This document shows positions 1 to 64,000 of a stretch of DNA of 64,000 bases, in pieces. The translations under genes were made by a program, and so were the position numbers. Positions within the stretch are counted from its first letter, which is position 1. Each line of letters starts with the position of its first letter. The notes under the pieces are model-generated. The model had not been told where the DNA came from, did not search any database, and saw nothing but the letters and a program-made list of their open reading frames with translations. The stretch covers positions 19,492-83,491 of the forward strand of contig JAAXWY010000003.1 of the NCBI GenBank assembly GCA_013334745.1, in the 5' to 3' direction. The DNA is from Coriobacteriia bacterium. GTDB taxonomy: Bacteria; Actinomycetota; Coriobacteriia; Anaerosomatales; JAAXUF01.

Positions 1-993
1 GCCGACCACGTCAACGTCCAGCCACACGCCGGCGCACAGGCGAACATGGCCGTCTACTACGCGGTCTGCAACCCCGGTGACACGGTCATGGGCATGAACC
101 TCGCCATGGGCGGGCACCTCACCCATGGCTCGACCGTCAACTTCTCGGGTAAGTGGTTCAACGTGGTCCCGTACGGCCTCGACATGGAGACCGAGACGAT
201 CGACTACGACGAGATGGAGCGCCTCGCGCACGAGCACAAGCCGCGCATGATCATCGCCGGTGCCAGTGCGTACCCGCGCGTCATCGACTTCGCCCGCTTC
301 TCGGCGGTCGCCAAGGCGGTCGGCGCCGTCTTCGTCGTCGACATGGCGCACATCGCAGGACTGGTCGCGACCGGTGCGCACCCGTCACCGGTGCCGCACG
401 CCGACTTCGTGACCTCGACATCGCACAAGACGCTGCGCGGTCCGCGTTCCGGCTTCGTTCTGTGTACCGAGGAGTGGGCGTCTGCGCTGGACAAGGCGGT
501 CTTCCCGGGCCTGCAGGGCGGCCCGCTCGAGCACGCGATCGCGGGCAAGGCGGTTGCGTTCGGCGAGGCCATGCGACCGGAGTTCACCACCTACATCGAC
601 AACGTCGTCGCCAACGCCCGCGTGATGGGGGAGGCGATGGTCGCCCGTGGCCTGCGCTTGGTCTCCGGCGGAACCGACAACCATCTGGTGCTCGTGGACC
701 TGCGGCCGGCCGGCATCACCGGCAAGGACGCTCAGATACTGCTCGAAGAGGTCGGGATCACCACCAACAAGAACGCCATCCCCAACGACCCCGAGAGCCC
801 GTTCGTCACGAGCGGCATCCGCGTCGGTTCGCCCGCGATGACGACGCGCGGATTCACCCAGGACGAGGCTGCCGAGGTCGGTCGCCTCGTGGCCGAGACG
901 GTCTTCAGCCGTGACGACGCTGCGGCGCTGGACCGGATCCGGGCCGAGGTTTCCGAACTGCTCGCCAAGCATCCGCTCTATCCCGAACTCTAG
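1..993 (+). CDS. glyA: Serine hydroxymethyltransferase, 5' end cut by the window edge
   Basis: Frame 1 is open from nt 1 ([21 protein letters not shown]...), so the ATG at 46 in the ORF track is internal. The PLP-lysine motif [12 protein letters not shown] and [12 protein letters not shown] are SHMT hallmarks. Stop TAG 991-993. Confidence 0.95.
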
Positions 994-1671
<678 letters not shown>

Positions 1672-1696
1672 CGCTTACGCGCAGGGGGAGGGTCAC

Positions 1697-2173
1697 ATGC
1701 CGCGTCCGTCCTGGGACGAGTACTTCATGGCAATCGCCGAGCAGGTCTCCGGTCGGTCGACGTGCCTGCGTCGCGCGACGGGGGCCGTTCTCGTCAAGGA
1801 CAAGCGCATCCTCGCCACCGGCTACAACGGAGTCCCGCAGGGGCTTGCCCACTGTGAAGCGGTCGGCTGCCTGCGCGAGCGGCGCAACATACCCTCGGGC
1901 AGCCATCACGAGTTGTGCCGGGGAATCCACGCCGAGCAGAATGCGGTGATCCAGGCTGCGAAGCACGGGATAGCCATGGACGGCGCGACCGCGTACTGCA
2001 CCCACCAACCGTGCGTGCTCTGCGCCAAGATACTGCTCAACTCCGGCGTCGTGGACATCGTGTTCCGCGACCCGTACCCGGATCCGCTGTCGGAGGAGTT
2101 GCTGGCCGAGGCCGGTCTCGTTCCGCGCAGGTTCGTCCCCGCACCCGAGGCGGATGGCGGCGCTTCTTCGTGA
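1697..2173 (+). CDS. dCMP/cytidine deaminase-family zinc enzyme (ComEB/dCMP deaminase type)
   Basis: 158 aa. Zinc motifs HAEQNA and PCVLCAKIL at the spacing expected for dCMP deaminases. Its stop overlaps the next gene's GTG (GTGA). Confidence 0.85.
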
Positions 2174-3306
2174 GCGTCGAGCACTACCTCGTCATCGCAC
2201 TCGTCGGGGCTGTCGTGACCTTCCTTGTGACCCCGATCGTGCGTCGATTCGCGCTCGCGGCCGACTACGTTCACCACCCCGGACACCGCGACGTGCATAC
2301 GAGGCCTGTCGTTCGCCTGGGAGGCATCGCCATATTCGCGGGCGTGATGGCTGCCATCGCCACGGAGGCCGCGGGCGAGCGCTTCTTCGGCTGGAGTGCG
2401 ACGTTACTCGACGCCGGGACGTCGAGGACACGCGCGCTCGGCGTGATAATCGGCCTCATCCTGATCTTCCTCACGGGGCTGCTCGACGACTTCCGACCCC
2501 TCTCACCGGGGTGGAAGCTTGCGGGCGAACTGCTCGCCGCCGGGGTTGTGGTGGCCTCAGGGCTTCGCATCGAGTACATCGGTAATCCGATGGGAGGCGG
2601 TCTCGTTCAGCTCGGCTTGCTCTCGATTCCCATCACGCTGGTCTACATCGTGGCGTTCACCAACGTCATCAACCTCATTGACGGCTTGGATGGATTAGCG
2701 GCGGGAGTCTCGGCGATCGCGGCGGTGACGCTGCTCGTGCTCGCCGCGCAGGGCAATCGATTCGATGCGGCAGTGCTCGCCGCCGCTCTCATCGGGGCGT
2801 GCGTTGCGTTCCTGCGCTACAACTTCCACCCGGCGTCGATCATCATGGGCGATTCGGGTGCGCTGTTCTTGGGCTTCGCCCTATCGACGATCTCGCTCAT
2901 GGGCGTCATGAAGTCGACCGCTGCGATCGCCCTGGCCGTCCCGCTGTTCATCGTCGGCGTGCCCATCTTTGACACGGCATCTGCGATTATTCGGCGCGCG
3001 CTGCAGGGCAAGCCGATCCAGGAGGCCGACCGCGGCCACATCCATCATCGGCTGCTCGGGCGTGGTTTCACTCAGACGCAGACGGTGCTGATCATCTACG
3101 CGTGGTGTATCGCGCTCGCGTTCGGCGGCTACACGGTGAGATGGTCGCAGGGGCCTGTGAAGTGGATTGCGTTCGTGTCGCTGTTCGCCGTCACAGGGGT
3201 CATGGCGTACTGGCTCGGCTTGTTCGAGGCTGTGCATCACGTCGAGGAGGAAGACGTTTTGCCTGCCCAGAGGCCTCGCAGCAAGCGTCAGCGAAATCGA
3301 ACCTGA
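2170..3306 (+). CDS. wecA: Polyprenyl-phosphate GlcNAc-1-phosphate transferase (MraY/WecA glycosyltransferase family 4)
   Basis: The ORF track extends to 1915, but that part overlaps the deaminase gene. A GTG at 2170 gives [18 protein letters not shown].... Multi-TM protein with [10 protein letters not shown] and [12 protein letters not shown] motifs. The position just upstream of the atp operon matches mycobacterial rfe/wecA. Confidence 0.85.
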
Positions 3307-3429
3307 ACGAAGGTTGTTCCGGCAGGGGGGTTCGGGTACTATGTGCCTGCTCTGTGAGCCGGCACGCACGGAGTCGCCCCGCTCGCGAGGCGCAAGGGGT
3401 ACTGAGGGTAAGGACAGGTCACCAGGACT

Positions 3430-3786
3430 TTGACGGCCCTACGGGAACTGCTTTCGACACCGGGACTCGCTGTCCTGCTAGGACTCATCCTCGGCGTCGG
3501 TCTCGTGGCACCGCTGTTCTGGGTTTCCCGACTACTCACTGCTCAGAACGCTGACATGGGCACGCTCGTGATCATGGTCGTGGTGTTCGGTGGCCTGGTC
3601 GTGAGTCTGGGCCTGATGATGGGATACCGGCTCGTTACGTCAGAGGGGTTCATGTGGTTCGGACCCTCTGTGGTTGTGGGATTCGTGGTCACGCTCGGCG
3701 TGTTCGCCACGATTACGGCTCTGAAGCTGTTGAAGCCCGGCGAAACGATTGCCGGACCGACGTCGAACGACGAGACGAGGAGATAG
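3430..3786 (+). CDS. atpI: Small membrane protein, ATP synthase protein I-like
   Basis: 118 aa with four predicted hydrophobic helices. It lies directly upstream of atpB with a 1-nt gap. TTG start with a weak RBS. Assignment rests on position and topology only. Confidence 0.55.
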   Translation: MTALRELLSTPGLAVLLGLILGVGLVAPLFWVSRLLTAQNADMGTLVIMVVVFGGLVVSLGLMMGYRLVTSEGFMWFGPSVVVGFVVTLGVFATITALKLLKPGETIAGPTSNDETRR

Positions 3787-3787
3787 C

Positions 3788-4720
3788 GTGGAGGGCACAG
3801 CAGAGGCGGCAGGACATGCAGCAGGCGCCGCGGTCGATGCCACGGGGCACGCGGTAGCAGGGGCCGCCGAAGCGGCAGGGCACGCGGTCGAGGGTGGCGG
3901 CGGTCCGCTCAGCCACCTCCCGGCGGCTGTCGAGGAGCTTCTCCACTTCCTCGGGACCCAGAACGTCAACGGTCACCCCTACGGGGCTACCGAGTTCGTG
4001 ATGACGAACTACATCTTCTTCCTGCTCATTTCGATAGTGATGCTCTCGGTGGTGCTCTTCATCGCCGTCAAGAAGCTCGCTCTCGTTCCCAAGAACAAGC
4101 TCTCCAACGCAGTCGAGGCGCTCGCGCAGTTCGTGCGCGACGACATCGCGGTCGCGATGATCGGTCACGACGGGACGAAGTACTTCCCGTTCCTGGCGAC
4201 GATCTTCTTCTTCATCCTCATGAACAACATCCTCGGCCTCATCCCGGGCGCTAAGCCGGGTACCGGCACGATGGGCGTCACCGTCGCGCTGTCGACCACC
4301 GTCTTCATCTTCTTCAACGCGGTCGGCTTCAAGAACCAGGGCGCATGGGGCTACATCAAGAGCTTCTCACCGAAGGGCGTGCCGTTCCCGATCAACCTCA
4401 TCGTGTGGTTCATCGAGGTCTTCTCGGCGTTCCTTCGCATCTTCACGCTGGCCGTTCGTCTCTTTGCGAACATGTACGCCGGCCACATCATCCTTGGGAT
4501 CTTCGCCATCCTGACCGCGCTCTTCACCGAGCCGCTCATCGAGGCGATCCAGACGGGGCACAACATCGGCGGAGCCGCACTTGGCGCACTTCCGGCGATC
4601 GGGTGGCTCATGCTCATGACGGCGTTGTACGCGCTGGAGGTCCTCGTGGCCTTCGTTCAGGCGTACGTCTTCACCATCTTGAGCGCGGTCTACATCGGCG
4701 CTGCGGCGCACGAGCACTAG
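3788..4720 (+). CDS. atpB: F0F1 ATP synthase subunit a
   Basis: GTG at 3788 lies 5 nt after GAGGAG. The C-terminal region has the LAVRLFANMYAGH motif with the essential Arg. The N-terminus carries an unusual Ala/Gly/His repeat extension. The ATG at 3749 in the ORF track overlaps atpI. Confidence 0.9.
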   Translation: MEGTAEAAGHAAGAAVDATGHAVAGAAEAAGHAVEGGGGPLSHLPAAVEELLHFLGTQNVNGHPYGATEFVMTNYIFFLLISIVMLSVVLFIAVKKLALVPKNKLSNAVEALAQFVRDDIAVAMIGHDGTKYFPFLATIFFFILMNNILGLIPGAKPGTGTMGVTVALSTTVFIFFNAVGFKNQGAWGYIKSFSPKGVPFPINLIVWFIEVFSAFLRIFTLAVRLFANMYAGHIILGIFAILTALFTEPLIEAIQTGHNIGGAALGALPAIGWLMLMTALYALEVLVAFVQAYVFTILSAVYIGAAAHEH

Positions 4721-4816
4721 GTTCGGAACGACCGTCGGCACCGATGCCGGCGTCGGGATAGTTGGCTACTGGAGTTCGGACCAAGAAGGGTCCGGGCCCG
4801 ACAACAAGGAGGAATC

Positions 4817-5032
4817 GTGAACTTCATCGGTTTCGGTCTGCTTTACGGTCTTGCCGTCACTGCGCCGGCTCTGACCATCGGTATGGTCGGTGGCAAGGCT
4901 GCCGAGTCGACCGCGCGTCAGCCTGAGATGGCCGGCCGCATCTTCACCGTCTTCATCCTGTCCGCGGCCTTCGTCGAGGCGCTTGCGCTGCTCGGCTTCG
5001 TCCTCGGCATCATGGTTCAGGGCAAGCTCTAA
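4817..5032 (+). CDS. atpE: F0F1 ATP synthase subunit c
   Basis: 71-aa two-helix hairpin. Loop ARQPE and the carboxylate in AFVEALAL. RBS AAGGAGG upstream. Confidence 0.95.
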   Translation: MNFIGFGLLYGLAVTAPALTIGMVGGKAAESTARQPEMAGRIFTVFILSAAFVEALALLGFVLGIMVQGKL

Positions 5033-5068
5033 TCCGGCACGCTCCCTTCGTGCACTGGAGGTAGTGCC

Positions 5069-5569
5069 GTGAAAGCGATCATCCCGAACCTAGCGGAGCT
5101 CATCCCCGCGCTTATATCGTTCGCGATCGTGTTCTTCGTGCTGGCCAAGTTCGCCTGGCCGGCGATCTCGCAGATGCTCGATCAGCGCGCGGATAACATC
5201 CGCGAGTCGCTGGAGCGCGCCGAGAACGCCAAGGTCGAGGCGGAGCGGTTGCTCGAGGAGTACAAGCAGACGATGGCCGAGGCTCGCAAGGAGGCCGGCA
5301 CGATTCTGCAGCAGGCCAAGCAGGCTGCCGAGTCGACTCGTTCCGAGGCGTACGCCAAGGCTCAGAGCGAGTACGACGAGATGCTCGCGAAGGCCCGTGA
5401 GGCCATCGAGGGCGAGAAGCGTGCCGCCATCGCCGAGCTTCAGCGCTCGGTCGCGGATCTCTCCGTGGCCGTGGCCGGCAAGCTCATCGGTGCCGAGCTC
5501 TCAAAGGAAGACCACATCAAGGTCATCGAGAAGTACGTAGGCGAGGCGGGCAGCCTTAATGCGAACTAG
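5069..5569 (+). CDS. atpF: F0F1 ATP synthase subunit b
   Basis: 166 aa with one N-terminal TM helix and a long charged coiled coil. Operon position supports the call. Confidence 0.9.
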   Translation: MKAIIPNLAELIPALISFAIVFFVLAKFAWPAISQMLDQRADNIRESLERAENAKVEAERLLEEYKQTMAEARKEAGTILQQAKQAAESTRSEAYAKAQSEYDEMLAKAREAIEGEKRAAIAELQRSVADLSVAVAGKLIGAELSKEDHIKVIEKYVGEAGSLNAN

Positions 5570-6131
5570 CAGGGCACTCGCGAAGCAGATCGTTGTCACC
5601 TACGCCAGCGTGCTCTTCGACGCTGCGGTAGCCGACAACGCCGTCGACGAGGTGTTCTCTCAGATGGAAGCGGTGCAGCGGGTGGTTCGCAGCAGCGCTC
5701 CGCTGCGTGACTCCTTGCGCGACGATGCGGCCTCCACCGGCGCCTCGCGCGCCAAGGCCGCGACCGAGGTGTTCGCTGGTCTCAACCCGGCGCTCGTGAG
5801 CACGCTTGCTGTGCTCGCCGAGCGCGGCAACTTCGACCTGCTCTCGGGCGTGGTCGAGGAGTACGGCCGCGTTGCCGAGGAGAGGCGTGGCGTCATCGCC
5901 GTCAATGTCACGACGGCCGTTGAACTCACCGAGTCACTCCGTGAGTCCATCACAAAGAAGCTTGCCGCCGATATGGGCAAGGATGTCGTCCTTCGCGAGA
6001 AGGTCGATCCGTCCATCATCGGGGGCATCGTCTTCAGCACACACGGGCAGCGTATCGACGCGAGCATCGCGTCACAGCTCGAGAATGCCCGTGGGGTGCT
6101 CTCGACCGCACACTCTGGAGGTGAAGCATAA
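5559..6131 (+). CDS. atpH: F0F1 ATP synthase subunit delta
   Basis: 190 aa. OSCP-like C-terminus (IIGGIVFSTHGQRIDASI). Overlaps the atpF stop by 11 nt. Confidence 0.9.
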   Translation: MRTSRALAKQIVVTYASVLFDAAVADNAVDEVFSQMEAVQRVVRSSAPLRDSLRDDAASTGASRAKAATEVFAGLNPALVSTLAVLAERGNFDLLSGVVEEYGRVAEERRGVIAVNVTTAVELTESLRESITKKLAADMGKDVVLREKVDPSIIGGIVFSTHGQRIDASIASQLENARGVLSTAHSGGEA

Positions 6132-7742
<1,611 letters not shown>

Positions 7743-7751
7743 GGGTAGCTG

Positions 7752-8648
7752 ATGGCGACTCTGCGCGACATCAAGAACCGCATCGGCAGCGTCCAATCGA
7801 CGCGGCAGATCACGCGCACCATGGAAATGGTCGCTACTGCCAAGCTGAAGAAGGCGCAGAACCGCATCGAGAACGCGCGGCCGTACGCTCTGGCGATGGC
7901 CGAGGTGCTCGGCAACGTCGTCCGCTACGTCGGCGACATCAAGCACCCGCTGCTCGAGGTCCGCGATGAGCGTCGCCGCGTCTGCATCATCTCGATCGTC
8001 TCCGACAGGGGTTTCGCCGGAGCGTTCAACAGCAACATCATCCGCATGACCGAGACTACGCTGGCCGACTTTGCCGAGCAGGGCATCGAGGTCGAGTTCA
8101 TCACCGCAGGCAAGAAGCTCCTGAGCTACTTCCGCTATCGCGGTGTCGAGCCCGCCGTTTCGCTGGTTGGCAGTTCCGACAAGCCCACCTATGCGGACGC
8201 GCGCTCGGTCGCGGCGCACGTCATGCGCGAGTACGAAGCCGGCGCCATCGATGCCGTCTACGTGCTCTTCAACCGCTTCAAGAACGTCGCCGACCAGGTT
8301 CCCGAGACGCACCAGCTTCTCCCCATCGAGCGCACGATGCTCGAGCAGGCCGAGGCCGATGTCGAGGCGAGTGGTCGCAACCTCGAGTACCTCTTCGAGC
8401 CTTCGAGCTCCGAGGTGCTCTCCAACCTGCTTCCGACCTACGTCGAGGCGCTGATCTACCGCTCCATGCTCGAGTCGGCCGCGGCCGAGCAGGGTGCGCG
8501 CCGTACGGCAATGAAGTCCGCGACTGACAACGCCTCCGACATGATCACGACCCTGACCCGCAGCTACAACCGTGCGCGTCAGGACGCGATTTCCACCGAG
8601 ATCGCTGAGATCGTCGGTGGCGCAGCAGCGCAGGAGGACCAGGGTTAG
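7752..8648 (+). CDS. atpG: F0F1 ATP synthase subunit gamma
   Basis: 298 aa. N-terminal MATLRDIKNRIGSVQSTRQITRTMEMVA and C-terminal helix ITTEIAEIVGGA-type sequence. Confidence 0.97.
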   Translation: MATLRDIKNRIGSVQSTRQITRTMEMVATAKLKKAQNRIENARPYALAMAEVLGNVVRYVGDIKHPLLEVRDERRRVCIISIVSDRGFAGAFNSNIIRMTETTLADFAEQGIEVEFITAGKKLLSYFRYRGVEPAVSLVGSSDKPTYADARSVAAHVMREYEAGAIDAVYVLFNRFKNVADQVPETHQLLPIERTMLEQAEADVEASGRNLEYLFEPSSSEVLSNLLPTYVEALIYRSMLESAAAEQGARRTAMKSATDNASDMITTLTRSYNRARQDAISTEIAEIVGGAAAQEDQG

Positions 8649-10076
<1,428 letters not shown>

Positions 10077-10085
10077 GGAGCAACC

Positions 10086-10517
10086 ATGGCACGCACGCTC
10101 CTTTGCGAGATAGTCACACCCGAGAGCATCCTCTACACCAACGAGGTGCAGATGGTGGTTGCCTCCACGCCCGCGGGCGAGGTCGGTATCCTGCCGCTGC
10201 ACACCCCGATCGTGACCACGCTCGCCCCCGGCGAGGTGCGGCTGCGGTTCGGTGACAGCGCTGCTGACTGGGAGTTCTTCTCGATCTCCGGCGGCTACCT
10301 GCAGGTTCACGAGGACAAGGTCATCATCCTCGCGGACGCCGCAGTCTCCGTGTCGCAGATCGACTCCTCACGGTCCAAGGAGTCCAAGGAGCTCATCGAG
10401 GCACGCCTCGCCGAGCTGCCCGAGGACGCCGCGGACGAGCGCGCCGAGATGATCCGCGACCTGAGCTGGCATGAGATTCAGCTCAAGGCCGTCGAGAAGC
10501 GAGGCGGTAAGCGCTAG
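10086..10517 (+). CDS. atpC: F0F1 ATP synthase subunit epsilon
   Basis: 143 aa. N-terminal beta-sandwich sequence ([13 protein letters not shown]...) plus C-terminal helices. Last gene of the operon. Confidence 0.93.
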
Positions 10518-10537
10518 TCGCACTACGAGTGCACTTC

Positions 10538-10573
10538 CGGGGGCGGGCTCGCGACAACGCGGGTCCGCCCCCG
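10538..10573 (+). terminator. Long GC hairpin after the atp operon (terminator or attenuator)
   Basis: Nt 10538-10553 pair with 10558-10573, giving about 16 bp including G-U pairs and an ACAA loop. Only a weak U-tract (TTT) follows. Confidence 0.5.
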
Positions 10574-10639
10574 ACGTTTGCGGTGGCCGGTTCGTCATGG
10601 TTCAGGAACGTCGGTCGAGGCAAGGGGGGTCGGTACGGT

Positions 10640-11926
10640 ATGCTTCCACGCATGGAATCCATCATCGTCCGTGGCGGACGGCCCCTTTCCGGTGAAGTCC
10701 GGGTCGAAGGCGCTAAGAACTCCGCCCTCAAACTCATGGCCGCGTCGCTACTTGCCCCAGGCGTGTCGCGTATCACCAACGTGCCCGATATCGCAGACGT
10801 CGAGGTGATGTCGCAGGTGCTCGCCGGGTTGGGGGCGGTGGTCGAGCGCTCGGACCACTCGCTGACCGTGGACGCCACCGAGCTGACCAGCTTCGAGGCG
10901 CCGTACGAGATGGTCGCCCGCATGAGGGCATCCATCGCGGTTCTCGGCCCGCTTGTCGCGCGGCATGGTGCAGCGCGCGTCGCGATGCCCGGCGGCTGCA
11001 ACATCGGCTCCCGCAAGATCGACATGCACATCAGCGGCCTTGCCGAGCTCGGCGTCGAGATCCGTATGGGACACGGCTACATCGACGCGATCGCCCCGGA
11101 TGATGGCCTGCACGCGGCCAACGTCACGCTCGACTTCCCGAGTGTGGGCGCGACCGAGAATCTGCTCATGGCGGCGGTCGTCGCCAGCGGTACGACAACG
11201 ATCGAGAACGCGGCCCGAGAACCCGAGATCGTCGACCTTGTGAACTTCCTCAATGGGATGGGCGCGCGCATCTCGGGCGGTGGGTCGTCCTCGCTGTCGG
11301 TCGAGGGTGTCGCGTCGCTGCACCCCGTCGAGCATCGAGTCGTGGGCGATCGCATCGAGGCCGGCACCTTCGTCGTCGCCGGGGCGCTGGTCGGCGGACC
11401 CATCACCGTGCGCGGATTCGATCCCGCGCATCTCGACCTGGTGCTCGTCAAGCTACAGGCGGCGGGGTGCGTCGTGCATCTCCACTCCGACGGCGTCACG
11501 ATCGAGCGGCACCAGCCGGCCCGGGCCATCGACATCCAGACGCTGCCGTATCCGGGCTTCCCGACCGACATGCAGGCACAGTTCATGGCGCTCATGGCAA
11601 TCGCCGACGGCAATAGCATCATCACCGAGAACGTCTTCGAGAACCGCTTCATGTTCGCCGATGAGATAGGCCGGATGGGTGCGGACATCCGCATCGAGAG
11701 CCATCACGCACTCGTGCGCGGCATACCGCAGCTCTCAGGCGCCCCCGTGCGCTGTACCGACCTGCGTGGAGGTGCCGCGCTCGCGATAGCGGCGCTCGTT
11801 GCGGATGGCGAGACCCGAATCGACGACGTCTACCACATCGAGCGTGGCTACGAGCGCTTCGTAGAGAAGCTTGCTGCGCTCGGCGCCGACATAGAGCGGG
11901 TGCCGTCGGAAGCCGCATGCAGCTGA
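10640..11926 (+). CDS. murA: UDP-N-acetylglucosamine 1-carboxyvinyltransferase
   Basis: ATG at 10640 follows AAGGGGGG by about 10 nt; ATG at 10652 is an alternative. The product begins [35 protein letters not shown], a typical MurA N-terminus. The ORF-track start at 10529 would run through the upstream hairpin. Confidence 0.95.
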
Positions 11927-11950
11927 ACCAGCGTACGAGAGGGGACTCAC

Positions 11951-12373
11951 ATGCTCGACCGAGCCGCCATTGAGGCAATCATCCCGCACCGCCATCCATT
12001 CCTGCTCGTCGACCGCGTGCTCGAGCACGTGCCTGGTGTCAGCGCGATCGGCGAGCTCGATGTCACCGAGGACGCGTTCTGGGTGCCGGGTCACTTCCCG
12101 GAGTACGCCGTGATGCCCGGGGTGCTCATCGTCGAAGCACTCGCGCAGGTGGGTGCCGTCGCTTTGCTCGCGTTGCCCGAGAACCAGGGCAAGCTCGCGT
12201 TCTTCGCCGGCATCGACAAGGTGCGCTTCAAGCGCCAGGTCGTTCCCGGGGACACGCTTACGCTGTCGTGTGCGATCACCAAGACCCGTGGACCGATCGG
12301 TTTCGGTGAGGCGAAGGCGACGGTCGATGGGGAGGTCGTCTGCTCAGGCGAGCTCATGTTCGCGATAAAATAG
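11951..12373 (+). CDS. fabZ: 3-hydroxyacyl-ACP dehydratase
   Basis: 140 aa. [10 protein letters not shown] and [20 protein letters not shown] hot-dog active-site motifs. Confidence 0.93.
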
Positions 12374-12468
12374 CGCAAATTCGTCGGCGGCTGTGCCGAT
12401 GCCTGGTAGCGGTTCACTCGTGGCACTGACTCGTCAATCAGTTCGTCTCAATCCGATTGGATTCACAC

Positions 12469-13764
12469 ATGGGACTCGTTGAACGTCTTGGAGACGGTAG
12501 CGCCGTGTTCGGTGTCGTCGGCCTTGGCTACGTCGGTCTACCCCTGGCCGTCGAGATGGCCCGGTCGGGCCACCGAGTCATCGGCTTTGAAGTCTCATCG
12601 GAGAAGTCCGCCGAGATCAACTCCGGTCGCAGCTACATCCCCGACGTCCCTGCCGAGGACGTGACACGGCTCGTCGGCGAGCACCTGCTGGAGGCGACGT
12701 GTGACTTCTCGCGTGCCGCCGAATGCGATGCCGTGGTCATCTGCGTCCCTACGCCGCTTGACGATATGAAGGAGCCGGACACCTCCCATATCGAGGCGGC
12801 CTCTGCCGCGATCGCGCCGTACCTGCGTGAGGGCATGCTGGTGACGCTTGAGTCCACGACCTACCCGGGCACGACAGAGGAGATCGTTCAGCCGATCCTC
12901 GAGACGAGTGGCCTGAAGGTCGGCAAGGGGCTGTCGCTCGCGTTCTCGCCGGAGCGCGTCGACCCCGGCAACCCCACGTATCAAACGCGCAACACGCCCA
13001 AGATTGTGGGAGGCGTGACGCCGCGCTGCACAGAGCACGCCGTGGCGTTCTACTCGCGCTTCATCGACACAGTGGTGCCGGTCTCCTCCACTCGCGCGGC
13101 CGAGATGACCAAGTTGCTGGAGAACATCTTCCGCTGCGTCAACATCGCGCTGATGAACGAGCTTCTCCAGGTCTCCGAGCGCATGGGGATCAACATCTGG
13201 GAGGTCGTCGATGCGGCAAAGACAAAGCCGTTCGGCTTCATGCCGTTCCAGCCAGGCCCCGGACTCGGCGGGCATTGCATCCCCATCGATCCGTTCTATC
13301 TCTCCTGGAAGGCCCGCGAGTTCGACATGCACACCGAGTTCATCGAGCTTGCGGGCAAGACCAACGAGGCGATGCCGTACTACGTGGTGCAGCGGCTCAT
13401 GAACGCTCTCAACGATCATCACAAGTCGCTTGCCGGATCGCGAGTCCTCGTACTCGGAGTCGCGTACAAGGCAAACATCGACGACATGCGCGAGTCACCC
13501 GCGATCAAGATCGCATCCTTGCTCCGTGCGCGACAGGCCAACGTCGTCTACCACGATCCGTTCGTGGAGCGATTCGACGTCGACGGCACCTCGGTGCCGT
13601 CGGTCAGACTCTCCGCACAGGAAGTCGCTCACGCCGATGCGGTGCTCATCGTCACCGACCACACCGGAGTGGACTACGACCTCGTTGTAGAGGCCGCTCC
13701 GCTCGTTCTGGACACACGCAACGCCTTGAAGGCGTTTGCGAGCGACAAGGTGGTGCGTCTCTGA
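12469..13764 (+). CDS. Nucleotide-sugar dehydrogenase (UDP-glucose/GDP-mannose dehydrogenase family, UDP-N-acetyl-hexosamine dehydrogenase-like)
   Basis: N-terminal Rossmann GLGYVGLP and catalytic region GPGLGGHCIPIDP. Start could be TTG 12457 or ATG 12469. Confidence 0.88.
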   Translation: MGLVERLGDGSAVFGVVGLGYVGLPLAVEMARSGHRVIGFEVSSEKSAEINSGRSYIPDVPAEDVTRLVGEHLLEATCDFSRAAECDAVVICVPTPLDDMKEPDTSHIEAASAAIAPYLREGMLVTLESTTYPGTTEEIVQPILETSGLKVGKGLSLAFSPERVDPGNPTYQTRNTPKIVGGVTPRCTEHAVAFYSRFIDTVVPVSSTRAAEMTKLLENIFRCVNIALMNELLQVSERMGINIWEVVDAAKTKPFGFMPFQPGPGLGGHCIPIDPFYLSWKAREFDMHTEFIELAGKTNEAMPYYVVQRLMNALNDHHKSLAGSRVLVLGVAYKANIDDMRESPAIKIASLLRARQANVVYHDPFVERFDVDGTSVPSVRLSAQEVAHADAVLIVTDHTGVDYDLVVEAAPLVLDTRNALKAFASDKVVRL

Positions 13765-14324
13765 TGGCGGCATACGTTCATCCCACGGCGGTCGTCGGCG
13801 AGAACTACAAGCCTGCGCCCTTCACGATCATCGATGCCGAGGTAGTGATCGGTGCACACGTGATCACGGGTTCGTTCCTGCACGTCCGCTATGCAGCCGG
13901 CATTGGGGACAACGTGCTGATCGGCGATCACGTCACGGTGCACGACGGGGCAGCCATCGGCGCCGGGTCCGTCATCGGCGATGGTGCGATCGTGGGCCGT
14001 CGGCCGGTCACCGGCTTGCGTGACTCGGCGGGTGCGTCGACGGTTGCCCCCGCGGTGCTCGGCGAGCGCTGTATCCTCGGAGCGAACGTGGTCGTGGCGT
14101 CGTCAGCTCGGCTCGGCAACGGCGTCCGCCTCGGCGACGGCTCGGTTGTCGGCGAGGACTGCGTCATCGGCGAGGGGGCCTCGGTAGGCCGCAATGTGAC
14201 GATCGAGCGAAACTCGACACTCGCGGCGGGCGTGACGATCGGCTCGGGGGCGTTCATCGGGGCGGGGCTGGGTATCGACGGAGACGTCCCCGAGGCTGCC
14301 GTCGCTCTGCCGGACGCCGAGTAA
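13764..14324 (+). CDS. Hexapeptide-repeat (left-handed beta-helix) acyltransferase
   Basis: The ATG overlaps the upstream TGA (TGATG). 186 aa, made almost entirely of [LIV]G-x4 hexapeptide repeats. The long ORF-track extension to 13275 lies inside the dehydrogenase gene. Confidence 0.8.
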   Translation: MAAYVHPTAVVGENYKPAPFTIIDAEVVIGAHVITGSFLHVRYAAGIGDNVLIGDHVTVHDGAAIGAGSVIGDGAIVGRRPVTGLRDSAGASTVAPAVLGERCILGANVVVASSARLGNGVRLGDGSVVGEDCVIGEGASVGRNVTIERNSTLAAGVTIGSGAFIGAGLGIDGDVPEAAVALPDAE

Positions 14325-14559
14325 CCGTCGCATTGCGCTGCGGCTCGGTGTGTAACGGGTCGGTCACGGACGGTGTGCCAACAGGGTCTGGCGGGCGACA
14401 ATGGGCGCCGCCTTCAAGGCGGTTGGACGGCTGATCTGAGCGTCGGATCGTTCACGGAGTTCACGAAACACGCGCGGCTGGGGTATTCTGCTCCATCGGG
14501 CACAACCCCGGATTCGTTGGAAATCGCGGCACGCACGCAGGAAGGCACGGCAGGACGGT

Positions 14560-16065
14560 ATGGGCAAGCACTCTCAGAGAAGGACTCTTGGCAGCGGCGG
14601 GGAGCGTCCCCGGCGCGAGCGTCCCGACGCGCGGCGCGTTCCTGCCGAGCGCAGGCGCACGCCGGGCGAGTCGTCGACCGCCGACGGAATGCACGCTGAC
14701 GCCGAGACATACCGCCTGTCGGACCCGAAGTCGCGTCGTCGCGGGTCGCTCGAGTCTGCACCGGCCCGTCTGCGCGTTGAGCGTGACAGGCGCCGTTCAA
14801 GAGCGAAGAAGATTGCGGTCGGCGTGTTCGCCGGCGCACTGGTGTTGCTCCTACTCGGCGCGGTCGGCGTGTTCGCCTATGCGAAGCACCTCGAACGCAC
14901 GATGCAGACGACCGTCGTCAACAAGCAGCAGCTCGACACGGTACTCACCGAGGCTAAGCCCATGGAGCCGTTCAACCTGCTGATCCTGGGTGCCGACTAC
15001 CGCAAGGGCGACACGGCCTATCGCACCGACTCCATGATCGTCGCGCACGTCGATCCCAAGGAGCAGAAGGTCTGGCTGCTCTCGATTCCGCGTGACACAC
15101 GCGTCGAGATCCCCGGTTACGGTGGTCAGAAGATCAATGCCGCGCACGCTTACGGCGGACCCGAGGGCGCCATCAAGGCGACTGAGCGGCTCACCGGACT
15201 CAAGATCAATCACTACCTTGAGGCCAACTTCCAGGGCTTCACCAAGGCGGTCGATGCGCTTGGCGGCGTGTGGGTCAACGTCCCGGTCGCCATCAACGAC
15301 ACCGAAGCCGACGCCACGAAGGGCGACAAGGCATCTCATATCGACAAGGGCTACCAGCTGCTCGACGGTCCCCACGCGCTGACGTTCGTGCGTGCGCGGC
15401 ACCAGTTCGCCGATCAGGACTTCGCCCGCATGCGCAACCAGCAGTTGTTCTTCAAGGCCCTCGCCGATCAGGTCGCCAAGATCGACAACATCGCCAAGCT
15501 GCCGAGCGTCGTGTCCGCCGTGGCGCCGTACATCTCCACCGACATGACGCTCGTCGACATGATCCGGCTTGCGCAGGCGCTCAAGGGCGCCGGCAGCAAG
15601 AATCTGTACGCCACTACGGTGAAGGGCACGTGGCGTTCGCCGTTCGTGTGGACCGATGAGGCGTATCTGAAGAAGGCCATCACCGCCATCAAGAATGGTG
15701 AGCCGTTCGTCAAGCCGAAGGTCAAGAAGGCCGCGACTGTCGCCAAGAAACCAGCCGACGTGACCGTGACCGTTCGCAACGGATCGGGCATCTCAGGGGT
15801 CGCGAATCAGGCGGCGAGCATCCTGAAGGCCAAGGACTTCAAGATCAAGGACGTGGGCAACGCCGGTCAGAACGTCTACAAGAAGACGCTCATCATCTAC
15901 AAGACCGACAAGGCCGCCGCGACGCTCGTCTCGCAGTATCTGCCACCCGGCACGACAATCGTGCAGAGCCGAGGCATGTACTCCTACACGGGGCAGATAC
16001 TCGTCGTCGTTGGCAAGGACTGGGACGTCAGCAAAGTACCTGCTGCGACAGTGATCACTCAGTAG
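14560..16065 (+). CDS. LytR-CpsA-Psr (LCP) family cell-wall polymer ligase with LytR_C-like tail
   Basis: Arg-rich cytoplasmic N-terminus and one TM helix. LCP core LLILGADYRKGDTAYRTDSMIVAHVDP...LLSIPRDT...INAAHAYGG. The C-terminal VTVRNGSGISGVANQAA resembles a LytR cell-envelope C-terminal domain. Confidence 0.9.
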   Translation: MGKHSQRRTLGSGGERPRRERPDARRVPAERRRTPGESSTADGMHADAETYRLSDPKSRRRGSLESAPARLRVERDRRRSRAKKIAVGVFAGALVLLLLGAVGVFAYAKHLERTMQTTVVNKQQLDTVLTEAKPMEPFNLLILGADYRKGDTAYRTDSMIVAHVDPKEQKVWLLSIPRDTRVEIPGYGGQKINAAHAYGGPEGAIKATERLTGLKINHYLEANFQGFTKAVDALGGVWVNVPVAINDTEADATKGDKASHIDKGYQLLDGPHALTFVRARHQFADQDFARMRNQQLFFKALADQVAKIDNIAKLPSVVSAVAPYISTDMTLVDMIRLAQALKGAGSKNLYATTVKGTWRSPFVWTDEAYLKKAITAIKNGEPFVKPKVKKAATVAKKPADVTVTVRNGSGISGVANQAASILKAKDFKIKDVGNAGQNVYKKTLIIYKTDKAAATLVSQYLPPGTTIVQSRGMYSYTGQILVVVGKDWDVSKVPAATVITQ

Positions 16066-16144
16066 CGTAGCGTCACTGACGAAATCGCAGGTCATTGCCT
16101 ATACTAGGGCGAAGTACCTCGCTGCCGTCCGTAAGGAGCCGCCT

Positions 16145-17851
16145 GTGAGCCGGCGCGATTCTCGCCTCGTCTTCTTGATCGTGCTTGGTTTCGCGCTCGC
16201 GCTCTCATCGGCTCCCGCCGCGCTGGGCGCTTGGCCGGGCGGCGTGCAGCAGGTGGCAGTCCCAACCGAGCGAATCGTGGGTGCGGACGTGTTCGACTCG
16301 GCTGTGCTCGTCGGGGCGCGGCAGTATCCCGGTTGGGCCGGCGTCGAGCACGTCGTCGTCGCATCCGGCGAACCCGCCGCGCTCGCCGACGCTGCGATTG
16401 CGCAGAGCCTGTGTTGGGCCTACGACGCGCCGCTACTGCTCGTGAAGTCCACGAGTGTGCCGGCGGCCACGCGCGTGGCGCTGCAGCAGATCGCCTCGGT
16501 CAACCCCGGCCTCACCGTTCACGTCGTCGGTTCCTCCTCGACGATTCGCGCCGCCAGCCTCGCGCAGGTTCAGTCCGCGGCAAGCACGGCGACTGTCGAG
16601 CAGCCATGGAAGACAGTCACGAGATCCTCGCTCGCCGCGGCCGTAGCCGGTCGCACGCGCGAAGTGGCGGCTGCGACTTCTCGTAGCATCCCTGCGGTCG
16701 CGCTGGTCGCGAACACGGGGGACAATCCCGAGCTGGTGTGGGATGCGATAGTCGCCTCTGCGATCTCACGGCACACCGGCATACCGCTTCTCGTGACCGG
16801 TTCGCGCACAGTCCCGCTTGCGACCTCAAGCGCTCTCTCGGCCGCCGGCTTCCCGAGAGTGGTGGTCATCGGCGGGACCCGATCGATCAGCTCGGGGGCG
16901 TACGGCCAGCTTCACGCGAGCGAGCGATGGGGTGGGGCCAACCTGAGTTCGACGGCGGCCATCGTGGGCTCCAAGTCCACGTCCCTCGGTTACAGCAGCA
17001 TCGCGACGGTCGGCGTGGCCGCGGTTCAGGGTCATGCGGCCGTGGGGGCCGGACTCGTCGGTTCGCAGGGTGGCGTGATGCTGTTCAGTGGTAAGGCGCG
17101 TGTCGCGCGGCCAACGTGGTCGCTGCTTGCTGCGAACTCGGGGGCGCTTTCGCAGGCTTACGTATTCGGTGGTGGTTCGATCGACGAAGCCCAGGTCCGT
17201 GAGCTGCGGGGAGACGCCGCGCGCCCGTGGCTTGCGAGCGATGCGCCGGGCCGCTACGTCGCCAAGCGCTTCAGGGTCACCGGCTGGGTGGGCGGAAATA
17301 CCACGAGCATCTCGATCAAGGTCGACGGCAAGCGGGTCGCGGGCGCGACACTCGCACCGTGGCAGCGGTTCAACTTCACTGCGATCCCGATGTCGGGTTC
17401 ATCGGCCAGAGTCGAGGTCGTCGCCGAGAATCCCGACGGGCGAGACACGGCATCGGGACGCACGGTCAAGCGTCTCCGATACCCAGCGGCTACGTGCATC
17501 GTGATCGATAAGTCGGACTTCAAGTTGTACTGGGTCAAGGACAACCGGCTCGTGAAGGCGTATCCGATCGCCATCGGGCGGGCTGGCATGGAGACCCCTG
17601 CCCCGGCCACCTGGAAGATCCTCGCGAAGTACCACACGAGCCCGGGAAGCGTGTACGGGCCGCGCAAGATGCGGCTGTTTCGTCAGCGCGGCGGGCACTA
17701 CTCGTTCACCGCTTACGGAATCCACGGAACGAACCAAGAGTGGGTGATCGGAACCAAGGCGAGCCACGGCTGCATTCGCATGTACAACCGCGACGTGCTC
17801 AAGCTGTTCCCGCAGGTGCCGATGGGCACGCTCGTCTTCACGAGGCAGTAG
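16145..17851 (+). CDS. Secreted protein: three CWB2-type cell-wall-binding repeats fused to a YkuD L,D-transpeptidase domain
   Basis: GTG after AAGGAG and a signal peptide ...SSAPAALGA. Three ~100-aa repeats follow the CWB2 pattern (R..G.D....A......PLLL....VP......L......V.V.GG...I). The C-terminus has YGIHGTN...SHGCIRM, the L,D-transpeptidase catalytic motif. Confidence 0.85.
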   Translation: MSRRDSRLVFLIVLGFALALSSAPAALGAWPGGVQQVAVPTERIVGADVFDSAVLVGARQYPGWAGVEHVVVASGEPAALADAAIAQSLCWAYDAPLLLVKSTSVPAATRVALQQIASVNPGLTVHVVGSSSTIRAASLAQVQSAASTATVEQPWKTVTRSSLAAAVAGRTREVAAATSRSIPAVALVANTGDNPELVWDAIVASAISRHTGIPLLVTGSRTVPLATSSALSAAGFPRVVVIGGTRSISSGAYGQLHASERWGGANLSSTAAIVGSKSTSLGYSSIATVGVAAVQGHAAVGAGLVGSQGGVMLFSGKARVARPTWSLLAANSGALSQAYVFGGGSIDEAQVRELRGDAARPWLASDAPGRYVAKRFRVTGWVGGNTTSISIKVDGKRVAGATLAPWQRFNFTAIPMSGSSARVEVVAENPDGRDTASGRTVKRLRYPAATCIVIDKSDFKLYWVKDNRLVKAYPIAIGRAGMETPAPATWKILAKYHTSPGSVYGPRKMRLFRQRGGHYSFTAYGIHGTNQEWVIGTKASHGCIRMYNRDVLKLFPQVPMGTLVFTRQ

Positions 17852-17916
17852 GCGTCGCGCACGCCCCGCTGGGGCATAATCCAACTCAATCGCACACCCA
17901 TTCGGGAGGAGTTCCC

Positions 17917-18729
17917 ATGACTGACGATTTCGTCGTGCCCGTACCCGCGGCACTGGCCGAGATAGAGCCCGTCGACGTCGCAATGATCCTCGGCTCGGGT
18001 CTGGCGGGCCTGGCCGACGTCGTTGAGGATCCGCACGTCGTGCCGTACGCCGATATCGATGGGTTCCCCACGCCCGAGCATCACGTCGTGGGGCACGCCG
18101 GGCAGCTTGTGCTCGGCACATTGGCAGGGGTGCGCGCTGCGGTGTTCCAGGGGCGCGTACACCGCTATCAGGGCTTCTCGGCGCGCGATGTCGCCTACCC
18201 GGTCCGGCTTGCGCATGCCATCGGCGCGAAGACGCTCATCGTCACCAACGCCGCCGGCGGGATCTCGCCGTCACTTCGGGTGGGCGACGTGGTGCTCATC
18301 AGCGATCACATCAACCTCACCGGCGACAGCCCGCTAGTCGGCTGGCCCGGGCCGCAGGGCGGCACACCGTTCGTGCCGATGCGAGACGCATACGACCCCG
18401 AGCTGCGCGAGATCGCGCTCATCGCCGCAGCCGAGTCCGGCATGCCGCTCGTGCCTCAAGGCCGCTACGCCGGTCTGCTCGGCCCCGCGTACGAGACACC
18501 GGCGGAAGTAGCCTATCTGCGCGCGATCGGCGCCGACATCGTGGGTATGTCGACGGTGCCGGAGGTCATCGCGGCACGCGCCCTTGGGATGCGGGTTCTC
18601 GGCATGTCGCTGGTCACGAACGTGGCGGCCGGGGTGGGCCTCGATCACCAGGAGGTCCTCGAGGCCGGCAAGGCCGCCGCGCTTCGTATGCAGTCGCTTG
18701 CACTTGCTATACTTGCGCGGTTGCCGTAA
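17917..18729 (+). CDS. Purine nucleoside phosphorylase / MTA phosphorylase family (trimeric PNP type)
   Basis: ATG at 17917 after GGGAGGA. Motifs ILGSGLAG, GRVHRYQGF, VTNAAGG and GMSTVPEVIAA. The ORF-track start at 17740 overlaps the previous gene. Confidence 0.9.
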   Translation: MTDDFVVPVPAALAEIEPVDVAMILGSGLAGLADVVEDPHVVPYADIDGFPTPEHHVVGHAGQLVLGTLAGVRAAVFQGRVHRYQGFSARDVAYPVRLAHAIGAKTLIVTNAAGGISPSLRVGDVVLISDHINLTGDSPLVGWPGPQGGTPFVPMRDAYDPELREIALIAAAESGMPLVPQGRYAGLLGPAYETPAEVAYLRAIGADIVGMSTVPEVIAARALGMRVLGMSLVTNVAAGVGLDHQEVLEAGKAAALRMQSLALAILARLP

Positions 18730-18784
18730 CGCAGGCGAGCGCATCCCGCGCCCCTGCTTGAACGACTCGTAAGGAGCCTCCACC

Positions 18785-20044
18785 ATGGATCATCACGTCA
18801 AGGACCTGGCCCTCGCAGCTGCCGGTAAGGCGCGCATCGAATGGGCCGACGCCGACATGCCGGTGCTCGCCACCATTCGCGAGCGTTTCGAGGCCGAGAA
18901 GCCGCTCGACGGCATCCGCATCAGCGCGTGTCTGCACGTCACCACCGAGACCGCGAACCTGATGCGCACGCTCAAGGCCGGCGGCGCCGACATCGTGCTG
19001 TGCGCGAGCAATCCGCTCTCGACGCAAGACGATGTGGCCGCTGCGCTCGTCGCCGAGTACGGCATCCGCACCTACGCCATCAAGGGCGAGGACACCGAGA
19101 CCTACTACTCGCACATCGACTCCGCCATCGCGCACAAGCCGCAGATGACGATGGATGACGGCGCCGACGTCGTGGGACGCATTCATGCCGAGCAGCCCGA
19201 GATGCTCGAGTACATCATCGGCGGCACGGAAGAGACCACCACCGGTGTCATCCGACTTGCGGCGATGGCCGCTGACGGCATGCTCAAGTACCCGATCATG
19301 GCGGTCAACGAGGCCAAGACCAAGCACCTCTTCGACAACCGCTACGGCACGGGCCAGTCCACTCTGGACGGCATCATCCGCGCCACGAACCGCCTGCTCG
19401 CCGGCCGCACTCTGGTCGTGTCGGGCTACGGCTGGTGCGGTCGCGGAATCGCCATGCGTGCTGCGGGTATGGGCTCCAACGTCATCGTGCTGGAGATCGA
19501 TCCGCTCAAGGCGCTCGAGGCTGTCATGGACGGCTATCGTGTCATGCCGGCAGTCGAGGCCGCCAAGGTCGCTGATGTCTGGGTGACCGTCACCGGTGAC
19601 CTCAACGTCATCGACGGCGACTCGTTCGCTGCGATGAAGGACGGCGCAATCATCTGCAACTCGGGCCACTTCAACGCCGAGATCAACATCCCCACGCTGC
19701 GCGAGATGTCAGTCTCCGAGCGCGAGGTTCGCCCGCTGGTCGAGGAGTTCACGATGGCCGACGGCCGTCACATCTACCTGCTCGCCGACGGTCGCCTCGT
19801 GAACCTGTCGTGCGCCGAAGGCCATCCGGCCAACGTCATGGACATGAGCTTCGCCAACCAGGCGCTGGCCGCTGAGTACATGGTCGAGAACTGCAAGGAC
19901 CTCAAGCCGGGCGTCTACGACGTTCCGGAGGATATCGACGCCGGCATCGCCAAGCTCAAGCTCGAAACGATGGGCGTCAAGATCGACACGCTCACCCCCG
20001 AGCAGGCCAAGTACCTCGCGAGCTGGCAGGAAGGCACGGTCTAG
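18785..20044 (+). CDS. ahcY: Adenosylhomocysteinase
   Basis: 419 aa. The sequence is typical SAH hydrolase throughout ([29 protein letters not shown]-binding motif). Confidence 0.97.
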
Positions 20045-20048
20045 CACG

Positions 20049-21389
20049 ATGAGCGACGAGACCAAGCCCACTTCAGGTATCGACAACATCCCGCGCACCA
20101 TCTGGTGGGGCGAGGACGAGACCACCGGACGCCCTGTCGTCTACATGGTCGACCAGACCCGTCTCCCGCTGCAGGGTGACATCCTTGCGTGCAACATCGC
20201 CGACGGCGTCTGCCTTGCGATCAAGACGCTCGCGGTTCGCGGCGCGCCCGCTCTCGGCGTTGCCGGAGCATTGGCGCTCGCGCTGTGGACCGAGAACGAG
20301 TCCGAGGAGTTCGAGACTGTCGGCGAGTACCTCGAGGCGCTCGATGCGGTTTCTGAGACCGTCTCCACCGCCCGGCCCACAGCCATCAATCTCATGTGGG
20401 GCGTCCAGCGCATCCGGCTGCTCGCGCATGAGAACGCGGACATGCCGCTCGGCGAGCTGAAGGAGCTCGTCGTCCAAGAGGCGCTCAACATGCAGGCCGA
20501 GGACGAGGAGCGCAATCGCACGCTCGGGCGCTTCGGTGCCGACCTGCTTCCCGACAAGGCCAAGGTGCTGACTCACTGCAACGCCGGCTCGCTCGCGACC
20601 GCGTATTTCGGCACAGCACTCGGCGTGATCTTCACCGCCCATGAGGACGGGAAGATCGAACACGTGTGGGTCGATGAGACGCGTCCGGTGAATCAGGGTG
20701 GACGGCTTACCGCGTGGGAGCTGCGTCTGGCCGGCGTTCCCTCTGCGCTCATCGCCGACAACATGGCCGCCAGCGTCATGAAGAGCGGGTGGGTTGATGC
20801 CGTCATCGTCGGCGCCGACCGCATCTGCGCAAACGGCGACACCGCGAACAAGATCGGCACCTACGGGTTGGCGATTCTCGCGGCCGAGCACGACATCCCG
20901 TTCTACGTCGCCGCCCCGAGTTCGACGATCGATTTGACGCTGTCTTCGGGCGATCAGATTCCCATCGAGGAGCGCGATCCGCGCGAACTGACCGGCTTCA
21001 CCGTCGCCGGCACATTCGAGCCCGACAGCCCCGAGGCCTCTCGCGCATTCGATGCGCTGACCAAGGACGGCGCGTACGAGATGCCCATGGCTCGAGGGCA
21101 TCAGATGACACTGCACCGCAAGGGCGGCGGCTACAGCTTCGACGCCTGGTTCAAGGTCACGCCGCCGGGCATCGAGGTCTACAACCCGGCTTTCGACGTT
21201 ACCCCGTCCAACTACATCACCGCCATCATCACCGAGCGTGGCGTGATTCGCCCCGAGCCGGACTTTGAGACCGCGATCTCGCTCGCCACGATGGGCAGCG
21301 GCGCTATCCACGAGATCGGTATGCGCCGCGAAGTGCGCGAGCTTCTCGAGGACGACCCGATCTTCGGGGCTGACGTCGACCTCCTGTAG
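20049..21389 (+). CDS. mtnA: S-methyl-5-thioribose-1-phosphate isomerase (eIF-2B alpha/beta/delta family), unusually long
   Basis: Motifs VDQTRLP, LAVRGAPALGVAGA, THCNAGSLAT and GADRICANGDTANKIGTY. 446 aa, with an internal insertion before NPAFDVTP and a C-terminal tail. Confidence 0.88.
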   Translation: MSDETKPTSGIDNIPRTIWWGEDETTGRPVVYMVDQTRLPLQGDILACNIADGVCLAIKTLAVRGAPALGVAGALALALWTENESEEFETVGEYLEALDAVSETVSTARPTAINLMWGVQRIRLLAHENADMPLGELKELVVQEALNMQAEDEERNRTLGRFGADLLPDKAKVLTHCNAGSLATAYFGTALGVIFTAHEDGKIEHVWVDETRPVNQGGRLTAWELRLAGVPSALIADNMAASVMKSGWVDAVIVGADRICANGDTANKIGTYGLAILAAEHDIPFYVAAPSSTIDLTLSSGDQIPIEERDPRELTGFTVAGTFEPDSPEASRAFDALTKDGAYEMPMARGHQMTLHRKGGGYSFDAWFKVTPPGIEVYNPAFDVTPSNYITAIITERGVIRPEPDFETAISLATMGSGAIHEIGMRREVRELLEDDPIFGADVDLL

Positions 21390-21398
21390 AGAGCTGCC

Positions 21399-22316
21399 AT
21401 GACCTCTTCCGCCCTCACGACGACGATCCTCACGTTCACGGTGATCGTCGCTGTGGGGGCGGTTCTGCGTTGGGCGAAGGTACTCAGGCGCGAAGACGCC
21501 AAGCCGATCAATGCCGTCATCATCTACGCCGGGCTGCCCGCGTTCATTTTCCGTGCAGTTCACGGCGCACAGATCGGAGCCGGGCTCTGGCGCGTAGTGC
21601 TCGTCGCATGGACCGTGTTCGCGGTCATGGCGGTCGTCTCGTGGGCGATCACGCGGGCTTTCAGAATGCCGCCGCGCACCGCCGGAGCCTTCATTATCGC
21701 GACCGCTCTGGGTAACACCGGCTACATCGGCTATCCGGTGACGCAAGCGTTGTTGGGTGCCGAGGCACTGCCCGTCGCGATCTTCTACGACGTGTTCGGT
21801 ACTGTGGTCGCGCTGGTGTTCGTGGGGCTTGCAGTGGCGCAGCACTTCGGCGAGCACGATGAGTCTCGGGTCAACCCACTTCGCGAGTTGCTGACGTTTC
21901 CCGCAGTCGCGGCGTTGCTGCTGGCTCTCGCGCTTCGGCCGTTCCCGATTCCGGAAGCGGTCAACTCCGGGTTAGGACTGCTTGCGAGCATGGTCGCGCC
22001 GCTCATCATGCTGTCAGTCGGGCTGTCGTTGCGGGTCGGCGAGATCGGAAGGTCAGCCGTTCCTTTGGCTGTACTCAGCGGGCTTCGATTGGTTGTCGCG
22101 CCTGCCCTCGCATTCGGCCTCGGGATGCTGCTGCTCGGGCCCGGTGTGCCGCTGAGGGTCACCGTCCTTGAGGCAGGTATGCCAACGATGATGCTCACGC
22201 TGATGGTGGGGGAACGTTTCGGGCTCGACACGGACTTCATCGCGTCGGCGATCTTCGTCACGACGGCTCTCTCGGCGGTCGCCCTGCCGCTGGTGCAGCT
22301 GGCCGCGTTCTCGTAG
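21399..22316 (+). CDS. AEC (auxin efflux carrier) family permease
   Basis: 305 aa with about 10 TM helices. The N-terminal pattern (INAVIIYAGLPAFIF) is typical of the Mem_trans family. Confidence 0.8.
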   Translation: MTSSALTTTILTFTVIVAVGAVLRWAKVLRREDAKPINAVIIYAGLPAFIFRAVHGAQIGAGLWRVVLVAWTVFAVMAVVSWAITRAFRMPPRTAGAFIIATALGNTGYIGYPVTQALLGAEALPVAIFYDVFGTVVALVFVGLAVAQHFGEHDESRVNPLRELLTFPAVAALLLALALRPFPIPEAVNSGLGLLASMVAPLIMLSVGLSLRVGEIGRSAVPLAVLSGLRLVVAPALAFGLGMLLLGPGVPLRVTVLEAGMPTMMLTLMVGERFGLDTDFIASAIFVTTALSAVALPLVQLAAFS

Positions 22317-22339
22317 CGAGGCAGCCGACGCGCGCGGAG

Positions 22340-23020
22340 GTGCGCGTGGGACTGTTCGACGACATCGCGGAACTGCTCTTCCCGACGCGTTGCGCCGGCT
22401 GCGAGCTGCCGGGTGCACTGCTGTGTGACCGCTGCATCGCTGCGTTGCCTCGCGTGGAGCTTTCGGGCGCCTGTCCACGGTGTGGCGCGCCGTACGGGCT
22501 GTTCGTGTGCACCGAATGCTGGGACCGAGAGTGGGCGTTCTCGGCTGGCGTCGCGTTCGGTGAGTTCGAGCCTCCGCTGGCGCGGGCGGTTGTGCTGCAC
22601 AAGGATGCGGGGGAACGAAGGCTCGCCCAGGTACTCGGGAGCATGCTCGCCACGCAGATCGCGGCCGCGTGGCCGGACTGGCCGAACGGCGTCGCCTTCG
22701 TGCCCGCGACCCGAGCCGCGCTTCGCCGCCGAGGCTTCGACCACGGCCGGGCAATCGCTGATGCCGTCGCCCACGAGCTCGGAGTGCCGATGCTCGAGTG
22801 CCTGACGCGGTCTCGCGCCCGTGACCAGCGCACGCTTGGTCGCGAGGCGCGTGCGGCGAACGTCGCAGGAACTGTAACAGCGACTGCGGACGTCTCGGGT
22901 CGCATCCTGCTTACCGACGATGTCTTCACGACCGGTGCCACGCTCGATGCGGCTGCCGCAGTGCTGTTGGCTGCCGGCGCACAGGAGGTACGGGTCGCCG
23001 CGGTGGCCAGGACGTGGTGA
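22340..23020 (+). CDS. comF: ComF-family phosphoribosyltransferase-like protein
   Basis: N-terminal 4-Cys pattern (CAGC...CDRC...CPRC...CTEC) and C-terminal PRTase loop ILLTDDVFTTGATL. The start may be the second GTG at 22346, 5 nt after GGAGG. Confidence 0.85.
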   Translation: MRVGLFDDIAELLFPTRCAGCELPGALLCDRCIAALPRVELSGACPRCGAPYGLFVCTECWDREWAFSAGVAFGEFEPPLARAVVLHKDAGERRLAQVLGSMLATQIAAAWPDWPNGVAFVPATRAALRRRGFDHGRAIADAVAHELGVPMLECLTRSRARDQRTLGREARAANVAGTVTATADVSGRILLTDDVFTTGATLDAAAAVLLAAGAQEVRVAAVARTW

Positions 23021-23045
23021 GCGGCGGCTCCGGCCGAGGGTCGCG

Positions 23046-23054
23046 TGCTAGAAT
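23046..23054 (+). promoter_or_regulatory. Extended -10 promoter element TGCTAGAAT
   Basis: Matches TGnTAnAAT. The same TAGAATCG string recurs upstream of secA at 35985. It would start a leader of about 275 nt before the binding-protein gene. Confidence 0.4.
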
Positions 23055-23335
23055 CGTCCACGTTCCCGCCCGGGTCTGTGGTTGCGGGCGCGCGAGTGCC
23101 TTAGTCCATGGTAGATGCGGCCGAAAGGATCCACGTAAGCCGGCGGTTTTCCGTCGCGCGAGCATGGCGCATCTTAGGGGTAAGTCGTACCGCCCGATGA
23201 AAGCCGCATACCGCGGCTTCGGGCGAGAGGGCCGGTAGTGAGATCACATCAAGCGGAAGCTCCAGTATGCGAGTGTGGGGCCAAAGACCAGGTCAGCCGG
23301 GCGGGAGCATTGATTTCACATTTGGAAGGGGCGTC

Positions 23336-24211
23336 ATGGCGCAAGTGAGACGTGCAGGGGTCGTATCGGCGGCGGTGGTGGCACTTGCCGCCTTGCTCGT
23401 CGTGGCCGGATGCAGCAAGCCCAAGGAAGTCGAGCTGCAGCCTAAGGTTGCTCCGCCTGTGGTCAAGGAAGCCGGCGTTCTTCGCGCAGGCGTGGACATC
23501 GACTACCCGCCGTTCGGCGGCACCGATCAGGGCCAGCAGGCCGGCCTGGACATCGACGTCGCCGCAGCGCTCGCAGAGCGGCTCGGCCTGAAGCTCGTGG
23601 TCGTTCCCGTGGTTGCCTCAGAGGCCGCCACTGCACTCGCCGCCGGTACCGTGGACATCGTGATGTCGGTTCCGTTCACAGCCGAGTCACTGTCAAACGT
23701 CACGCTCGCGGGCTCCTACCTCTCAAACGCCCCCGGGTTCTTCGTGGCCACCGAATCGACGGCGCCGGTCGAGCCTACGCTTACCATGGCCACGCTCCCG
23801 CCCGCGCCCGAGAAGGTCGGCGCTCAGCGTTCCTCGGACGCGTACTGGAAGTTGCTGCGCGAGCTGGGAGAAGAGGGCGTGTCGGCATACCCGACTCTGC
23901 GAGAGGCTTTCGACGCACTATCTCGCGGCGAGGTCACGGTCATCGCGGGCGACACCCTGGTCGGCGCGTACATCGGACGAGACTATCCGCTCGTGCACTT
24001 CGCGGGCCAACTTGAGTCGGCCACTCTTCTCGGCGTGGGGGTCGTGCCCGAGAACGAGGAGCTCACGACGGCCACACGAGAGGCGCTCGATGGACTGGCC
24101 GCCGATGGCGTGCTGGCTACCCTGCGCACCAAGTGGGTCGGGGATCTGGCGAAGCTCGAGGTTGCCGAGACCGCGGGGTCCGGCGCGACCACCGCGACAG
24201 CGGCACCGTAG
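23336..24211 (+). CDS. Amino-acid ABC transporter substrate-binding lipoprotein (SBP family 3)
   Basis: ATG at 23336 after GGAAGGGG. Lipobox LLVVAGCS. The GVDIDYPPFG motif is typical of polar amino-acid binding proteins. Confidence 0.88.
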   Translation: MAQVRRAGVVSAAVVALAALLVVAGCSKPKEVELQPKVAPPVVKEAGVLRAGVDIDYPPFGGTDQGQQAGLDIDVAAALAERLGLKLVVVPVVASEAATALAAGTVDIVMSVPFTAESLSNVTLAGSYLSNAPGFFVATESTAPVEPTLTMATLPPAPEKVGAQRSSDAYWKLLRELGEEGVSAYPTLREAFDALSRGEVTVIAGDTLVGAYIGRDYPLVHFAGQLESATLLGVGVVPENEELTTATREALDGLAADGVLATLRTKWVGDLAKLEVAETAGSGATTATAAP

Positions 24212-24423
24212 GCGGCGTCAACTGCACTGCTCGTGTATCGCCCCGGTACGCACCTGTGCGTGTATCGAACGGCTGCTGCATACAATCGACCCTTGCATGG
24301 ATACGCACGAGCGCGCGTTTGCGCTCGCAGAAACGGTGTAGGATTATGCAGCGTAAGTCAGGAGGGGGCGTTCGCCATCAAGCATGGCGTTCGTCACCTT
24401 GTCAGGTTCGACAAGGAGGAAAG

Positions 24424-25266
24424 ATGCAGAAGGCTCGCAAGATTACTGGGCTCCTGCTCGTACTCGTGATGGTGGCCGCACTTGTGGCACTCGCGGGATG
24501 CGGCTCGAGCGCGCCCAGCACCCCCGCCACGACGCCGGAAGCGACGAGCACCGAGCCCGCCGCTCCCACGTACAAGCTTGTGGCCCCGGGTAAGCTGACC
24601 ATCGGTTCGGACCTCGACTACCCGCCGTTCGAGCAGCTCAACGGTGATCAGCCGGAGGGCTTTGATGTCGACCTCATGACCGCCATCGCTCGTGAGATGG
24701 GTCTTGAGATCAGCTACCTGCCGCCGCAGGACTTCGACGCGCTGCTTGCCCTGGTCAACGCCGGCAAGTTTGACGTCATCGCCTCCTCGCTCACCATCAA
24801 CGATGAGCGCAAGAAGGAGATCGTCTTCACCGACCCGTACTTCGAGTCGAACCAGTCGATCGCAATGAAGGAGGGCTCGACCTACTCCGCTCCTGAGGAT
24901 CTCAAGGGCAAGAAGGTCGGCGTCCAGTCCGGCACCACCGGTGAGCAGTGGGCCACCGAGAACCTCAAGCCCGCCGGCGTCACCATCGTGCCGTTCAAGA
25001 AGACCAGCCAGGCGTTCGCCGCACTTCAGGCCAACACCGTCGCAGCTGTCGTCAACGATCTCCCCGTCACCAACGAGATCGTGAAGGACCCGGCCAAGAA
25101 GCTTGCCATCGTCAAGCAGATTCCGACCGGTGAGATGTACGGCTTCGGTGTCGCCATGGAGAACCCCGATCTTGCTGTCGCCATCAATGAGGCGCTCGCC
25201 AAGATCAAGGAGTCGGGCGAGTACAAGACGATCTACGAGAAGTGGATCGGCCCGTACGAGCAGTAG
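24424..25266 (+). CDS. Amino-acid ABC transporter substrate-binding lipoprotein (SBP family 3, Gln/Glu/Asp-like)
   Basis: ATG at 24424 after AAGGAGGA. Lipobox LVALAGCG. Motifs GSDLDYPPFE, FDVIASSLTINDERKK and VGVQSGTTG. Confidence 0.9.
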   Translation: MQKARKITGLLLVLVMVAALVALAGCGSSAPSTPATTPEATSTEPAAPTYKLVAPGKLTIGSDLDYPPFEQLNGDQPEGFDVDLMTAIAREMGLEISYLPPQDFDALLALVNAGKFDVIASSLTINDERKKEIVFTDPYFESNQSIAMKEGSTYSAPEDLKGKKVGVQSGTTGEQWATENLKPAGVTIVPFKKTSQAFAALQANTVAAVVNDLPVTNEIVKDPAKKLAIVKQIPTGEMYGFGVAMENPDLAVAINEALAKIKESGEYKTIYEKWIGPYEQ

Positions 25267-25353
25267 TCACTGCTCGGTGGTTCCTGCTTTGATTCGAATC
25301 GGGGAGGGCCTCCGGCTTCGCGCCGGGGGCCCTCGCTTCGAAGGGTTGGCTGC

Positions 25354-26697
25354 GTGATGAACAGAGTCCTATCAGCTAGACGAACCTCGTGGATGAGGCT
25401 ACTCGCTGTTGTGCTGCTTGCCGTGCTCGCGTTCAGCGCGGTCGGCGTGGCCTTTGCCGATGACGTCCTCAAGGGCACGAACCTCACGCTGAGCCAGACG
25501 AGCGGCGGCAAGTCCACTCGCTTCACCTTCACCACGCTGCCCAAGCAGCCGATCGAGATGCTTTCCCTCACATACCCCGAGGGATTCGATGTGAGTGCGG
25601 TAAAGGTCGACGCTGTGACGCTCGACGGTCTCAAGCGAATCCCGGTCGAGGTCAAGACCGACGTCGCGGGACAGAAGATCAATCTGGCGTTCACTCCGCC
25701 CGTCTCGGCCGGATTCGACATGCGCGTGCAGATCTTCGATGTGGTCCTGCCGAAGTCCGGTGGGCAGTTCAACGTCGTCGTCGACTACACGTCGAACGGG
25801 GTGACGGGGCAGACCTCGACGCCACCGTTCAAGACTGAGACCTTCACCACCGTTCAGGCGGTGACGCAATGGCTTGATGAGAAGCCGTTCGTGCAGAAGT
25901 GGAACTCGCTTCAGTTCCTGAACATCTTCTTCAAGCCGCAGATGATCGTCTCATCGGTGCCGCTCCTGTTCACCGGATGGCTCATGTCGATCGCGCTTGT
26001 CGTGGTCGCCTTCCCCTTCGCAATCGCCGGCGGACTGCTCCTTGCGTTCATGAAGATGTCGAAGGTGTGGCCGGTTCGCTTCTTCTCGAACATCTACATC
26101 AACGTGATTCGAGGTACGCCGCTCTTCCTGCAGATATTCATCGCATTCGTCGGTCTTCCGATCGCCGGGTTCCAGGCGCCGCTGTTCCCGACCGGCGTCT
26201 TCGTGCTGGCCCTCAACAGCTCGGCCTACCTTGCCGAGATCTTCCGTGCCGGCATCCAGTCGATCAATCGCGGACAGTTCGAGGCCGCCAGTTCTCTCGG
26301 CATGAGCTACCCGCAGGCGATGGCGTTCGTCATCATTCCGCAGACAGTCAAGCGCGTTCTGCCGACCATGACATCCGAGTTCATCCTGCTCTTCAAGGAC
26401 ACAGCGCTCCTGTCCGCAGTCGGCGTGTTCGAGCTGATGCTCTACAGCAACAGTCTCGCTACCCGGAGCGGTAGCCTCACGCCCTTCGTGGTCGCTGCCG
26501 TCTACTACCTGCTGGTCACGATTCCGCTCATCAACTGGGTCGCCAACCTCGAGCATCGCCTCGCGATCGCGGAGGGCGGAGCGGCCGCCTCGTCTAACGA
26601 CACGACCGGCCGTCGTCGTCGGTGGGGATGGCGCCCCGCGAGTGCGGGTCCAGAAGCTGAGCTGCAAGCGTCCGTCGCAGAGCACGAGTCGAGGTAA
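25354..26697 (+). CDS. Amino-acid ABC transporter permease (HisM/GlnP type) with an extra ~190-aa N-terminal extracytoplasmic domain
   Basis: The C-terminal ~220 aa hold the permease core (IRGTPLFLQIFIAFVGLP, EAASSLGMSYPQAMAFVIIPQ). The N-terminus has a signal-anchor followed by a beta-rich domain with no motif I recognise. Confidence 0.88.
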   Translation: MMNRVLSARRTSWMRLLAVVLLAVLAFSAVGVAFADDVLKGTNLTLSQTSGGKSTRFTFTTLPKQPIEMLSLTYPEGFDVSAVKVDAVTLDGLKRIPVEVKTDVAGQKINLAFTPPVSAGFDMRVQIFDVVLPKSGGQFNVVVDYTSNGVTGQTSTPPFKTETFTTVQAVTQWLDEKPFVQKWNSLQFLNIFFKPQMIVSSVPLLFTGWLMSIALVVVAFPFAIAGGLLLAFMKMSKVWPVRFFSNIYINVIRGTPLFLQIFIAFVGLPIAGFQAPLFPTGVFVLALNSSAYLAEIFRAGIQSINRGQFEAASSLGMSYPQAMAFVIIPQTVKRVLPTMTSEFILLFKDTALLSAVGVFELMLYSNSLATRSGSLTPFVVAAVYYLLVTIPLINWVANLEHRLAIAEGGAAASSNDTTGRRRRWGWRPASAGPEAELQASVAEHESR

Positions 26698-27435
<738 letters not shown>

Positions 27436-27456
27436 CAGGCGCAATAAGTTCGTTTC

Positions 27457-27505
27457 GATACCCCATGCAGCGTCAGCGCGACGCTGCGAGGGGTATCTTC
27501 CTTCT
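27457..27505 (+). terminator. Rho-independent terminator after the ABC operon
   Basis: Nt 27457-27474 pair with 27480-27497 as 8 bp, a G-U wobble, one mismatch and 8 bp. The loop is AGCGC, followed by TTCCTTCT. Confidence 0.7.
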
Positions 27506-27533
27506 AGAGACCTGAACGCAAGGGAGGCCATCG

Positions 27534-28088
27534 ATGCAAGTCAAAGTGGTTGGGCGGCACATGACCGTCACGGATCCCACCCGCGCGTATGCAGAGGAGA
27601 AGTTCGGCAGGCTTGCCAAGATCTACGACGCCGAGCCGGTCGTCGCGGAGGTAGTGCTCGACGTGCGCAAGAACCGTTCGCACCCCGATCGGTTCACCGC
27701 CGAGGTCACGGTTCGGCTGAAGGGTCACGTGGTTCGAGCCGAGGAGACCTCGACTGACATGCATGCGGCAATCGACCTTGCAGCTGCCAAGGCCGAGAAG
27801 CAGATGCGTAAGTACAAGACGAAGGTCATCGATCGACGCAACCACGGCGTGGCCGTGACGAAGACGGCTGCCGGTGACACTGAGATTGCTGATGACACTG
27901 AAGCCTCGGCTGAGGTCGTGCGCATCAAGACCATCGAGACCAAGCCCATGACCGAGGAAGAAGCGGTGCTTCAGCTCGAACTTCTGGGCCACGACTTCTT
28001 TGTGTTCCGTCACGCCGATACGGAGCGAGTCAATGTTCTGTATCGCCGAAACGACGGCGACTACGGGCTGATTCAGCCGAACGCGTAG
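27534..28088 (+). CDS. hpf: Ribosome hibernation-promoting factor, long form
   Basis: 184 aa. The N-terminus MQVKVVGRHMTVTDPTRAYAEEKFGRL is typical of the RaiA/HPF fold. The C-terminal dimerisation domain is present (EEAVLQLELLGHDFFVFRH). Confidence 0.93.
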   Translation: MQVKVVGRHMTVTDPTRAYAEEKFGRLAKIYDAEPVVAEVVLDVRKNRSHPDRFTAEVTVRLKGHVVRAEETSTDMHAAIDLAAAKAEKQMRKYKTKVIDRRNHGVAVTKTAAGDTEIADDTEASAEVVRIKTIETKPMTEEEAVLQLELLGHDFFVFRHADTERVNVLYRRNDGDYGLIQPNA

Positions 28089-28120
28089 AACTCGGCCAAG
28101 TCGTTCGCAACCGCGCAGTG

Positions 28121-28155
28121 AGAAGGGCGCCTCCGGGCGCTCTTCTTGTCGTTGT
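28121..28155 (+). terminator. Hairpin plus T-rich tract after hpf
   Basis: Nt 28121-28131 pair with 28136-28146 (11 bp including one G-U, loop TCCG), followed by TGTCGTTGTT. Confidence 0.55.
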
Positions 28156-28184
28156 TGACATGCGTTCGCGGCTGTCCGTACAGT
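28155..28184 (+). promoter_or_regulatory. Sigma-70-like promoter TTGACA-N18-TACAGT
   Basis: -35 TTGACA at 28155-28160 and -10 TACAGT at 28179-28184, about 80 nt upstream of the 28264 gene. Confidence 0.45.
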
Positions 28185-28263
28185 AAGCCGTGATTCGCGC
28201 ACGCGCGAACGCACTTGGTTGACTCAGTCGTAGCAGTAATCGTCGTAGCAGGGAGCTCCCCAA

Positions 28264-28935
28264 GTGGATCAGAGCGCATCCCGCATCAAGGTCGAGGATA
28301 TCGAAGCCGCGCTCGCGGAGGTCGGAGAGATTAAGGCTGCCCGCATCGTGCCGGACGCCGACGGATCCATCGCCGAGATACACATCCTCGCACTTCCCAC
28401 CAAGGCCCCAAAGCAGCTCGTGCGCGACATTGAGTCGACGCTGATGGCTCGTTTCGGTATACCCGTTGACCACAAGAAGATCTCGATCGCGCTTCTCGGA
28501 CGCGACGCGCTCAAGGACGAGGCGCCTGTTGATGCACGTTCGACCGTTGCTCGGCCGCGTATCTGTTCGATCAATGCCACAGTGAGTGGTGTGCAGGCAT
28601 CCGCTTCGGTGGTACTGGAGATCGGTGATGCTGAGTACGTAGGCAACGCCAGCGGCCCTGCCAGCAAGACGGGGCGCGCGCGGCTCGTCGCACTGGCGGC
28701 GCTTGACGCTGTCAGCCAGTACACTGACGCCACCATTTCCTTCGCTCTCGAGGACGTAGCCATCGTGCAGCTTGGCCGCGAGAAGGTCGCGGTTTCCTGC
28801 ATCGCCCTCGTTAGCGGATTTGGAGAGCAACACCTGTCCGGCTCCGCGCTCGTACGGCAGAACGACAACGATTCCATCGTGCGTGCCACGCTCGATGCGA
28901 TCAACCGCCGTATGGGCTTCCTGACAACCGTATAA
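28264..28935 (+). CDS. Hypothetical two-domain cytoplasmic protein
   Basis: 223 aa. GTG after GGGAG. GC3-rich codons and a balanced charged composition contrast with the Ser/Arg/Ala-rich mirror ORF on the minus strand. I recognise no catalytic motif. Confidence 0.7.
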   Translation: MDQSASRIKVEDIEAALAEVGEIKAARIVPDADGSIAEIHILALPTKAPKQLVRDIESTLMARFGIPVDHKKISIALLGRDALKDEAPVDARSTVARPRICSINATVSGVQASASVVLEIGDAEYVGNASGPASKTGRARLVALAALDAVSQYTDATISFALEDVAIVQLGREKVAVSCIALVSGFGEQHLSGSALVRQNDNDSIVRATLDAINRRMGFLTTV

Positions 28936-29072
28936 CCCACAAGTTTGGACCGGCGCCGTGAACCAACGCACGAACACTGTCAGCACTGAAATGAGCGGAG
29001 CGGACAGAGTTCTTCCATCGCTAGCGGGATGGGAGAAGACCACACCAGTTCCACGAAGGGGGTCTTCTCACC

Positions 29073-29147
29073 ATGAAGCGTATGATGCTGGTTCTCGCGT
29101 CTCTCGCCGCCGTTGTTCTTTCCGGTGGCGCTTACTGGAAGATGTAG
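29073..29147 (+). CDS. Candidate 24-aa hydrophobic micro-protein (MKRMMLVLASLAAVVLSGGAYWKM)
   Basis: ATG lies 10 nt after AAGGGGG. The peptide has a single TM-like segment. It sits 48 nt upstream of the HD-GYP gene and is too short for the ORF track. The call is speculative. Confidence 0.3.
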   Translation: MKRMMLVLASLAAVVLSGGAYWKM

Positions 29148-29195
29148 TATCCGGGCGGAGTCGGTCCACTTTGAGTTGGGGGCGGGTGGGGCATA

Positions 29196-30530
29196 GTGAC
29201 TGAATCACAGCGCCCCAACCGCCCCTTCCTCACTTATGTCGGCTTAGTAGTATTGAGCGCCGTCCTGATAGTGATCACAGCATGGCGCCTATTCCCGCCG
29301 ATGGCTTCGTTCCAGCTGATTCTGCTCCTGGTTGCGGTCATTCTTTCCGAGAACTTCCGGTTCTCTATTGAGCCCTATAGTGTCTCATTGGCGTTTCCGT
29401 TGGGTGTTGCCAGCGCGATTCTGTGTGGCCCGGCAGCATCTTGTGTGGTGGCCGCGGTCTCCTCGATCAACATTGATGAGCTTAGGCAGCGCAAGCCTGC
29501 GCCAATCGTGCTCTTTAATCTGGGCCAGATGGTTCTGAGCACCGGGCTCTCTGCTTGCCTATACATGTGGCTTGGCGGGCGGGTGTTGCAGGTCGGGGTT
29601 TCCTCATTCCGGCCGCTCGGGGTTGGTGACTTTCCGCAGATCCTAGTCCCCGCGCTGGCGATGTCTGTCACCTGTGTTCTTGGCAACATGTTGCTGACCG
29701 CTGTGGGTATGGCACTGTTTACCCGCCAGCCACTCTCCTCGACCGCATCCACGATGATCACCTTTGTCCCGACCCAATTCACCCTGGCGGGGCTAGGATT
29801 CCTGGTGGCGCAAGTGCTTGCCATTTCTGCGCTTGCCCTACCGCTGGTTCTCGCACCGCTTGCGGTTGCGCGACAATTGTTCCTTCGTTACGCCGGGCTC
29901 AAGGTGGCCTATGTCGACACAATACGTTCGCTGGTAGGTGCGCTTGAGGCCAAGGACCCGTACACCCGAGGCCATTCTGAGCGCGTGTCAACATATGCCG
30001 TCGCGCTCGGCCGCTCTTGTGGCATGGACTCAAGGGACCTGGAGCGTCTCGAGTATGCTGCCTTGCTTCACGATATCGGCAAGCTGGCTGTGCCAAGCAT
30101 GGTCCTTACCAAGCCCGGGAGACTCGAGCCTGAGGAGATGCTACAGATACGGGAGCATCCTGCGCGCGGGGCAGACATGATTCGCAGGATTCCTCCGCTT
30201 CGGGACTTGGCGCAAGCGGTCTTTCAGCATCATGAGTGGTTCGATGGAACCGGTTATCCGCTGCGGCAGGGCAGCGACGAATTGTCGCTTTCGGCAAGAG
30301 TCCTGAGCATTGCTGACAGTTACGACGCCATGACTACCACCAGAGCATATCGCCCTGCCTTGAGCAGGGAAGACGCTATCGCCGAGTTGATTCGTGGCGC
30401 TGGAAGCCAGTTCGATGCGGAGATCGTTCGACTCTTCGTAGAGTGCAGGTTCGACGCGGAGGACGGCGCGCAAAGTGTGCTCGTTGAGCAAGCGATATCC
30501 ACGCGGACAGAACCCGTTCGGAGTTCCTAG
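29196..30530 (+). CDS. Polytopic membrane HD-GYP domain phosphodiesterase
   Basis: About 230 aa with 7-8 hydrophobic helices, followed by a complete HD-GYP set: GHSERV, LLHDIGK, HPARG, HHEWFDGTGYP and ADSYDAMTTTRAYR. Confidence 0.9.
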   Translation: MTESQRPNRPFLTYVGLVVLSAVLIVITAWRLFPPMASFQLILLLVAVILSENFRFSIEPYSVSLAFPLGVASAILCGPAASCVVAAVSSINIDELRQRKPAPIVLFNLGQMVLSTGLSACLYMWLGGRVLQVGVSSFRPLGVGDFPQILVPALAMSVTCVLGNMLLTAVGMALFTRQPLSSTASTMITFVPTQFTLAGLGFLVAQVLAISALALPLVLAPLAVARQLFLRYAGLKVAYVDTIRSLVGALEAKDPYTRGHSERVSTYAVALGRSCGMDSRDLERLEYAALLHDIGKLAVPSMVLTKPGRLEPEEMLQIREHPARGADMIRRIPPLRDLAQAVFQHHEWFDGTGYPLRQGSDELSLSARVLSIADSYDAMTTTRAYRPALSREDAIAELIRGAGSQFDAEIVRLFVECRFDAEDGAQSVLVEQAISTRTEPVRSS

Positions 30531-30532
30531 AC

Positions 30533-31666
30533 ATGCCTACTTCCATCATCCCGTTCTTTGGCCAAGCACCCCCATATGCGCTCGAACCAACCTTATGGGC
30601 GTCCATTTGGTTCTTGGCGGGACTAGTTGTTCTAGACCTGTTCGATATCTCGCTCCCAAGGGGCGACAGCGTAGGTGTTGCGGGTGCGCTTGCGGCTGCG
30701 TCCTTGGTTGTTCTGGGACCCGCCCAGGGCGCGGTGTTGGTCGGAATCTCAGCTGTAGGAGTCCACCTACTTCGGCGGGGGCTAAGCCAGCCTCTGCGGC
30801 TCGTTGGCGTACTAATCTCCAGAATCGCTGGAATAGTGGCGGCTGCATCTGTTCTCGCAGTTGGCGCGAGTGTTCTACCCCCCTTGGCACTCTATGGAAT
30901 TGTGCCGGCGGCTTTCCTGATGGTTGAAATCATCACGGCCCAAGCGGTGACCGGGGTCGTTTCTTCCAGATCATTCTTGAGGCTTGTTCGTGGCAACATC
31001 CGCTCTCAGGCTCCATTGTTGGCGGCACAGTGGTCAGCATCGGTGCTTCTGTTGCTGACCTATAACGGCATGGGTGGCTGGAGTCTCATTCCCGTTGTCG
31101 CGCTGCTCCTCTTGATGCGGCAGTCGTATGCGCTCTTCTTGGATATTCGAGAGACGTATCGGACTACTGTGGAGGTTCTAGTGGAGGCCGCCGAGAACCA
31201 AGACGCCCGGCGTGTCGGGCACGCGGACCGAACCGCCATGATGGCGCGCGCAATCGCGGGTAGGCTCGGGCTGGGCGCCGCCATGGTGGAGCGCATTTCT
31301 TACGCGGCCCTGTTGCATGATCTGGGCACCCTCTCGGATCGTCCGCAGGACGGCCCTGACCCTGTCTCGCGATCGATGAGCTCGGCAGATGTGGTGCACG
31401 GTGTGGAGTTCTTTCGAGATGTCGAGCCTATCCTGCGTGCCTGCGATGGGCCTGAGGGGGCGGCGAACGCGGTCGAGTCGGACTTGACGGCGGCGATGAT
31501 CGTCGCTCTTGCTAGCGATATTGACATGGCGTTTCACCCGGAGGTTGCGGCTGCTCACAAGACGACAGTGCTCGACGACTTGGCTCCGATGGTCTCGCCA
31601 ACCGTGAAGGCGCGAGTGGTTGGTGCGGCTCTTGAGCTGGGCTACCGGACGCCTGCGGTCAGATAG
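30533..31666 (+). CDS. Polytopic membrane protein with a degenerate HD-GYP-like domain (predicted inactive paralogue)
   Basis: Same layout as the upstream gene. It keeps GHADRT and LLHDLG. The HHE..DG.GYP motif is replaced by LRACDGPEGAAN and D.YDA by ASDIDMAF. It starts 2 nt after the upstream stop. Confidence 0.8.
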   Translation: MPTSIIPFFGQAPPYALEPTLWASIWFLAGLVVLDLFDISLPRGDSVGVAGALAAASLVVLGPAQGAVLVGISAVGVHLLRRGLSQPLRLVGVLISRIAGIVAAASVLAVGASVLPPLALYGIVPAAFLMVEIITAQAVTGVVSSRSFLRLVRGNIRSQAPLLAAQWSASVLLLLTYNGMGGWSLIPVVALLLLMRQSYALFLDIRETYRTTVEVLVEAAENQDARRVGHADRTAMMARAIAGRLGLGAAMVERISYAALLHDLGTLSDRPQDGPDPVSRSMSSADVVHGVEFFRDVEPILRACDGPEGAANAVESDLTAAMIVALASDIDMAFHPEVAAAHKTTVLDDLAPMVSPTVKARVVGAALELGYRTPAVR

Positions 31667-32223
31667 TGCTCGCGCTTCTCTCGATCGGCGTCGGTTTGGC
31701 TGTGGCCTGGGCGAGTGGCGGTTCACTGCGACGCTTGGCGGAGCTGAGCATCCCGTGGTCACCCTGGATCTTGGTCGCCTTCCTCGTTCAGGGAGTCGCT
31801 AGAGGGCGGCTGTTCGGCTTCGCTACGTCGGAGTTCGGGTTTGCCCTCTGGTGCATATCAAGCACCTTCTTGGTCGTACTGCTGATCACTTCATGGCGAC
31901 TACCCGGGCTCTGGATTGCTGCTGTGGGGCTGGGGCTGAATCTTGTAGTGGTGCTCGCTAACGGTGGCATGCCGGTATCTGTCCCTGAAACGGCAGTGTT
32001 GTCTCAGGCGGAACAGGTTGCCCAATCCATGGGGCTATACCAGTTTGTCGGAGTGGGCACTATATGGGGGTTTCTGGGCGATGCGATCACCTTCCGTGTG
32101 ATGTCTGGCACGTTTCTGCTCAGCGCGGGGGATGTTCTCTTGATTGTTGGCGTGGCTGTTCAGATCGTGTCGGCCACTGCAGGCGCCGTGACCAGTCCGG
32201 AGCACCTGTCTGACACGAGCTGA
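31666..32223 (+). CDS. Small integral membrane protein (from memory resembles DUF5317)
   Basis: 185 aa with 5-6 helices. Motifs VLANGGMPV and SAGDVLLIVG. Its GTG overlaps the upstream TAG by 1 nt (TAGTG). Confidence 0.75.
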   Translation: MLALLSIGVGLAVAWASGGSLRRLAELSIPWSPWILVAFLVQGVARGRLFGFATSEFGFALWCISSTFLVVLLITSWRLPGLWIAAVGLGLNLVVVLANGGMPVSVPETAVLSQAEQVAQSMGLYQFVGVGTIWGFLGDAITFRVMSGTFLLSAGDVLLIVGVAVQIVSATAGAVTSPEHLSDTS

Positions 32224-32345
32224 CGCAGCCCTTCTGGAGTTGGCACGGTAGATCGCAGATGGTCTTGTCTAGAGCTTGGAAGTGGTCTATACAATTCTCA
32301 ACTGAAACGGCGGCACCCCTCGTCGCACGAACGCTGGAGGCAAGC

Positions 32346-35300
32346 ATGAGATCCTCGCTTGGTTCTTGGGGTGCGCCCGATTTCGGCGTTGTGACTGAAC
32401 GCGAACGGCTGCTCCGTCTGCTCGAGAGTGCAGGGACTCGGCCAGTCGTACTTGCTGGAGCGTCTGGCTGCGGCAAGTCAACCGTTGCGTCTCAGTATTC
32501 GCGACGGTCTGGGCAAGAGGTGGTATGGCTAGACGCAGGCGGCGACTTTGTATCTGCGGCTCGTCTCGCAACACTTCTTGGTTCGATCACTCGCTCACAG
32601 GTGGCCGGTCAGGCATCTGACTCCGACTCCGATGGATCCCGCCTGGCGGACCTTACCGAAGCAGCTATTGAATCTGTTGAGGTCTACTCCGGGGGCAAAG
32701 GGCTTGTGGTTGTCTTGGATGACCTCGGTAGCCCCCACGGGCCAGTATCTGCGCAAGAACTCACGCGTCTCGCCAGGGCGCTGAGAAGGAGTTCGTCCCG
32801 ACTTGTTGTTACTACGCGAGCATTGAACGAGTGGCCACTTGAGACCCTGTATGAATGGGAGGTCATCGAACAGGCCGGACTCGCGGTCACCCTCAGTGAG
32901 GCCGAGCGGTACTTCGCCTATCTGGGCATCGAGGTGTCTCCTGCGGATGCCGATGCGATTCACGAGGCCAGCGGTGGTCACGCGGCCCTGCTTGCGATTC
33001 TTGCAACGCAGGTGGCCACCTACGGTGTCGGGCAGTTGGGCGTTCGGACCACGTCTCTAGAGGCCTGGCTAGAGCGGCACTTGGCGTCTTGCGAGCAGGA
33101 GGGTGACATCGCGGTCTTGGCGCTCGTTGCCCTTCTTGGCAAGGGGACGACTGCGGAAATCAAGGCGCTCGGTGAGACGGCCGCAGGTGCGGCTCTCGAC
33201 CGGTTAACTGCAGTCATGCCGCTTCTTTCAGTCTCAAGCAATGGTTTTGGTAGCACGACATTCAGAGTGCATGACCTTCTATCGAGTTTCGTGCTGGAGC
33301 GTTTCGGATTCGACCTGCCCTCGGGTTCACGTACAACCATGACAAGGGTCATTGACCATCTTTCGGCCCGGGGTGACGCCATTAGGGCCGCTGACCTGAT
33401 GGTCAGAGGAGGCAGGACTGATGGGCTGACAGCGTGGCTTGAAGAACATGGCTCCGCACTCCTGTCATCTGGTGCGTACGAGCAACTCAGAACCATGGTT
33501 GAGTTGGCGCCAGTACATGAACTGATGGCAAACCCGCGGGTCTTGCTCTTGTGGGCGGAGTTGTGTGCAGAGCTGGGCGAGTCAGATGAGTCGCTTGCCC
33601 GATGCAACGCCGTGCGATCACTCTCGGATCATGAGGGAGACGCAGTGACTTCTGCGAAGGCCGTTTCGCTGAGCCTGCAGTGCTATTGCAGGTTGCAGCG
33701 TTTCGAAGATGCGGAGCGGGTTGCGAACGAGGTTCTCTCTAGCAGATCCGCCGGCATTCCCGCGGAGCTTCGGGGCGAGGCGCTGATTGCGACGGCCCGC
33801 GCAAGACTCACGCGTGGTGGGACCCCAGAGGAGGTCCGGGCTGTGCTTGAGGAGGCGTGTGTGCTTACCGCGCAAGTGCCGGAGGGCGCTCACATCAGAT
33901 ACACAGCCGCAACGTTGCTTGCCCTGGTGCCGATACTCTCGGATGGTGACTGGATGGCAGGGACGCGTGTTCTGTCGCCACTAGTCGGCACACCACAGCA
34001 GCTCATCAGTTCACGAGTCATCGTGATGGGCAATTTGGGGCTCATGCTGCTGGAGGCGGGGAGACTCCACAGGTCCCTCTCCTTGCTGCGGGCGGCGCTG
34101 GACGAGGCTCGGCGATTTGGCCTGTATACGTATACGGGCGCGTACGCTCCTCCGCTCGGCTGCGCAGAGGTTGCCGCCGGTCACGTGGAGGAGGGAATCA
34201 GGCGCGTCTACGAGGGCATTGATACGGCGGAAGCGAACGGTGAATCCAATGACTCTGCCATCGACAGGGTCTACCTTGCAGTCATACTTCGCGCATCCGG
34301 GCAACTCGAAGAAGCGCTCGAGCAGGCCGAGGTCGCGTTCGAGCAACTCTCTGTCGCCGACAATCTCCTCTTTCGCCGACTCGCGGCCCTCGAAGTCGCC
34401 GCATCGTTACTGGCGCTCGGCGATGAGTCCGCAGCGAGGGCATGGACCGAGTCTGTGGCGGCCGAGGGCGCCAGGCCGAACAGCTACCATCGCCTGCGGT
34501 CCGACATGATCCTGGCCGAGGTGGACCGTCGCGAAGGGGACTTCGAGGGTGCCCTGGCTCGCCTACGCCGCAACGAGGAGTACATCCTGTCCGAGAATCC
34601 CAACTGGCAGGTCGCGATGTACTGCCGCGCGTTCCCCGAGCTGCTCGGACTGTTCACGGCTGCGCTCGGTCCCGATCGGCTGCCGGTACACATGCTGCGA
34701 ATGATCCTGCCCGAGCAGGCGGAGGTCATTCTCGGCAGAGTGAAGCCCCTGCTCGATACCCCGACGTGGCGAGCACTCGGCGCGCGGCTGCTCGGCGACG
34801 ATGAATTCGCGAAGTATCTCGAGCGTGGCGGGTTGCCGCTGTGCCACGTCCGGATGTTCGGCGGACTCGAGGTCAGTATCGGTGGGCGCTCGGTGCGTGA
34901 GCGCGACTGGCGCAAGCGCAAGGCCCGCGTGCTGTTCGCCATGCTCATGCTTCGGCGCGGCCAGGACGTTGCGCGGGAGCAGATATTCGAGCACCTGTGG
35001 CCCGAAATGGACGAGGAGCGCGCGAAGAGCAACCTCTACGTGGTGTGGAGCACGATGAAGTCAGTGCTCATGGGACCCGATGCCGAGAAGGGCGCGAAGT
35101 GCCCGTACGTCGAGAGCGTTGGGGGTGTCTGCCGGTCCATTCGTTCGACGGTTCGCACGGACGTCGACGCATTCGAGTCCGCCTGCGCAACTGCACATGC
35201 CGCCGAGGCGGACGGAGATCGCAAGACGGCACTGGCGTCGTATCGGCAGATCGCGGACCTGTATCGGGGCGACCTGCTGCCCGGAGACTGCTACGAGGAT

Positions 35301-35645
35301 TGGTTCGGCAATCTTAGGGATCACTATCGTCACGAGTTCATGGACGCGATGCTGCGTGCGACCGACATCCACCTCGAAGACGGCGACCCTCACACGGCCC
35401 TCATCTTCGCGCGTAAGGCGCTCCAGCATGATCAGTTCCGAGAGGATCTGTACCAGGCCGCAGTGCGGTGCCAGATTGCAGCCGGACAGCGGTCGTCGGC
35501 CATCGACACGTATCTGCTCTGCCGAGACCGACTGTGCGAGGAGCTCGGTTTGGATCCATCGCCCGAGATGCGCGCCCTCTACGACCAGATTCTGGCCATG
35601 GAGGACCGTCCGACCGGTGTGGACTTCGACCCCCTGGCGGACTGA
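32346..35645 (+). CDS. STAND/MalT-like P-loop NTPase with TPR-like middle region and C-terminal SARP module (OmpR-type winged helix plus BTAD)
   Basis: ATG at 32346 lies 5 nt after GGAGG. Walker A LAGASGCGKST and Walker B LVVVLDDLG. A long helical-repeat region follows. From about nt 34846 the sequence reads VRMFGGLEV...ARVLFAMLMLRRGQDVAREQIFEHLWP (winged helix), then YRGDLLPGDCYEDWF...CEELGLDPSPEMRALYDQIL (BTAD). Confidence 0.88.
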   Translation: MRSSLGSWGAPDFGVVTERERLLRLLESAGTRPVVLAGASGCGKSTVASQYSRRSGQEVVWLDAGGDFVSAARLATLLGSITRSQVAGQASDSDSDGSRLADLTEAAIESVEVYSGGKGLVVVLDDLGSPHGPVSAQELTRLARALRRSSSRLVVTTRALNEWPLETLYEWEVIEQAGLAVTLSEAERYFAYLGIEVSPADADAIHEASGGHAALLAILATQVATYGVGQLGVRTTSLEAWLERHLASCEQEGDIAVLALVALLGKGTTAEIKALGETAAGAALDRLTAVMPLLSVSSNGFGSTTFRVHDLLSSFVLERFGFDLPSGSRTTMTRVIDHLSARGDAIRAADLMVRGGRTDGLTAWLEEHGSALLSSGAYEQLRTMVELAPVHELMANPRVLLLWAELCAELGESDESLARCNAVRSLSDHEGDAVTSAKAVSLSLQCYCRLQRFEDAERVANEVLSSRSAGIPAELRGEALIATARARLTRGGTPEEVRAVLEEACVLTAQVPEGAHIRYTAATLLALVPILSDGDWMAGTRVLSPLVGTPQQLISSRVIVMGNLGLMLLEAGRLHRSLSLLRAALDEARRFGLYTYTGAYAPPLGCAEVAAGHVEEGIRRVYEGIDTAEANGESNDSAIDRVYLAVILRASGQLEEALEQAEVAFEQLSVADNLLFRRLAALEVAASLLALGDESAARAWTESVAAEGARPNSYHRLRSDMILAEVDRREGDFEGALARLRRNEEYILSENPNWQVAMYCRAFPELLGLFTAALGPDRLPVHMLRMILPEQAEVILGRVKPLLDTPTWRALGARLLGDDEFAKYLERGGLPLCHVRMFGGLEVSIGGRSVRERDWRKRKARVLFAMLMLRRGQDVAREQIFEHLWPEMDEERAKSNLYVVWSTMKSVLMGPDAEKGAKCPYVESVGGVCRSIRSTVRTDVDAFESACATAHAAEADGDRKTALASYRQIADLYRGDLLPGDCYEDWFGNLRDHYRHEFMDAMLRATDIHLEDGDPHTALIFARKALQHDQFREDLYQAAVRCQIAAGQRSSAIDTYLLCRDRLCEELGLDPSPEMRALYDQILAMEDRPTGVDFDPLAD

Positions 35646-35651
35646 CTCGCG

Positions 35652-35700
35652 GGACCTTACCGCGAAGTGGTAACTGACTGGTAAGGAATCGGTAAGGTCC
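35652..35700 (+). repeat. Three GGTAA(C/G) direct repeats at an 11-bp period plus one inverted copy (10-bp inverted repeat GGACCTTACC / GGTAAGGTCC)
   Basis: GGTAA starts at 35669, 35680 and 35691. CCTTACC is at 35655-35661. Nt 35652-35661 are perfectly complementary to 35691-35700. The element begins 7 nt after the regulator's stop codon. Confidence 0.8.
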
Positions 35701-35933
35701 GTCCGATACGCTCCTTCCCGTCGGCCCGCCGAAGTGGCCCGCCGACACGGACGAGGCTCGTCGGGCTCCCTGACAGACAGGGCGTTGCACGCGGCGGGGC
35801 AGGCTCACGACTGGTGAGGAGCGGGTCTCCTGAGGGGCATCGGAAACGAGCCGGTGCACCGTCGGCTGGGCCCGATGGGTTTCGTCCCAACGAGCGGAGC
35901 GAGCGCGCAGAGCAGCTCCCCATTGGAGGGCGC

Positions 35934-35961
35934 GGGCGGCCGGTCTGGTGGCTGGCCGCCC
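35934..35961 (+). other. Perfect 8-bp GC hairpin (GGGCGGCC-N12-GGCCGCCC) upstream of the secA promoter
   Basis: Nt 35934-35941 pair with 35954-35961. No U-tract follows. It could terminate a transcript coming from the upstream intergenic region. Confidence 0.3.
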
Positions 35962-35981
35962 GCAGCCCGACCGCACCCCTG

Positions 35982-35990
35982 TGATAGAAT
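35982..35990 (+). promoter_or_regulatory. Extended -10 promoter element TGATAGAAT for secA
   Basis: Matches TGnTAnAAT, 51 nt upstream of the secA ATG. It shares TAGAATCG with the element at 23049. Confidence 0.4.
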
Positions 35991-36040
35991 CGGGGCTGCT
36001 TTTCACCCACAAATCCCACCATTCGAAGGTGTCGTTACAC

Positions 36041-38815
<2,775 letters not shown>

Positions 38816-38822
38816 AGAGCAG

Positions 38823-39965
38823 ATGGTCGAGAACCGCATTCAGGAGATCACTGCGCTGCGCGAACGCGTGACGCAGATGTCGGAGTACCTGCACATCGAT
38901 TCGCGCAAAGCCGAACTCGCGAAACTCGAGGCCAAGGCCGCTGAGCCGGGCTTCTGGGACGACCAGTCAATCGCGCAGTCGGTCATGGCGCAGTCCTCCG
39001 GCATCCGTGAGGAGATCGGCGCGTATGACGACATCGTCTCGGCGCTCGACGACGCTGACGTGGCCAACGAATTCGCCGTCTCGGGCGACGACGAAGAGCT
39101 GGCGGTCGAAGTCGAGAACGCGCTGAAGCAGGCGAACTCGCTCATCAACGCGCTCGAGGTGAACTCGTGGTTCACTGGCGAGTTCGATCACGGCGACGCG
39201 ATCGTCACCATCACACCGGGTCAAGGCGGACTGGAGGCTCAGGACTGGGCTGACATGCTCCTCAAGATGCTCATGAAGTACTGCGAGTCCAAGAAGTGGA
39301 AGACCGACCTCAACGACTACACTCCTGGGGTCGAGATCGGCATTGACCGAGCGGTGTTCACCGTGCACGGTCGCAACGCCTACGGCATGCTCCAGTCCGA
39401 GATGGGCGTTCACCGATTGGTCCGTATAAGCCCCACCGACGAGAAGAAGCGCCGACAGACCACCTTCGCTGGCGTCGAGATACTCCCGTTGTTGCCCGAT
39501 GAGGTCGAGGTCGAGATCCGCGACGAGGATCTGCGCATCGACGTGTACCGATCAAGCGGGCCCGGTGGCCAGAGCGTCAACACGACCGACTCGGCGGTTC
39601 GGATCACGCACATGCCTTCGGGACTGGTGGTCACATGCCAGAACGAGAAGTCGCAGCACAAGAACAAGGATGCGGCGATGAAGATCCTTCGCGCGCGCCT
39701 CTACGAGATCGAGAAGGCGAAGCGAAACGCTGAGATCGACGAACTGCGCGGCCCCAAGCGAGAGATCACGTTCGGCAGCCAGATCCGCAGCTATGTCCTG
39801 TACCCGTATCAGATGGTCAAAGACCTGCGAAGCGGCGAGGAGACGGGCAACGTGAACGCGGTTCTCGGCGGCGAGATCGATCAGTTCGTGATCGGATTCC
39901 ACCGGTGGCGTGTGAAGGGCGAGGGCGCCGCGGTCGCCGCAGCGGCCCTCGAAGAAGAGGAGTAG
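38823..39965 (+). CDS. prfB: Peptide chain release factor 2, single uninterrupted frame
   Basis: ATG at 38823 gives MVENRIQEITALRERV.... RF2-type GVHRLVRISPTDEKKRRQTTF and GGQ loop SSGPGGQSVNTTDSAVRITH. There is no in-frame TGA or frameshift site near codon 25. The ORF-track start at 38592 overlaps secA. Confidence 0.93.
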   Translation: MVENRIQEITALRERVTQMSEYLHIDSRKAELAKLEAKAAEPGFWDDQSIAQSVMAQSSGIREEIGAYDDIVSALDDADVANEFAVSGDDEELAVEVENALKQANSLINALEVNSWFTGEFDHGDAIVTITPGQGGLEAQDWADMLLKMLMKYCESKKWKTDLNDYTPGVEIGIDRAVFTVHGRNAYGMLQSEMGVHRLVRISPTDEKKRRQTTFAGVEILPLLPDEVEVEIRDEDLRIDVYRSSGPGGQSVNTTDSAVRITHMPSGLVVTCQNEKSQHKNKDAAMKILRARLYEIEKAKRNAEIDELRGPKREITFGSQIRSYVLYPYQMVKDLRSGEETGNVNAVLGGEIDQFVIGFHRWRVKGEGAAVAAAALEEEE

Positions 39966-39968
39966 CCA

Positions 39969-40799
39969 ATGCGCCTACTCGCCGACCTCCACACCCATAC
40001 GGTCGCATCCGGTCACGCATTCTCGACACTCACCGAGAACGCTCAGGTCGCCCGTGCGCGCGGACTTGAGCTCATCGCCATCACGGACCACGCCCCGAGC
40101 GTCCCGCAAGGTGCGCACCCGTGGTACTTCTGGAACCTCAAGATCATTCCGAGCGTGCTCGACGGCGTTCGACTGCTCAAAGGCTGTGAGGCGAATCTCT
40201 CGCCTGACTCGGAGAACGGGCTCGACCTGCCCGACATGATTCTGGGATGGCTCGACTTCGTGGCGGTGGGGTTCCACCCGCACACGGGCTGGGACAAACC
40301 GGACCGCGTCCGAAATACCGAGGCCCTGCTGCGGGTCATGGAGCATCCGCTCGTCGACCAGATCACGCACCCTGGTAACGAAGAGGAGTTTCCTCTCGAT
40401 CTCGATGCGATCGTCGAAGCGGCCGTGCGTCACAGCGTCATCCTCGAGCTCAACGACCACAGCTTCGACCCCACCAGCTCGCGAGCCGGGTCGGGTGCAC
40501 GCGAGCGGCAGTTCGCGGAGGCCGCGCTCGCGGCGGGTGCGCCCGTATCGATCGGCTCGGACGCGCACTACGCGCTCTACGTTGGGCGCTTCGATTCAGC
40601 TCTCGCTATCGCCGAGGAGATCGGCCTGACCGAGGAGCGTATCGTGAACCGCAACGCCGAGTCGGTGCTCGCGCACCTGCTGGCTAAACGAGAGCGGCCT
40701 CGCCTCGATATCGGTGGCGAGTGGGAGTGGCCGACGGCACCACACGGCGCAGCGCCGCATGACCTGCGCGATGAAGCGGCGGGGGAGCGTCAGTGGTAG
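39969..40799 (+). CDS. PHP-domain metal-dependent phosphoesterase (YcdX-like)
   Basis: 276 aa. N-terminal DLHTHTVASGHA, then ITDHAP and later His/Asp motifs (HPGN, GSDAH) typical of PHP phosphatases. Confidence 0.85.
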   Translation: MRLLADLHTHTVASGHAFSTLTENAQVARARGLELIAITDHAPSVPQGAHPWYFWNLKIIPSVLDGVRLLKGCEANLSPDSENGLDLPDMILGWLDFVAVGFHPHTGWDKPDRVRNTEALLRVMEHPLVDQITHPGNEEEFPLDLDAIVEAAVRHSVILELNDHSFDPTSSRAGSGARERQFAEAALAAGAPVSIGSDAHYALYVGRFDSALAIAEEIGLTEERIVNRNAESVLAHLLAKRERPRLDIGGEWEWPTAPHGAAPHDLRDEAAGERQW

Positions 40800-41674
40800 T
40801 CGAGCGCGTCCTCAAGAGTCGTCGCGTGCGAGACTACGGCCTCATGACCCTCGGCATCGTGATGACCGCATGGGCCCTTGATGCGTTCCTCATCCCGAAT
40901 CAGATTGCTGCCGGCGGCGTATCGGGTCTGGCGACGGTCATCTACTACTGGGCGCAGGCCAACTTCGGGGTGGCCATTCCTGTCGGTATCCAGATGCTTG
41001 CGTTCAATGCGATTCTGCTCGTGATCGCTTGGCAAAGGCGGGGTCTCAGCTATCTGGCGAAGACCGTCTACGGAGCCGTTACGCTTTCCGTGCTCGTCGA
41101 CGTCATTGCCCCGTTCACGCCGCACCTCGCATCAGATGACCTCCTGCTTGCCGCCTTGTACGGTGGTGCCATTACCGGAATCGGGCTCGGCTTCGTGTTC
41201 AAGGCCGGCGGCAACACAGGCGGTACCGACATCGTCGCCCAGTTGCTTTCAAGACGATTCCCGTTCGGCGTCGGGCAGATCATGCTCGTGGTCGATGCCG
41301 CGGTCACGGTGCTCGCCGCCATACAGTTCGGGCCTCGGCTGGCCATGTATGGTGTCGTGGCGATATTCGTTGCGACGGCCGCCATCGACCTCGTGCTGGA
41401 GGGTGTGAGCGTCGAGAAGGCTGTGTGGATCATCAGTGACCACGCAGACCGTATCGGACAGGCGATCAATGTTGAGCTCGGTCGGGGCGCCACGCGCATC
41501 GAAGCGAGCGGGGTCTTCACGGGGGAGAAGCGCGGCACGCTTATGGTGGTGCTCTCCCGAAACGAACTCGACGAGCTCAAGGCCATCGTGGCTGCGATCG
41601 ACGAGCGAGCGCTCGTCATCATCAGCAACGTGCATGAGGCGATCGGCGAAGGCTTCAAGGAGATGGCTCCCTAG
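40793..41674 (+). CDS. YitT-family membrane protein with C-terminal DUF2179-like domain
   Basis: GTG lies 5 nt after GGGGGAG and overlaps the upstream stop. Motifs FLIPNQIAAGGVSGLA and GGNTGGTDIVA. Soluble C-terminal domain. Confidence 0.85.
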   Translation: MVVERVLKSRRVRDYGLMTLGIVMTAWALDAFLIPNQIAAGGVSGLATVIYYWAQANFGVAIPVGIQMLAFNAILLVIAWQRRGLSYLAKTVYGAVTLSVLVDVIAPFTPHLASDDLLLAALYGGAITGIGLGFVFKAGGNTGGTDIVAQLLSRRFPFGVGQIMLVVDAAVTVLAAIQFGPRLAMYGVVAIFVATAAIDLVLEGVSVEKAVWIISDHADRIGQAINVELGRGATRIEASGVFTGEKRGTLMVVLSRNELDELKAIVAAIDERALVIISNVHEAIGEGFKEMAP

Positions 41675-42201
41675 AAGGCGCGGCTGTCGTACGCCCAGTT
41701 CATGAGGGCTTGACGCTGCTTGCGCCTGCACGTGATGTCGCCCGGAGAGCAGTGCTTTCGCACTTGCGCGATGTGCCGCGTCATCGCGCGCCAACGGCGA
41801 ATCTGCCGCTCATCTTCGGCTGGGATTCGTCGTCCCATCCAATAGCGGCAGTACCACTGGAACCAGCCGCGCGGGTCATCGGGATGGATCCAGCCGCGTT
41901 CGCGCCACTCGTGGAGCGGCAGCGATGCGTTGACCTCGAAGAAGTTGAGATCGGGGTCGTGATGGCTCGGACACAAACGCGCGTTTGCGAACCACTCATC
42001 GGGGAACTCGTCGGCGCAATCGGTGAGGTACTTTCCGCCGAACACGCCTAGACTCAGCATCTGGGCAGGTGACAGCTGTGGCGCGAACTCCTCGGGGAAC
42101 TGCTCACCTGCCTGAGCGGTGAGCACATACCCGTAGTCGCGCTGCATGATATCGCGCACCTGAATCGGCTTGGGGCGCACACCATCGTCGTGCATAGGCA
42201 T
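41671..42201 (-). CDS. Conserved hypothetical cytoplasmic protein (Trp/Arg-rich WFQWYCRYWMGRR motif)
   Basis: ATG at 42201 lies 5 nt after GGAGAG on the minus strand; the ORF track extends to a TTG at 42225. 176 aa with normal codon bias. I cannot name the family with confidence. Confidence 0.7.
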   Translation of the reverse strand: MPMHDDGVRPKPIQVRDIMQRDYGYVLTAQAGEQFPEEFAPQLSPAQMLSLGVFGGKYLTDCADEFPDEWFANARLCPSHHDPDLNFFEVNASLPLHEWRERGWIHPDDPRGWFQWYCRYWMGRRIPAEDERQIRRWRAMTRHIAQVRKHCSPGDITCRRKQRQALMNWAYDSRAF

Positions 42202-42351
42202 AGCCACTCTCCGCAATCGCGACAACCCTTCGCGAGGGTTGTACCCATCATCGGGCTCCGCACGATTCCTGCTATTCTACGAGGGCTGTGCGCCGAGTGG
42301 GTCCGGCGTGCCGAATTCCGAACGAACTACTCGTCTGATTGGGGCACCGCC

Positions 42352-43206
42352 ATGTGGGACCGAGCGACTGTCGAGGCCAAGGCTTCGCGGATGAGAGGCG
42401 ACATCGTCGAGATGATCGGCGCTGCGGGGAGCGGGCACCCCGGCGGCTCACTCTCCGCTGCAGACATCGTGGCAACGCTCTATTTCGGAGGCGTTCTGCG
42501 CCACGATCCCACGCGACCCGAGTGGCCGGAGCGCGACCGCTTCATCCTCTCGAAAGGTCATGCCGGGCCGGTGCTGTACGCTGCGCTGGCAGAGGCCGGC
42601 TACTTCGGCCGAGATCACCTCAGCACGCTCCGCAAGCTCGGCTCGATGCTCCAGGGACACCCCGACTCGCGCAAGACGCCCGGCGTTGAAGTCTCTACCG
42701 GTTCGCTCGGCCAGGGGCTTTCGATCGCCTCCGGGCTCGCCGCAGGGCTTCGCGGGGGCGAGCATCCCCAGAATGTCACGGACGACAGAACCGTGTTTTG
42801 CCTGCTAGGGGACGGTGAGATTCAGGAAGGTCAGGTCTGGGAGGCTGCCATGTTCGCGGCCCACGAGCGGCTCGGCAACCTGGTCGCGATCATCGACCAC
42901 AACGGGCTTCAGATCGACGGTGCGTGCAGCGAGGTCATGTGCCTTGGAACGGTCGCGAACAAGTTCGCTGCATTCGACTGGGCCGTCACGGAAGTGGACG
43001 GGCACGATGTCGAGCAGCTTCACGCCGCGCTCGAGGCCGGGCGGGCGCACTCTGATGGGCCGTTCGCCATCATCGCGCATACCGTGAAGGGCAAGGGCGT
43101 CTCCTTCATGGAGGGTGATGCCGGCTGGCACGGCAAGGCGCCGTCCCCCGAGCAGGTCGCCGCCGCACTCGCTGAACTGGGCTTGTCCGAAGGGAGTGCA
43201 TCGTGA
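42352..43206 (+). CDS. Transketolase, N-terminal (TPP-binding) subunit
   Basis: ATG at 42352 gives MWDRATVEAKASRMRGDIVEMIGAAGSGHPGGSLS. Contains the GDGEIQEGQVWEA TPP motif. Split-gene form. Confidence 0.93.
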   Translation: MWDRATVEAKASRMRGDIVEMIGAAGSGHPGGSLSAADIVATLYFGGVLRHDPTRPEWPERDRFILSKGHAGPVLYAALAEAGYFGRDHLSTLRKLGSMLQGHPDSRKTPGVEVSTGSLGQGLSIASGLAAGLRGGEHPQNVTDDRTVFCLLGDGEIQEGQVWEAAMFAAHERLGNLVAIIDHNGLQIDGACSEVMCLGTVANKFAAFDWAVTEVDGHDVEQLHAALEAGRAHSDGPFAIIAHTVKGKGVSFMEGDAGWHGKAPSPEQVAAALAELGLSEGSAS

Positions 43207-44135
43207 GCAAGAAGGCGACTCGAGAGGCACTAGGAACGACCTTGGTTGAATTGGCGGGGGAGGGCTACGACGTCGTCGCCGTTGAGGCCGACCTCTCAAA
43301 ATCAACGACGACCGCAAAGCTGGGCGACGCGTACCCGGACCGCTTCTTCAACGTCGGTATCGCCGAGGCGAACATGATCGGTGTCGCAGCCGGCCTCGCC
43401 GTAGCTGGAAAGACGCCGTTCACAGGCTCATTTGCGGTGTTCGCGACCGGGCGTGCCTATGATCAGATTCGCAACACGGTGTGCTATGCAAGCCTCAACG
43501 TCAAGTTGACCCCGACACATGCCGGGATCACCGTAGGGCCTGATGGCGGCAGCCATCAGATGATCGAGGACTTGGCGCTCATGAGGGTACTTCCCGGCAT
43601 GCGTGTACTCGTTCCGGCTGACTTCAACGCGGCTAGGGCGGCCATCCGTTGCGCGGCGCAGACACCGGGCCCGTTCTATGTTCGGCTCGGCCGAGCGACC
43701 CTGCCGGAGGTCTATCCGGAGGGCATCGAGTGGGATCTTGAACGGGCCACCGTCCTTCGCGAGGGCACGGACGTCACGCTCGTGGCCTGTGGCGTCATGG
43801 TGGCCGCCGCCGTGTCTGCGGCCGAGCTTCTCGGTGAGCTCGGGGTGTCTGCTGAGGTAATCGATGCCGCCACGATCAAGCCGCTCGATGCGGCAACGAT
43901 CCTGTCGAGCGCGGCCAAGACCGGTGCGGTGGTGACATGTGAGGAGCACAGCGTCATCGGTGGACTGGGATCGGCGGTTGCTGAGGCGCTTGGGGAGGGC
44001 CGTCCCACGCCGCTCAAGCGCGTCGGAGTGAACGATGTGTTCGGAACCTCAGGGGATCCGGATGAACTCATGGAGCACTACGGGCTGACGGCAGAGGGAA
44101 TCGCAGCGGCGGCGAAGATGCTCATCGGGCGCTAA
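43203..44135 (+). CDS. Transketolase, C-terminal (pyrimidine-binding) subunit
   Basis: Its GTG overlaps the upstream TGA. Motifs FNVGIAEANMIGVAAGLA and HAGITVGPDGGSHQ. Confidence 0.93.
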   Translation: MSKKATREALGTTLVELAGEGYDVVAVEADLSKSTTTAKLGDAYPDRFFNVGIAEANMIGVAAGLAVAGKTPFTGSFAVFATGRAYDQIRNTVCYASLNVKLTPTHAGITVGPDGGSHQMIEDLALMRVLPGMRVLVPADFNAARAAIRCAAQTPGPFYVRLGRATLPEVYPEGIEWDLERATVLREGTDVTLVACGVMVAAAVSAAELLGELGVSAEVIDAATIKPLDAATILSSAAKTGAVVTCEEHSVIGGLGSAVAEALGEGRPTPLKRVGVNDVFGTSGDPDELMEHYGLTAEGIAAAAKMLIGR

Positions 44136-44540
44136 GACCCGGCTTCACTCCAACGGTGGGCAGTTCTCCCGCCTCCACACAAATCACATGCGAAACCGCA
44201 CTGTTCGCACCCATTTGCGCTGGTCATTGGCACCGTTTCAGGCTACGATAATGAAGCTGGATCGCGGCCGGCCAACGCGGTGTCCTCTTCTTCGTGCCGT
44301 TCGGTTGCTCGCGCTGGCCCGTTGGGGATCGGGCGATGAGTGTCGTGTGATTCCCTGCGGTCGTCGTAAACGCTTATTCGGTGTCCGGATGTTGGGGCAT
44401 CGGGTTCGCAGAGCGAGAGGACTCGGGCTGGATATCAGACGCGCAATCCGCCTCCCGATCGCTATTCGAGTCAGGGTTCTTGCCGCCCCTGACCTGCTGC
44501 TTCTCATGCCTGCACCTCTGAGTATCCCGCAACTCCCCTT

Positions 44541-44573
44541 CGCGTACGCGCGCGCGTAGCCCGCGTATACGCG
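44541..44573. promoter_or_regulatory. Cluster of CGCGTA half-sites forming two palindromes (CGCGTACGCG and CGCGTATACGCG)
   Basis: CGCGTA starts at 44541, 44553 and 44562. Perfect palindromes lie at 44541-44550 and 44562-44573, about 70-100 nt upstream of the giant gene. Confidence 0.35.
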
Positions 44574-44640
44574 AGTCCTTTCCGATTGTCCGCCGCGATT
44601 CAGACAAGGAGCCGATGAGAGAGGTAGACCAACCCGAGCG

Positions 44641-47600
44641 ATGACAACCCCGGGTTCAGAGCCGTGCCGCACTGATGTCGGTGTGGGTGACTCGCGCAAC
44701 GGCGCGTTGGCGCAGCACGCCCTGATTCGGAGAGTCTTGGCCATCGTCGCCATCTTCGCTCTGGTACTGCCGCTCCAGGCTTCAGGATTCATCTCGACGG
44801 GACCGACGGGCGACCGAGCGTGGTTCTGGCACAACCCCCAGCCGCAAGGCAACGACCTGCGTGCCAGCGCATGGCTCGATGCTTCGACCGGCTGGGCGGT
44901 AGGGGTCGTAGGCACTGCTCTCAAGACGACCGACGGGGGTGCGACGTGGGTCGCACAGGACCCGGGCACCGTGCGCGATCTGACGGGCGTGTCGTTCGTT
45001 GATGCCAACAACGGCTGGGCGTGCGGGGTTTCCGCAACCGTGGTCAGGACGACCAACGGCGGCACCACCTGGACGCCGCAGACGGCGCCGACCACACCGG
45101 CTGCACGTAACCTCAGGGCCATTTCGTTCTTCAACAGCAGCGTCGGTGTTGCGGTTGGGGACCTTGGAACGACGACGTCGACCATCGTCTATACCGGAGA
45201 TGGCGGCACGACCTGGCGAACCGCGACCACCACCGCGACGGTAGGGCTGACCGGCGTTCAGATGGTCTCAGCGACCACCGGTTGGGCGGTCGGCGGCGCC
45301 GGCGCCATCCTGAAGACCACCGATGGTGGCGCGACGTGGACTCCGGTCTCGTCTCCCACCGTCGCCGGACTCTCCGCGGTGTCGTTCGAGCCATCGGGGC
45401 AGGTCGGATACGTGGTCGGCAACGCCGCGCTGCCCAGCTGGACCATCTACAAGACCACTGATGCTGGTGTCACGTGGACGGCGGTAGACGGTCTGGGTGC
45501 CACCGGCGCGATCAACCTGACTGCGGTCGACTGTCTCGATGCGAACAACGCGATCACAGTCGGTACCAACGGTCAGGTGCGGCACACGACCGACGGCGGC
45601 GCGACTTGGCTCAACCAGTCGTTGAACAACCTCGGTGGGCAGGCACTTCGCGACGTCGAGCTTGTCGATGCCGATGTCATCAAGGCGACCGGTGACTTCG
45701 GTCAGCTGTTCTTCACACGTAACGGGGGAGACTCGTGGTTCACGCCCGCGATCGGTGCCGGAGCAACTTACCTTGCCGGCCACTTCGCTGACGTCAACAA
45801 CGGCTGGATCGTGGGCGCTAGCGGCACCATCATGCGTACCGCAGACGCTGGGCAGACCTGGGAGATCCAGTCGAGCGGGATCACGAACTGGCGGGCTATC
45901 CATGCGCGCAGCGCAACCGCAGCGTGGGTGGTTGGCGACGATGGCCTGGTGAAGCGCACCACGGACGGCATCAACTGGACCAGCCAGCCATCGGGAACCA
46001 CGCAGGTGCTCAATGGCGTGTGGTTCACCTCTACCAGTACCGGGTTCGCTGTCGGCGCCAACGGGACGATTCTGCGAACGACCGACGGGGGCGTCACCTG
46101 GAATGCGATGACATCCGGTACCACCGCCGCGCTGAATTCCGTGTGGTTCGCCAGCCCTTCCGTCGGGTGGGCGGTCGGCAACAACGGCGTCATCCGTCGA
46201 ACGACCAACGGTGGTTCGACATGGTCGGCGCAGGCTTCTACGACGACGCAGAACCTTCTGACGGTGCGGGGTGTCAGCGCTAGCAACGTCTGGGCGGCGG
46301 GTAATGCCGGCACGATGGTGCGCACCACGGACGGAAGCGCATGGTCGAGTGCGGGCATCACGACCGGTGCGGCATCCAATGCGATTCGCAACGTGTTCTT
46401 CGCGACTGCGACCGACGGCTGGTATGTCGGCAACTACGGGCTTGTCCGGCGTACCACTGACGGCGGACTGACGTGGACTTCGCTGGATGTCGGTGTTCCC
46501 ACGAGCGCGCTGGATCCGCAGGTCCGAATGAACGCGTGCTGGTTCACCTCAGCAGCGCCCTACACGGGTTATGTAATCGGCGACTACGGTGTCATCCGCC
46601 GTACCGTCGACAGCGGTTCCACGTGGACTTCGCTCCATTTCGGCACCCTGAGCAACCTCAACGCCATCGACTTCGCCGATGCCCAGACGGGATGGATCGG
46701 CGGGGCCAGCGGAACCATGATGGTCACCGAAGACGGCGGCCACGTGTGGAGGGGACAGAAGACGGGCAATAACGCAGCCTTCGCCGCCGTCTCGGTCGTC
46801 AGCTCCCAGACGGTCTGGGCCACCGGTGACAACGGCGCCATTCGTAAGACGCTTGACGGTGGCCGCACGTGGACCGGCCAAACCTCGGGTACCACGGTCA
46901 ACCTGAAGGGGATCTCGGCGGTAGACTCATCGCATGCGGTCGTGGTGGGGCAGGTCGGCTTGGTGAAGTACACCACTGACGGCGGAAGCACGTGGACCAC
47001 CGGCTCGGTCGATACGACGCAGCAGCTGAGTAGCGTGAGCATGGTGGATACCTCCACCGGCTGGGCTGTCGGGCCGCGGCTCGCGGGCAACAACGTTGTG
47101 TTCCACACCACAGACGGGGGAGCCACGTGGTCACCGCAGGCGACCACCGCCAACGCGAACCTGTGGGCGGTGCACTTCCGTTCGGCCTCGCTTGGATTCG
47201 CCGCGGGTGACTCGGGTGTGATTCTCAGGACCACCGACGGGGGCGCCACGTGGGTACGTCGACCGACCCCCACGACGCTGCCCTTCTACGGCATCAGGTT
47301 CGCGGACGACAACAACGGCACGGCTGTTGGCGGTGGCGGCGTGCTGGCCCGTACCGCGGACGGCGGGACGACGTGGGCGCTGCAATCATCAGGCGGCGGC
47401 AAGTCGTTGACCTCGGTGTACCCGCTCGACGCCAGCAGGTCCTTCATCGTGGGCAGTGGCGGCACGATCATGCGACTGGGCGACACTGCACCGCCGTTCA
47501 CCTCCCGTTCCGTGACGCCGGCCGACCCTGACGGCGCAGGCGGTTGGTACCGCACCGACCCGCAGGTCACGCTTTCGTCCAGTGCCCCCGGGAACACGTA

Positions 47601-50427
47601 CTACGGATGGAACTCAGCGGCTGGGCCGTTCACGCTCTACACGGGGCCGACCTCGGTTCCCGAGGGCCTGCAAACCATGTACTACTACTCCGTCGATGCG
47701 TCGGGCAACGCCGAGTCGGCGAACGAGGCGACGTTCTCTGTCGACTTCACACCACCTGATGCAGCGACTCTCTTGACTGCGACGGCTGTCACGACCACCA
47801 CCGCGGACATCCAGTGGGCCGAGTCCGCTGACGCGCTATCGGGCGTTCATCATTACCTCGTCACCGTCAGCAACGGCGCGACTCTCAGCGTCGTGGCCAC
47901 CTCGGCCACGATTGCAGGTCTCAGCCCTGGCACGCTCTACTCGGCAGTGGTCAACGCGGTCGACGTGGCGGGGAACGTCTCGGCGACAAGCACCCCCGCA
48001 GCCTTCAGCACCGCCGGCGTTGACTCATCGCCGATGAGCACGGTTCTCGGCGTGACCCCGGCCGCGTCTGACGGTCTCGCCGGTTGGTACGTGACGACGC
48101 CGACTGTGACCATGGCAGCGCTGCCGATGGATGCGGTCGCTGAGATCTTCTATACATGGGGCAGCATCGACGGCACCTACGATACGTACGCCACGACGAT
48201 CACGCCGCCCGCGGGATCGTCGACGCTGCGCTACTCGAGTCATGACACAGCAGATCCGGGTCATGCCGCCGAGATGACACAGGCAGCCGTGTTCAACCTC
48301 GACACACAGACCCCCACAGCTCCGTCGGTCACGGCGAGTGTCACGAGCTACGCGAGTGTCGACCTGTCGTGGCCGGACGTGACGCCCACGCCAAGCGGCA
48401 TCGATCGCTACGACGTGTATCGCGACGGCGCCTTCTTCGCGTCGACCGACACCACGACCTTCGGGGTCGCAGGTCTGACTGCGGAGACCGGCTACACATT
48501 CGCGGTCGTCGCCGTGAATGTGGCGGGCTCGTCTTCCTCGACGGCGTCCGTGAGCGCTACGACGCCCATGGCGCCGCTTCCCGCAGCGCCGGCGTACGTT
48601 GCGGCCCGGTCGCCGTCCGGCTACTTCGCCTTCGTGAACTGGGACTACAGTCGAGACACGCTCGGGACGGCGAACTACCGAATCTGGCGTTCGACCGATG
48701 GCTCGAGCTACTCTGCGATCGCAACGACGACCGGCGGACTCTACGGTGCGACCTATCTCGACACGACGCTCAGCGCTTCGACCAAGTACTGGTACGCCAT
48801 CTCCACGGTGGACTCGCGCGGAGAGAGCGCCTTGTCCAGCACTGCAACAGCGGTATGGCCGAGCATCTCGACCACCACCACCGGTCCTGAGCGTGTCCAA
48901 GGGCTCTCCGCGGTGGATACCTCGGGGTCGATTTACCTGAGCTGGGCGCCATCCGATAATCCCGCGACGATCGGCTACAACGTCCTTCGTGCCGACTCGA
49001 GCCTGGCCACTGCCAGCGTGCTCAACACCCTCCCGATCAGCGGCACGGGCTTCTTCGACCTTTCGGTTGAGAACGGCGCACCCTACTACTACTCCGTCGT
49101 TGCGATCGACTCGAACAACAACACCGGCACCGTCTCGCTTGAGCTGGCGGCCAAGGCGCACGGTACCTACCGGGGTCTGTCTCCGCACGATCTCGATGCC
49201 GACAACTCAGGCTGCGGTTGCCACTCGGCGCATACCGCTACGGCCGACGACAAACTCATCCGGTACCCGTATGCCACCAAGGACACTGCGTGCGACGCGT
49301 GTCATCCACCGGCGGCGGCGCGTGGTGAATTCCTCGATCCGCTCGCGAAGTCCCGTCATGCCCTGGCGGCGACCTCCGCGGTCAATGCGCAGTTCACCTG
49401 CAACACGTGTCATCGGCCGCTCAAGGGTTCCACCGAGGCGACGGCGTCACTCATGCGTACCAACAGCGAGTCGCCCTGTGTGGTCGTGACCGACACGCCG
49501 GCCGGCAATGCGTTCTGCTACTCCTGCCACGGCGGTGGCTCGACATTGCCGATGGGCGACCTGAGCGGTTTCGAGAACTCAGCGCACAACAATGTGCCGG
49601 CGCCCACGACCGCCGGGATCGTCTGCGATACCTGTCACGAGTCGCACTCATCGCGCAATGAAGGTCTCAACCGTTACAGCGGCTACATGATGTGCGTTGA
49701 GTGTCACAACTCGACGCAGTCAGACCCGCTGTCCCCCGACATCTTGAGTCAGCTGACGCTCAACTCAGATGCGAACGCCAAGCACCCACTGCTGCCAAAG
49801 GATCAGCTCAATGGCGCTCAGATGCGGTGCCAGAACTGCCACAACACGCATTCGAGCACGACACAGTACCCGCTGGTTGACCCGCACGACCCGAGCCCCA
49901 CGGGTACGTGGACCACGACGCGCGGCGACGAGAAGTCCTTCTGCTTCCAGTGTCACGACGGGCAGCCGCTGCCGACAAGCGCCGAAGCGTCGCCGTGGGC
50001 ACCCGCTGTGCTCGGATCGAACGGCGCCACGACTGTGCCTGATATCGAGAACTCGTATCAGACGAACGTGCATGGGTTCGGCTCACGCAGTGATGGAACG
50101 ACGACGACTGCTTACCTGCGTCAGGACATGGGCTACCAGTATGGCGACGTGCTCGAGTGCCGCGCATGTCACGACCCGCATGGCACGGTGAACAACTACG
50201 CGCTGCAGCAGAACATCAAGTCGGCAAGCGGGCTGAAGACGGTCAACGGTGTCATGGTCGTCAAGGCGCCCACCGGCTACGACGTCCGCTTCTTCTGCAA
50301 CTCGTGTCACCTGTTCGATTCTCAGACTCACGACGCGATTGCCGGGACGAGCACGGTCACCTTCCCGATGAACTGCACGACCTGCCACCGTCACATCAAG
50401 GCCGGTGTCCCGTCACCGAACCTTTAG
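44641..50427 (+). CDS. Giant secreted fusion protein: about 21 BNR/Ycf48-like propeller blades, FN3/Ig-like modules, and a C-terminal multihaem cytochrome c domain
   Basis: 1,928 aa with a signal-like RRVLAIVAIFALVLPLQASG. I count 20 clear copies and 1 degenerate copy of [KRHY]T.[DN]GG.[TS]W at ~42-aa spacing. FN3-like modules follow. The last ~410 aa carry 10 CXXCH and one CXCH. Confidence 0.9.
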   Translation: MTTPGSEPCRTDVGVGDSRNGALAQHALIRRVLAIVAIFALVLPLQASGFISTGPTGDRAWFWHNPQPQGNDLRASAWLDASTGWAVGVVGTALKTTDGGATWVAQDPGTVRDLTGVSFVDANNGWACGVSATVVRTTNGGTTWTPQTAPTTPAARNLRAISFFNSSVGVAVGDLGTTTSTIVYTGDGGTTWRTATTTATVGLTGVQMVSATTGWAVGGAGAILKTTDGGATWTPVSSPTVAGLSAVSFEPSGQVGYVVGNAALPSWTIYKTTDAGVTWTAVDGLGATGAINLTAVDCLDANNAITVGTNGQVRHTTDGGATWLNQSLNNLGGQALRDVELVDADVIKATGDFGQLFFTRNGGDSWFTPAIGAGATYLAGHFADVNNGWIVGASGTIMRTADAGQTWEIQSSGITNWRAIHARSATAAWVVGDDGLVKRTTDGINWTSQPSGTTQVLNGVWFTSTSTGFAVGANGTILRTTDGGVTWNAMTSGTTAALNSVWFASPSVGWAVGNNGVIRRTTNGGSTWSAQASTTTQNLLTVRGVSASNVWAAGNAGTMVRTTDGSAWSSAGITTGAASNAIRNVFFATATDGWYVGNYGLVRRTTDGGLTWTSLDVGVPTSALDPQVRMNACWFTSAAPYTGYVIGDYGVIRRTVDSGSTWTSLHFGTLSNLNAIDFADAQTGWIGGASGTMMVTEDGGHVWRGQKTGNNAAFAAVSVVSSQTVWATGDNGAIRKTLDGGRTWTGQTSGTTVNLKGISAVDSSHAVVVGQVGLVKYTTDGGSTWTTGSVDTTQQLSSVSMVDTSTGWAVGPRLAGNNVVFHTTDGGATWSPQATTANANLWAVHFRSASLGFAAGDSGVILRTTDGGATWVRRPTPTTLPFYGIRFADDNNGTAVGGGGVLARTADGGTTWALQSSGGGKSLTSVYPLDASRSFIVGSGGTIMRLGDTAPPFTSRSVTPADPDGAGGWYRTDPQVTLSSSAPGNTYYGWNSAAGPFTLYTGPTSVPEGLQTMYYYSVDASGNAESANEATFSVDFTPPDAATLLTATAVTTTTADIQWAESADALSGVHHYLVTVSNGATLSVVATSATIAGLSPGTLYSAVVNAVDVAGNVSATSTPAAFSTAGVDSSPMSTVLGVTPAASDGLAGWYVTTPTVTMAALPMDAVAEIFYTWGSIDGTYDTYATTITPPAGSSTLRYSSHDTADPGHAAEMTQAAVFNLDTQTPTAPSVTASVTSYASVDLSWPDVTPTPSGIDRYDVYRDGAFFASTDTTTFGVAGLTAETGYTFAVVAVNVAGSSSSTASVSATTPMAPLPAAPAYVAARSPSGYFAFVNWDYSRDTLGTANYRIWRSTDGSSYSAIATTTGGLYGATYLDTTLSASTKYWYAISTVDSRGESALSSTATAVWPSISTTTTGPERVQGLSAVDTSGSIYLSWAPSDNPATIGYNVLRADSSLATASVLNTLPISGTGFFDLSVENGAPYYYSVVAIDSNNNTGTVSLELAAKAHGTYRGLSPHDLDADNSGCGCHSAHTATADDKLIRYPYATKDTACDACHPPAAARGEFLDPLAKSRHALAATSAVNAQFTCNTCHRPLKGSTEATASLMRTNSESPCVVVTDTPAGNAFCYSCHGGGSTLPMGDLSGFENSAHNNVPAPTTAGIVCDTCHESHSSRNEGLNRYSGYMMCVECHNSTQSDPLSPDILSQLTLNSDANAKHPLLPKDQLNGAQMRCQNCHNTHSSTTQYPLVDPHDPSPTGTWTTTRGDEKSFCFQCHDGQPLPTSAEASPWAPAVLGSNGATTVPDIENSYQTNVHGFGSRSDGTTTTAYLRQDMGYQYGDVLECRACHDPHGTVNNYALQQNIKSASGLKTVNGVMVVKAPTGYDVRFFCNSCHLFDSQTHDAIAGTSTVTFPMNCTTCHRHIKAGVPSPNL

Positions 50428-50550
50428 GAGAGTGCTGAGTGAACGGGTCACTCGCTTTCACCCTTTCTCCACACGCGCATGGCAGGGTGGAGATGTACGC
50501 CTTTGGTACACTGCCCCTCGGGGTTTGTCGCACAGAAACGGAGCTACCCT

Positions 50551-51321
50551 GTGACTGATTTGACCAGCATTCCCGATCCGGCTGCGCCGCGAGCGGCTGA
50601 GGCGCCACCCGCGCTTCCGCGCACCGGTCCCGTCATGATCTCGATGCGAGGCATCTCGAAGTCCTACGTTGCCGATAAGCCGGCACTGTACGACGTCGAC
50701 GTTGAGATCGGCTCGGGTGAGTTCGTCTTCATCGTCGGGCACTCGGGTTCCGGCAAGTCCACCTTCATCCGTCTCCTGCTGCGCGAACTCCTGCCCAGCC
50801 GCGGGCAGATCATCGTTGCCGGTCAGGACCTCGGCAAGATGAAGAACTGGAAGGTGCCCTACCTGCGCCGCAACATCGGCTGCGTCTTCCAGGATTTCAA
50901 GCTTCTGCCCAACAAGACCTCATTTGAGAACGTCGCGTTCGCGCTCGAGGTCATCGGCAAGAGCAAGCACGTCATCCGAACTCAGGTGCCCGAGGTGCTG
51001 CGCCTTGTCGGCCTTGAGGACAAGGTCAATAGCTACCCCGACGAGCTCTCCGGTGGTGAGCAGCAGCGCGTCTCCATCGCGCGCGCGTTCGTCAACCGAC
51101 CGCCGCTGCTCCTGTGCGACGAGCCGACCGGAAACCTCGACCCGCAGACGTCGCTGGGCATCATGAAGTTGCTTGAGCGCATCAACAACACCGGCACGAC
51201 GGTGCTTGTCGCCACTCACGATCGTGAGATGGTCGACAACATGCGCCGTCGCGTCATCGCCCTCGAGGGCGGCCGCATCATCCGCGACCAGGACCGAGGG
51301 GTGTACGGCTATGTCGATTAA
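50551..51321 (+). CDS. ftsE: Cell-division ABC ATPase FtsE
   Basis: GTG at 50551 lies 7 nt after GGAG; ATG at 50635 ([11 protein letters not shown]...) is the alternative. Walker [10 protein letters not shown] and signature [15 protein letters not shown]. Confidence 0.92.
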
Positions 51322-52255
51322 TGTCGGGTACTTCGTACGAGAGTCTATTCAGAACTTCCGTCGCAACTGGGTCATGACTCTGGGTGCGGTCATCACGATC
51401 TATCTTTCGCTGCTGCTTGTGGGCGTGTTCCTCGTCACGGGCGCCATCGTCAACAATGTGGTCAAGTCCGTCGAGGACAAGGTCACGATTGAGATTTTCC
51501 TCAAGGACGGCGCAGCCACGGCGGATGTGACCGCTTTGCAGAACAAGCTGCTTGCCGACCCGCTGGTCGGCGTGCAAAGCCCGGATGCCAAGAACCGCGG
51601 GACGGTGAGTTACACGTCCAAGGAGCAGGCGATGGACAAGTTCAAGAAGAGCATGTCCTCGTCGCCCGAGATCCTCGATCAACTCGAGAACAACCCGCTG
51701 CCAGCGTCTCTGGACGTCAAGCTCGCGGATTCACACAATGTTGAGGCACTGGCCGCGCAGATCAAGGCCGACCCCCTCTTCCTCAAGGTCGCCGAGAACC
51801 CTGCCAAGCCTGAAGAGTCGATCAAGTACGGTCAGCAGATCGTGAAGAAGCTGTTCGCGTTCACCCGCGTCGTCCGCATCATGGGGTACGCCATCATCGC
51901 GATGCTCGCGGTCGTCTCGCTGATTTTCATCAACAACACTATCCGCCTCGCCATCTACGCGCGTCGCAAGGAGATCGGCATCATGCGTCTCGTGGGCGCG
52001 AGCAACTGGTTCATCCGGACCCCGTTCCTGCTGGAAGGCGTCCTCCAAGCGCTCATCGGGGCCACGCTCGCGATTCTCTCGGTGACGGGTCTTCAGGCGC
52101 TCATCATGCCGAGACTCCGTGACGTGATCTCGTTCTTGCCGGTCGCTACCGGTGCGGCAACGACGGTCCAGATATCGCTGACTCTCGTGCTGGCAGGCGT
52201 TGTGATCGGCCTTGCCGGTTCCAGCGTCGCGCTGAGGCGCTACCTCAAGGTGTAG
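51311..52255 (+). CDS. ftsX: Cell-division permease-like protein FtsX
   Basis: ATG at 51311 overlaps the ftsE end. Starts [27 protein letters not shown]. Extracellular loop plus three C-terminal helices. Confidence 0.92.
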
Positions 52256-52311
52256 CCCTGGATTCAAGCGCGGGTACGCCACTACATTCACTCTGAGAGC
52301 GGTAGGTTCAC

Positions 52312-53526
52312 ATGAACAAGGCCACCAAGGCCATACTGGCTGTTTCCCTTACGATCATCGTCGGGAGTCTCGGGTTCATCGGCGGGTTCGCGACATCGCG
52401 TATCCTGCCCGCTGACTCGCCGCTGACAACCGTCGTCACCGATCACGTCAAGGCGCCCACCACGGTCTCGGGTCGCGTCGACGAAGTCTACGAATTGATG
52501 AAGAAGCGTGCGCTGGTGGTTCCGGCTGAGACCTCGGCCACCGCCGGGGCGGTCGAAGGCCTGCTCCAATCCAACGGCGATAAGTACGCCACCTACTTCG
52601 ACGACACGCACTTCAAGGCGTTCAACGAAGACAGCATGGGCTCTTTTGGCGGAATCGGCGTGGTGCTCGGTGAGAAGGACGGCACCACGTACATCACCGA
52701 GGTCTACAAGGGTACGCCTGCAGGCCGCGCAGGTCTGTTGCCCGGTGACGAGTTCAGGGTGATTGACGGCACGCGTCGCACGAACTGGCAGACCACGGAC
52801 GTGGTCAAGAAGGTGCGCGGCGAAGTGGGCACCAAGGTGACTATCACGCTGTACCGCCCCAAGAAGGGCACAGCTCACTCGGGCACCGAGAAGGAGTTCA
52901 CCCTCACCCGCGCGACGATCAACTACCCCAACCTGAAGTCCGAGATGATCGACGGCGTCGGCTACATGCGCCTCGGGCAGTTCAATGCGAATGCCGAAAG
53001 TGATGTCGCCAAGGCGATTGCGAGTCTGACGAAGAAGGGCGCGAAGTCGCTCATCCTCGACCTCCGAAGCGATCCCGGCGGACTGCTTGATGAGGCTGTG
53101 AGTGTCTCATCACTCTTCATCAAGGACGGCGTCATAGTCCGCGTTGATGAGCGCGGCAAGCCGGAGGACGAGATCAAGGCGACGGGCCGCAAGATGACCG
53201 ATTTGCCGCTTGTGGTACTCATCGACGGCGACTCGGCATCGGCGAGCGAGATTACCGCCGGCGCGCTGCAGGACTATGGCCGAGCCACGCTCGTCGGCGA
53301 GAAGTCGTATGGCAAGGGCAGCGTTCAGACTGTCGAGGCCGTGTCGTGGGGTGGAGGCGTGAAGTTCACGATCGCGCATTACCTCACGCCCAAGAAGCGC
53401 GTGATCAACGGTAAGGGACTGACACCGGACGTGGTCGTCAAGATGGACCGCATGGACCAGGTGAAGCGCTCGACCGATATCCAGCTCAAGAAGGCCGTTG
53501 AGATAGCCCGGCAGAAGACGCGCTAG
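52312..53526 (+). CDS. S41 C-terminal processing peptidase with PDZ domain
   Basis: 404 aa with a signal-anchor. PDZ (GTPAGRAGLLPGDEF), LILDLRSDPGGLL and GDSASASEITAGALQD. Position next to ftsX as in other Gram-positives. Confidence 0.9.
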   Translation: MNKATKAILAVSLTIIVGSLGFIGGFATSRILPADSPLTTVVTDHVKAPTTVSGRVDEVYELMKKRALVVPAETSATAGAVEGLLQSNGDKYATYFDDTHFKAFNEDSMGSFGGIGVVLGEKDGTTYITEVYKGTPAGRAGLLPGDEFRVIDGTRRTNWQTTDVVKKVRGEVGTKVTITLYRPKKGTAHSGTEKEFTLTRATINYPNLKSEMIDGVGYMRLGQFNANAESDVAKAIASLTKKGAKSLILDLRSDPGGLLDEAVSVSSLFIKDGVIVRVDERGKPEDEIKATGRKMTDLPLVVLIDGDSASASEITAGALQDYGRATLVGEKSYGKGSVQTVEAVSWGGGVKFTIAHYLTPKKRVINGKGLTPDVVVKMDRMDQVKRSTDIQLKKAVEIARQKTR

Positions 53527-53951
53527 TCCTCGTCGTCCTCGTCGTCGAGCGCGATAAGCGCGTCGAAGTCGCCAACCGTCTCCTCGGAGAGCAGGTGCGG
53601 GCGCTTCTCGGCGTCCCCATCGACCTCGGGCTCGGGGATCGACAGCAGTTCCAGCATTGAACTGTCGCCATGCAGCACGAACCGCCAGCGCTCCTCGGCG
53701 GCCTGCTCGAAGTCGAGGTAGCGGAATGAGGAGACGTTGAGGAAGAGGCAGCCGTTGACCACCAGCGTCGCTGACTCCGGGTCCGCCATCAGCTTGACGA
53801 GGGCGGCACGCCCCTCATCGATGAGCTCGCCGTCGACGACGTAGCGGTAGTCGAGATTCTCGAGGGTCTCGAGTGCGCGAAGCATGTCGCGCGGGTGCGA
53901 GACCGTGCCCTTCGATATGAGACATGGGGCGAGAGGCTGGCGATGATCCAT
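53523..53951 (-). CDS. Hypothetical acidic protein
   Basis: 142 aa starting from ATG at 53951. The acidic tail ends DDEDDED. Its stop codon shares a CTAG tetranucleotide with the ctp stop. No recognisable motif. Confidence 0.55.
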   Translation of the reverse strand: MDHRQPLAPCLISKGTVSHPRDMLRALETLENLDYRYVVDGELIDEGRAALVKLMADPESATLVVNGCLFLNVSSFRYLDFEQAAEERWRFVLHGDSSMLELLSIPEPEVDGDAEKRPHLLSEETVGDFDALIALDDEDDED

Positions 53952-54087
53952 TCGGCGGCTCCGTCGGTGCGTGAACTGAACTGTGATGAGGCATTCTAGC
54001 ACCGCTCGTGCCGTCGTCACGAAGAGGCTGGCCAGTGCGGTAGTATCACCCTGAAGGGCTACGAAGTTTCGACGGGGGAGGTAGCTC

Positions 54088-56031
54088 GTGAGCAAGCCCA
54101 AGCGCAGCGCCAACTCGAGGCGCAGCGGCACCGTCGTGGGGCGCATCACGATGACCAGACGCGGCTATGGGTTCGTGTCTGCGCCCGAGGGCGACTACTT
54201 CGTTCCGGCACGGGACACGGCGGGCGCGATGCACGGTGACGTCGTCGCCATTCGTCCGAGCGCCAGCAGGGGCCGCGAAGGTCGCTCCGGTGCTGTCACT
54301 CGGATCATGGAGCGTGCGAACACTACGGTGGTAGGGCGCTTTGAGCGGGCCGGCGCGATCGGCATCGTCACCCCCGCCGATCGCCGCATGCGACACGACG
54401 TCTTCATCGCGCCTAACGCCTTTGGGGACGCCGTGAGTGGCGACATCGTCGTTGCTCGACTGACCGGCTATCCATCCCGCAACCACTCAGCGCAGGGGTA
54501 CGTCGAGGAGATCGTTGGCCACGAGGGCGATGCCGGTATCGAGATCGAGATCACGATTCGCGAACACGGGCTGCGAACCGAGTTCCCGTCCCAGGTCGCC
54601 GAGGAGGCTTCGCGCCTGCGCATCGACGTCGAGGACGCACTCGGTCGAGAGCGGGATCGGCGAGACATCCGAGAGCGCTACACGTTCACGATCGACCCCA
54701 TCGATGCGCGGGATTTCGACGACGCGATCAGCATCGGCCACACAGAAGATGGCAGGGTGGTTCTCGGCGTACACATCGCCGACGTGAGCCACTACGTGCC
54801 GTGGGACTCATCCATCGACAACGAGGCCCGGCTTCGGGCGACGAGCGTGTATCTCGTCGATCGGGTTCTTCCAATGCTGCCCGAGGAGCTCTCCAACGGG
54901 ATCTGCTCGCTCAATCCAGCGGAAGACCGCGTCGCCTTCTCGGTCGACCTCACGCTGTCGAAGGACGGGGCGGTCGAGGGGGCGGAGTTCTACCCGAGCG
55001 TGATTCGAAGCGACAGGCGCTGCAACTACGACGAGGTCGACCGATGGGTTTCAGGCGAAGAACCGTTCCCTGACCGAGAATCTGAGCTCGCTATACATGA
55101 GTTCGCGCGCGTAGCGAAGAAGATAGGGGAGCGGCGCGTCGCCAGAGGCGGGCTCGACTTCGAGACCGTCGAGGCGAAAGTGAAGCTCGATGCGCAGGGG
55201 AAGCCCGTTGAGGTGGTGCTCCGTGAGCGCACGGTCGCCACGAACATGATCGAGGAGGCGATGATCGCCGCCAATGAGGCTGTCGCGCGCCACATGCGTG
55301 ACGCCAAGGCACCGATGGTCTATCGCATTCACGAGAACCCCGACGCCGATGCGCTCGGTCAGATCGCGCTGGTCCTCAAGGAGTTCAACTACCCGGTGAA
55401 GGACCTGCACGGTGCTTCACCTGCCACATTCCAGCGAATCATCGCTTTCGCTCACGGTCGCCCGGAGAAGTTCCTGATCAACTCCCTGCTCGTGCGCTCA
55501 CTCGAGCGCGCGCGGTACGTCGACTTCCTCTCGCCGCACTTCGGGCTCGCAAGCGACGCCTACTGCCACTTCACATCTCCCATCAGGCGCTACCCCGACC
55601 TCGTCGTCCATCGCCTGCTCAAGGCGCAGCTGCGAGGCGCACTCGACAAGGATCCCGAGGCTGTCCACATGACGCCGGAGTTGGGGTGGCTCGCAGAGCA
55701 CTCCTCGCAGATGGAGCGCGAGGCCTCGATGGCCGAGATGGACTCGGTGCGTTTCAAGCTCTGCGAGTTGATGGCTGAGCACATCGATGAGGTCTTCAGC
55801 GGGCTGGTGACAGGCGTCGCGAACTACGGTCTGTTCATCCAGCTCGACAACATGGCCGAGGGTCTCGTCCATTCCGATTCGATGCCGGGCGATCACTATC
55901 GCTACGAGCCCACCCGCCACATGCTTGTGGGTGAGAAGCGAGGCGATTCCTACCGGCTCGGACAGCGCGTCGACGTGCGGATCGTCAACGTCTCGACCGG
56001 AGATGCGCGCATCGACATGGAACTCGCCTAG
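54088..56031 (+). CDS. rnr: Ribonuclease R
   Basis: GTG after GGGGGAGG. N-terminal cold-shock/OB (RGYGFVS), RNB core (DPIDARDFDDAIS, YLVDRVLPMLPEELSNGICSL) and C-terminal S1 domain. Confidence 0.95.
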   Translation: MSKPKRSANSRRSGTVVGRITMTRRGYGFVSAPEGDYFVPARDTAGAMHGDVVAIRPSASRGREGRSGAVTRIMERANTTVVGRFERAGAIGIVTPADRRMRHDVFIAPNAFGDAVSGDIVVARLTGYPSRNHSAQGYVEEIVGHEGDAGIEIEITIREHGLRTEFPSQVAEEASRLRIDVEDALGRERDRRDIRERYTFTIDPIDARDFDDAISIGHTEDGRVVLGVHIADVSHYVPWDSSIDNEARLRATSVYLVDRVLPMLPEELSNGICSLNPAEDRVAFSVDLTLSKDGAVEGAEFYPSVIRSDRRCNYDEVDRWVSGEEPFPDRESELAIHEFARVAKKIGERRVARGGLDFETVEAKVKLDAQGKPVEVVLRERTVATNMIEEAMIAANEAVARHMRDAKAPMVYRIHENPDADALGQIALVLKEFNYPVKDLHGASPATFQRIIAFAHGRPEKFLINSLLVRSLERARYVDFLSPHFGLASDAYCHFTSPIRRYPDLVVHRLLKAQLRGALDKDPEAVHMTPELGWLAEHSSQMEREASMAEMDSVRFKLCELMAEHIDEVFSGLVTGVANYGLFIQLDNMAEGLVHSDSMPGDHYRYEPTRHMLVGEKRGDSYRLGQRVDVRIVNVSTGDARIDMELA

Positions 56032-56927
56032 CGGGCGTCGTCGTCCTCGGGTGGCTCTGTGTCGCCCCACTCGTCACGCGGGGTGGCTCCGAGAAGCCCG
56101 GTCACCGTAGGGGTGAGATCTCTGGGTATCGGCGCCTGCCAACCGCGCTTGACCGCGAGCACCCTCAACGCGATCACCAGCAGTACGCACGCGGTCATTG
56201 CCATCGGCTTGACCACGTGCAGCCATGTCACCAGGGTCACGTAGGTCGTTGCACCAAGCACTGCGGCAGCGCCGTTGAGCGTGCCCGGCTTGAGGACGCG
56301 CGGCACCTCATTGCGCAGCATGTCGCGCACGATGCCCCCGCCCACTGACGTGATCGTGCCGAGCATCACCGCTGGCACGAACGTGAGGCCCACCAGCAAC
56401 GCCTTGTCGGCTCCGGCGACCGCGAAGAGACCGAGTGCGAGCGCATCGATCAGGAAGAGGTTATCGCGCACGTTCTCGACAGCCGACTGAAAGAAGAATG
56501 CCAGCAGCGCACCCGCCATCACGACAAGCAGGAGTAGGGGGTGCTCGAGTGCGTAGATCCCCTGGGTCTGGAGCATCAGGTCACGAATGATGCCGCCCGA
56601 CAAACCCGCTGCTAGCGCAATCGTCATGACGCCAACGATGTCGAACTTGGCTGCAACTCCCGCAAGTCCGCCCGAGAGTGCGCCCGTGAAGGCGGCGGTC
56701 ATCTCCAGCGAGGCAGGGACTGACACGGCGGAGGTAGTGACGGGCGCTGTCGTCGTCACGGAGGATGGAAGGATGCTGGCGATGACGCTGGGCACGGTCG
56801 ACGCCACAGTGCTCGCGACTGCGGCGGCCAAGCCACCCGAGTCTGTCGTCAGGGCGGCTGCCGTCGCTTCCACCGCGGAAGTCGCGGCGGTCGACACCTG
56901 CGATGCGAGTATCAGCGATGCGCTCAT
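56028..56927 (-). CDS. TRIC/UPF0126 (YadS-type) membrane channel family protein with Ala/Ser/Thr/Val-rich N-terminal extension
   Basis: Two UPF0126 repeats (GLSGGIIRDLM and SVGGGIVRDML). ATG at 56927 lies 5 nt after AAGGAAAGG. An internal ATG at 56702 would give the usual ~218-aa protein. Confidence 0.8.
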   Translation of the reverse strand: MSASLILASQVSTAATSAVEATAAALTTDSGGLAAAVASTVASTVPSVIASILPSSVTTTAPVTTSAVSVPASLEMTAAFTGALSGGLAGVAAKFDIVGVMTIALAAGLSGGIIRDLMLQTQGIYALEHPLLLLVVMAGALLAFFFQSAVENVRDNLFLIDALALGLFAVAGADKALLVGLTFVPAVMLGTITSVGGGIVRDMLRNEVPRVLKPGTLNGAAAVLGATTYVTLVTWLHVVKPMAMTACVLLVIALRVLAVKRGWQAPIPRDLTPTVTGLLGATPRDEWGDTEPPEDDDAR

Positions 56928-57092
56928 CGGTACCTTTCCTTCGCCCTGCAACATGAGTATGCACGCCTGTATGGGAAGGTACCCGATAGCGCTATGGTCG
57001 GCGCGGCCTTGTTGCTGCACCGTCGCATGGCGCGCTTCGCGGGCAAGAAGGTAGACTGACCGGACTCGTGCAACCGATTCGGAGGCAGTTGT

Positions 57093-58157
57093 ATGCACAA
57101 GAAGGATATGGAATTCCTCTCGGCGCTCATCGATGCGCCGTCACCATCCGGCTTCGAGCAGCCCGCAGCGAAGGTCTTTCGCGAGCGCATGATCAAGTCG
57201 GCCGATAAGGTCGAGACCAACGTCATGGGCTCAGTGCATGCCGTACTCGAAGGGGCAAAACCCAACGGCGTTTCGGTGATGCTCGCCGGTCACATCGACG
57301 AGATCGGGCTGATGGTCAACTACATCACGCCGGACGGGTTCATCGCGTTCGCCTCCATCGGCGGCGTCGACGCTGCGGTGCTTCCCGGCATGCGTGTGAT
57401 CGTCCACACCGCGAAGGGCCCGCTGCTCGGCATCATGGGGCGAAAGCCGATCCACCTGATCGAGGATGAGGAGCGCAAGAGCATCACCAAGCTGGAGAAG
57501 CTCTTCATCGACGTCGGATTGAAGGGCGAGAAGGTCAAGAAGCGCGTACGCGTGGGCGACCCGATCACCTTCGACGTCGGGCTCGAAACGTTTGGAGATG
57601 GGCTGGCGGTATCGCGCGCGTTCGACGACAAGATGGGCGCGTGGATCGCGGCGCGCGTTCTTGAAGATGTGAAGAAGGCCGGGGGCGCAGCGGGCGACTT
57701 GATTGCTGCCGCCACCGTGCAAGAAGAGGTCGGTCTGCGTGGTGGCGTCACGAGCGCCTACGGCGTGAACCCGCAGGTCGGCATCGCAGTCGAGGTCGGT
57801 CACGCGACGGACTACCCGGACATCGACAAGCGCAAGCACGGGGAGGCCAACTGTGGCGATGGCCCGATCATCGCCCGTGGACCCAACATCAACCCGGTCC
57901 TGTTCGAGTTGCTCATCAAGGCCGCCGACAAGGCGAAGGTTCCCTATCAGATCGGCGCGGAGCCGCGGGGTACAGGCACGGATGCGAACGCCATTCAGTT
58001 GTCGCGCGGCGGCAAAGCGGCCGGCCTCGTGTCGATTCCGTTGCGCTACATGCACACGCCTACCGAGGTCCTCTCACTCGAAGACCTCGACGCTGCCGTG
58101 AAGCTGCTCACGCGCTTCATCCTCGACCTGAAGCCGGGGACCGACTTCACGCCGTAG
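57093..58157 (+). CDS. M42 family aminopeptidase (FrvX/glutamyl aminopeptidase-like)
   Basis: 354 aa. N-terminal LSALIDAPSPSGFE, metal-ligand regions HIDEIG and AFDDKMG, and TVQEEVGLRGG. Confidence 0.9.
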   Translation: MHKKDMEFLSALIDAPSPSGFEQPAAKVFRERMIKSADKVETNVMGSVHAVLEGAKPNGVSVMLAGHIDEIGLMVNYITPDGFIAFASIGGVDAAVLPGMRVIVHTAKGPLLGIMGRKPIHLIEDEERKSITKLEKLFIDVGLKGEKVKKRVRVGDPITFDVGLETFGDGLAVSRAFDDKMGAWIAARVLEDVKKAGGAAGDLIAAATVQEEVGLRGGVTSAYGVNPQVGIAVEVGHATDYPDIDKRKHGEANCGDGPIIARGPNINPVLFELLIKAADKAKVPYQIGAEPRGTGTDANAIQLSRGGKAAGLVSIPLRYMHTPTEVLSLEDLDAAVKLLTRFILDLKPGTDFTP

Positions 58158-58173
58158 GCGTGAACTCACTGAC

Positions 58174-58644
58174 ATGGCAGACGAACAGAGACTCATAGCA
58201 AACAACAAGAAGGCGTATCACGACTTCTTCGTCGAGGAGACCTACGAGTGCGGCATCGAGTTGTCGGGCACCGAGGTCAAGTCGCTGCGCGAGAATCATG
58301 CGTCGCTGCGCGACACCTACGCGAGTATACGGAAGGGCGAGGTGTGGCTTCATGGCGTGCACGTCGCGCCGTACAGCCACGGGAACCGCTCGAATCTCGA
58401 CCCCAACCGGCCTCGCAAGTTGCTGCTGCACAAGAAGCAGATTCGGCACCTGTTCTCTAAGATCCGGGAGAAGGGCTTCACGCTCGTTCCGCTCAAGATG
58501 TACTTCTCGCCGAGCAATCTGGTGAAGGTCGAGATCGGCCTGGTGCGTGGCAAGAAGCTCTACGACAAGCGCGCCGACATCGCTTCCAAGGATCAGAAGC
58601 GTGATGTCGAACGCGCACTCAGGGAGCGGCAGAAGGGCCAGTAG
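58174..58644 (+). CDS. smpB: SsrA-binding protein
   Basis: 156 aa. NKKAYHDFFVEETYECGIELSGTEVKSLR and the basic C-terminal tail are typical SmpB. Confidence 0.97.
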   Translation: MADEQRLIANNKKAYHDFFVEETYECGIELSGTEVKSLRENHASLRDTYASIRKGEVWLHGVHVAPYSHGNRSNLDPNRPRKLLLHKKQIRHLFSKIREKGFTLVPLKMYFSPSNLVKVEIGLVRGKKLYDKRADIASKDQKRDVERALRERQKGQ

Positions 58645-58781
58645 GCCCGCGCCACAACGCCCGAAGGCACGGAGTTCGCTCCCACAGGCACGCATGTCAG
58701 AGCGCGGGTATACTCTGTAGACGGCTCTTCCGGCGACGCTCTTGTACGCCGAGTACCTTGATACGCCGAACCACCCCACAT

Positions 58782-59132
58782 GGGGGCGACTGGATTCGAC
58801 ACGATAGTTCTGAGGGAGGAAGCAGGCCGCGGTCTCCTCGCCGCGTTAAACAGGGGAAAACGCCAATTAACTGGCACCAATAACTACGCTCTCGCTGCCT
58901 AAATAGCCAGCGACGCCGACCCGGTGCACGTCCCCGACACCGGTAAGGCGCAACAGAGGGGAATGCCGCCAAGGACGTTGTCAGTATGCCGAGGCGAAAG
59001 ACAGAACTGACTGGGAAAGGGCGCGCCTGTCACGGTGTGCTGCCCCGACCGAGACTCAATCCGTGACTGAGCCTGGAGATGCCTCCTAGGGTGCTACCGT
59101 GGACCGGAGTTCGATTCTCCGCGCCTCCACCA
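58782..59132 (+). ncRNA. ssrA: Transfer-messenger RNA (tmRNA)
   Basis: 5' GGGGGCGACTGGATTCGAC... and 3' ...GGAGTTCGATTCTCCGCGCCTCCACCA. The acceptor stem GGGGGCG/CGCCTCC has the G3:U pair. Tag frame 58855-58902 ends ...NNYALAA-TAA. It lies directly downstream of smpB. Confidence 0.95.
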
Positions 59133-59168
59133 GTCATCGAATCGGTGTCGCATTCAGCGGCGCCGTCA

Positions 59169-59204
59169 CAAGCGATCCGCCGGCATCCGCCGGCGGGTCG
59201 CTTG
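59169..59204 (+). terminator. 15-bp hairpin after tmRNA
   Basis: Nt 59169-59183 pair with 59190-59204 (one G-U), with a 6-nt loop. Only a weak T-tract follows. Confidence 0.55.
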
Positions 59205-59261
59205 CCGCGTTCAGGGCGTACAATCCTGCCACCGAGGAAGCAGACGTGAGAGGGGGTCGCC

Positions 59262-59648
59262 GTGGTTCGCCGCACCTGGGGCTACTCGCCCGGCGAGTGG
59301 GCTGCGCTCGCGGTCGACCTCGAGGCGCTGCTTGCCGAGGCCGCCGCCGCCCGATCCACTGTGACCTACGGTGAGGTTGCGCGACGGGTGTTCCGCGGCC
59401 GCATGAGCGCTCGCTCCGGCGCGCTCATGGACCTGCTGGGCGAGGTCGACACTGCTGCCGACGCGAGGCTCGGTGTCATGACCGCCTCGCTGGTGGTTCG
59501 GGCCGACACCGGTATGCCAGGAGACGGCTACTTCGCCTTTGCCGAGCGCGACCTCGGCCGCACGATCGGTGATCGCCGCGCGTTCTGGGAGGCCGAGGTC
59601 GCCCGCGTCTGGGATGCGTACGCGCGCAGTGATGGGAGCGGTTCATGA
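59262..59648 (+). CDS. Hypothetical small protein
   Basis: 128 aa. GTG after AGAGGGGG. Its stop overlaps the next ATG (ATGA). A TYGEVARRV...GALMDLLGEV segment hints at a winged-helix-like fold, but this is unassigned. Confidence 0.6.
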   Translation: MVRRTWGYSPGEWAALAVDLEALLAEAAAARSTVTYGEVARRVFRGRMSARSGALMDLLGEVDTAADARLGVMTASLVVRADTGMPGDGYFAFAERDLGRTIGDRRAFWEAEVARVWDAYARSDGSGS

Positions 59649-60523
59649 CCCGCGAGACCGCCACGCGAGCCCTCGCGGGTGAGCTGTCCGCGCGCGCCTT
59701 CGGGCTTGCGTGGCTGCCGGGCGCGCTGCTCGACGCGGTAGCGCGCGACACGGGCGCGCCGGGGCGCGCCGACTCGCTCGCGGCGTTCGCGGCGTCGGTG
59801 CCGGTCGATCTCGCCTTCGTAGCCGCGGGTGAGTCGTACGCGAGTGACGCCGTCGCCGCGCTGCAGGCTGCAGACGTGGCCGCGGTCTGGGCGGTCGACG
59901 GCGTGCTCTCGCGTGTGTCGCGCGCGGTGGGCTGGGTCGAGGCGCTCCGCATGACGGTCGCCGAGCCGGAGCACCTGACGGCGCGCCTCGACACGGCTCG
60001 CGCGGAGGTGCTGGTCGATGTGGGTCGCGGCATCGCGTGCGGCGCCGATGCCGTGCTGGTCGCTGACGAGCTCGCTGGCGCGAGCGGGCCGCTCGTGGCG
60101 CCGGACTTCGTGCTCGCGACGCTGATGCCGCACTACCACCGCGTGTCGAACACCGTCCGCCAGGAGGGTTTGCCGCTGATCTTCCACTCCGACGGCGACA
60201 CAAGGGCGTTCATGCCGGCGCTCGCCGCAGGCGGATTCACCGGCGTACACCTCGCGAGTCTCGATGCCGAGCGGTTCGTGGAGTGCGCGACCACCGCCAG
60301 ATCTGCGGGTCTCGTTGTACTCGGCGGGATCGGTGTGCAGGACCTCGCGGCTATCGGTAGTCGCAGGGCTGGCGAGCGTGGTGCGCGCGCAGCGCTCGCC
60401 GTAGGCGGCGTCATCGTCAGTGATGACGGCGGTGCGAGCGCCGAGCGCGAGCTGCCAGCGCTCGCCGCCGCCATCGAAGCCGCGCGCTCGGTCATCGTTC
60501 GGGACGCAGGTCCGCGAGCCTGA
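59645..60523 (+). CDS. Uroporphyrinogen-decarboxylase-like (URO-D/MtaA-type TIM barrel) family protein, divergent
   Basis: 292 aa. The pattern GADAVLVADELAG...VAPDFVLATLMPHYHRV...GLPLIFHSDGDT...GFTGVHL follows the URO-D-like fold. It is shorter than canonical HemE. Confidence 0.55.
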   Translation: MTRETATRALAGELSARAFGLAWLPGALLDAVARDTGAPGRADSLAAFAASVPVDLAFVAAGESYASDAVAALQAADVAAVWAVDGVLSRVSRAVGWVEALRMTVAEPEHLTARLDTARAEVLVDVGRGIACGADAVLVADELAGASGPLVAPDFVLATLMPHYHRVSNTVRQEGLPLIFHSDGDTRAFMPALAAGGFTGVHLASLDAERFVECATTARSAGLVVLGGIGVQDLAAIGSRRAGERGARAALAVGGVIVSDDGGASAERELPALAAAIEAARSVIVRDAGPRA

Positions 60524-60562
60524 GATGGTAACCTCGACCCACCCGATCCGCAGGAGGCAGAT

Positions 60563-61051
60563 GTGACGCACGAGCTACGCCGACAAGACCGCGAGATCAC
60601 CGACCCGGCCGAGATCGATCGGCTCCTGACCGGCGCACGGTACGCGACCATCGCGCTGGCCGACGGAGATTCCCCGTACGTCGTCACGCTCTCGTGCGGC
60701 TACGATCGCGTGGGCTCCAGGCTGTGCTTCCACGTCGCGCCAGCAGGTCGCAAACTCGATATCATCGCCCGAAACGCACATGGCTGCGCCACCGTGATCG
60801 AGGACTGCGGCTACAAGCACGGTCAGTGCGCACACCCGTTTCGCTCGGTTGTCCTTGCGGGGTCGCTTCGGGTCATCGACAATCCCGCCGAGACCCGCGA
60901 TGCCATGCGCGTACTCATCGGCCAGCTTGAGTCAGCGCAAGACGCAGAGACGATCTTCGAGCGCAACAGTCTCGATGACGATGCGGCGCTCGCACGGTTC
61001 CGGATGCTCGTCTTCGACATCGAGTCCATGACGGCTAAAGAAGGGGAGTAA
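60563..61051 (+). CDS. Pyridoxamine 5'-phosphate oxidase-family FMN-binding split-barrel protein
   Basis: 162 aa. N-terminal RRQDREITDPAEIDRLLTGARYATIALADGDSPYVVTLS is typical of the Pyridox_ox_2/NimA-like group. Confidence 0.8.
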   Translation: MTHELRRQDREITDPAEIDRLLTGARYATIALADGDSPYVVTLSCGYDRVGSRLCFHVAPAGRKLDIIARNAHGCATVIEDCGYKHGQCAHPFRSVVLAGSLRVIDNPAETRDAMRVLIGQLESAQDAETIFERNSLDDDAALARFRMLVFDIESMTAKEGE

Positions 61052-61138
61052 CACGCGTCTCGCATCGGGACGGCGCGCGGCTCCGGTTGGTACCATGTAG
61101 GCACGGCGTGATCAGTCAGCGCGGCATAGGAGGACTCC

Positions 61139-61840
61139 ATGGCCTCAAGTGCGAACACCACCGATCGTCAGCACTACGCACTTCAGACGATCTTCTCGTT
61201 CTTCCTCGGGCTGATGGTCGTCGCCTTCATCGGCGTCGGGGTCAACACCTTCTATCCGTCGCCCACCGAGACCTACCAGCAGGAGCAGCAGGAACTGAGC
61301 CGCCAGATGGAGGCGCTCAACTTCAAGCAGCCAACCAACGGGTCGAGTGTCGATGCGACCGTCCAGGCGCAGATCGCTGCGCTTCAGGTCAAACAGAATG
61401 CCTTGCAGGACAAGGTCGACGCGCTCATGAAGGGCTGGGCTCGCAACACGAGCATCATCCTCGTCATCTTTGCCACCCTCGTCATGGGCGTCTCGCTCAT
61501 ACGCAGCGAGCAGCTTCGTGTCATCTCCAACGGCCTGCTGCTTGGTGGGCTGTTCTCGATGATCTACGGCGCGGGATGGGTCATCTTCTCGGGCAACTCG
61601 GTGGCTCGGTTCGCCGTCATCCTCTTCGCATTGGTCGTCGCCATCGGTTTGGGCTACCTGAAGTTCGTGCGGAATCGGGAGACGCAGACTGTGCCGGTCG
61701 CATCTGGGGGCAGCACCGCGGGCGTGGCTTTCGATGACGCCGCGCTCGCCGGGCTGGCCGAGCGTGTGACCGCCTTGGAAGATCGCGCCGCAGCGGCGGC
61801 GGCCGCGCTTTCGGGAGGCGACGACGAGCGCCGGGACTGA
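61139..61840 (+). CDS. Hypothetical membrane protein with a Gln-rich coiled-coil loop
   Basis: 233 aa. One N-terminal helix, a ~70-aa Q/E-rich loop, three further helices and an Ala-rich tail. No known motif. Confidence 0.65.
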   Translation: MASSANTTDRQHYALQTIFSFFLGLMVVAFIGVGVNTFYPSPTETYQQEQQELSRQMEALNFKQPTNGSSVDATVQAQIAALQVKQNALQDKVDALMKGWARNTSIILVIFATLVMGVSLIRSEQLRVISNGLLLGGLFSMIYGAGWVIFSGNSVARFAVILFALVVAIGLGYLKFVRNRETQTVPVASGGSTAGVAFDDAALAGLAERVTALEDRAAAAAAALSGGDDERRD

Positions 61841-61871
61841 CCCCGCCCCCGTTGTCGATTTTCGGTGAGTT

Positions 61872-62015
61872 GCGTTTTGTTCGCGTTTTGTCGCGGGGCG
61901 TGGTACGCTGCGCACGTTGGGTCCGATGGGGACCCAGATTTTGCGGCGTGAAATCCGCGAAGCGGAGATTGCGTCGCTTGTTTTTTGCCCTGCGGGGCAG
62001 GAGAGTGAGTTTCAG
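61872..62015 (+). promoter_or_regulatory. cspA upstream region: tandem GCGTTTTGT repeats, candidate -10 TGGTACGCT and a ~100-nt structured 5' leader
   Basis: GCGTTTTGT occurs at 61872 and 61883 (11-nt period). TACGCT is at 61904-61909. Hairpins GGGTCC/GGACCC and CCTGC/GCAGG are present, and the second touches the SD. Confidence 0.3.
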
Positions 62016-62219
62016 ATGGCTGAAGGTACAGTTAAGTGGTTCAACGCTGACAAGGGCTACGGCTTCATCTCGCGCGAGGATGGCGACGACCTGTTCGTCC
62101 ACTTCTCCGAGATCCAGACCGATGGCTTCAAGACCCTCGACGAGGGCCAGGCCGTGACTTTCGAGGTCACCACCGGTCAGAACGGCAAGCTGCAGGCCAC
62201 CAAGGTCTTCGCCCGCTAA
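62016..62219 (+). CDS. cspA: Cold-shock protein
   Basis: 67 aa. [18 protein letters not shown] (RNP1) and DLFVHFS (RNP2). The ORF-track start at 61917 is an upstream extension. Confidence 0.97.
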
Positions 62220-62252
62220 GTCGTTCTTCCAGAACAACTGCGTGAACCTGAT

Positions 62253-62287
62253 AGGCCGGTCCCGAAAGGGGCCGGCCTTCTTGTTTG
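62253..62287 (+). terminator. Rho-independent terminator after cspA
   Basis: 11-bp stem (62253-62263 with 62268-62278) and a GAAA loop, followed by TCTTGTTT. Confidence 0.75.
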
Positions 62288-62363
62288 CGTGGAAGGGGAA
62301 TACTCACTAGAGCCTTCGAGACCGGATGTCTGCCACAGTCCCCGCACACCGAGAGGACCTGAG

Positions 62364-62744
62364 ATGAGCGAGTTTCTGGAAGTCGGCAACGTGAGCGAGT
62401 TCGATGAGGGCGAGATGCGCCAGCTTGCCGTGGATGGGCACGAGCTACTCGTCGCCCGAGTTGGCGGTGAGTACTACGTGTCCGACGCCCGCTGCCCACA
62501 CCTTCATGCGCACCTCGCCAAAGGGACGCTCGAGGGCACTGTGCTGACGTGCCCGCTTCACCATTCTCGGTTCGACCTCACCGACGGTCGGTGCGTGCAG
62601 TGGACCGACTTCAGCGGTCCCATCAAAACCATGGCCGAGTTCGCGCGCCACCCGCGCCCGCTGCGGGTGTATGAGACCACTGTCACCGACGGCGTCCTCT
62701 TCGTTGGGCCGGAGAAGCCTCCGGTCAGCTCGGATCAAGCGTGA
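62364..62744 (+). CDS. Rieske [2Fe-2S] domain protein
   Basis: 126 aa starting from ATG at 62364. Cluster ligands CPHLHAH and CPLHHSRF. Confidence 0.88.
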   Translation: MSEFLEVGNVSEFDEGEMRQLAVDGHELLVARVGGEYYVSDARCPHLHAHLAKGTLEGTVLTCPLHHSRFDLTDGRCVQWTDFSGPIKTMAEFARHPRPLRVYETTVTDGVLFVGPEKPPVSSDQA

Positions 62745-62880
62745 CCTTAGGCCAATCCACTCACGAGCCCTCGCTTATCAGCCGATAGTACGGGTGCTAG
62801 GATGATTCGCGGCTCCCGTGCGGCGCACTCGCCACCGGTTTCGGGCCGCGCTCGTGTACGTGGGAACTCTTACTTGGAGG

Positions 62881-63633
62881 ATGCGCGTGGCACTCGAGGG
62901 AAACCTCAAGGACTTCTCACTTTCCGACATGTTCCGTCTGCTCGCATCTGGTGCGAAGACGGGGACTCTGCATGTCGACGGGCCTGATGGCGAAGGCATC
63001 GTGTGCTTCCGGGCAGGCGAGATCTCCTACGCTGAGTCGGGCGGCAACTCCGAGAGCGCCGGCAAGCGCCTCGCTCGCGCTGGGATCATCACCGAGAAGC
63101 AGCTTCGTCAGGCGCAAGGGCTGATGAAGATACAGAAGAAGGACAAGGCCGACCGCAAGCTCGGACAGATTCTTGCCGATGAGGGCTATGTGGACTCAGC
63201 GGTCCTCGAGGGCTTCGTCCGGGATCAGATATCCGACGAGCTCTTCGACCTGCTGCGCTGGGAAGAGGGCACGCTGCGTTTCGAGTCCGATGAGCCGTGT
63301 TCGGGCTCCGACCTCGGACTCACTGTGCCGGTCGATGCCGTACTCACCGATGCGACCCGGCGCCTCGACATGTGGCAGAAGATTCGCGAGAAGATCCCAT
63401 CCATGGACACGCGGTTCGCGATGGCATCGACTCCTGGCCAGAAGCCGGCCGATATCCACCTCAAGCCCCGTGAGTGGATGCTCCTGTGCTACCTGCACGG
63501 CGGTCGCAGCGTTCGCGAGCTTGTCGAGATGACCGGCTACAACGACTTCGAGACCGCGAAGGTCCTTTACGGCATGTACGCTGGCGGGCTGATCCACAAG
63601 GTGGGTCCCGCCGGGGAATCGCTGGCGGATTAA
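62881..63633 (+). CDS. DUF4388 (PATAN-like) domain protein
   Basis: ATG at 62881 follows TTGGAGG. The N-terminus LEGNLKDFSLSDMFRLLASGAKTGTLHV is the DUF4388 signature as I remember it. Adjacent to cheR. Confidence 0.75.
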   Translation: MRVALEGNLKDFSLSDMFRLLASGAKTGTLHVDGPDGEGIVCFRAGEISYAESGGNSESAGKRLARAGIITEKQLRQAQGLMKIQKKDKADRKLGQILADEGYVDSAVLEGFVRDQISDELFDLLRWEEGTLRFESDEPCSGSDLGLTVPVDAVLTDATRRLDMWQKIREKIPSMDTRFAMASTPGQKPADIHLKPREWMLLCYLHGGRSVRELVEMTGYNDFETAKVLYGMYAGGLIHKVGPAGESLAD

Positions 63634-63636
63634 CAG

Positions 63637-64000
63637 GTGGCCAATCCGGTCGATAGCCTCAGGAAGGATCTGACTCCCGAGGAGTTCGAGCGCTTCCGGG
63701 ATTGGATTCATCATCACTCCGGCATCTATCTGGAAGAGAGCAAGGTCGACTCCTTGCGTATCTCGCTTGTGACTCGTGCGACGAGACTCGGCTTTCTGGA
63801 GTACGACGGCTACTTCCAGGTACTGAGTACCGATGAGGATGAGTTCAAGGAGCTCATGAACCTCGTCACCATCAACGAGACGTCATTCTTCCGCTTTCCC
63901 GCACAGTTCGATGCACTGCGTGATCTCGTGATTCCCGAGATTCTCGAGACAAAGGCGCGTCAAAGTCATGCGTTTCGAGTCTGGTCTGCCGGGTGTTCGA
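63637..64000 (+). CDS. cheR: Chemotaxis protein methyltransferase CheR, 3' end cut by the window edge
   Basis: Open frame from GTG at 63637 to the window end; it is absent from the ORF track because it has no stop. FERFRDWIHHHSGIYL, NETSFFR and VWSAGCS are CheR motifs. Confidence 0.85.
   Translation, partial: MANPVDSLRKDLTPEEFERFRDWIHHHSGIYLEESKVDSLRISLVTRATRLGFLEYDGYFQVLSTDEDEFKELMNLVTINETSFFRFPAQFDALRDLVIPEILETKARQSHAFRVWSAGCS

Follow-up and report, generated by a model that had tools for sequence, protein, structure and literature searches.

The window, by which is meant the whole 64-kb stretch of DNA analysed here, contains immediately downstream of the gene for a SARP-type regulator a short array of direct repeats which is probably the operator of an activator-dependent promoter, with the adjacent SARP regulator as its activator and a structured RNA as its product. 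The case for such a SARP box rests on the conservation of the repeat units and of a -10-like hexamer, on a geometry that matches that of known SARP promoters, on the neighbouring gene for a protein with a SARP domain, and on the structured RNA that lies past the predicted start. The architecture of the box, the SARP fold, the linkage of regulator, box and RNA, and the structure of the RNA were computed, and from these we infer binding, activation, the transcription start and the identity of the binder.

The array consists of three hexameric units on the forward strand at an exact 11-bp period: GGTAAC (unit 1, 35669..35674), GGTAAG (unit 2, 35680..35685) and GGTAAG (unit 3, 35691..35696). Unit 3 is followed after 10 nt by the -10-like hexamer TACGCT (35707..35712), also on the forward strand. 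The repeats, the hexamer and an inverted copy of the unit, CCTTACC at 35655-35661, can all be read directly from the sequence at the positions given to them in a preliminary description of this DNA. If the hexamer is set at -12 to -7, which places the predicted start near 35719, then the promoter-proximal unit 3 falls at about -28 to -23, unit 2 at about -39 to -34, in the place of a -35 element, and the upstream, weakly conserved unit 1 at about -50 to -45. The repeat array is not a product of chance. The pattern GGTAAS-N5-GGTAAS, with at most one mismatch, is found in the 64-kb window only at these two overlapping places, where 0.15 matches are expected; none of 100 shuffled sequences reached two matches; and in a position-weight scan of the window the score for a phased pair is 19-21 at the repeats, against 9.5 at the next best place. 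Nothing can be made of the earlier remark that TACGCT recurs in another promoter, since the hexamer is present 20 times in the window where 16 occurrences are expected and is thus not enriched. A scan of the region 35400-36200 for sigma-70 promoter and terminator consensus sequences gave no match, and no -35 consensus. An empty sigma-70 scan fits an activator-dependent promoter, but is by itself uninformative.

The box was followed through two samples of related loci, all of them from uncultured MAGs; the window itself stems from a Coriobacteriia MAG. The first sample is based on the regulator and comprises 15 orthologous loci, from MAGs of Coriobacteriia or Actinomycetota, that were obtained by a scan of genome collections and alignment of the regulator. 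The second, independent sample came from a scan of metagenomes with a pattern derived only from the conserved core of the RNA, about 110 nt downstream, and comprises 45 loci; the upstream sequence is sufficient in 43 of these, giving 15 + 43 = 58 loci for counts of the box. The arrangement unit-5-unit-5-unit-10-hexamer is kept without indels and in exact register in all 15 genome loci, and the 43 metagenome loci, picked by the RNA core alone, show the identical box architecture at the expected distance. The arrangement of units plus hexamer thus recurs in 58 loci, from about 60 related uncultured actinobacterial genomes.

Within the box, conservation is concentrated in the units and the hexamer. 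Over the 15 genome loci unit 1 has an information content of 3.9 bits, unit 2 of 7.5 bits, unit 3 of 7.3 bits and the hexamer of 6.5 bits, while the spacers and flanks have 0.2-0.4 bits per column and vary freely in sequence. The hexamer takes the forms TACGCT, TACGGT, TACGAT, TAATGT, TATCGT and others among these loci, with A2 and T6 invariant; these two positions of a -10 hexamer are the most critical for recognition by sigma. In 50 non-redundant loci, units 2 and 3 have G-[G/T]-T-[A/T]-A-G as their consensus, and the hexamer has T-A-c-G-a-T. The conserved G, T, A and G are present in 48/50, 46/50, 46/50 and 46/50 loci in unit 2, and in 46, 49, 46 and 47 of the 50 in unit 3; the T, A and T of the hexamer are present in 45/50, 50/50 and 50/50. 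A box score of at least 17 was reached in 91% of the 58 loci, and 1809 random 200-nt windows drawn from the same loci reached no more than 16. Since this score rewarded A2 and T6, the box was also re-placed by units 2 and 3 alone as an unbiased check. The pattern nAnnnT then stood at a spacing of 10 in 46/58 loci, and at the other spacings tested in 0-2/58, except for 9/58 at 13 nt. When all loci were scanned with the full box plus hexamer, four marginal extra matches were found in 1.26 Mb, and the window had a single site. The fixed spacing, the conserved contact positions, the freely varying spacers and a TAnnnT hexamer with invariant A2 and T6 together argue for a promoter with an activator site, and not for a hairpin.

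Past the hexamer, a segment of about 150-250 nt is common to all loci. In the window this segment is predicted, from its conservation in the 15 genome and 45 metagenome loci and from covariation, to be a structured non-coding RNA of about 250 nt on the forward strand (35719..35968). It would open with a hairpin of variable sequence (35720-35746, forward strand), which begins a few nt from the predicted start. A long-range closing helix pairs 35756-35767 with 35869-35880 on the same strand, according to the structure of the segment shared across loci, and encloses a core that was recognised by its conservation (35813-35841, forward strand). In the window this core reads GGUG-A-GGAG-loop-CUCC-UGAGGGG-CAUC, the last element being CAYC across loci; its invariant form is GGUGAGGAG...CUCCUGAGGGGCAYC. 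At the 3' end lies a GC-rich, terminator-like hairpin (35928..35968, forward strand) with a folding energy of -44.5 kcal/mol (z = -4.14), which none of 200 shuffled sequences equalled, and with no clear T-run. In other loci the same position is held by hairpins of different sequence, and the hairpin may well act as the terminator of the RNA. The extended -10 promoter of secA, TGTGATAGAAT (35980..35990, forward strand, with its hexamer at 35985-35990), is separate from the box and forms the right-hand bound of the RNA gene; it is found as TGTGnTA[G/A]AAT in 14/15 genome loci, and secA itself, identified by Pfam, starts at 36041.

The proposed structure was examined for covariation in 48 non-redundant sequences, with slid partners and shuffles as controls. 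Pairing is kept in 96.3% of the cells of the alignment, compared with 34-53% after the partners were slid; there are 73 cells with double changes, against 16-23 in the slid controls; and none of 500 shuffles scored as high in covariation as the real alignment. Many G-U pairs occur on the forward strand, which argues that this is the strand transcribed. The possibility of a gene encoding a small protein, in the manner of afsS, was considered for the region downstream of the box and ruled out: there is no conserved frame, the loop of the core varies in length between 5, 6, 7, 8 and 9 nt, and the longest ORFs in the segment have a median of 27.5 codons and lie in random frames. A scan of the window and four other loci with Rfam 15, at gathering and at permissive E-values, gave no family for the RNA, the sole match at its position being a spurious one to sR1 (16 bits, against a gathering score of 45). 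The raiA and tmRNA matches in the Rfam scan lie elsewhere in the window. The RNA is single-copy in the window and, with about 60 examples, is a candidate for a new structured family.

The regulator gene, the box and the RNA are linked throughout the samples. Upstream, on the same strand, a SARP gene is present in 55/58 loci, and the remaining three are contigs without upstream sequence. Distances to the stop codon of the regulator gene were anchored by tblastn: the start of the box lies no more than 60 nt from it in 43 loci, and in nine loci with intervening genes the box is 561-2780 nt away. Even where the box is far from the regulator, its distance to the RNA core remains 77-125 nt. The repeats, which keep to the RNA even when parted from the regulator, are therefore part of the RNA gene at its 5' end, and do not form the 3' end of the regulator gene. 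Upstream of the regulator gene are hpf, a gene for an unknown protein, genes for two HD/HD-GYP-type proteins and one for a DUF5317 protein, in an order conserved in every related locus; the neighbourhood contains housekeeping genes (hpf, secA) and no biosynthetic cluster. The regulator, the RNA, secA and hpf are syntenic in the clade, so that their adjacency counts for less here than it would if the surrounding gene order had been shuffled. In one locus, L015, secA is not adjacent and the regulator, box and RNA are all present.

The regulator gene (32346..35645, forward strand) encodes a protein of 1099 residues with an AAA_16/STAND-type ATPase (Pfam AAA_16, 4e-8), TPRs and a C-terminal SARP domain. 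Its longest ORF starts at 32259, and the likely start is the ATG at 32346, which follows a GGAGG ribosome-binding site and was chosen from this site and from alignment with the ortholog P0002. The SARP domain (34842..35597, forward strand), supported by phmmer, an ortholog profile, AlphaFold and Foldseek, makes up the last 260 or so residues, behind the AAA_16 domain and the TPRs; it has the two parts that define the family, an OmpR-type winged helix and, directly C-terminal to it, a BTAD. The BTAD (PF03704, 4e-22) is matched over profile positions 1-146 of 146 and was found in 12/12 orthologs. The Pfam family Trans_reg_C is matched below threshold (E = 0.001; 19.5 bits, cut-off 26.2), although the match is correctly placed in 12/12 orthologs, and the winged helix-turn-helix is further indicated by the structural model and by alignments with AfsR and EmbR. 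With the single sequence as query, phmmer against the PDB returned only EmbR (2.9e-8) and AfsR (2e-7); EmbR (4e-10) and AfsR were also the sole matches of the ortholog profile to solved structures. An AlphaFold model of the last 330 residues, built with database homologs (pLDDT 89.4, pTM 0.80), shows a beta-sheet, then three helices and a wing formed by a beta-hairpin, with a helical bundle after them. The six best Foldseek matches to this model are the SARP domain of AfsR in transcription-initiation complexes (8k60, 8hvr) and EmbR, with E-values of 2e-10 to 5e-9 and a target-normalised TM-score of up to 0.79; the lower-ranked matches are all generic TPR proteins. Judged by sequence and predicted structure, then, the C-terminus of the regulator is a bona fide SARP fold, and the C-terminal SARP domain that the preliminary description had proposed for the neighbouring gene is borne out.

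The position of this domain sets the regulator apart from the known members of the family. A review of 2024 describes SARP domains as N-terminal only, in the small, medium, large and SARP-LAL classes (PMC10972967), and the domain is N-terminal also in the AfsR-like homologs P0013, P0027 and P0050; here it is at the opposite end of the protein. The uncharacterised proteins P0003 and P0018 have it at the C-terminus, as here. In the protein database relatives of the regulator are very few; its orthologs are syntenic in the 15 genome loci.

The afsS promoter, known from cryo-EM work on AfsR, serves as the reference for the box. The afs box consists of two 11-bp repeats from -40 to -19, centred at -29.5; its upstream repeat lies over a poor -35 element of the afsS promoter, whose -10 is suboptimal; each repeat is contacted by one AfsR protomer over its first 8 bp; sigma region 4 rests atop the SARP dimer, an arrangement called 'sigma adaptation'; and the distance from the 3' heptamer repeat to the -10 in SARP promoters is 8 bp (PMC10936776). 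Many SARP sites consist of three heptameric repeats with 4-nt spacers (PMC10972967). The direct repeats at an 11-bp period that characterise a SARP box are found both in the window and, without indels, in the 58 loci. With the start site as predicted, they lie over the -35 region and the spacer, about 8 bp from the -10, at a promoter with a poor -35, and the geometry agrees with that of the AfsR promoter within 1-2 bp, an agreement that depends on how the units are delimited and on the predicted start. The 10 bp between the hexamer core of unit 3 and the -10 can be reconciled with the '8 bp' of the heptamer rule only if the contacted unit is about 8 bp long (GGTAAGgt).

Response regulators of the OmpR/PhoB type also bind direct repeats of the same period at a similar distance from the -10, so that the binder cannot be named from geometry alone. 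The box may be real and yet be bound by another protein of the OmpR/PhoB family, encoded elsewhere and resembling PhoP, GlnR or MtrA, in which case the adjacent SARP would either not bind at all or would be one of two proteins at the site, as AfsR is beside PhoP at the afs box. We regard this as unlikely, though it is the strongest of the alternatives. Direct repeats of about 6-7 bp at an 11-bp period that replace the -35 are typical of the whole family: in the pho-box, winged-helix protomers bound head-to-tail occupy repeats one turn apart which take the place of the -35, about 10 bp upstream of the -10. The units of one locus, L001 (TGTTAA and GGTTAT), resemble half sites of the WalR/MtrA type. 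PhoP and AfsR are moreover known to compete for one site at afsS (PMC10972967). Against such a binder, the activators of pho-boxes are receiver-domain response regulators, and a search of the window and of 60 loci found no gene for one; a SARP-domain gene, by comparison, is linked to the box in 55/55 loci with enough upstream sequence, and its product is matched by BTAD and SARP structures and not by PhoB.

The variants of the unit also track the recognition helix of the SARP domain, which in the window reads ...SNLYVVWSTMKSVL. All nine proteins with YVTWS in this helix are paired with units of the GTTCAG/GTTGAA type, and those with YV[V/I]WS are paired with GGTAAG, GGTTAG or GTTAAG units. This co-variation, which may reflect no more than one or two evolutionary events, is suggestive and points to the SARP as the binder.

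If the adjacent SARP regulator does act at this operator, its protomers would bind side by side, one helical turn apart, on the two strong units at about -39..-34 and -28..-23 and on the weaker third unit at about -50..-45. By analogy with AfsR at afsS, the bound protomers would replace the missing -35 and provide a docking surface for sigma region 4 and RNA polymerase. Transcription would then run rightward from about 7 nt past TACGCT, near 35719, and would yield the structured RNA of about 250 nt, ending at the GC hairpin at 35928-35968, before the secA promoter. The same analogy suggests that the ATPase and TPR part may keep the SARP domain silent as long as no nucleotide or signal is bound.

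The preliminary description had rated a SARP box and a terminator hairpin as equally good readings of the repeats. Comparison of the loci strongly supports the first, and leaves the second as a side feature of a subclade at most. The hairpin reading takes the inverted repeat as a structure that terminates or stabilises the mRNA of the regulator, the direct repeats being incidental to it. The inverted heptamer CCTTACC (35655..35661, on the reverse strand) belongs to the left arm of an inverted repeat, 35652-35662 / 35690-35700, that is one base longer than had been stated; the pairing is perfect, as claimed, and forms an 11-bp stem. There are 27 nt between the arms. The region 35640-35715 folds with an ordinary energy of -23.3 kcal/mol (z = -0.61; 54/200 shuffles fold as well), and in the minimum-energy fold CCUUACC pairs with the middle unit, not with the last. 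With a 27-nt loop, no T-run and an empty terminator scan, this does not fit an intrinsic terminator, which has a stable GC-rich stem, a short loop and a T-run after it. The inverted heptamer does have a history of its own: it is found in exact form in 6/49 non-redundant loci (null rate 0.0017), always at 14-15 nt upstream of unit 1, and in one locus, L047, the inverted heptamer CCTAAAC matches the unit 2 sequence GTTTAGG, a double compensatory change. The arm is nevertheless absent from 43/49 non-redundant loci that keep the phased units and the hexamer, and in the nine loci in which the box is far from the stop codon the repeats do not follow the regulator gene. It is thus improbable that a terminator hairpin is the reason for the repeats, and at best it has a secondary, subclade-specific role layered on the box. 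The comparison does indicate that the inverted copy is a real add-on of one subclade, to which the window belongs, and that it could form a hairpin in a read-through transcript of the regulator gene, or could serve as a fourth, inverted site for the protein.

Very improbable, finally, is an action of the repeats in RNA, as GGUAAG sites for a protein or the ribosome on a read-through transcript from the regulator gene to secA: all units do lie on the transcribed strand, and L001 has similar phased pairs in transcribed regions, over the ribosome-binding site of hpf and between the DUF5317 and regulator genes, but these extra sites are not conserved in the window, that at hpf is partly a conserved hairpin, an RNA site would need neither an invariant nAnnnT at 10 nt nor an exact helical period of 11 nt, and the conserved RNA structure begins only past the hexamer. 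The same phased GKTAWS pairs of L001, upstream of hpf and of the regulator gene, had suggested a regulon with autoregulation. This was rejected as general evidence: the window does not keep the site upstream of hpf, part of which is accounted for by the conserved hairpin, neither site has a hexamer at 10 nt, and the scan of all loci for the full box gave only the four marginal matches.

On the reading of the repeats as a SARP operator, AfsR-afsS is the closest known system. Like the regulator described here, AfsR of Streptomyces coelicolor (8HVR, 8K60, 8JKE) is a large protein that combines an ATPase/NOD, TPRs and a SARP domain, with a target-normalised TM-score of 0.78 for the fold match, and in both systems the promoter has a weak -10 and its -35 and spacer are covered by repeats phased at 11 bp. 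The gene afsS is moreover a short target gene immediately downstream of afsR, as the RNA is here downstream of the regulator. The two systems differ in the order of domains, which is ATPase-TPR-SARP here and SARP-NOD-TPR in AfsR; in the target, a structured RNA without an ORF in place of the small protein AfsS; and in their hosts, uncultured anaerobic Coriobacteriia-like Actinomycetota, in which the genes have a housekeeping neighbourhood, in place of S. coelicolor. The box has three GGTAAG-like units, whereas the afs box has two CGTT(T/C)ATCG units (PMC10972967).

In the number and phasing of its repeats the box resembles the sites of ActII-ORF4, DnrI, FdmR1, VlmI and the SARP-LAL PimR, which likewise consist of three direct repeats with an 11-bp period (PMC10972967). 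The repeats bound by cluster-situated SARPs (7 nt with a 4-nt spacer) lie across or next to the -35 and point toward the -10, as here. The distance from repeat to -10 is 8 bp for the heptamers of small SARPs and 10 bp from the hexamer core in the window. [quoted passage not shown] The best match to the SARP domain in sequence is EmbR of Mycobacterium tuberculosis (2FEZ), which has the same fold of winged helix plus BTAD; it differs from the regulator in its extra C-terminal FHA domain, its control by phosphorylation and its lack of an ATPase/TPR sensor.

Taken as a whole, the locus has a somewhat better than even chance of representing an undescribed module, in which an 'inverted' STAND-SARP regulator is dedicated to the promoter of a new class of structured RNA, beside hpf, HD-GYP genes and secA, and which is conserved in a clade of uncultured anaerobic Actinomycetota. 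Searches of the literature, incomplete in coverage, turned up no relevant account of an RNA upstream of secA or of a SARP whose target is an RNA, and so count as weak evidence for novelty.

SARPs have been studied almost solely as switches of antibiotic clusters in Streptomyces, with the DNA-binding part always in front. If the proposed operator is correct, the regulator described here would be the first SARP with an RNA gene as its direct target, and outside secondary metabolism. The 'sigma adaptation' by phased repeats would then reach into distant, anaerobic, uncultured actinobacteria, where the order of sensor and output is reversed, and the SARP mechanism would be seen to operate in a housekeeping setting, among genes for a ribosome hibernation factor, SecA and HD-GYP signalling proteins. 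The operator consensus of three G[G/T]T[A/T]AG units and TAnGnT might, on the same condition, provide an orthogonal inducible promoter. An RNA family with a dedicated transcription factor would also give experiments on its function a starting point that is missing for most orphan RNAs.

The regulator, an ATPase with TPR repeats and a C-terminal SARP domain, was compared across all loci with the 6-nt units of the box, the 11-bp phased GGTAAG-type repeats downstream of its gene, at the helix with which that domain reads DNA (window ~35010-35060). The residue that follows YV in this recognition helix varies. Every locus with C or G at unit position 4 (GTTCAG, GTTGAA) has T at this place in the helix, and loci with GGTAAG, GGTTAG or GTTAAG units have V or I. 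This correspondence may reflect co-evolution of protein and DNA. In L013, one of the related loci from metagenome-assembled genomes, the regulator ortholog appears to be frameshifted inside the recognition helix (~8900-9300), perhaps through an indel error of long-read sequencing or perhaps because the regulator is decaying; the box and the predicted structured RNA that follows it are intact despite the apparent frameshift. The start of the regulator gene itself is ambiguous (window 32224-32348). The longest open reading frame runs from 32259. A second candidate, the ATG at 32346, coincides with the ortholog's start in the alignment and has a GGAGG ribosome-binding site before it. The public annotation gives a protein of 940 aa that starts ~160 codons further in, and with that start the P-loop region would be lost.

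The ortholog locus L001 carries two additional 11-bp phased GKTAWS arrays, one between the DUF5317 gene and the regulator (4934-4950) and the other over the hpf ribosome-binding site (152-179), so that with the main site the phased matches number three, against 0.01 expected. Neither extra array is conserved in the window or has the hexamer at 10 nt, and they could represent lineage-specific autoregulation or chance. On the other side of the RNA, a strongly conserved extended -10 promoter belonging to secA itself (TGTGnTAGAAT, 35980-35990) is distinct from the predicted box-driven promoter, and secA also has a conserved 5' UTR of ~45 nt.

Two known RNA genes lie elsewhere in the window, both on the + strand: a tmRNA gene at 58782-59132 (RF00023, 142 bits) and a full-length raiA RNA at 23065-23305 (Rfam RF03072, scoring 163 bits where the gathering cut-off is 101), the latter ~4 kb upstream of hpf rather than immediately before it. 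The 5' leader of hpf contains a hairpin (window 27460-27497; L001 113-158) that ends ~35 nt before the start codon, and its base, GATACCC...GGGTATC, is kept in two genomes whose HPF proteins are ~54% identical; it may be a leader element.

Across the clade (all loci L001-L016 and, in the window, 27534-35645) the genes follow the order hpf, an unknown 223-aa protein, HD_5 (HD-GYP-like), HD, DUF5317 and the regulator, save that in one subclade DUF5317 lies downstream of the regulator instead. Such conservation from hpf to the regulator suggests a signalling module linked to the regulator.

Follow-up and report, generated by a model that had tools for sequence, protein, structure and literature searches.

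A natural release factor 2 with Ser-Pro-Thr in place of Ser-Pro-Phe in Coriobacteriia and its possible bearing on stop-codon usage

The tripeptide Ser-Pro-Phe (SPF) is treated as a conserved hallmark of release factor 2 (RF2). The part it plays in discriminating between codons has been disputed since 2000: the concept of a tripeptide anticodon is backed by genetics, whereas recognition looks distributed in structures and simulations. Ito, Uno and Nakamura, in their work on the tripeptide anticodon, reportedly engineered two variants of Escherichia coli RF2, F207T, in which the tripeptide becomes SPT, and S205P, in which it becomes PPF.

The published consequences of an SPT tripeptide differ from one source to the next. 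One paper lists F207T as widening the specificity of RF2 to all three stop codons (PMC11903333). The complementary prediction of the tripeptide model, that S205P confines RF2 to UAA, was confirmed in vivo (PMC11903333). By contrast, another paper states that SPT abolishes the termination activity of RF2 and spares BrfA-dependent rescue (PMC6881298), such that the experimental precedent for SPT is mixed. A second route to relaxed specificity was taken by Salmonella RF2 during evolution in the absence of RF1. The variants that replaced RF1 (E167K, E170K, E172K, K177R) arose only after its deletion and misread UGG; E172K and K177R raise release at UAG 30-40-fold (PMC7530605).

Here we describe an RF2 with a natural SPT tripeptide, encoded in a 64-kb stretch of DNA of a Coriobacteriia bacterium (hereafter the window), together with its relatives and the stop-codon usage of their genomes. 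No description of it was found in the literature on SPT and SPF in RF2 or on release factors and stop usage in Coriobacteriia and Eggerthella, and we regard the natural variant as new.

The SPT-type RF2 of the window and its relatives

The prfB gene of the window (38823..39965, plus strand) encodes a protein of 380 amino acids in a single uninterrupted frame that starts with ATG and ends with TAG at 39963-39965. The start codon lies 8 nt past the TAG stop codon of secA (36041..38815, plus strand; putative start MANFLQ), which directly precedes prfB. This pairing is conserved in the loci examined, other actinobacterial loci included (L081, L083, L085, L086 and L087). A longer open reading frame of 457 amino acids that begins with GTG at 38592 merely extends the prfB frame upstream and overlaps secA; it was discarded. 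An identical protein is deposited at NCBI as NTU70581.1, 'MAG: peptide chain release factor 2 [Coriobacteriia bacterium]', on a contig of 108 kb.

The protein scores 467.5 bits against the NCBIfam model of prfB, TIGR00020 (cutoff 370), and only 244 bits against the RF1 model, TIGR00019 (cutoff 423). phmmer aligns it with RF2 of Bacillus subtilis at an E value of about 1e-100 and with that of E. coli at about 1e-88. Like the canonical RF2 proteins of known structure (E. coli 1GQE, B. subtilis 6SZS and 9FY1, Thermus thermophilus 4V5E), it belongs to the RF2 family, consists of PCRF and RF-1 domains, and has the GGQ motif, the GGxE tip of a helix, the Ser-Pro of the tripeptide and the third-base Thr (E. 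coli T215). The GGQ motif of peptidyl-tRNA hydrolysis (ggt ggc cag, 39564..39572, plus strand) is intact and invariant in our RF2 alignment (A1). Across the decoding domain, residue n of the window RF2 corresponds to residue n+2 of E. coli RF2 in the alignment with 1gqe_A. Judged by its sequence, the protein is an RF2 by family and departs from RF2 only in SPF, a feature that is conserved as a hallmark but forms no part of the family definition.

In place of SPF the window RF2 has S203-P204-T205 (E. coli S205-P206-F207), encoded by agc ccc acc at 39429..39437 (plus strand) within the context GVHRLVRISPTDEKKRRQTTF. The earlier note on this DNA had pointed out this substitution, and homologue scans confirm it: Thr is constant in the relatives. 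Among the best 120 homologues from a collection of 5.8 billion proteins (72-100% identity), all 120 contain LVRISPTD. A search seeded with P0122, an SPT protein of 58% identity, retrieved 119 further sequences, of which 118 have SPT and one did not match the pattern. This set includes the RF2 proteins of Eggerthella lenta, E. sinensis, Eggerthella sp. YY7918 (complete genome) and Raoultibacter massiliensis. Metagenome contigs from sediments, groundwater and the human gut contributed a further 80 loci with 57-79% identity, and SPT was found in 80 of 80. There the Thr codon is ACC in 60 loci, ACG in 17, ACT in 2 and ACA in 1, so that all four codons are used. The unchanged amino acid in the face of synonymous codon variation is indicative of purifying selection on SPT. 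With more than 300 related sequences, from environmental Coriobacteriia to gut species, sharing Thr in this way, a sequencing or assembly error was ruled out. SPT is not private to the source organism and occurs also in cultured Eggerthella lenta.

The distribution of SPT beyond the close relatives was examined by exhaustively searching 1.84 billion cluster representatives with HMMER and scanning the best 150 for the motif. SPF was found in 120 of these 150 RF2 representatives, SPT in 13, SPY in 5, and SKY and SEF in 1 each; in the other 9 the scan detected no RF2-type tripeptide, and one of them is RF1-like. A slightly different scan yielded a fourteenth SPT member, P0142. The earlier note had raised the possibility that SPT is rare and tracks the lineage, which is what was observed: in this broad panel SPT is confined to the Coriobacteriia lineage. 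Outside the lineage, 126 representatives have S-P-x, with Phe as the third residue in 120 of them and Tyr in 5. Every SPT representative that spans helix alpha5 also carries the signature PG.GGLEAQD, which points to a single origin of SPT. SPT is therefore a derived character that every Coriobacteriia-type RF2 examined has in common and that none of the other sampled RF2 lineages shows. These comparisons establish the SPT RF2 as an ancient variant under purifying selection and, to go by the presence of GGQ, as catalytically intact.

The tripeptide is not the only altered site. In a column-by-column comparison of 125 SPT-type and 104 SPF-type full-length RF2 proteins aligned with E. coli RF2 (E. 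coli numbering), residue 207 is T in 125 of 125 SPT-type and F in 104 of 104 SPF-type proteins, and several other positions of the decoding domain differ along with it. Residue 139 is L in 123 of the 125 SPT-type proteins, compared with T in 78, V in 14 and L in 3 of the 104 SPF-type proteins. In the window RF2 this residue is Leu137, in place of the usual Thr, within the GGLE sequence at the tip of helix alpha5 (39225..39236, plus strand), which, on the basis of published RF2-ribosome structures, we take to be the region that reads the first base. From V170 (E. coli E172) to D175-R176 (E. coli K177-S178; 39330..39350, plus strand) the charge pattern is altered. Residue 172, which is E, Q or D in 95 of the 104 SPF-type proteins, is V in 118 of 125 SPT-type proteins; A174, which the SPF type keeps, is replaced by L or I; residue 177 (K in 70, L in 18 and R in 7 SPF-type proteins) is D in 122 of 125; and residue 178 (S in 85 of 104) is R in 123 of 125. 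Positions 209-211 are E-K-K in the SPT type and variable in the SPF type. Residue 216, S in 99 of 104 SPF-type proteins, is T in 124 of 125 SPT-type proteins. It is part of Q-T-T-F in the window RF2 (39456..39467, plus strand; E. coli H214-T215-S216-F217), in which T213 is the conserved third-base Thr and Thr214 takes the place of the neighbouring Ser. In RF2, T215 reads the third base and adjoins S216 (PMC5776981).

Thr in place of the conserved tripeptide Phe and the clade-fixed changes T139L, E172V, A174L/I, K177D, S178R, S216T and E-K-K at 209-211 thus distinguish the window RF2 from canonical RF2. With engineered E. coli F207T it shares the Phe-to-Thr change at the third position of the tripeptide. 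The engineered tripeptide variants, however, are single substitutions in an E. coli background and are reported to be toxic, non-complementing or termination-dead (PMC6881298), whereas the SPT of Coriobacteriia is natural and ancient, has five or more further fixed substitutions beside it, and is evidently tolerated by cells that also have RF1. The evolved Salmonella RF2 proteins have their changes in a surface segment of domain 2 that is also altered here, and the Coriobacteriia RF2 has likewise lost the acidic residue at 172 and has an altered 177/178 pair. The replacements are not the same: E172V rather than E172K, K177D and S178R rather than K177R, and residue 167 remains acidic (D). Moreover, unlike the Salmonella strains in which those variants arose, Coriobacteriia keep RF1. 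Experiments have independently marked 207 and 172 as 'UAG-specificity' positions, and both are altered. The decoding pocket as a whole looks remodelled rather than struck by a single neutral change, and by analogy the protein would functionally resemble relaxed RF2 proteins of the engineered F207T and E172K kinds.

Stop-codon usage in the SPT-bearing lineage

In bacteria, the use of TGA is expected to rise with GC content, whereas that of TAG stays low and is insensitive to GC, a behavior referred to as the 'TAG paradox' (PMC9348620). The window does not follow this expectation. Two GC3-based gene calls gave 29 TAG, 10 TAA and 7 TGA among 46 genes and 34 TAG, 9 TAA and 8 TGA among 51 genes, corresponding to a TAG share of about 65%. 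Four more window ORFs supported by Pfam also end in TAG. The TAG-rich usage noted earlier from the sequence is thereby upheld.

The trend extends to the relatives. In the 80 metagenome loci with an SPT RF2 (55-69% GC), 305 genes end in TAG (47%), 227 in TAA (35%) and 123 in TGA (19%). In 40 loci from outside the Coriobacteriia with a GC content of at least 58%, analyzed with the same gene caller, the corresponding numbers are 99 TAG (17%), 158 TAA (26%) and 341 TGA (57%). In Fisher tests of the SPT loci against the other high-GC loci, the enrichment of TAG has a p value of about 1e-30 and the depletion of TGA one of about 1e-45. The deposited gene calls of L081/L082 contain 19 TAG, 5 TAA and 17 TGA, and those of the Eggerthella loci L085/L086 contain 13 TAG, 12 TAA and 13 TGA. 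Among actinobacterial neighbors of the SPF type, L083 uses TGA exclusively (0 TAG, 0 TAA, 17 TGA) and L087 has 7 TAG, 2 TAA and 12 TGA. Within the SPT loci the TAG share varies although SPT is constant, from about 27-35% in L001 and Eggerthella to 60-75% in the window, L002 and L003. The TGA share ranges from 14 to 42% by sub-lineage and reaches 42% in the loci with at least 67% identity; in some environmental Coriobacteriia it is about 40%, and many loci from human gut metagenomes with about 61% GC are almost devoid of TGA (none in L118, L123 and L127). Coriobacteriia are a clear exception to the trend of the 'TAG paradox', and the size of the effect varies within the class.

Both TAG and TGA are true stop codons. 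GlyA, Upp, FabZ and AtpB of the window end on TAG where their family profiles finish, and MurA and a nucleotide-sugar dehydrogenase do so on TGA; the prfB gene of Eggerthella itself ends in TGA. ARAGORN identified no tRNA gene in the window and a single tmRNA. Reassignment of TGA or TAG was ruled out by the TGA- and TAG-ended genes that stop at the profile ends and by the lack of a tRNA gene in the window. Trp accounts for 0.78% of residues overall in the Coriobacteriia loci vs 1.12%, a difference that is probably compositional.

Proposed codon specificity of the SPT-type RF2

RF1 cannot read UGA; among class-I factors only RF2 does. Since TGA ends genuine genes, it follows indirectly that UGA, and UAA with it, must still be read by the SPT RF2. 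A reading of UAG as well has correlative support, from the TAG enrichment and the substitutions at 207 and 172. Like RF1, whose tripeptide is P-x-T, the window RF2 has Thr as the third residue, and the stop codons preferred by the genome, UAG and UAA, are those of RF1. It differs from RF1 in having Ser-Pro instead of Pro-x and in a score far below the RF1 cutoff, and a separate bona fide RF1 is present in the lineage. The idea that the SPT RF2 reads the third base in a relaxed manner, which the earlier note derived from the tripeptide model, is legitimate. That such relaxed discrimination also allows release at UAG is plausible, if somewhat short of probable.

In the model we tentatively prefer, the window carries the normal, indispensable prfB of its Coriobacteriia genome, and the decoding pocket of RF2 has been remodelled in every member of the class examined; taken as a whole, this explanation falls a little below an even chance. 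The F207T exchange, together with the loss of the negative charge at 172, would relax third-base discrimination, and RF2 would release at UAG too, a codon it would share with RF1. UAG would then be the GC-rich stop codon covered by both factors, and TAG would be favored. The factor may also have become less receptive to G in the second position, such that termination at UGG (Trp) is avoided, as a result of which TGA would be disfavored. Speaking for this model are the conservation of SPT, its single origin, the co-varying positions, the effect listed for F207T and the one confirmed for S205P, the shift in stop usage, and the fact that TGA and TAG are both true stops. Ribosome structures, in which the Phe of SPF does not touch the third base directly, count against reading of UAG. 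Further objections are the reported abolition of termination by SPT (PMC6881298), the retention of RF1 everywhere examined, which leaves RF2 under no compulsion to read UAG, the wide variation of the TAG share under a constant SPT, and the 7 TAG among 21 stops in the SPF-type neighbor L087. In addition, engineered omnipotent RF2 proteins misread UGG, yet no depletion of Trp (UGG) was seen in the orthologues GlyA, SecA and RF2.

SPT and its partner changes may instead have rebuilt the pocket by compensated neutral drift, leaving the specificity unchanged at UAA and UGA. The TAG-rich and TGA-poor usage would then have another cause, for example a high RF1:RF2 expression ratio or a mutational or k-mer bias of the lineage. 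We consider this combination unlikely, though it deserves serious attention. RF1 is kept with its normal PAT, PVT or PQT motifs, TGA still makes up 14-42% of the stops, the TAG share varies under a constant SPT, a TAG share of 33% occurs in L087 with SPF, and structure-based work favors distributed recognition over a tripeptide code (PMC5776981). Arguing against drift is the third position of the tripeptide itself: the 120 Phe and 5 Tyr among the 126 S-P-x representatives outside the lineage speak for a strong constraint on it. Both 207 and 172, which are experimentally tied to UAG reading, have changed, and the shift in stop usage is sizeable and contrary to the way in which stop codons generally vary with GC.

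Alternatively, SPT might weaken termination by RF2, mainly at UGA, without any gain of UAG. Selection would then purge TGA, RF1 would carry out most termination at TAG and TAA, and RF2 would be kept for the residual TGA codons and for RF2-dependent ribosome rescue. This partial loss of function, which we judge to be quite improbable, agrees with the description of an SPT protein devoid of termination activity with BrfA-dependent rescue intact (PMC6881298), and with the threefold depletion of TGA across the class, down to its near absence from many gut loci with about 61% GC. It does not fit the members in which TGA ends one third or more of the genes (17 of 41 in L081/L082 and 13 of 38 in Eggerthella, prfB included) or the TGA share in the loci closest in identity, as a crippled reader of UGA would be hard to sustain in organisms that use TGA. 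Strict purifying selection on the motif and the partner substitutions likewise speaks against it.

Under the preferred model, then, Coriobacteriia, including Eggerthella lenta, may use an RF2 with a relaxed third base so that UAG is read by RF1 and RF2; the comparative data make this plausible, if short of probable. If it is true, the partner substitutions would represent nature's answer to the toxicity of UGG misreading that limits engineered omnipotent RF2 proteins, and TAG rather than TGA would be the preferred GC-rich stop in the lineage, a natural exception to the 'TAG paradox'. A class with a fixed SPT and defined partner changes, which includes cultured and genetically accessible gut species, offers a ready natural experiment. 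In Coriobacteriia it can be tested whether the third residue of the tripeptide sets third-base specificity, by what means misreading of UGG is avoided, and whether release-factor specificity drives stop usage, a question of importance because TAG is otherwise low and GC-insensitive in bacteria. The answers bear on amber suppression and recoding in Coriobacteriia and on the stop-codon assumptions made in gene calling there.

Retention of RF1 and the frameshift site of prfB

In a further reading, RF1 was lost, a possibility implied in the earlier note, and the SPT RF2 acts alone in the lineage as an omnipotent class-I release factor. It draws its sole support from the window, in which tblastn detected only one RF homologue and no second RF gene, and it is refuted for the lineage by relatives that have prfA upstream of glyA and by a contig that carries both factors, which leaves it with hardly any probability. 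The window begins within glyA, of which the 3' part is present (1..993, plus strand; positions 92-404 of the SHMT profile), the remainder being cut off by the window edge. In relatives the gene order is rho-rpmE-thyX-DUF1385-prfA-prmC-tsaC-rpiB-glyA, with a distance of about 2-3 kb from prfA to glyA. Three loci found via GlyA (L001, L002 and L004; 76-81% identity) contain an intact RF1 upstream of glyA with PVT or PQT and GGQ. From this synteny, prfA of the source genome should lie upstream of glyA, some 2-3 kb before the first position of the window, which would thus start downstream of the gene in question.

Both factors occur on contig_4525 of ERZ25039527 (549,203 bp), with an RF1 (P0407, PVT) at about 461-462 kb and an SPT RF2 (P0098) at about 419-420 kb. 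P0098 is 73% identical to the window RF2; its gene lies 41 kb from that of P0407 and in the same orientation. Between the two lie the genes found in the window, in an identical order: glyA, upp, a wecA-like gene, the atp operon and then secA-prfB-PHP-YitT. When the RF1 of L001 served as the query, 120 RF1 homologues were listed, many of them labelled Coriobacteriia, and all have PAT, PVT, PQT or PTT.

The absence of the autoregulatory frameshift from prfB, to which the earlier note had also drawn attention, is real. At the site homologous to the programmed +1 frameshift site of E. coli, the window prfB encodes EYLHIDSRK (38883..38909, plus strand). In the alignment with 1gqe_A, the codons CTG CAC of L23-H24 (38889-38894) correspond to L25/D26 of E. 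coli, encoded by CUU UGA C, and contain no in-frame stop. The continuous frame is evident from both the sequence and the E. coli alignment, and the frameshift, which is common in RF2 genes and does not define them, is lacking. In this respect the gene differs from canonical prfB and agrees with those of other Actinomycetota, such that what had been taken as a notable feature is ordinary for the phylum: a survey in 2025 found the prfB frameshift motif in 0 of 2,658 Actinomycetota genomes, and Mycobacterium smegmatis frameshifts poorly on it (PMC12421855). The nearest SPF-type RF2 cluster found (L087, labelled 'Actinobacteria bacterium' at NCBI) carries AAGGAG TTC CTT TGA C.

The frameshift site in the nearest SPF-type RF2 genes

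Of the SPF-type RF2 clusters found, the one nearest to the Ser-Pro-Thr (SPT) factors, P0125/P0271, has as its NCBI member MBA3738343.1, which is labelled 'Actinobacteria bacterium'. In the SPF-type locus L087 (jgi 3300037515, Ga0395803_0000082), the RF2 gene at L087:9760-10879 contains the canonical programmed frameshift site AAGGAG TTC CTT TGA C, and its ORF1 reads MSDHTERLRKLRDRILAAKEFL*. This site accounts for the 292-aa truncated gene calls in the cluster. The prfB frameshift motif has been reported as wholly absent from Actinomycetota (PMC12421855), with which the site in this cluster is at odds.

Besides SPT, other motifs than SPF are seen in the RF2 cluster representatives P0135, P0208, P0225, P0229, P0237, P0246 and P0264. 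P0135, encoded on a 1.95-Mb contig, has the tripeptide SKY, but its helix tip, GGTDAQDW, is canonical; P0264 has SEF, and SPY occurs in five RF2 clusters.

TGA avoidance and tryptophan content

In nine SPT-RF2 loci (L118, L123, L125, L127, L128, L129, L138, L143 and L151), none of the 8-15 crude gene calls per locus ended in TGA, the stops being divided between TAG and TAA. These loci are mostly human-gut metagenome contigs of about 59-62% GC, and their avoidance of TGA is far stronger than that of the environmental members. Over the window and the loci L001-L004, L019 and L081-L086, the overall tryptophan share of predicted proteins was 0.78% in those from Coriobacteriia and 1.42% in the SPF-type neighbour L083; in other high-GC loci it was 1.12%. 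Tryptophan depletion was not found in the Coriobacteriia orthologues GlyA, SecA and RF2.

Further features of the window

A 1928-aa protein (44641-50427, + strand, TAG stop) combines BNR/Ycf48-like beta-propeller repeats and fibronectin type III domains with a C-terminal multihaem cytochrome region, which contains ten CxxCH motifs and matches the paired-CXXCH, MtrC/MtrF-like and cytochrome c7 families. The protein may act in extracellular electron transfer in a Gram-positive lineage. A 568-aa protein (16145-17851, + strand), which also ends in TAG, carries CWB2 cell-wall-binding repeats at its N terminus and a YkuD L,D-transpeptidase domain at its C terminus. TAG is likewise the stop of two HD-domain proteins encoded next to each other, at 29196-30530 and at 30533-31666. 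These two lie within the lowest-GC stretch of the window (28000-32000; GC 0.599), the AT skew of which is strongly negative (-0.17). The tmRNA gene (58782-59132, + strand) encodes the tag peptide GTNNYALAA, the reading frame of which is closed by TAA.
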